Positions 1 through 32,463 of a stretch of 32,463 nucleotides of DNA are shown here, in pieces; within the stretch, counting starts at the first letter, position 1, and each line of letters opens with the position of its first letter. A program made the position numbers and the translations under genes. This DNA comes from Clostridia bacterium. GTDB taxonomy: Bacteria; Bacillota; Clostridia; Christensenellales; UBA1242. A model generated the notes under the pieces. The model made no database searches. It saw only the letters and a list, made by a program, of their open reading frames with translations, and was not told the origin of the DNA. The stretch covers positions 1-32,463 of the forward strand of contig JAZUPV010000079.1 in the NCBI GenBank assembly GCA_045605365.1. Reading direction: 5' to 3'.

Positions 1-93
1 AATCTATCAAACAAAAGAGCAAGTTAACTTTAACGTTAACCCAACAACTTTGATTGATAGTTTGTTACTATATATTTTGGAGGCAAAACACCT

Positions 94-1113
94 ATGCAAA
101 TAACAGTCGTAGGAATAAGATTTAAAGAAAATGGCAAAGTATACTTTTTTGACCCAAAAGACTTGCAACTAAACATCGGCGACGGCGCCTTGGTAGAAAC
201 TGCAAGGGGGCTAGAGTATGGTACAGTTGCTTCTCATATCAAACAAGTTGACCAAGCGATGATTATTTCAGAATTAAAACCTGTCGTTAGAAAAGCAACT
301 GAAAAAGATATCAAACAATACAACAACAATATTCAAAAAAGCCAAGAAGCTCAAAAAGTTATTTTGCAAATGATCGACAATTTAAAACTTGATATGCAAG
401 TTGTCGATGTAGAATATGTCTTTGATGGTAGCAAAGTTATTATCAGTTTTACTTCTGACAACAGGGTAGACTTTAGAGAACTTGTCAAAGACCTTGCAAT
501 AAAATTAAAAACTCGTATCGAACTTAGACAAATCGGTATTAGAGACAAGTCAAAAGTTGTTGGCGGTATTGGTATCTGTGGCAAAGAATGTTGCTGCAAA
601 ACATACCTTAATGATTTTGAAAAAGTCTCTATCAAAATGGCAAAGACACAAGGCTTGTCACTTAACCCAACAAAAATCAGTGGGCTATGTGGTAGACTTA
701 TGTGTTGCCTTGAGTACGAAAATCCATACTATGCAGAAGTCGCTAGCAAGATGCCTAAGATCAATAGTGAAGTAACAACCCCAGATGGCAAGGGTGTTGT
801 TGTTTATCAAAATTATCTAAGACAAAAAGTTTCTGTCAAATTAGAAGGTAGCGACGCTGCGTACAATTATAAAGAGTATGACCTAGACCAACTAAAAACA
901 ACCAAGACGGTCAAAGGCTCACCAGCTCCAGTTGACACTCAACCAAAGCAAGACAAACAACCTGCAAAACAAAATCAACCAGAGCAAAAAGTTCAACCAC
1001 AAGAACAAAAAGAAAATACTAACACTCAAAAAAATAAATCATTTAACAAAAACAAAAAGCATAAAAAGTTTAACAAAAAAGGTAAAGATGAAAAACAATC
1101 TAATCCACAATAA
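94..1113 (+). CDS. ricT: PSP1-domain protein YaaT/RicT with a roughly 65-aa K/Q/N-rich C-terminal tail
   Basis: 339-aa ORF with GGAGG 10 nt upstream of the ATG. Cys clusters GICGKECCCKTYL and LCGRLMCCLEYE are typical of PSP1/YaaT. It is followed by a yabB-type methyltransferase, as in the Bacillus yaaT-yabA-yabB locus. Confidence 0.85.
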   Translation: MQITVVGIRFKENGKVYFFDPKDLQLNIGDGALVETARGLEYGTVASHIKQVDQAMIISELKPVVRKATEKDIKQYNNNIQKSQEAQKVILQMIDNLKLDMQVVDVEYVFDGSKVIISFTSDNRVDFRELVKDLAIKLKTRIELRQIGIRDKSKVVGGIGICGKECCCKTYLNDFEKVSIKMAKTQGLSLNPTKISGLCGRLMCCLEYENPYYAEVASKMPKINSEVTTPDGKGVVVYQNYLRQKVSVKLEGSDAAYNYKEYDLDQLKTTKTVKGSPAPVDTQPKQDKQPAKQNQPEQKVQPQEQKENTNTQKNKSFNKNKKHKKFNKKGKDEKQSNPQ

Positions 1114-1834
1114 CGAACGTCTAGAAGACTTGCAGTGCAAAAACCTTATGCTTATACAAAAGCCAGATAGCTATTGTTTTACTACTGACAGTGTGCTACT
1201 TGCCAACTTTGTCAAATGTAAACCAAAAGATAAAGTTGTCGAGCTGTGCTCAGGTAGTGGTGTGATAAGCATATTGTTATGTGCCAAAAACAACCTTCAA
1301 GATATATCTATGGTAGAGATACAACAAGAGCTGTGCGATATGTCATCACGTAGTGTAGAGTACAATGATATGTCTGACAAAATCAAAGTCTACAATATGC
1401 CTTTGCAAGACTGTTCAAAAACTTTAGGTCAAGAGACTTTTGATGTGGTTGTTAGCAATCCACCTTACTACAAAATAGTAGGTGCGCCGACCAACGAGTC
1501 TGGAGAAATCACCATTGCTAGACACGAAATCAAGATGAATTTGACCGAACTTGTAGTCGAAATGGCAAAACTGCTTAAATACGGCGGAAAATGCTACTTT
1601 GTACATCGTGCCGACCGCATAGACGAGATATTAGAAACTTTACAAAAATACAATTTAAGAGCAAAACAAATACAATTTATTCAACCAACTCAAAACAAAG
1701 AAGCACACCTTGTTTTGGTACAAGCTACCAAGGGTGCCAAGAGTGGTTTAAGAGTGTTGCCGATGTTGTATCTAAACAACGATGACGGTTCTATCAATAC
1801 TGCCGTTAGTAAAGTATACAACAGCAATGTTTAA
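1088..1834 (+). CDS. SAM-dependent N6-adenine methyltransferase, YabB/TrmN6 (tRNA1(Val) m6A37) family
   Basis: Motif I (VVELCSGSGVISILL) and motif IV (DVVVSNPPYYK). I chose the ATG at 1088 rather than the track start at 932, because the upstream 52 codons are low-complexity out-of-frame overlap with the yaaT tail. Confidence 0.8.
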   Translation: MKNNLIHNNERLEDLQCKNLMLIQKPDSYCFTTDSVLLANFVKCKPKDKVVELCSGSGVISILLCAKNNLQDISMVEIQQELCDMSSRSVEYNDMSDKIKVYNMPLQDCSKTLGQETFDVVVSNPPYYKIVGAPTNESGEITIARHEIKMNLTELVVEMAKLLKYGGKCYFVHRADRIDEILETLQKYNLRAKQIQFIQPTQNKEAHLVLVQATKGAKSGLRVLPMLYLNNDDGSINTAVSKVYNSNV

Positions 1835-2337
1835 AACAATTTGCATACAAGACAACTTGTTATTGCTCCAACAAAACACGCTATAAGAGAAACGGGTATT
1901 GCATACAATAGCCGTTTTATTTTTGTCTTAGAAAAGTATAGCGTTGATATATAAAACACCGTGTCGCTACTAGCAACAATAACGCTTGCACATCTAGATA
2001 TATAACTATCCACTCCGTAGGTAGTATATATGTCATTAAGTAGAGCTAGGCTGCCACTACCAGTAAAAGGCTTTAGCATAACAAGTTCGCATACTTGGGT
2101 TGGTATGCCAACAATATTAAATATCGGGCTAAATAATTTTGTCAACAAACTAGCCAGTCCACTTACTCGCATTAGTTGTACCATAATCATTATTGATATG
2201 ATGTATGGAAAAATATCTAATACAAGCGCAAAACTTTTTTTTGCACCGGTAACAAAACTGCCATAGGCATTAACATTTTTTATTTTTGATATGATTAATA
2301 CTATTAACAAAATTATAGGTAAAATATATTTGTTCAT
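1831..2337 (-). CDS. spmB: Spore maturation protein B (nucleoside-recognition/Gate-domain membrane protein)
   Basis: 168-aa polytopic membrane ORF with a 4-nt overlap with the upstream spmA-like ORF. This is the classic spmA-spmB pair arrangement. Confidence 0.7.
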   Translation of the reverse strand: MNKYILPIILLIVLIISKIKNVNAYGSFVTGAKKSFALVLDIFPYIISIMIMVQLMRVSGLASLLTKLFSPIFNIVGIPTQVCELVMLKPFTGSGSLALLNDIYTTYGVDSYISRCASVIVASSDTVFYISTLYFSKTKIKRLLYAIPVSLIACFVGAITSCLVCKLF

Positions 2338-2903
2338 CTTTTTATTGTCCTATATATTTTGTCGCATATTATCACTAGCAATATACCAGTAAGGGTTGTT
2401 ACTAAAGTCGCTATTATACTTGGCATAATTATATCACCGGCGTTGGCACTACCGTTTGCAAGTCTCAATCCAATTATCGTTGTAGGCAAAATTTGTAGCG
2501 AAGTAGCATTGATAACAAAAAACATTATCATACCACGAGTTAATTTGCCTTTGCCGTTGTCCATACCTTTCATAGCTTCTATGCCCATAGGGGTAGCAGC
2601 ACCACCCATACCTAGCATATTGGCAGAGATATTCATACAGATATATTCGTTAGTTTTTTGGTCGACCTTGCCAAATAGTTTGGTTGTTATAGGGGACAGT
2701 AGTTTAGCGAGTTTTGTCATTATGCCACAGTCTTGTAGTATTTGCATCAGCCCTAGCCATACAGCATATATACCAAGCAAGTTGCCACACAGTGTCAAAC
2801 TTTCTTTGCTAGTGTTTAACATAGTTTGCAAAATGTTGTCCGGGTCAACAACTATCAATAGGCTTATACTTATTAGCATTATATAAAACCAAATGTCTTT
2901 CAT
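2334..2903 (-). CDS. spmA: Spore maturation protein A (nucleoside-recognition/Gate-domain membrane protein)
   Basis: 189-aa membrane ORF. The N-terminus MKDIWFYIML resembles the SpmA M-x-N-x-IW start. It is translationally coupled to spmB. Confidence 0.7.
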   Translation of the reverse strand: MKDIWFYIMLISISLLIVVDPDNILQTMLNTSKESLTLCGNLLGIYAVWLGLMQILQDCGIMTKLAKLLSPITTKLFGKVDQKTNEYICMNISANMLGMGGAATPMGIEAMKGMDNGKGKLTRGMIMFFVINATSLQILPTTIIGLRLANGSANAGDIIMPSIIATLVTTLTGILLVIICDKIYRTIKR

Positions 2904-2979
2904 ATCTATATATTTATTAAGTTTAGTTTTTTGTTATGCAATTTTGTACTATTTGTGATACAATAAGTTAGGTAAAATT

Positions 2980-3756
2980 ATGATTATAGATACACATTGT
3001 CACCTAAACGACAAAAAAATAACAAACGTCAATCAAATAATACAAAGTTTAAACCAAGACAATATCAAACTTGCTATATGCAATAGTTCTAACATAAAAG
3101 ATTGTCAAGAACTTATCACAATGTCTACCGACAACCCCAACATATATTGCACACTTGGTGTTCACCCGCACGACGCAGCAAGTTTTGACCAACAAGCCAT
3201 AGACTATATCATATCTAATGCCAGCCACCCAAAAGTTGTCGCAATAGGTGAGATAGGGCTGGATTATTATTATGACTTTTGTGATAGAGATATTCAGCGT
3301 CAAGTTATGGCAAGTCAAATAGACCTAGCTTACAAGCTACAATTACCAATGGTGTTTCATATACGTGACGCTATGGGTGACTTTTTGGAGTATGTAAGAA
3401 ACAACAAAGACAAGTTCAAATATGGTGCAGAAGTTCACAGTTTTAGTGGTAGTTTAGAAGTAGCCAAAGAACTTATCTCATACGGCTTTTATCTAGGGTT
3501 TAATGGTATAATAACTTTCAAAAACGCCAACAAAATATTGGACGTTATAAAAAATATACCTTTGCAAAACATCTTGATAGAAACTGACGCCCCATATCTA
3601 ACGCCAGAACCACACCGTGGCAAGGTTAACGAGCCAAAGTATACGCACTTTGTAGCGCAAAAAATTGCAGAACTAAAAAATATTGATATCGAGAAAGTTA
3701 ACAAAACAACAACAGACAATGCTTATGCGTTGTTCAAAAAACTAAGGATAGATTAA
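2980..3756 (+). CDS. tatD: TatD-family metal-dependent DNase/hydrolase (YabD)
   Basis: N-terminal IDTHCHL metal motif, plus GEIGLDYYY and ETDAPYLTP motifs. It lies directly upstream of rsmA, as in Bacillus. Confidence 0.9.
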   Translation: MIIDTHCHLNDKKITNVNQIIQSLNQDNIKLAICNSSNIKDCQELITMSTDNPNIYCTLGVHPHDAASFDQQAIDYIISNASHPKVVAIGEIGLDYYYDFCDRDIQRQVMASQIDLAYKLQLPMVFHIRDAMGDFLEYVRNNKDKFKYGAEVHSFSGSLEVAKELISYGFYLGFNGIITFKNANKILDVIKNIPLQNILIETDAPYLTPEPHRGKVNEPKYTHFVAQKIAELKNIDIEKVNKTTTDNAYALFKKLRID

Positions 3757-4580
3757 TGTTAAAAGATATTTTAGAAAAGAACAATTTTGAATTTAAAAAG
3801 AAATTTGGACAAAACTTCATCACTGATACTAATTTGTTAAAAGCTATCGTTCAAGAAGGCGATATTGACAAAAGTAAGCAAATTTTAGAAATTGGTCCTG
3901 GGGCAGGTACTCTTACTTATCAGTTGGCACAAGCTTGTGACAAGGTTGTTTCTTATGAGATAGATACTACCTTAAAAGACGTCTTGCAAGAAACTTTGCA
4001 AGATTGTCCCAACACCCAAGTTATCTTTGGTGACATTATGGAGCAATCTATACAAGATATCGAAGCCAACTTTGATGGAGAATATCACCTTGTTGCCAAC
4101 TTGCCATATTATATAACAACACCTATTATCTTTAAATTTATCAATCACGCTACCAATATCAAATCTATCTATGTTATGGTTCAAAGAGAAGTTGGCGAAC
4201 GTATCTGTGCCGTAGCTGGTACCAAAGATTATGGTATAATCAGTGTAATAATATCAAGTATAGGCAGTGCCCATATAACAAGAATTATCAATCGCAATAT
4301 GTTTATGCCAGCACCAAATGTAGATTCTTGTATGGTAAAAATAGACATTGATAGGGACAAGTTCAAAATAGCCGATTTCAAACAATATAGCGATTTTGTT
4401 CAAAAATGTTTTGCAATGCGTCGCAAAACTTTGGCAAACAACCTAGAAAAGGGCTGCAACATACCAAGACAAACTTGTTATCAATGTTTGTCTAACTTAG
4501 AACTACCACAAGATGTTAGAGCCGAAAAGTTAGAGCCAGTGCAGTTTGTAAAGTTATATAACTTAGTTTTTGATAAATAA
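3756..4580 (+). CDS. rsmA: 16S rRNA (adenine1518/1519-N6)-dimethyltransferase RsmA/KsgA
   Basis: Motifs FGQNFITD, EIGPGAGTLT and ANLPYYITTPI. The start overlaps the tatD stop (TAATG). Confidence 0.92.
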   Translation: MLKDILEKNNFEFKKKFGQNFITDTNLLKAIVQEGDIDKSKQILEIGPGAGTLTYQLAQACDKVVSYEIDTTLKDVLQETLQDCPNTQVIFGDIMEQSIQDIEANFDGEYHLVANLPYYITTPIIFKFINHATNIKSIYVMVQREVGERICAVAGTKDYGIISVIISSIGSAHITRIINRNMFMPAPNVDSCMVKIDIDRDKFKIADFKQYSDFVQKCFAMRRKTLANNLEKGCNIPRQTCYQCLSNLELPQDVRAEKLEPVQFVKLYNLVFDK

Positions 4581-4600
4581 TCAATTATTTTCTAACAAAA

Positions 4601-4641
4601 ACAACTAAACTTTATCTTCAAAGTCTTTAGTTGTTTTTTTA
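4601..4641. terminator. Hairpin plus T-run after rsmA, overlapping the 3' end of the convergent small ORF
   Basis: Stem ACAACTAAA (4601-4609) pairs with TTTAGTTGT (4626-4634), followed by T7. Confidence 0.6.
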
Positions 4642-4769
4642 TTTGGCATAGTGAAAACAAAACTACCTGTTTTGTTGCCGAGTTTTGGCGGTTCATAGCC
4701 GTTTTTTATAAAGCTTTCTCTTAATTTTTCTAAAAATATTTCTGCTTTAGATTTTTGTTTGTTTTTCAT
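4605..4769 (-). CDS. Small hypothetical protein, 54 aa, lysine-rich; not in the supplied ORF track
   Basis: By-hand translation gives MKNKQKSKAEIFLEKLRESFIKNGYEPPKLGNKTGSFVFTMPNKKTTKDFEDKV. A strong SD (AGGAG, plus-strand CTCCT at 4776-4780) lies 6 nt before the ATG. Confidence 0.45.
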   Translation of the reverse strand: MKNKQKSKAEIFLEKLRESFIKNGYEPPKLGNKTGSFVFTMPNKKTTKDFEDKV

Positions 4770-4889
4770 ATTTTTCTCCTTTATTAAAGAAAGTGTCTTT
4801 ATATTTATAAAACCACCCAGCGAGATTTTTATAAAAATATAAAAAAATTTATCAAAATAAACTACTTTATCATATATATATTATTAAGT

Positions 4890-4896
4890 TTCGACA
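4890..4896 (-). promoter_or_regulatory. Perfect Spo0A-box heptamer (TGTCGAA on the minus strand)
   Basis: Plus strand reads TTCGACA in the divergent intergenic region between the 54-aa ORF and the 4977 ORF. spo0A itself is encoded 3 kb away. Confidence 0.35.
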
Positions 4897-4976
4897 AAGA
4901 TTTTTATTATGTTGCAATTTGTTTTAAATTTTGCACCTTGTGGCGACTATAATAAAGTCTTGTAAAGGAGATATGT

Positions 4977-6095
4977 ATGATTTACAAACGTACGCTTATT
5001 TTAAATGATATCGGCGAAAAAGACTGTTCAAAAAAAGGTATCTTGACCTTAGAGAGTATCGACAACAAGCTAGTAGGCAATCTTAGATTGTTTAATATAG
5101 ACGGTAGTTTACTAAAAAACACAGCAGTAGGTTTAAACGTCGGCAACGAAATCTTAAAGCTACCAGTTGAGTTTAAAGATAACAACACTTGTGATTTCAA
5201 AACAAAAAACATTTTGGATCTTGGTGGCAAAATCAGTTGTGCCCTTGTAGATACTACTAGGCAAAATAGCCCACAAATAATAGTGGGTGGGGCGTCTAAC
5301 TACCATCAAGAATGGGCTAACAAATTAGAACAAGCTTTTTGCCTTGACGAAGAACCTATAACCAGTGAAGAAATGTATTCTCTACAAGATGATGAGATAG
5401 AAGCTGTCGTGACAAAAACTCTACAAGACGACCAAGAATTTGTCGATTGTACTCAATGTACCAAGTGTAAATATCGAGAAGCATTTTTTGTCGATAAACA
5501 AAACTTAGAACAAGATAATCAAACTGAACAAGAAAATCAACTAGACCAACAAGAATCTTTGCCTACAACTTCACAAGAAATAACCACTTGCGGTGTAGAC
5601 GAGCAGATAGATGTACAAGAACCCGCACCCGACCAACAAGAAAATGACCAACCAGAACAATTAGACCCTGACCTAGAACAATCTCAACCGCAAACACTAA
5701 ATCAATCTCAATTTATCAATCTAAAAGCCGACGAGAGCGAAAGTATGGCTGACGATGCTAGTTTTTATGAACAGGTAAAATCTCAAATTGATGATTTGTT
5801 TGAGCAATATTCTCGAGAAGAAATGTTAGAACAACTTTTGCCTAATTCAAAATGGGTAAGAGTAAGGTACGAAAATAGCCAAAACTTTTATGTATTAGGT
5901 CTTATATACGAAGATGACGAGATAAAATATATCTCTTATGGTTTGCCAGCAGACAACCCAAACACTCCGCCACGAGACCTTCAGGAGTATGCTCAGTGGT
6001 TGCCGCTTGATGCTTCAAACCCACAACAATCGGGCTATTGGCTAGTTTATCAAAGTGCCGATTCTGGTGAATCTATACAAATAGAAGTGATATAA
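4977..6095 (+). CDS. Hypothetical protein with an N-terminal globular part, a CxxCxxC motif, a Q/E/D-rich linker and a C-terminal globular domain
   Basis: 372-aa ORF with AAAGGAG 6 nt upstream. No family recognised with certainty. Confidence 0.65.
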   Translation: MIYKRTLILNDIGEKDCSKKGILTLESIDNKLVGNLRLFNIDGSLLKNTAVGLNVGNEILKLPVEFKDNNTCDFKTKNILDLGGKISCALVDTTRQNSPQIIVGGASNYHQEWANKLEQAFCLDEEPITSEEMYSLQDDEIEAVVTKTLQDDQEFVDCTQCTKCKYREAFFVDKQNLEQDNQTEQENQLDQQESLPTTSQEITTCGVDEQIDVQEPAPDQQENDQPEQLDPDLEQSQPQTLNQSQFINLKADESESMADDASFYEQVKSQIDDLFEQYSREEMLEQLLPNSKWVRVRYENSQNFYVLGLIYEDDEIKYISYGLPADNPNTPPRDLQEYAQWLPLDASNPQQSGYWLVYQSADSGESIQIEVI

Positions 6096-6101
6096 CTATA
6101 T

Positions 6102-6130
6102 AAAAGAGACAAAAGTCTCTTTTTTATTTT
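6102..6130 (+). terminator. Rho-independent terminator
   Basis: Stem AGAGAC/GTCTCT with an AAAA loop, followed by a T-run. Confidence 0.7.
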
Positions 6131-6270
6131 TTAATTATTATAAATATTTGCTTAATTTTGCTTTTTTTGTTATATTTAATAGTAACTATTTTAATAATAT
6201 AGAAAAGTATATAATTGACTTATACAAAATAAAGTGTTATTATTTTATGTAGATATTTTAAGAGGACATT

Positions 6271-7722
6271 ATGAAGAAAAAATTTTTTAGTATTTTAGCT
6301 TGCGTGATGATGTGTGTATGTTGTCTTGCAGGTTGCGGACCAACAAAACTATCAGGCGGACCAGCCTTAGACGATACAGTTTATGGCAATGGTGGTGTAG
6401 CCGTACGCAAAGGCGATTATGTTTATTTTGTAAATGCTTATGCAGGTCAAACAGTTGCTTATGGCAAAAACAAATATGGCAAAGAAACTTTGTCTGCAAT
6501 ATACCGTACAAAATTAGATAAAAACGGTCTTGTACAAACTGACGAAGAAGGCAACCTAGTACAATCAGAAATTCTTGCTAAGCAAATTGTTGGCTTTAAA
6601 CATGCTGGTATATATATCTTTGGTGATTATATGTACTATACCACTCCAAAAGCAACAAAAGATAAATCTGGTACAGAAGTAGCAGACCTAGTAAGTTTTG
6701 AAAGAATCAAACTTAACTCTACAGACCACGATACATTGTATACTACATCAGCACCTGCTGGAGAAGACTTCAAATATCATATCTATCAATCAAATGATAG
6801 AGTTTATATCGTAGTTCTTAACGCGGGCGAATTAGTTAGTGTTAGTTGCAACCTTACCGGTGGCAAGACTACTAAGAAAGTATTAGATACTGATGTTACA
6901 AGTGCAGTATTTGCATCAGAAGACCAAGTTACTAACGAATTTAGCACTTATGCTTATTATACAAAGGCTTCTACTATAGAAGATGATGGTATCGCAGATT
7001 ATACTTTGATCAACAAAGTAAAACTTGATGGCTCAAAAGAACCAGAAAACCTAAAACTTACTTCAGAGACATTTACTCTAAACCAAGTAAAAAACAATAG
7101 ATTGTATTATACTTATGATACTATCTTATATTCAACCAACTCAGCTATCGACCCTAACACAAACACTTATTATTCTGCTAACAACCTAACAAGCTACAAG
7201 ATACTTGATGACCAAGTTATTGGTTCTACTTCTACAGACTTAGGTCTTGTTGCGCTACTAAGCAACAATGTTGTTTATTTTAGAGCTCAAAATGATTATG
7301 TTAACCTATTTAGCTCAGACAAGGCAGTTACTTTACAATATATAGCTGGCAACTATGTTTACTATACTATCGCTGAAGATTCTGCTCTATACAGAAAGGT
7401 TATCAACAAATCACGTACTCCAGAACAAGCCGAAGCAGAACGCACTATCGCTGGCGAAAAAGTTATTGACAACTTTATCTCATCAGTAAGTTACACTGTA
7501 GGCGAGGGCGAAGGAGCAACAACTGAGAGCGCAACAATCTTTGATTATGATCAAAACTATCTATTCTACTTCAACAAAGTAGAAGATACTAACGAAGTTT
7601 ATTCTTATATGCACTTATTCAAAATCGGTGCTCAAGACGAAGAAGGCAAAGCTTATGACAAATTTATCGGCGTTCTTGACAAAAAAGATACTGAAGAAGT
7701 AAAAGAAGAAACCCCAGTTTAA
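6271..7722 (+). CDS. Lipoprotein, possibly a DUF5050-like beta-propeller repeat protein
   Basis: Signal peptide with lipobox LAGC (MKKKFFSILACVMMCVCCLAGC). Recurrent aromatic strands: YVYFVN, YMYYTT, RVYIVV, RLYYTY, NYVYYT. Confidence 0.6.
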   Translation: MKKKFFSILACVMMCVCCLAGCGPTKLSGGPALDDTVYGNGGVAVRKGDYVYFVNAYAGQTVAYGKNKYGKETLSAIYRTKLDKNGLVQTDEEGNLVQSEILAKQIVGFKHAGIYIFGDYMYYTTPKATKDKSGTEVADLVSFERIKLNSTDHDTLYTTSAPAGEDFKYHIYQSNDRVYIVVLNAGELVSVSCNLTGGKTTKKVLDTDVTSAVFASEDQVTNEFSTYAYYTKASTIEDDGIADYTLINKVKLDGSKEPENLKLTSETFTLNQVKNNRLYYTYDTILYSTNSAIDPNTNTYYSANNLTSYKILDDQVIGSTSTDLGLVALLSNNVVYFRAQNDYVNLFSSDKAVTLQYIAGNYVYYTIAEDSALYRKVINKSRTPEQAEAERTIAGEKVIDNFISSVSYTVGEGEGATTESATIFDYDQNYLFYFNKVEDTNEVYSYMHLFKIGAQDEEGKAYDKFIGVLDKKDTEEVKEETPV

Positions 7723-7740
7723 AAACCTTAATAGTTAACA

Positions 7741-7775
7741 AAAAAGACACTAATTGTTTAGTGTCTTTTTTTTGT
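7741..7775 (+). terminator. Rho-independent terminator
   Basis: Stem AGACAC (7745-7750) pairs with GTGTCT (7761-7766), followed by T7. Confidence 0.75.
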
Positions 7776-7776
7776 T

Positions 7777-7783
7777 TTCGACC
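7777..7783 (-). promoter_or_regulatory. Spo0A-box-like heptamer (6/7) upstream of spo0A
   Basis: TTCGACC, immediately followed by TTGACA at 7788-7793. Confidence 0.25.
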
Positions 7784-7950
7784 TTTTTTGACAAATGTAG
7801 TTATATCTTTTTACAAAATTTAATGTAAAATTAAAAAACAATCACAAAAACTTATTTATATGATATTAACCTTGATAATAATAAAAAATACTTTCTAAAA
7901 ATTAAAAAAATCTTATTAATTTTTTGACAAGTAGACGGTTTTAGAGCTTT

Positions 7951-7957
7951 TTCGACT
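7951..7957 (-). promoter_or_regulatory. Spo0A-box-like heptamer (6/7) upstream of spo0A
   Basis: TTCGACT, about 20 nt downstream of TTGACA at 7924-7929. Confidence 0.25.
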
Positions 7958-8120
7958 TTTTAGTACAAAAAGACAAAATTTAGTCTAAACTTTTTATCTC
8001 AAAGGTGTCTAAATAAATATGCATAATATTTTTTGTGTGTTAAACTTAACCCGTTCTTAATTTTTGTTGGGTGGACAACGGCAACAATTAATGACAAGGT
8101 TAAATATGTTGGAGGATAAG

Positions 8121-8906
8121 ATGGAAATTTCAAATCAAATAAAATTGGTCATTGTTGATGACAATGATAGTTATCGCAAGTCGCTAGTTTTAGACTTGCA
8201 AAATACTAAAGATTATAATATTGTAGGTGAGTGTTCTGATGGGGCAGAAGCACTTGCCATTATACAATCAACTTCACCTGATGTTGTACTATTTGATATA
8301 GTATTGCCAACAATAGATGGCTTTGAATTAATCGAAAAAGTTGCCGAAAATGATGCAATAAAACTTAAACCAAAGATGATTGTTTTATCTTCGTTAAAAA
8401 ACGAAGGTTTTGCGCAAAAGGCAATCTCTCTTGGGGCTAGTTATTATATGTCAAAACCAGTTAATTTTGATTTGCTGTCAAAACGTATCAAAGATACTTT
8501 GACCGATTTTAGTCAAGACACAGTAGAAAAGGTCTCTTGCATAAAATCTTCAAAAAACCGTATCCTTGACGAAAAGATTAGCAATATTTTCATAACAGTG
8601 GGCATACCTGCTCACATAAAGGGGTATCAGTTTTTAAGAGAAGCGATAAAGATGGCTATTGACAATCCAGAGATTATCAATTCTATTACAAAACAACTAT
8701 ACCCTTGTATAGCAGAAAGATTCGAAACTAGCGCCAGCAAAGTAGAACGTGCCATAAGACACGCTATAGAAGTTGCTTGGAATAGGGGCAAGATAGAAAA
8801 TATCAACAATCTTTTTGGTTTAAAAGTTTATAACAGCAACGAAAAACCAACCAACGGAGAGTTTATAGCACTTGTTGCAGACAAGATGCTTATAGAAGGG
8901 GCATAA
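8121..8906 (+). CDS. spo0A: Sporulation master response regulator Spo0A
   Basis: Receiver domain (KLVIVDDN, DVVLFDIVLPTIDG). Signature Spo0A C-terminal domain (GIPAHIKGYQFLREAI, SKVERAIRHAIEVAWNRG). Start placed at the ATG 4 nt after GGAGGA rather than at the TTG at 8064. Confidence 0.95.
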   Translation: MEISNQIKLVIVDDNDSYRKSLVLDLQNTKDYNIVGECSDGAEALAIIQSTSPDVVLFDIVLPTIDGFELIEKVAENDAIKLKPKMIVLSSLKNEGFAQKAISLGASYYMSKPVNFDLLSKRIKDTLTDFSQDTVEKVSCIKSSKNRILDEKISNIFITVGIPAHIKGYQFLREAIKMAIDNPEIINSITKQLYPCIAERFETSASKVERAIRHAIEVAWNRGKIENINNLFGLKVYNSNEKPTNGEFIALVADKMLIEGA

Positions 8907-8978
8907 TAAGTAGGTTTTTAGCAAAAAAATCAACAAAAAGTCGCCAAAAAATATTACAAAAAAAATATAAAAATATAG

Positions 8979-9007
8979 TAGACATTTTATATATTTATCA
9001 CTATAAT
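8979..9007 (+). promoter_or_regulatory. Candidate sigma-A promoter
   Basis: -35 TAGACA (8979-8984), 17-nt spacer, -10 TATAAT (9002-9007), upstream of the zinc-ribbon ORF. Confidence 0.4.
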
Positions 9008-9093
9008 ATAGGCAGTCTTAATATATAAGGTTATATAACCTTGTTAGACTAATATTATATATAAAAAACTTAAAACTTTTTTAAGGAGAGTTT

Positions 9094-9597
9094 ATGAAAA
9101 ACCCTGTATATATTAGATGTCCAAGATGTGAACTTAATTATATCCAAAAGAAAGATAAATTTTGTAATGTATGTAAAATCGAAATGAAAGCCGTTGGTAC
9201 ACTAGGTCTTGACGAAAACTTAGATTTAGAACTTTGCCCAGTATGTAAAGTTAACTATATCAACCCAGACGAAGATATGTGTGTAGCTTGCGCTAAAGAA
9301 AAAGCTCTTGAAGAAGGTCTTATCAATGACGTTGATAACGATAGCGATTGGGATAGCCTAAACAACGACGAAGGTCTATATAGCGAAGAAGAAGAAACTG
9401 GCGAGATGGTTTCTATCACTGATCTTGACGATAGTTCATTTGACAGTGACGAAGACACTCTTGGTCTAGGTCTTGACGATGACGAAGATTTGTTAGACGA
9501 AAAGATGGACGACGAAGATGGCTTTGACGACGATATGGACGATGCTTTTGATGATTTAGATGACGACATTGATGACCTAGATGATGACGAAGATTAA
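9094..9597 (+). CDS. Zinc-ribbon protein (two CxxC...CxxC pairs) with a roughly 90-aa poly-acidic C-terminal tail
   Basis: CPRCELNY...CNVCK and CPVCKVNY...CVACAK, then a D/E-rich tail ending DDLDDDIDDLDDDED. AAGGAG RBS. Confidence 0.7.
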   Translation: MKNPVYIRCPRCELNYIQKKDKFCNVCKIEMKAVGTLGLDENLDLELCPVCKVNYINPDEDMCVACAKEKALEEGLINDVDNDSDWDSLNNDEGLYSEEEETGEMVSITDLDDSSFDSDEDTLGLGLDDDEDLLDEKMDDEDGFDDDMDDAFDDLDDDIDDLDDDED

Positions 9598-9608
9598 TAG
9601 TCAAACTA

Positions 9609-9636
9609 ACACCACTTTTTAGTGGTGTTTTTTTTG
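9609..9636 (+). terminator. Rho-independent terminator
   Basis: Stem ACACCACT/AGTGGTGT with a TTTT loop, followed by T7. Confidence 0.8.
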
Positions 9637-9681
9637 TTTAAATTTTGATATGTGGGCAATAATCCTTTCAAGGGGGATTAT

Positions 9682-9924
9682 ATGAGAAAAAACACAATTA
9701 CTCTAGCCGATATCAAACAAAAGATTTTTGAACTAAAAGGTCAGCCTATTGATATACAAGCCAACCGTGGCAGAAAAAAGATAGAGTGTTTTAGTGGGGT
9801 TATAGACAACATATACCCATCTGTATTTACCGTTAAGGTTAGTGGGGACGAGCTAAGAGAATGTTTGACTTGTTCTTATAGTGATGTTTTGTGTGGAGAT
9901 GTCAAGATAGTTAGCAAACACTAA
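9682..9924 (+). CDS. veg: Veg protein (biofilm/sporulation-associated small protein)
   Basis: Strong resemblance to B. subtilis Veg (ANRGRKKIECFSGVIDNIYPSVFTV...SYSDVL). Start moved to the ATG at 9682, downstream of AGGGGGA. Confidence 0.85.
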   Translation: MRKNTITLADIKQKIFELKGQPIDIQANRGRKKIECFSGVIDNIYPSVFTVKVSGDELRECLTCSYSDVLCGDVKIVSKH

Positions 9925-10001
9925 CCACAAAAAAACTTTCATTTTTTTATCACCTTGATAATATACTAGTTGTATAACAAGTATTTTCAGGGGGAACAAC
10001 A

Positions 10002-11537
10002 ATGGCAGAAGATGCTAAACAAGAACAAATCAAACTTTGTACAAAAAGAAAACTAGCAACAATGCAACTAAAAAACAGTGCAACAATTGCCCACGAACAA
10101 CAGATAAAAATATCTAAAATTTTGACAGTTGTGGCTTGCCCTAGCGTTGAAAACGTAGAAGTAAACAACGCCGAAGCAAAGTTTGGTGTTAATGTAAGAT
10201 ATGACGCCCTAGTTTGCCTTGAAAACGGCGAAATTGTCACTCTTTCACAAACAGGTTCATCAACAACTTCGTGCGAAAATTCTTCAATTACGCCAGATAG
10301 CCACATAGATATTTTTGCAACAGTACTAGATGTAAGTAGCAATATTACTTCTGGCGAAGTTAATGTGACTAGCCTTATTAACTGTGACTTATATATCAGC
10401 AACAGAAATGTTTGCGTTAAGCAAATACAGTCTTTGCAAGATGTCTATACCAAAGAGTGCGAAGTAACAATTAATAGTTTCAAAACAAGCAATAGCTATT
10501 CTTCAACAATAACTTCAGAACTAGAAAATCAAGGCAAAATCTCGAAGATTATCTTTTGCAACTCTACAGGTACTATCAAAAGTATTACGCCAAACAATGA
10601 CTACTATACTATCAATGGTCAAGTTACAATCAATGCAATGTGTGAGTACGAAGACGGCCAAATAAAATCTCAAACACAAGACTTGCCACTAAACGAAGAA
10701 GTCGAATGCCAGGGGCTATCAAAAGACGATATCTTGCAGACAACATTTAACACCAAACCTTGCTCTAGCACAATTATTACTGATGCAGAAGGCAACACCC
10801 TTGTCAATGTAGAAGTACCATATAATGTGTCTTGTCATGTTTATCAAAAGACAAGCAGAGATTTTGTAGTAGATGCTTATAATATAGAAAAAGAACTTAA
10901 TCTTACTACAGAGTCTTATGAACAAAATGAGTTTTTGCCAACAAAATTTGTTGAAGAAACTATTATCTCAACATTTACCCTTACTGACGAAGCCCCTAGA
11001 GTCGAAAGAATCCTTTTGTCTACGGGCGAAAGTATATCTTTGGTTAACAGTTACCCAAAAAATGGCGAAATTGTAGTCGAAGGTATTGCCAATATCGGCA
11101 CTATTTATTATAGCGAAGACGAACAAGGCAACAAAGTACTAAACTCAGTAGTTATTGATGTGCCATACTCTCTATCTGTTTTAGCGCCAGAAGTGCGAGA
11201 AGGTGACAATGTAGAAGTAGAAGTTAAACTTGCCGATGTCAGTGTAAAAAACAAAAAGGGCAGAGAACTAGAAGTTATCGCCAATATAGTTGTTAGTTAT
11301 AGTGTCAATAGACCACAAGTTTTTGCTATAGCTACAGAGATAAACTTTGGAGAAACTAAGCCAAATAAAAATTACGCCCTAGAAATATACGTCGCCAAAG
11401 AAAACCAAACCTTGTGGGACGTAGCAAAACACCTTAATATCTCTACCGAAAACTTGCTTAGCCAAAACCCAGAGTTAAATTTGCCAATTAGTGTCGGTGA
11501 CAAAATAGTCGCTTATCACGGTGGTACAAGACAATAA
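10002..11537 (+). CDS. sipL: SipL-like spore morphogenetic protein (SPOCS/DUF3794 region plus C-terminal LysM)
   Basis: 511 aa. C-terminal LysM (YVAKENQTLWDVAKHLNISTENLLSQNPELNLPISVGDKIVAY). The size and the position next to veg match my recollection of clostridial sipL. Confidence 0.6.
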   Translation: MAEDAKQEQIKLCTKRKLATMQLKNSATIAHEQQIKISKILTVVACPSVENVEVNNAEAKFGVNVRYDALVCLENGEIVTLSQTGSSTTSCENSSITPDSHIDIFATVLDVSSNITSGEVNVTSLINCDLYISNRNVCVKQIQSLQDVYTKECEVTINSFKTSNSYSSTITSELENQGKISKIIFCNSTGTIKSITPNNDYYTINGQVTINAMCEYEDGQIKSQTQDLPLNEEVECQGLSKDDILQTTFNTKPCSSTIITDAEGNTLVNVEVPYNVSCHVYQKTSRDFVVDAYNIEKELNLTTESYEQNEFLPTKFVEETIISTFTLTDEAPRVERILLSTGESISLVNSYPKNGEIVVEGIANIGTIYYSEDEQGNKVLNSVVIDVPYSLSVLAPEVREGDNVEVEVKLADVSVKNKKGRELEVIANIVVSYSVNRPQVFAIATEINFGETKPNKNYALEIYVAKENQTLWDVAKHLNISTENLLSQNPELNLPISVGDKIVAYHGGTRQ

Positions 11538-11576
11538 TATTGAACAATAATATATATCTTATATACATTAATATAT

Positions 11577-11612
11577 AAAAGACCAAAATAAATATTTTTG
11601 GTCTTTTTTTTA
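11577..11612 (+). terminator. Rho-independent terminator
   Basis: Stem GACCAAAA/TTTTGGTC, followed by T8. Confidence 0.75.
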
Positions 11613-11680
11613 TTTATTTTTACAAATAACCCCAGTCTATATTTGCTATCGTTGTCAACAATCATACCAAAGGGGACAGT

Positions 11681-12199
11681 ATGAAAAAGTTTTTAGCCAT
11701 TATTATTTTGTTAGTGTTAGGGGTAGGGGTGGTTTTTGTAGCAAACATTGTCCCACAGGACAAATCAAAAACATATCTACGTATACATATTAGAGCCAAT
11801 AGCAACCTTACCTGTGACCAAAATATAAAATACAAAATCAAAGACCATATAGTAGATTATCTCACACCGCTATTTGTAGATTGCAAGTCAAAACATCAAG
11901 CCTACACAATACTAAATAACAACTTACAAAATATCAACTTGCTCACCAATACCATCTTGCAACAAAATGGTTTCTCCTATTCTTGCCAAGCAAAACTCAA
12001 CAATGAATACTTCCCAACAAGAGCCTACCAAGATGTTGTTTTAGAGAGTGGCTTTTATGATGCTTTAATTTTAGAATTAGGTCAGGCTCAAGGCGACAAC
12101 TGGTGGTGTGTATTGTATCCGCCATTATGTTTTGTAGAAAATACTCAAAATGTTGAATATAAATCAAAATTTTTAGAAATAATTAATTCAATATTTTAA
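11681..12199 (+). CDS. spoIIR: Stage II sporulation protein R (SpoIIGA-activating signal protein)
   Basis: N-terminal signal/TM segment, LRIHIRANSN motif, and the GDNWWCVLYPPLCF signature. Confidence 0.85.
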   Translation: MKKFLAIIILLVLGVGVVFVANIVPQDKSKTYLRIHIRANSNLTCDQNIKYKIKDHIVDYLTPLFVDCKSKHQAYTILNNNLQNINLLTNTILQQNGFSYSCQAKLNNEYFPTRAYQDVVLESGFYDALILELGQAQGDNWWCVLYPPLCFVENTQNVEYKSKFLEIINSIF

Positions 12200-12214
12200 T
12201 TATAAGGAGTATTT

Positions 12215-12877
12215 ATGAAAAAGTATATCGCAATACTATGTACGTGTTTGGTATTTATAGTGGGTATATCGTGTATGTTTACATTAGTTTCAAACAACCG
12301 CCCAGAACAATCTCAAACTCTAACAGTAGCTAGCACTTCTCAAAACAAACAAATCCAACAAAAACTAAAAGACCTTGGTTATTATAACGGACAAATAGAT
12401 GGTATCTTAGGTGATGCTTCTATAAAAGCCATCAAAGCCTTTCAAAAAGATAATGGATTGGTTGCAGATGGTATAGTCGGGGCAAAAACCGCTGCTAAGC
12501 TAAACATCTCATTATCTACCCAAAACTCTAACGACTTGTATCTTCTTGCCAAGTGTGTTCATGCAGAAGCCAGGGGAGAAGTATATGTCGGTCAAGTAGC
12601 AGTCGCAGCCGTCATTTTAAACCGTGTAAAAAGCCCAGAATTCCCCAATACTATCTCAGGGGTTATTTATCAACCGTGGGCTTTTACCGCTGTACACGAC
12701 GGTCAAATCAACCTAGAGCCTAACCAAAGTGCCTACAATGCAGCACGTGACGCAATGAACGGTTGGGACCCAACTTATGGCTGTTTGTTTTATTACAATC
12801 CAGAAGTAGCCACTAGCAAATGGATATTTTCTAGACAAACTGTCGTAACTATAGGCAAACATGTCTTTGCAATATAG
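12215..12877 (+). CDS. sleB: Spore cortex-lytic enzyme SleB (PG_binding_1 plus Hydrolase_2 domains)
   Basis: Near-colinear match to the B. subtilis SleB catalytic domain (GQVAVAAVILNRV...FPNTISGVIYQP.AFTAV.DGQ...NGWDPT...ATSKWI...IGKHVF). Confidence 0.93.
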   Translation: MKKYIAILCTCLVFIVGISCMFTLVSNNRPEQSQTLTVASTSQNKQIQQKLKDLGYYNGQIDGILGDASIKAIKAFQKDNGLVADGIVGAKTAAKLNISLSTQNSNDLYLLAKCVHAEARGEVYVGQVAVAAVILNRVKSPEFPNTISGVIYQPWAFTAVHDGQINLEPNQSAYNAARDAMNGWDPTYGCLFYYNPEVATSKWIFSRQTVVTIGKHVFAI

Positions 12878-12887
12878 GAGTATTAAT

Positions 12888-14231
12888 ATGAATAATAGTG
12901 TTTCAACAACAAAATCAAACAAAATCCTTATAGCAGCAGTTGTGTTTTTGGCTATTATCAGTGTTGGGCTTGGTATAGCGCTGTATTTTAACAACAACTC
13001 TATGCAAGGTCACGCTACTAGTTTAGAAAATATCTATCAACGTTCTTTTTATGAACTAGTTGACAATGTCAACTCTATCGAAGTCGAAGTAAGCAAACTT
13101 CTCGTAACCAATGACTCTATCAGTCAGCAAAAATCCCTTAATACTATAAAACAACAAACTGCCGACGCCCAAAACAACCTTAGTAGTTTGCCTATTAAGA
13201 GCAACGTCGTATCAACTACAACCAAGTTTGTCAATCAGCTCAACGGTTATTGTACATCTTTGTTAAATTATAATAACGCAAAACTAACCGACAAAGACTA
13301 TGAAACTATCCAAAAAGCCTATGACTGTATAGCTATGATTAAGTACGAGCTCAATAATATTTCTAACAAAATCAACCAAGGTTATAGCATACTAGACAAT
13401 CTAGACGGAGATGTCGACGTAGATGCCTTTGGAGAAAACTTTGAACAAATCAACAATGACAGTATAGAATATCCTTCAATGATATATGATGGACCATTTT
13501 CTGACTCAGTACTAAACAAACAAATTAAAGGTCTAGAAAACAAAGAATATACTTCTGACCGAGCGCAAGAGTATATCTCACAAGTCTTTGGCGTACAAAA
13601 AACTTCACTAATAGAATATCTAGGTCAAACACAAGGCAAGTTTGTGACTTATGACTTTAAACTAACAACAAAAGATTATAAAGTTTATTATCTACAAATC
13701 ACCAAACAAGGTAAGTTCTTGTTAAACTTAACTGCACAATCTAGTGTAGGCGGCGGAGTATTAGACATAGACCAAGCAAAAACAAAAGCCGTTGACTTTG
13801 CAAAAAGTCTTAACTTAGACCTAAAACCTGTCTGGTCTGCCAACGCCAATGGTATAGCCTATATCAATCTTGCGCCAGTTGTTGACCAAGTTATAATCTA
13901 TCCAGACCTAATCAAAGTAAAAGTAGATATGTCTAACGGCGACATTGTCGGTTGGGAGGCAAGTTCTTATGCGTACAATCATACTAAGCGACCTATCCCA
14001 CAAGCCCAAATAACCCAACAACAAGCCCTAGAACTAGTAAGCAACAAACTTAAAATTTTATCAACCAAGTTGTGTATTATCCCGCTAGAATATACTGGCG
14101 AAGCCCTTGCTTACGAAATCACCGCAGAGTTTAATAGCTTTACTTACTATTTGTATCTAGATGCAAATACCGGAGAACAAATCAAAGTTATGCGTGTTAT
14201 CGAAACTAGCGAAGGTGAACTATTGTTATAA
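12888..14231 (+). CDS. ypeB: Germination protein YpeB (SleB partner, PepSY-containing)
   Basis: N-terminal TM segment. Signature YPSMIYDGPFSD. Located 10 nt after sleB. Start taken at the ATG at 12888, after AGGAG. Confidence 0.85.
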   Translation: MNNSVSTTKSNKILIAAVVFLAIISVGLGIALYFNNNSMQGHATSLENIYQRSFYELVDNVNSIEVEVSKLLVTNDSISQQKSLNTIKQQTADAQNNLSSLPIKSNVVSTTTKFVNQLNGYCTSLLNYNNAKLTDKDYETIQKAYDCIAMIKYELNNISNKINQGYSILDNLDGDVDVDAFGENFEQINNDSIEYPSMIYDGPFSDSVLNKQIKGLENKEYTSDRAQEYISQVFGVQKTSLIEYLGQTQGKFVTYDFKLTTKDYKVYYLQITKQGKFLLNLTAQSSVGGGVLDIDQAKTKAVDFAKSLNLDLKPVWSANANGIAYINLAPVVDQVIIYPDLIKVKVDMSNGDIVGWEASSYAYNHTKRPIPQAQITQQQALELVSNKLKILSTKLCIIPLEYTGEALAYEITAEFNSFTYYLYLDANTGEQIKVMRVIETSEGELLL

Positions 14232-14257
14232 AAGACTAATATTATATTAACTTCATT

Positions 14258-14287
14258 AAAAAACACGTCTTATGACGTGTTTTATTA
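14258..14287 (+). terminator. Rho-independent terminator
   Basis: Stem ACACGTC/GACGTGT with a TTAT loop, followed by TTTATT. Confidence 0.7.
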
Positions 14288-14384
14288 TATTTTTTTACAA
14301 AAATATTAAATATTCTTTACAATTTATTAACAATCTTTTATACTAAATAAAAATAATAAACAAAAACAAAGGTTATTTTAGAGT

Positions 14385-15563
14385 ATGGATAAAATATTTG
14401 ACGAAGCAACCCTTGCCCAAAGTAGTATCTTTGAACTAAGAAATATCGCCAGAGAGCTTGGGGTATATTCTCCTACTATTTATAAAAAAGAAGAACTAAT
14501 AGTCAAAATGATGCAAATTGTCAATGGCGAAGTATCTCCCTATGTGCCTAAGAGCAAAAAAGGCAGACCACCAAAAAATATGTCAACTAGCAAAATACTT
14601 GATACAGTTTTTGCTGAACAAGAATTTTTGGACCAAGACAAGTTTAGCATCAACTTTGGTGACAAAACATTAGTCTTGGGTGAGCATGTTAGAGAGTTTT
14701 TAGAAGATAACAACAACAAACCAAAAACTATGGTCAATTCTAGTGGATACTTTACATTAAGTACCGAAGGTTATGGTTTGATTAGAGATTTAAAAAATAT
14801 CAACGACATATCTACTTGTGTATATGTGTCTAGCCAACAAGTTGACAATTTTAAATTAAGGGTGGGTGACTATGTCACAGCCCTAACAAAAGTTGTTGCA
14901 AACGACAAACCAAGTATTTTTGTAGAAGCTATCTCTATCAATGGTCAACCATACAAAACAAGAACATATAATGATTTTGAAAGTATGCCAGTTGAGTTTT
15001 CTGTAGATAATATACAAGTTGCTACTAACAACGATGAGTTTGATATTGCTGTGGGCAAATGTACAATGTTTCTTAACAACAAGTCAAACAAAGTTGACCT
15101 TATGAACTTTATCAAAAATCTAAACGACAACAATGACCTTGCACCTGTTTTAGTTGGATTAGAAGTAACCAAAGAAACAGAACTATTTTTTAACAACCTA
15201 ACTAACGCAGAATCTTTCACAACTTTAATTGACCAGTCTGCGGCTTGCCATAGCTTGGTAGGGCATTTAGCTTTGCAAAGAGCAAAACGCCTTGCAGAAA
15301 GCGGCGAAGACGTCGTGCTTGTGGTTGATGGTCTAGACAAAGTCGTAAAAAACCAAAACTTATGTGATGGCAACAACTTATTAGACTTGACCGCCAAGAC
15401 TTTTGAAAGTGCTAAGCAATTTTTGGGGTGTGCCCGCAAGTTTGTCACTAGTGGCAGTTTGACAGTTGTAGCAGTTTATTATTACAAACAAAACAATACC
15501 TTTGACCAAACCATCATCGACGAGTTAGAAGGCTTATCTTCAAAAACAATTACTTTGTCATAA
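14385..15563 (+). CDS. Rho-like protein with Rho_N and OB RNA-binding domains but a degenerate, C-terminally truncated ATPase domain
   Basis: By-eye alignment to E. coli Rho. GYGLIRD aligns with GFGFLRS, and [20 protein letters not shown] with DIYVSPSQIRRFNLRTGDTI. The P-loop PPKAGKT is replaced by NKSNKVD, and LLIDERPEE by LVGLEVTKE. The protein ends right after SGSLTVVAV. Confidence 0.65.
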   Translation: [392 protein letters not shown]

Positions 15564-15677
15564 CATATATAATATGTATATATGTCAACATATTAATATA
15601 ATGATATATTAATATATAGCATACAACTTAATTAAAAAATACAGTTTAAGATATATTAACAATTATCTATAAGTTAA

Positions 15678-15713
15678 TAAAAAAATATCTACCAATCGGT
15701 AGATATTTTTTTG
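15678..15713. terminator. Bidirectional terminator between the convergent rho-like gene and the giant gene
   Basis: Stem ATATCTACC (15685-15693) pairs with GGTAGATAT (15698-15706), flanked by an A-run and a T-run. Confidence 0.75.
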
Positions 15714-15717
15714 TTTG

Positions 15718-18700
15718 TTATTTAACTCTCATCTTAGTTCTTAACTTAATAAATAGTATTATAGCAACAACTACGACAACAGATACTATTACAATAACGA
15801 TAATAGACATTGCGTTAAGTGGTTCTGCTCTGTTTACTCTAAAGCTTGTTATAACGTTGCCACTATCAGTTTCGATTTGAACATAATAATCGTGGGTTTC
15901 TGTTAGTGTAGCGGTTCTAGTAGCGCTAGAAGCAAGTGCATCGCTATCTATATCATATTTTGCATACAATACAAAGCCATTTGTATCTTTGTTGAAAGTA
16001 TAAATCTTTAGGTATGATTTACCAACTTGTTGATATATCAAACTTGGGTTGTAAGTAAGTGTGATAGTGCCTTTTGTTGTTTTGCCATACTCTGGGTCAC
16101 TTAAGATAATAGGTGTAGCATTGTTTATCTTAAATGCAAAAGTATATTCTTTAGCAGCAAGTAGTTCGTTATATGTTACGGCTACTGTTATTTGATAACT
16201 ACCATTGCCAAATATATCAGAAGTAACAAACAATTCTCTCAAAGCATAATTTTCAAGCATATCAGCAGTAATGATTACGTTAGCAGCTGATTTTTTGATG
16301 TAATATTCTTTTACTTGTTGAGTGATATCTTTGTTGTCTTTGTATATCTTTACAATCTCATAACCTAGCATTTCATTAAACTCATATGCAAGTCTAGCAG
16401 AAGTTTGCTCGATTATTGTAAAGTTATATGTTGCTGGTGATAAGTCTGCATTGTTGTTAGCAAGGTTGATGTTAGAATGATATTTTGCATGCAATGTTAC
16501 TTGGTATCTACCTGACTCAGTAAATGTAAAGTCATATCCGCCTTCGCCAGTTACATATCTGTCATAAGCTGTACCATTGCGATATACAGTAGCATAGATT
16601 GATTTAGAATCATACTTATCTGCAAACTGTCTATCTATAGACAATGTTACGCTACCATTAAATGTCATATAATCTAATGGGGTAGAGTTGTTAACATTAT
16701 AGATAATTTTATCTAGTATAGTTAATGTATGATAACTATAAGATGCTGCTACTGTACCACGAGAAGTAAATACTGCAGTGTTACCAGCGTTATCTTTAAA
16801 TGTTAAGATATGTTTGCCTGTACCAGAAATTGTTATAGAAGATTTTCCAGCAGACATTGTACCATAATTTTTAAATGAGTTATTAGAATTATAATTGTAG
16901 TTCAAATAAATCAAGTTACCAGAAGTATACCATTCTGATCTGTTTGAAGAAACTGAATTCCAAGTTAGTGTAACGCTACTATTGGTTACGTCTTGGTTAG
17001 TAAGCATACTGTCTGTTTTGTTTTCTAATGCATCTTCTGTACCGTCTATTCTCTTATATCTTAAAGATGTCAAGATATTGTTAGTTTCTGGTACTTTAGT
17101 GATACAAATTAGATTTGAATAAATTGGGTTATTGATACCATAGATTAAGTAGAAAGTAGTAACATAAGAATTTTTGCTTAGTATAGATTTTGTATAAGTA
17201 CCATTTTCAAAAGTCACAACAAACTCGTGCAACTCACTAGAAGCATCTTTTTGCAAGTGTGTTTCATTTAGTGAGAAGTATTGTTCGATTTGAGTAGGTG
17301 CTTCACTCAATTTAGCAAGCAAAGTAGTCTTTAGTGTGCTATCAGTTACTGTAGAGTTGATAACGTTTTTGATTTGTTCAAATATTGATCTGCCTGTACC
17401 AACGTCAGTGTTGTTAAGGATATCAAGTTTTACACTAGAAGGTAACAATGTTTCGTTGGTTTTGCTATCGTATACTGTATAGAAAGGTATATCGCCATCT
17501 TGTATTGCAAAAGATACTGTACGATAATTACCAAGAACAGTATTGCATATTTCAACCATATAATAACCAGGTTTTGTTACAACTCTGTTGTTGTCAATAT
17601 CAATAGTATTGATTGTTTGACCACTAGCATCAAGAGTATGTAAAGAAACTCTTGAACTATATATTGCTGAGTGTGGAGCATCTTCTATATCTGCCCAGTT
17701 GATTTTTACTGCAGAAGATGTTAGAGCCATACTGCCACCAGATGTAGAACCTGAAATTGAAGCGTTATTGTTGTCGTATAGGTTGATAGCTGGCAATTTG
17801 TTATAAATAACAAAGGTTTGTTTTGATAATACGCTGCCGCTAGAGATATCATTATAATAAACTACATAAGTTATCTCTCCGCCGATATCTACGTTAGATG
17901 GTGTACCGGTAACAATATTAGGTTGTTTTAGTATAACTGTTTTAAAACCTTCTGTTGAACCTTGGTATACATCAGGGTAGGTGTCTGTACCAGCAGTAAT
18001 TTGGTTGCCACCGTTGGCTGAGATTGTTACAGAATGAACTTTTGATTGATAAGTCAATCTAATATCTCCACCAGTATAAATTGTGCCATTTGTAGCTTCA
18101 AAATATTTATCATTATAATAAATATATTGTTCTTCTTTAGATACATATTCTATACCAAGTTGCATTGTATAAGAATATGGTGCACTGTTAAAGTTGTCTT
18201 GATAAGTTACAAAGTATACACCTTCTGGCAAGTTTTCACTCTTTGTAGGCATATTGTTGTAGCCAGATTCTTCTTGAATAATCTTACCTTGGCTATCTGT
18301 AATTTGCAAATTAGTTAAGTAAATAACACTATCTGCTTGTTTTACAGGGAATTGTAAATAATATGTGCCATCAGAGTTTTTTACTATAGTAGGTGGCTCT
18401 AGTTTTTGTTCAAACTTAACTAAGTTTATAAACTTGCTAGTATTACCTGCGCTAGAACGTAGGTTAAATTGGAAACGAGAATTCATATCAGCTACGATAT
18501 AATCGTTGATTTTGTTTGAGTTGATATAGTTTTCGTTATATGTGATATAAGGTGTGATAGTTATAGTGATTGGATTTTTTGTAGTAGTTGTAAGGTCGCT
18601 TATAACCAAAGATCCCCAACCAACTTCACTTGTTACACTGTCTACAGCAACTAGACCAAGTTGAGTTATTTCTTGGGTATTTGTTAACATTGCGTTGCCG

Positions 18701-21700
18701 CTTTGGTCTTTTGCTTGAATGTTTAGTATGTTGTATAGTTGACTTCTATCAATAAAGTATACTGTAAAGGCTCTATAGTTACCTGCAAGGTCACGTTCGA
18801 TAATTTCGTAGAAGCCCTCCATCTTGCTTACATTTGACATACCAGTGGTTTGACGAATGATTTGTTCAAGTGTCATACCTACTTGATATTTAGCTTCGTA
18901 CCAGCCTTGACTATTAGATACATAATCAAATCTTGGGAAGTTAGAGAAACTTTCTAATGAAGAATAACTTGGGTGGTCAGGTGTCAAAGCTTGATGTTGA
19001 TCTTCATATTTACGATATTTTCTAAAGTAGAATTCAGGTATTGTATCTTCTCCGTCATAACTTAGTATGTAAGAAGAAGCGTCTACAGTAAATGCATAGT
19101 CATAAATTGTTGGAGTAGTAGTGCTATAAATAGCCTTTTCTTCTTTGAAGTTCTCTTTTACGTCATCTTTAGAAGAATAATAACTAGAAGAAACAAGATA
19201 TGTATCAGTATCAATCAATGTATCGATATTGATGTTTGGTTTTGTACGGTCAATTTTTACTCTATAAGATGTGCTTACAAAGTCGCCATAACCGTGATCT
19301 TTTACTGCTGTTGGAGCATAACGTATCTCTATGATGTAGTCGATTTCTTCGTCTATATTAAGAGTAACTTTATAACTATGTTGAGTATAAGTCTTAAATT
19401 CAAATTCGTCAGTGCTTAGTATTACGATACTAACTGCTTTTATGAATGTGTATTCTGTCAAATCGATCTCTTCTTCGCCTTGAGCGATTTTGTCTACGTT
19501 AAGTTGAGTAAAGTCGATTGTTTCAGTTTTGTCATTAGCTGTGATATTAATTTCTACAACACTTGCAGTATATGGGTCAACTGCGTCGTCCCATACAAAA
19601 TCAACTACGCCAGTGTCTGGAGAAACGTTTGTTGCAAAAGAATTTTCTTGTACAGTACTCTTTGCCATTGGTTCGTTATTAACATATACGTGACCTTCTG
19701 GGGCAGTGTGTTCAATAACAAAAGCACAGCTGTATTTCATAGGGTTGATATTATCAAGACCGCTTTCTAAGTCAGAATAACCTGTGTGGTCATTGATAGT
19801 TATTGTATAACGACCTTCTGCTGTAAACTCAGGTATTACAAAATAACCTTCTTTTGTAAATTCAGTTATTCTATAAGTAACAACTGGAGAAAAAGCAACT
19901 GCAGTGTTTTGATAAGTAATAACAACTTCTAACTCGTTAAAACTTAGTCTGCACATTACGTTGTCAATAGCAGAACCTTCGTCAACAAAGTATTTGTATA
20001 TAGGTATATTGATTTGTACTGGCAACTTGTTAGTTGTTAGTATTGGTGTGCCACTAGATACACTACGGAAGAAGTTTTTAAATTCATATTTGTTGTTTGT
20101 GCCGTTACCTAGTGTGATAGATATATGTTCGCCGACAGCTCTTACATTGCCTGCTTGATATGTTGTAGAGATAATACCATTGTGGTCAATGTATACAGTG
20201 TAGCTACGTTCAAATCTGTCATTACCAAATGATACCTTGTTGCCTTCAGCATCATATTCGCCATAACCTTGAGCGTTGTTGCCGTCTTTGTCATATCCGC
20301 CGCCGACATAAGTACGAGTTAGTGTGTACTTACCAGCACGGGTTTTGCCTTCTTCTAAGTTGATGTTGTTGATATGATAATAATCATCTGCACCTTTTAC
20401 AGTAGGCAAAGTAAAGTTATTTTGATCAGTTGGATTAGAGCTAAATGGATAAGTTGTGCTACCAGCATCATAGTTAAATGCATAATATTTGTAACTTATC
20501 TTAGCTATTTTGTACATACCATCTTCTTCGGCATCTTTGTACTTAAATGATAATACGTGTAAGTTTGTACCAGAGTTGGTTGTGATATAGTGAGAAGTGT
20601 TATCTCCATTGTCTTCGCCGCTAGCCCAGTATTGACCGCTTGCGTTGTCAAAGTTCATCTCAACTCTAAGTTTTCTTTCTGTACCATTTTTAGCTACTGC
20701 AGTAAAGTTATATCTTTGTTCTCCTGCAAATAGTGTACCTTGTACTGAGTTAGGGTATAGGTTGATTAACCAATAATCTTTAGGATCAAGAGTACCGTTT
20801 GTCTTTGCACCAGTATCAGTATTTTCAATTGTATAATTGATTGTAGTGATAGGTATGATTACAAATCCGCGAGTATCGTCATCACTGATTGCTTCATAAG
20901 ATGTCGCTTTAAAGAAATTAACAAATTGTTCTGCGGTGCTGTCTGCCGGATATGTTTGAGTTAAAAATCTAGCATTGATAGCTTTGTATTCACCAAAGGT
21001 AACTCTAGTGTGAGTTTTTACAAAGTTTGGTTGGTTGTTGATTGGGTCAAAACTATTTGCCCAAGTATTTGTTGATTCGTTATAAGACTCTTGTATAAAT
21101 CTTGATTGTGTAGAGTCTAACATAATCATTCTATAAAACTCATTGCCTGCAAAGTCTTTTACGTGGAATAGGTATATACCATTTGCAGTTAAATATTGAG
21201 TTTCGTTAAGTGGACTTGCGTTAAAACTATTTGTATAAGTAATCTCTGATAAGTCGCCAGTAGAATAACCATTAGTTAGTAGGTGAGAGATAGAATCATC
21301 TGCATTTGTTACTTCAACAGCTTCTACTGTGTCGTTAGTGTTGTTGATAGGTATATAGTAACTATCTACTGTAGTAGTTATACCGTCTTTAGTTCTGCTT
21401 GCCCATTTCTTCTCTGCCCAGTTGATGCTAAATGATTTGCCTGTAAGAGACATATCATAGCCAAATGGAGAACTTAAGTCGGCGATTTGGTCTACAGTCT
21501 TTATTGTTGTATCAAGGATATATTCTCCATTGACAACTTGAGTGTTGTATATGTTGATATTTGTGATAGGAGAACTATCTACAAAATATTCATATCTAGA
21601 TTTTAGTCTGCTTGGGCTATAAGTTATACTGATTATGTATCTACCATTTTCGGTATAAGGCAACGCAAAGTTTTTGGTGTTGTCCCATACATAATTAAAG

Positions 21701-23586
21701 TATTGTTCACCATCTATTTCTACAATAACAGGTGTGCCACTAGCTTCGGTTTTTTGAATAAGTGGTACATCTAATTGAGTGATGTTGTCATCATAATTAG
21801 AGTATCTTGTATAAGCTAGTGATACAGGTGCGTTAAATGCATTTGCATTGTTCTTAACAAGAACTCTAATATTTTTGTTGGTGTATATAGAAGACATCTC
21901 TTCGATATTGCCATCTTGGTCGATTGTTTGGAAGATGGTTATTGGAGCAGTGTTGTTTATTTCAAACAAGAACAACTGTGAACCATAGTATCTATTGCCA
22001 TAACTTGTTACAACATTGTAGTCAAGTTTAACAACATATACGCCATCTTTATCAAATTTAGAAGTTTGAATATAATCTAATGTTGGGTTGGTTGCAGATG
22101 TTGTAAATACAGCATCTTTTATATTTAATTTAAAGTAGTATTTGCCGTCTGTGTCATCATAATCCATAAAAGATGTGTGAATTTCGTTCATAGCATCTTC
22201 TAAGGTTGTAAAGATTTTGAAATGACCCTTTTTGTCATTAAGTTCTGTTACGTTATAATTAAATCTAACAGGAGCTTGGTCAGTTGTTGGATGTAACTCT
22301 GGGATAAAACCTTGAGTAACATTAGTTATTGTATTTGGTGTAGCTGGGTCGCTATCATCATCAAGCGAAATTGTATGGCTACCAGCAATGTCAGCGTGAG
22401 TAATTTCGTTTGCAAATTTTTTATAAGTATTAGTTGCTTGATCTTTATAAGTTATCTCATAACCAAATATTGTTAAAAACTTTACAGTAGTATCGGCTAG
22501 TCCTGCAACTTCTGTTATGATATAACCACTAGCAGTTGAAACTAGCAAATCTACGCCAAACTGATAGTCACCAAAACTATTCAGCATTATTTCTGCATTA
22601 TAAGGTACTGAGTTGCCATCAGCGTCCTCAATCTTTCTTGTTGGTACGCTAAAGGTTTGTCCACTACCTTCTTGTTCAAATATTACGTTACCGGTATGTG
22701 TACCAATAGCTTTTGATTCTGCCTCGCTTGCTGACATAATTGGTGTAAAGTTGCGGTAGATATATTTGTAACTTGTATTGCCTAGGGTATAAGTATAGTT
22801 AAGAGCAAAGATGTTTGCATTGTAAGTTATCACAGGGAATACTAACTCACCAGATGCGTTGTATTTGTTAAAGTTATAAGCATAAGCTTCAACCTTTCTA
22901 TTTTCTAGGGTAGCATCTTGAACTCTATCTGCATATTTTATTGCATAAGAAGAAGCATCTTTAAAGTAGTCATATTTGTTTATCAAAGTAAAGCTCATAT
23001 AAACTACAGACTCTGTATCAGAGATAACGCCGTTTTGAGTATAACGATATGTAAAGGTAAATTCATATTCACCCACACGGTCTTCAATTTCAATAGGTGT
23101 TAGGTTGCCGTCATTCCAATACATTGGATAACTATCTCTTAGGCTTATACGATATTCTACAAAAGCATCTTGGGTGTTGGCTTCGTTTTTAGAAACGGTG
23201 ATTGGGTTGCCATTAAGAGTTGCGTTGATGTTCAAGCTGGCAGTTGATACTGTTGCTTCGTTACCAAGTTCTAAAGCAGTCTTTTGTCTGTTGAATCTAA
23301 CATAAAGCGTTGTACTGTTTAATGCTATATCGCTTGCGTCTGTAGATAATAATACATAGTCGCCACTTTCGTAGTTGGTGTACTGTGCATTGTACAGACC
23401 ATATAGAGCATACGGTACGCCACCATCAGCTTCTTTCCAAACTATCTCGTTTGTCGGCTCTGGTGCGTCGGCATATGCTTGTCCGCTATGCTCTACATTG
23501 GCTAGCGCAGTAAAAACGCCTACCGACAAAAAACATAGTAGGACAGATAAACTAATAATCAAATTTTTTAGAGTCAACTTTTTCAT
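15718..23586 (-). CDS. Giant (2622-aa) surface protein with a signal peptide, many divergent beta-sandwich-like modules and a C-terminal TM anchor
   Basis: Uninterrupted 7.9-kb ORF with an AGGGAG RBS. N-terminal signal peptide (MKKLTLKNLIISLSVLLCFLSVGVFTALA). C-terminal hydrophobic helix plus basic tail (IIVIVIVSVVVVVAIILFIKLRTKMRVK). No LPXTG motif. Confidence 0.9.
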   Translation of the reverse strand: MKKLTLKNLIISLSVLLCFLSVGVFTALANVEHSGQAYADAPEPTNEIVWKEADGGVPYALYGLYNAQYTNYESGDYVLLSTDASDIALNSTTLYVRFNRQKTALELGNEATVSTASLNINATLNGNPITVSKNEANTQDAFVEYRISLRDSYPMYWNDGNLTPIEIEDRVGEYEFTFTYRYTQNGVISDTESVVYMSFTLINKYDYFKDASSYAIKYADRVQDATLENRKVEAYAYNFNKYNASGELVFPVITYNANIFALNYTYTLGNTSYKYIYRNFTPIMSASEAESKAIGTHTGNVIFEQEGSGQTFSVPTRKIEDADGNSVPYNAEIMLNSFGDYQFGVDLLVSTASGYIITEVAGLADTTVKFLTIFGYEITYKDQATNTYKKFANEITHADIAGSHTISLDDDSDPATPNTITNVTQGFIPELHPTTDQAPVRFNYNVTELNDKKGHFKIFTTLEDAMNEIHTSFMDYDDTDGKYYFKLNIKDAVFTTSATNPTLDYIQTSKFDKDGVYVVKLDYNVVTSYGNRYYGSQLFLFEINNTAPITIFQTIDQDGNIEEMSSIYTNKNIRVLVKNNANAFNAPVSLAYTRYSNYDDNITQLDVPLIQKTEASGTPVIVEIDGEQYFNYVWDNTKNFALPYTENGRYIISITYSPSRLKSRYEYFVDSSPITNINIYNTQVVNGEYILDTTIKTVDQIADLSSPFGYDMSLTGKSFSINWAEKKWASRTKDGITTTVDSYYIPINNTNDTVEAVEVTNADDSISHLLTNGYSTGDLSEITYTNSFNASPLNETQYLTANGIYLFHVKDFAGNEFYRMIMLDSTQSRFIQESYNESTNTWANSFDPINNQPNFVKTHTRVTFGEYKAINARFLTQTYPADSTAEQFVNFFKATSYEAISDDDTRGFVIIPITTINYTIENTDTGAKTNGTLDPKDYWLINLYPNSVQGTLFAGEQRYNFTAVAKNGTERKLRVEMNFDNASGQYWASGEDNGDNTSHYITTNSGTNLHVLSFKYKDAEEDGMYKIAKISYKYYAFNYDAGSTTYPFSSNPTDQNNFTLPTVKGADDYYHINNINLEEGKTRAGKYTLTRTYVGGGYDKDGNNAQGYGEYDAEGNKVSFGNDRFERSYTVYIDHNGIISTTYQAGNVRAVGEHISITLGNGTNNKYEFKNFFRSVSSGTPILTTNKLPVQINIPIYKYFVDEGSAIDNVMCRLSFNELEVVITYQNTAVAFSPVVTYRITEFTKEGYFVIPEFTAEGRYTITINDHTGYSDLESGLDNINPMKYSCAFVIEHTAPEGHVYVNNEPMAKSTVQENSFATNVSPDTGVVDFVWDDAVDPYTASVVEINITANDKTETIDFTQLNVDKIAQGEEEIDLTEYTFIKAVSIVILSTDEFEFKTYTQHSYKVTLNIDEEIDYIIEIRYAPTAVKDHGYGDFVSTSYRVKIDRTKPNINIDTLIDTDTYLVSSSYYSSKDDVKENFKEEKAIYSTTTPTIYDYAFTVDASSYILSYDGEDTIPEFYFRKYRKYEDQHQALTPDHPSYSSLESFSNFPRFDYVSNSQGWYEAKYQVGMTLEQIIRQTTGMSNVSKMEGFYEIIERDLAGNYRAFTVYFIDRSQLYNILNIQAKDQSGNAMLTNTQEITQLGLVAVDSVTSEVGWGSLVISDLTTTTKNPITITITPYITYNENYINSNKINDYIVADMNSRFQFNLRSSAGNTSKFINLVKFEQKLEPPTIVKNSDGTYYLQFPVKQADSVIYLTNLQITDSQGKIIQEESGYNNMPTKSENLPEGVYFVTYQDNFNSAPYSYTMQLGIEYVSKEEQYIYYNDKYFEATNGTIYTGGDIRLTYQSKVHSVTISANGGNQITAGTDTYPDVYQGSTEGFKTVILKQPNIVTGTPSNVDIGGEITYVVYYNDISSGSVLSKQTFVIYNKLPAINLYDNNNASISGSTSGGSMALTSSAVKINWADIEDAPHSAIYSSRVSLHTLDASGQTINTIDIDNNRVVTKPGYYMVEICNTVLGNYRTVSFAIQDGDIPFYTVYDSKTNETLLPSSVKLDILNNTDVGTGRSIFEQIKNVINSTVTDSTLKTTLLAKLSEAPTQIEQYFSLNETHLQKDASSELHEFVVTFENGTYTKSILSKNSYVTTFYLIYGINNPIYSNLICITKVPETNNILTSLRYKRIDGTEDALENKTDSMLTNQDVTNSSVTLTWNSVSSNRSEWYTSGNLIYLNYNYNSNNSFKNYGTMSAGKSSITISGTGKHILTFKDNAGNTAVFTSRGTVAASYSYHTLTILDKIIYNVNNSTPLDYMTFNGSVTLSIDRQFADKYDSKSIYATVYRNGTAYDRYVTGEGGYDFTFTESGRYQVTLHAKYHSNINLANNNADLSPATYNFTIIEQTSARLAYEFNEMLGYEIVKIYKDNKDITQQVKEYYIKKSAANVIITADMLENYALRELFVTSDIFGNGSYQITVAVTYNELLAAKEYTFAFKINNATPIILSDPEYGKTTKGTITLTYNPSLIYQQVGKSYLKIYTFNKDTNGFVLYAKYDIDSDALASSATRTATLTETHDYYVQIETDSGNVITSFRVNRAEPLNAMSIIVIVIVSVVVVVAIILFIKLRTKMRVK

Positions 23587-23844
23587 ACAAAAAATTCTCC
23601 CTGCTTTTGTAAAATACTATCAAGTTTCTCTCAAGTAGTATTTTCTAAATTTTTACAAATATGTCACAAAAACACATTATGTTATATAATACAATATATT
23701 TTAACATAATATATTATATATAACAAATTATTTAAGCCAAATTTTTTGCAAAAATTTGAGTTAAAAACGCCTTAATTTTTATATATAGCAGGGTTAAAGA
23801 TGTGTTAAATAGTTGTTGACAAGCAAAGTTAATAAGATATACCA

Positions 23845-23952
23845 CAGCCATACAAGTTGATTAACTTGTTGTCAAGGCATAACTATATGCTATGTCTCCC
23901 GCCACCTTGCGAAGTGGCATTGACTAGGGTGGTTTTTAATCCCTAGTTTTTT
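23845..23952 (+). ncRNA. Candidate orphan structured small RNA: four tandem hairpins, the last with a U-tract
   Basis: Hairpins at 23852-23869, 23877-23890, 23901-23918 and 23924-23946, followed by T6. TTGACA at 23816-23821 with only a weak -10 (TATACC). No plus-strand gene upstream or downstream. Confidence 0.2.
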
Positions 23953-24002
23953 ATTTATAACAAATTGTATTTTTGTACTTGTAGATAGTTTTTTTATTGC
24001 AC

Positions 24003-24036
24003 AAAAAAAAGACTGGCAAATAACCAGTCTTTTTTG
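24003..24036. terminator. Bidirectional terminator after the coupling-protein gene
   Basis: Stem AGACTGG/CCAGTCT, flanked by A8 and T5. Confidence 0.75.
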
Positions 24037-24042
24037 TTTTTA

Positions 24043-26022
24043 TTAAATGTCATCGTCGATAGAGAATGTTGCTTTTGGTTTTAATACCTTTGCATTTCTG
24101 TCGACAATGCTATAACTTACTTCTTGTTCGTTAAGAGCACGACTAGGGACATAATTGTCAGAAGTTTTTGTTAAGTTAAATTGTGGTGTTGCCCAAGCCA
24201 TACTTGTTTTTGTTCTGATTGGGAATTCATTAAGTATTTTGATAATGATTTCGCTATGAGCACCACTTTCTAAGTGACCCAACTCATCAGGGTAGATAAG
24301 TGGACGAGAAACCATATTTTTGTTTGTAGAACGGTTAGTTTCGTCTTTACCTTTAGTTTCTGATACGCTGGTTGTTTCTAGTGATATTTCACCGCAAAGT
24401 TTACTAAATTCTTCACAAGTTTTTGCGTCGTCAGTACCGATAAATATCTTGATAGGGCAGTTACCTTTGATGGTTTGAGCTACGTCGCTACCATATTTAG
24501 CATCAAGCTGACTAAATGATTGGATAACTAGAGCAAAGAATACGTTTCTACTACGTGATACGGTGATCATACTGTCAATCTTCTCAATCTTAGGCAAGTT
24601 AGCAAACTCATCAAGCAAGAAGTATACTGTACGTGGTAGTTTGTAGTTAGGGTAGTTGTTGGCAAGGTCAACAAGTTTTTTGTACAATTGTGAAATACAC
24701 ATTGTTGCTATACCGTGACGAGCTTCTTTTTCATCAGGGATAATAATAAAGAATGCTGTTGGTTTATCTGCAAAAGTATTAAAGTTCATTTCGTTCATAC
24801 TTGTTGCAAAACACATACCTGAGTCGTTAAAGATACCAAGTCTGGCACTTACAATACCCATATATGATTTGGTTGTAGTTGGAGCATTGTTAATAGCTGT
24901 ACTTACTAGTTGAGGTACTTTACTAAATTTATCTCTACCAGTATAGTATTGTCTAAGTGTTTTGTAAGGGTTTTCTGGGTCGGTGTCTTTGTAGTTACAT
25001 ATTCTTGCTAGGTTGTAGAAGTTGTATCTTTCTCTTGTCATACCAAGTTCAGGGTTTCTACTATCTTCTAACATTGCAAGAAGTGTACCATATACAAACT
25101 CTTGAGCACCTCTATCCCAGCTGGCGTCGTTTTTGTTTTCTATTGGACAGATAATACCAGCAATTTCTCTCAGTTCGTTTTCTGCCAAGTCGATAAGTTC
25201 TGCCTTTTTAGAGTTTAGGTCGCTATCCAAAACTTCTTTGTTAGGATAAGCAACTCCGCCAAACTCGTACCATTCGTTGTTATATTCTTTAGAAATAACC
25301 TTTAGTTTTAAATCAGCTGGATTAACATTTGTGTGAGTTTTTACTTTTTTATGTAGTTCGAAAGCATCTTGATACATCATAAATGCGTTATCAAGTGGAT
25401 TCCATCTAGTAGATGCATAAGGTTGACGTAGGTTAAATACCTTTACATCATATCCTTCTGCACGAAGTTTTATTGCGTTCTTTTCGTATAGCTCGCCTTT
25501 AGGGTCGCTGACAACAAAACTTGGTTTTGATTTTGTAGTAGATAGTACTTGTAGTTGTGGTATGATAAATTTTTGTGTTTTACCAGTACCAGTAGTACCA
25601 ATGATAAGTGCGTGAATAGGTTCGTACATATTTACATGTAGGTCATGACCTCTAACTTCACTTCTAAGCAACATACCATCGTTTGAAGATTTTAGAGAGT
25701 TCCATGTGCAGTACATAAACTTCTTTTCGGTCTTAAGTTCTTTTTCAGAAACCCAACGGCTATCAAAGTATTGAGAAGTTTCGTTACCTTTCTTATCTTT
25801 AGCACCAACTTCACTTTTAAATTCTTTCTTTGCCAATTTGTTAAGAAGAAATACTAAATAAGCACCAATGCCGACAACTAATATGCCTACAAAATACATA
25901 CTGCCAAAGACGGCTTCGTAGTCTGGGCTTATGATTTCTCCTGATGTTACGTAACTGCCTACAACATAAGCTGCTGCAAAGGCAAGTAGCGAAACAAAAA
26001 TAAATCCTAAAAATTTTTTCAT
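24043..26022 (-). CDS. Type IV secretion coupling protein (VirD4/TraG family ATPase)
   Basis: Two N-terminal TM helices. Walker A IIGTTGTGKTQKF, the DPKGE motif, Walker B YFLLDEFANLPKI, and SRSRNVFFALVIQSFSQLDAKYG. AAGGGGA RBS. Confidence 0.85.
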   Translation of the reverse strand: MKKFLGFIFVSLLAFAAAYVVGSYVTSGEIISPDYEAVFGSMYFVGILVVGIGAYLVFLLNKLAKKEFKSEVGAKDKKGNETSQYFDSRWVSEKELKTEKKFMYCTWNSLKSSNDGMLLRSEVRGHDLHVNMYEPIHALIIGTTGTGKTQKFIIPQLQVLSTTKSKPSFVVSDPKGELYEKNAIKLRAEGYDVKVFNLRQPYASTRWNPLDNAFMMYQDAFELHKKVKTHTNVNPADLKLKVISKEYNNEWYEFGGVAYPNKEVLDSDLNSKKAELIDLAENELREIAGIICPIENKNDASWDRGAQEFVYGTLLAMLEDSRNPELGMTRERYNFYNLARICNYKDTDPENPYKTLRQYYTGRDKFSKVPQLVSTAINNAPTTTKSYMGIVSARLGIFNDSGMCFATSMNEMNFNTFADKPTAFFIIIPDEKEARHGIATMCISQLYKKLVDLANNYPNYKLPRTVYFLLDEFANLPKIEKIDSMITVSRSRNVFFALVIQSFSQLDAKYGSDVAQTIKGNCPIKIFIGTDDAKTCEEFSKLCGEISLETTSVSETKGKDETNRSTNKNMVSRPLIYPDELGHLESGAHSEIIIKILNEFPIRTKTSMAWATPQFNLTKTSDNYVPSRALNEQEVSYSIVDRNAKVLKPKATFSIDDDI

Positions 26023-26051
26023 AAATTGTCCCCTTATGTATTGATGGTTAT

Positions 26052-26081
26052 ATTATAATACTAAAATGAGTTTTTTAACAA
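26052..26081 (-). promoter_or_regulatory. Candidate sigma-A promoter for the coupling-protein gene
   Basis: On the minus strand: TTGTTA, 18-nt spacer, TATAAT. Confidence 0.3.
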
Positions 26082-26203
26082 CTAAAAAAGTACTAAAAAT
26101 ATTATTTTTGTTAAAAATAAATATTGTATTTGACCTATTAAATTAGAAAAAATACTTTTTTTAAAAAAACTTTCAAAAAAAATATATTTTTTTGTAAAAA
26201 AAG

Positions 26204-26232
26204 TTGCAATCATATAAAAAGTGTGCTATATT
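26204..26232 (+). promoter_or_regulatory. Candidate sigma-A promoter with an extended -10
   Basis: TTGCAA (26204-26209), 17-nt spacer ending in TGc, then TATATT (26227-26232). It lies about 40 nt upstream of the 26274 ORF. Confidence 0.5.
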
Positions 26233-26273
26233 ACAGTTAGTAAAAAACAAAAATATGATTTGGAGGGCATAAA

Positions 26274-26663
26274 ATGTCATTTTTAACTAGTTTAGCTACA
26301 ATCTTTTTAAACAATCCACTTTTTGCTGCATTGTTCTATAGTTCAGACACTTGGAGCAAGGATGGAATGAAAAAGTTCTCTTGGTTGAGTCCTATTGCGA
26401 AATTCCTTGATGATGCACTTATCCCAGTAATCATTGTTGTTGGTGCTCTTGGTGCTATTTGGATTATTATCCTTGGTGTTAACCTAGCTCGTGCAGAGAC
26501 AGCTGATAAAGCAAGTGAAGCTAAAAAACGTCTTATCAACGTTGTTATCGCACTAGTTGCAGTACTTATCTTAATCTTCTTACTAGCATTCTTCGTAACA
26601 AACGCTCCAACTTGGTTCGCTGATACATCAACAATCAACCCATTTGAACAAAGCGGAAAATAA
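26274..26663 (+). CDS. Small membrane protein with VirB2/TrbC pilin-like topology
   Basis: 129 aa with a hydrophobic N-terminus. Two TM helices (IPVIIVVGALGAIWIIILGV and VVIALVAVLILIFLLAFFV) are joined by a short charged loop (ARAETADKASEAKKR). GGAGGG RBS. Divergent from the T4CP gene. Confidence 0.45.
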   Translation: MSFLTSLATIFLNNPLFAALFYSSDTWSKDGMKKFSWLSPIAKFLDDALIPVIIVVGALGAIWIIILGVNLARAETADKASEAKKRLINVVIALVAVLILIFLLAFFVTNAPTWFADTSTINPFEQSGK

Positions 26664-26680
26664 TAAGAAAAATAGAATTG

Positions 26681-26712
26681 AAAAAAGACAGGAAAATTTC
26701 CTGTCTTTTTTA
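26681..26712 (+). terminator. Rho-independent terminator
   Basis: Stem GACAGGAAA/TTTCCTGTC, followed by a T-run. Confidence 0.8.
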
Positions 26713-26785
26713 TTTGTTTTTGTTTGTAAAAATTTGTTTTATATTGTATTATGTATTTACGTAATTAATAAAAGGATATAATAAA

Positions 26786-32463: not shown

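Follow-up and report, generated by a model that had tools for sequence, protein, structure and literature searches.

The gene that follows spoIIR-sleB-ypeB in the 32,463-nt stretch of DNA analysed here (the window) raises the question of what a protein built like the termination factor Rho is doing once its motor has gone. The initial annotation had described the product as a Rho paralog that keeps the RNA-binding half but has lost the ATPase motifs and the C-terminus, and had predicted a non-translocating protein that could act as a regulator or dominant modulator of termination. We assessed its homology, motif content, selection and chromosomal context. Rfam and tRNA scans of the 32,463-nt window found nothing.

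14385..15563, + strand: open reading frame of 392 aa plus stop, a probable Rho ortholog, predicted ATPase-dead and C-terminally short

Homology to Rho was evaluated using profile, sequence and structure searches. The NCBIfam Rho equivalogs (NF006886 / TIGR00767) matched residues 8-391 to profile positions 4-342 of 413, leaving positions 343-413 of the model without a match. The Rho models were hit, though far under the curated cut-offs, at 96.3 bits (cut-off 315) and 79 bits (cut-off 509); canonical controls scored 612 and 596 bits (P0067) and 532 and 504 bits (P0238) on the same two models. Pfam Rho_RNA_bind matched residues 120-189 with an E-value of 4.5e-9 and 36.4 bits, above its gathering score of 27, and Rho_N matched residues 10-40 at 20-22 bits, below its gathering score of 24.9. 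The RecA-like domain reached only 12.8 bits (E 0.093) against the 29.5 bits of Pfam ATP-synt_ab, demonstrating that the ATPase domain is no longer recognised by Pfam. A phmmer search of the PDB returned Rho chains only, the top match being 8hsj at 4.5e-17. A single-chain AF2 model of the 392-aa protein (pLDDT 80.8, pTM 0.71) was compared with known structures using Foldseek, and all 50 matches listed were Rho chains, with E-values of ~1e-21 to 3e-21, TM-scores of ~0.6 and superpositions at 3.1-3.5 A rmsd over ~300 columns. All of the RecA-like and N-terminal/OB alignments to Rho quoted earlier were also reproduced using MAFFT and a verified E. coli Rho sequence. Together these data confirmed that 14385-15563 is a genuine gene derived from rho.

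The AF2 model, the Pfam matches and the alignments divided the protein into six regions.

14385..14525, + strand: Rho_N-type helix bundle (helix-extended-helix), residues 1-47, from the sub-threshold Pfam Rho_N match and AF2
14526..14582, + strand: basic AT-hook-like motif NGEVxPYVPKSKxGRPPK, residues 48-66, from invariant columns and charge
14583..14723, + strand: variable acidic linker, predicted disordered, residues 67-113, from AF2 and identity
14724..14954, + strand: OB-fold homologous to the Rho primary RNA-binding domain, residues 114-190, from Pfam Rho_RNA_bind
14955..15050, + strand: connector between OB-fold and RecA-like domain, residues 191-222, from AF2 and identity
15051..15560, + strand: RecA-like domain, residues 223-392, from alignments, AF2 and Foldseek

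Within residues 1-47 AF2 placed helices at 7-11, 15-25 and 35-46, the places expected of Rho_N. The segment that follows (residues 48-66) carries a net charge of +4 and has a pI of 10.2 in a protein with an overall pI of 5.0; its G60, R61, P62 and K64 were invariant among 45 family members, and the syntenic canonical Rho proteins have the GRPP motif too. When the N-terminal 115 residues were searched against Pfam (SAP, HeH, AT-hook), only the sub-threshold Rho_N match came back, so that "AT-hook-like" is a description of the motif itself. The linker at residues 67-113 lies where clostridial Rho has its N-terminal insertion, and model confidence was low (pLDDT <50) at residues 56-72, 83-101 and 111-113. 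Alignment mapping of the OB fold showed that the GYG(L/F)xR motif and Y147 were kept; among the pocket residues, in E. coli numbering, R66 and Y80 were kept and F64 was replaced by L. The RecA-like domain was modelled with a pLDDT of ~90.

Alignment to E. coli Rho showed that the residues of the motor have been lost. The Walker A motif [AS]PPxxGKT is absent, N-NKSNKV standing opposite PPKAGKT of Rho; a search for the pattern [AGS]xxxxGK[ST] found no match anywhere in the 392-aa protein and no intact P-loop misplaced by the earlier reading surfaced in the MAFFT alignments. K184, T185, E211, R212, K326 and R269 (E. coli numbering) are all substituted. The catalytic Glu E211 is V and the Arg valve R212 is T, with GLEVTKE replacing IDERPEE; the R-loop K326 is T, R269 is K, and the Q-loop segment (K283) is deleted. 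The last residue aligns to about E. coli residue 346-359, which bears out the earlier remark that the protein stops before the Arg finger: R366, the C-terminal helices and ~70 C-terminal residues are missing. One assignment required correction. The stretch LLIDERPEE had been taken for Walker B, but that stretch contains the catalytic Glu together with the Arg valve, and the Asp of the actual Walker B (E. coli D265) survives as D315 in VVLVVDG. Of 139 degenerate sequences, 65 have D and 39 have N at this position. The 392-aa protein also retains the AKRL and GSLT motifs of Rho. The loss of motor residues and of the C-terminus supports the prediction of a non-translocating protein, one that should be unable to hydrolyse ATP. 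With no binding or hydrolysis of ATP in the manner of Rho and no threading of RNA, the protein would not terminate transcription by the Rho mechanism.

To place the gene relative to canonical rho we compared chromosomal loci and built a tree. The degenerate gene was found in 19 GTDB species in the order spo0A-veg-sipL-spoIIR-sleB-ypeB-[gene]; these were recovered with an alignment-based scan, a single-protein scan of the GTDB genomes having given none. Canonical Rho proteins occupy the same slot in relatives: P0278 and P0277 are encoded at veg-sipL-ispE-spoIIR-sleB-ypeB-rho-mnmA, the gene for P0238 (532 bits, cut-off 315, with all catalytic residues) adjoins ypeB, and that for P0175 lies three genes after ypeB. 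A query with P0205, a canonical Rho of the AT-rich type, returned Bacteroidota and Cardinium Rho among the matches listed. Intermediate forms (P0044, P0039, P0042 and P0049) were also found in the ypeB-adjacent rho slot, and P0044 has the P-loop GEKASGKT but carries E211K. In the tree, 41/41 degenerate sequences grouped as a single clade (SH-aLRT 99), itself nested in a clade with support 100 that also includes clostridial canonical Rho, with the degenerate branches being much longer. The degenerate clade grouped with canonical P0148, P0190, P0175 and P0233, outside the P0238/P0277/P0278 clade, at a weakly resolved node. The occupied slot, the intermediates within it and the single nested clade form the pattern of a decayed ortholog and not of a spare copy. 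The gene is thus probably rho's positional ortholog after stepwise decay, and "paralog" the wrong word for it. We favor the reading that the lineage's own rho locus has been turned into a non-motor protein, with a probability of about 0.6.

We measured conservation by domain within the short clade and in canonical relatives. The ATPase domain is usually the most conserved part of Rho, and in the canonical relatives sharing the slot it was (identity 0.74), followed by the OB fold (0.47), the GRPPK linker (0.38) and the helix bundle (0.34). In the clade of the window's gene the helix bundle (0.54) and GRPPK linker (0.58) were best conserved, whereas the RecA-like domain (0.30) was among the less conserved parts along with the OB fold (0.24) and the linker of residues 67-113 (0.19). 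Constraint is therefore inverted, with the OB and RecA-like domains relaxed. This qualifies the earlier statement that the protein keeps the RNA-binding half: the OB fold is still detectable by Pfam, but its identity is 24% compared to 54-58% for the N-terminal 66 residues.

The surrounding spacers were scanned for transcription signals.

14260..14293, + strand: terminator-like hairpin AAAACACGTC-TTAT-GACGTGTTTT with a T-rich tail, from a scan, RNAfold dG -12.2
14294..14344, + strand: two overlapping putative sigma-70-like promoters, TTTACA-18-TACAAT and TTTACA-17-TATACT, from consensus match
15676..15715, no strand assigned: long AT-rich hairpin flanked by A-/T-runs, from a scan

The spacer between ypeB and the gene is 153 nt long and the upstream hairpin starts 29 nt after the ypeB stop codon. 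An identical element was present in locus L034, and 15 of 21 degenerate loci had a terminator-like hairpin in this spacer. Three loci with ~85-nt spacers had no terminator, so that some lineages may co-transcribe the gene with ypeB. The sigma-70-like candidates match 10 of 12 consensus positions in spacer DNA of 16% GC, a consensus match alone. The gene was inverted relative to ypeB in two loci, L012 and L031. Downstream, the hairpin at 15676..15715 lies between the convergent Rho-like and 2622-aa genes and looks like a bidirectional terminator. From these signals the gene would form its own transcription unit, expressed from its own predicted promoter.

Two readings would make the degenerate form an artefact or a relic. 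One holds that a sequencing or assembly artefact made the truncation and removed the P-loop, a worry already raised in the initial annotation. Contigs of four independent gut-metagenome runs covered the open reading frame with substitutions only and no indels, the sole indel among them falling in the downstream spacer at 15678. Another assembly contained a homolog of equal length with 93% identity, and the identical C-terminal end point recurs in dozens of homologs. The truncation is therefore real and the artefact reading was rejected, with next to no probability left to it. The other holds that the open reading frame is a functionless relic of a rho gene being lost, as rho loss is known from Streptococcus and Negativicutes. 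The progressive loss of the motifs and then the C-terminus along the clade would fit such decay, as would the long branches of the degenerate forms in the tree. However, the dN/dS of the gene was 0.078 against the 93%-identical homolog, with neighboring genes at 0.013-0.082, and every domain was at or below 0.09 (residues 1-64 at 0.028, the RecA-like domain at 0.087). Among the four metagenomes 24 of the 33 listed substitutions fell at third codon positions, again without indels in the frame. Intact open reading frames were present in the 19 GTDB species and, with clustering at 50% identity, spread over at least 91 clusters, and the N-terminus is more conserved than in working Rho relatives. 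On the low dN/dS and the indel-free frame a pseudogene was rejected, leaving the relic reading very improbable and close to refuted.

Two further readings accept a functional protein. In the first it is a true extra copy beside a canonical Rho and modulates termination, for example through competition for rut RNA or the poisoning of Rho hexamers; the earlier idea of a dominant modulator of termination presupposes such a canonical Rho within the same cell. The protein has a Rho-like fold with Rho-like N-terminal and OB modules, making RNA competition or co-assembly conceivable, and positional orthology is compatible with a relocated duplicate elsewhere in the genome. Sense-strand purine content, which is reported to fall in Bacilli that lost rho (PMC13323073), was 0.54 in both degenerate-Rho and canonical-Rho loci (0.542 vs 0.544, from small samples of unequal GC). 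There is thus no compositional sign of vanished Rho pressure, as would be expected if a working Rho were present. Against this, the gene and the intermediates sit where relatives keep their canonical rho, and tblastn with canonical Rho found no second Rho homolog among the examined loci, ~20-30 kb per genome. Second rho genes are also rare in Bacillota according to the available text of PMC11347177. The protein also has no C-terminal region, no Arg finger and none of the ATP-site interface elements that make ring contacts, and its RecA domain is only ~21% identical to that of canonical relatives, an identity at which co-assembly with canonical Rho is doubtful. We consider an extra copy unlikely. 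In the second reading, which is compatible with orthology, the protein is a sporulation-specific factor co-expressed with spoIIR-sleB-ypeB and acts on spore RNA or DNA. The linkage to these genes was constant over all examined loci, every carrier is a spore-former, and the terminator-less ~85-nt spacers occur in some lineages. In addition, Rho of B. subtilis is described in the available text of PMC11599450 as sporulation-specifically expressed and needed for spore morphogenesis. However, the linkage was already present with canonical rho (P0277, P0278), the terminator and sigma-70-like candidates separate ypeB from the gene in the window, and the orientation is inverted in the two loci noted above. 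The position directly after spoIIR-sleB-ypeB was described correctly at the outset, but it is an inherited rho position, so it carries no functional information and is not by itself evidence for a role in sporulation. Such a dedicated role seems to us a weak prospect.

The decayed ortholog was compared with known members of the Rho family. Canonical Rho (E. coli type; PDB 1PV4, 3ICE, 8HSJ) shares the fold and the domain order of helix bundle, OB fold and RecA-like domain, but the 392-aa protein is without Walker A, the catalytic Glu, the Arg valve, the Q- and R-loops, the Arg finger and the ~70 C-terminal residues. The slot-sharing clostridial Rho proteins (P0238, P0277, P0278 and P0175) count among the nearest canonical relatives in the tree and are all annotated as "transcription termination factor Rho [Clostridia bacterium]". 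These have the N-terminal insertion, the locus spoIIR-sleB-ypeB-rho and the N-terminal pattern L..LR..A...GV..PT...K..L......G...P......GRPP in common with the window's protein and differ in their complete catalytic residues and C-terminus, scoring 504-532 bits. "Rho-like sequences" in which the N-terminal and RNA-binding domains alone were detected appear in the available text of a survey of 2730 RefSeq genomes (Moreira et al. 2024, NAR 52:8979; PMC11347177), where examples are the sole Rho-related genes of Baekduia soli and Conexibacter woesei. The 392-aa protein fits this definition when Pfam is used in place of the authors' HMMs, and both are uncharacterised; compared with the class as that text presents it, the 392-aa protein is still RecA-folded and comes with documented stepwise decay, selection and a shift of constraint. 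The short second Rho of Group B in the same text lacks the N-terminal domain and keeps the catalytic residues. It too departs from standard Rho, but with the reverse architecture, as the 392-aa protein has its N-terminus and has lost the catalytic residues; the corresponding model, NF041509 paralog_Rho2, scored 65.8 bits, below its cut-off of 628. Rho_N-only proteins (cyanobacterial DUF4912, plastid RHON1; PMC13613805) also carry the helix bundle outside a working motor but, compared by description only, lack the OB and RecA-like domains, and their genes are not rho orthologs by position. A motor-less clostridial Rho family is not described in the main text of PMC11347177, and nothing specific to one was found in the available literature elsewhere.

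We propose the following course of events for the decayed ortholog. In the ancestor of a set of uncultured, spore-forming, AT-rich gut and rumen Clostridia (some records are labelled Christensenellales), rho would have stood just after spoIIR-sleB-ypeB, and its product would already have begun with a helix bundle, with the basic GRPP linker next to it. Decay of the ATPase in one of the clades that descend from this ancestor may have started with the P-loop, catalytic Glu and Arg finger and gone on to the central-channel loops and lastly the ~70 C-terminal residues, with purifying selection acting on the gene all along. Selection at present acts chiefly on the helix-extended-helix bundle and the AT-hook-like GRPPK, and the OB fold and the intact RecA-like fold would serve as a scaffold. 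The product may be an ATP-independent binder of nucleic acid (ssRNA or AT-rich DNA) and/or RNA polymerase, possibly oligomeric, and its most likely role would be that of a motor-independent nucleic-acid-binding or RNA-polymerase-binding factor. Nucleic-acid binding is not assured, since the protein is acidic and the residues of the OB pocket are only partly kept; with a pI of 5.0 the overall charge does not speak for generic nucleic-acid binding. We infer that the gene is the sole Rho-family gene of its genome. The broader claim, that the only Rho-family gene of the whole clade is a motor-less rho descendant dismantled stepwise while selection moved to the N-terminal bundle and GRPPK, we hold at even odds.

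To our knowledge, the published picture is that lineages either retain a working Rho or lose rho altogether. The single locus described here presents a natural series that runs from canonical Rho to an altered P-loop, to no P-loop, and to no P-loop with a shortened C-terminus. In domain-based surveys these gut Clostridia will be scored as Rho-less or, wrongly, as Rho-positive, and predictions of Rho-dependent termination in them should not presume a working factor. The maintenance of the gene by selection across a clade of uncultured gut Clostridia indicates that the Rho scaffold probably has a motor-free job. If this is true, a second activity that needs no ATP exists in Rho, at least in the clostridial type with the N-terminal insertion, and is valuable enough to be retained once termination is lost; it might be the binding of RNA polymerase, RNA or AT-rich DNA. 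The series points to such a motor-independent function of the Rho scaffold and supplies natural separation-of-function variants.

The Rho-derived ORF lies in a stretch of 33% GC in which sporulation and housekeeping genes are abundant. It is preceded by PSP1/yaaT, a methyltransferase gene, tatD, ksgA, spo0A, veg, sipL, spoIIR, sleB and ypeB, in that order, and followed by a convergent 2622-aa gene, a VirD4/TraG-like gene and yfhO.

Features in the neighbourhood of the Rho-derived ORF
8064-8906, spo0A
9094-9597, plus strand, 167-aa ORF between spo0A and veg, weak double-zinc-ribbon Pfam match (E 3e-4) and no other Pfam match
10002-11537, sipL
14260-14293, good intrinsic terminator after ypeB
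14294-14344, two sigma-70-like promoter candidates, 3' of the terminator
14385-15563, plus strand, Rho-derived ORF, uninterrupted, 392 aa
15676-15715, long hairpin between the ORF and the convergent 2622-aa gene
15718-23586, minus strand, 2622-aa gene, no Pfam match
24043-26022, VirD4/TraG-like gene
26274-26663, small membrane ORF of 129 aa, weak similarity to T4SS pilin

The initial annotation had described a Rho paralog retaining the RNA-binding half. The ORF is present and its derivation from Rho was confirmed using Pfam, NCBIfam, phmmer and AlphaFold2/Foldseek. Pfam Rho_RNA_bind matched the protein above threshold and Rho_N fell just under threshold. Two NCBIfam Rho equivalogs aligned with the protein end to end, scoring 96 and 79 bits vs cut-offs of 315 and 509, with the profile stopping at 342/413. 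Every significant phmmer match in the PDB was Rho. A confident AlphaFold2 model computed from an alignment of 45 family members (pLDDT 80.8, pTM 0.71) reached a pLDDT of ~90 over the OB fold and the RecA-like domain, with residues 56-113 disordered. All 50 Foldseek matches listed for this model were Rho chains (E ~3e-21, TM ~0.6), and rigid domain superposition on Rho gave an rmsd of 3.1-3.5 A over ~300 columns.

Motor residues were mapped using the E. coli Rho sequence, which was checked to be identical to PDB 1PV4.

Motor elements of E. coli Rho and their state in the ORF protein
Walker A (APPKAGKT): N-NKSNKV
Catalytic E211 and Arg valve R212: V and T
Walker B Asp (D265): retained, D315
R269: K
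Q-loop: deleted
R-loop K326: T
Arg finger R366 and everything beyond E. coli residue ~346-359: missing

The mapping upheld the proposed loss of ATPase function, as Walker A, E211, R212 and R366 are gone, and also the loss of the C-terminus, in agreement with the point at which the profile stops. The LLIDERPEE motif, previously read as Walker B, is actually the catalytic-Glu and Arg-valve motif. When searched alone the C-terminal half no longer matched the Pfam ATPase model (E 0.093). A Rho-type ATP site, the RNA loops of the central channel and the Arg finger are all missing from the protein; the RecA-like fold is intact, the OB fold is detectable, and its helix-extended-helix bundle is highly constrained and carries an AT-hook-like basic motif.

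Sequencing or assembly error had been raised as a possible cause of the truncation. This was ruled out by contigs from four independent gut-metagenome runs, which covered the ORF with substitutions only (24 of the 33 listed at third codon positions, the sole indel being in the downstream spacer), and by a homolog in another assembly (locus L034) with 93% identity, the same length and the same context. A pseudogene was ruled out by a dN/dS of 0.078 against the L034 homolog; the neighbours sipL, spoIIR, sleB, ypeB and spo0A gave 0.013-0.082. By domain, dN/dS was 0.028 for residues 1-64, 0.064 for the OB fold and 0.087 for the RecA-like domain.

Constraint was distributed differently in the short clade, with its truncated C-terminus, than in canonical relatives. 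Identity was 0.54 vs 0.34 in the helix bundle and 0.58 vs 0.38 in the GRPPK linker, compared to 0.24 vs 0.47 in the OB fold and 0.30 vs 0.74 in the RecA-like domain. Across 45 members, 15 of 16 invariant columns fell within residues 15-64 (IFELR..R..GV..PT ... G...P...GRP.K). This pattern is ancestral, as syntenic canonical Rho proteins already have it, and in the degenerate clade selection now acts mainly on it. The ORF protein is acidic overall (pI 5.0) and basic only at residues 48-66.

A word-indexed search returned ~50 clusters at 90% identity (380-425 aa), none with a P-loop, and a profile search run exhaustively over 1.8 billion representatives returned 238 matches at E<=1e-30. GK[ST] was absent from the P-loop in 139 of 233 aligned relatives; of these 139, GRP[PA]K occurred close to residue 60 in 106, and 81 extended no further than E. 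coli residue 362. The degenerate gene was found in 19 GTDB species, all of them MAGs of uncultured Clostridia sampled from the guts of humans, ruminants and other hosts, two being labelled Christensenella or Christensenellales. A separate group of proteins called Rho by JGI (P0098-P0120, ~400-460 aa) has AQPRSGRT at the P-loop (K184 to R) and Ser for Arg finger R366. E211, R212, D265 and R269, the remaining motor residues examined, are intact in this group, which may be another non-standard Rho lineage.

In 19/19 species the degenerate gene follows spo0A, a small zinc-ribbon ORF, veg, sipL, spoIIR, sleB and ypeB, and precedes two opposite-strand genes, which encode a giant surface protein and VirD4. 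Two proteins with standard P-loops, annotated as transcription termination factor Rho in their NCBI records, P0278 (GCA_028698585.1) and P0277 (GCA_036651915.1), are encoded in the order veg-sipL-ispE-spoIIR-sleB-ypeB-rho-mnmA. The gene for P0238, which scores 532 bits (above cut-off) and has every catalytic residue, adjoins ypeB convergently, and that for canonical P0175 lies three genes past ypeB. Intermediates also occupy the ypeB slot: P0044 (472 aa, 117 bits) has the P-loop GEKASGKT, E211K and no Arg finger, P0039 and P0042 (472-502 aa) lack the P-loop and retain DERPE and a long C-terminus, and P0049 has 419 aa. Unrelated canonical Rho proteins instead have a pyrG(-tal)-rho context. In a maximum-likelihood tree of 65 sequences, all 41 degenerate forms made one clade (SH-aLRT 99) with branches several times longer, nested in a clade (100) that also contains clostridial canonical Rho; the least-decayed P0043, P0045 and P0137 ('SPKYSKI') branched first. 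No second canonical rho was detected by tblastn in the loci searched (~20-30 kb per genome). Sense-strand purine content, taken as a proxy for Rho pressure, did not differ between degenerate-Rho loci and canonical-Rho relatives (0.542 against 0.544) in small samples of unequal GC. The occupation of the ypeB slot by canonical Rho and intermediates is decisive between an ortholog and a spare copy, and together with the single nested clade it suggests that the term paralog is probably wrong. The ORF is probably the ortholog of rho, and the simplest history would be a common ancestor with rho after ypeB followed by decay in place.

In L012 (10001-11212, degenerate) and L031 (5471-6940, canonical) the orientation of the Rho-family gene with respect to ypeB is reversed, indicating that the gene flipped in place at least once and kept the same slot. 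At L001 (8271-10001) ~1.7 kb separates ypeB from the Rho-like gene, vs 85-320 nt in other loci, which may be an insertion; the sleB of L011 and L013 matched by tblastn in two separate pieces, possibly an insertion or frameshift. Coding GC was 26-38% in degenerate-Rho loci vs 40-52% in syntenic canonical-Rho relatives, so motor loss is correlated with AT-richness.

The longest ypeB ORF (ATG at 12861) overlaps the sleB end by 17 nt (12861-12877) and spoIIR-sleB spacing is 15 nt. Taken with the terminator that follows ypeB, these distances suggest that spoIIR, sleB and ypeB form a tight unit. The ypeB-gene spacer had a terminator-like hairpin in 15/21 degenerate loci and none in three with ~85-nt spacers. 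Based on the terminator, promoter candidates, spacer hairpins and L012 inversion, the ORF is probably its own transcription unit in the window. The significance initially given to the sporulation neighbours is probably misplaced; closeness to the forespore genes is inherited and not diagnostic.

The N-terminus of the 2622-aa protein is hydrophobic and its C-terminus carries a membrane anchor; the VirD4/TraG-like gene, a type IV coupling-protein homolog, is followed by the small membrane ORF. The giant-protein and coupling-protein genes kept this order beside the degenerate gene wherever the contig was long enough (VirD4 identity 45-90%). In L032 and L033, whose Rho is canonical, neither gene lies next to it and mnmA follows instead. 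The module (15718-26663) looks T4SS-like and fixed in the chromosome. The N-terminal ~75 aa of the 167-aa ORF are 73-94% identical among the related loci having it (16/19), pointing to a very conserved small protein of the spo0A-veg interval.

Given the motif loss, the ORF protein would not translocate on RNA and so could not terminate transcription in Rho fashion. It would most likely bind single-stranded RNA, AT-rich DNA, or RNA polymerase and cofactors independently of ATP, with the RecA-like domain as a structural or oligomerisation scaffold. We assign this overall reading, a non-motor Rho derivative acting by ATP-free binding on a RecA-like scaffold, a probability of roughly 0.6. According to PMC11347177, 30% of Bacillota are without functional Rho, and 'Rho-like' proteins limited to N-terminal and RNA-binding domains, listed for 421 species, are described only in the supplement, placing this family in a category noted there and not characterised. 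The locus offers a naturally occurring separation of the motor functions of Rho from its non-motor functions.
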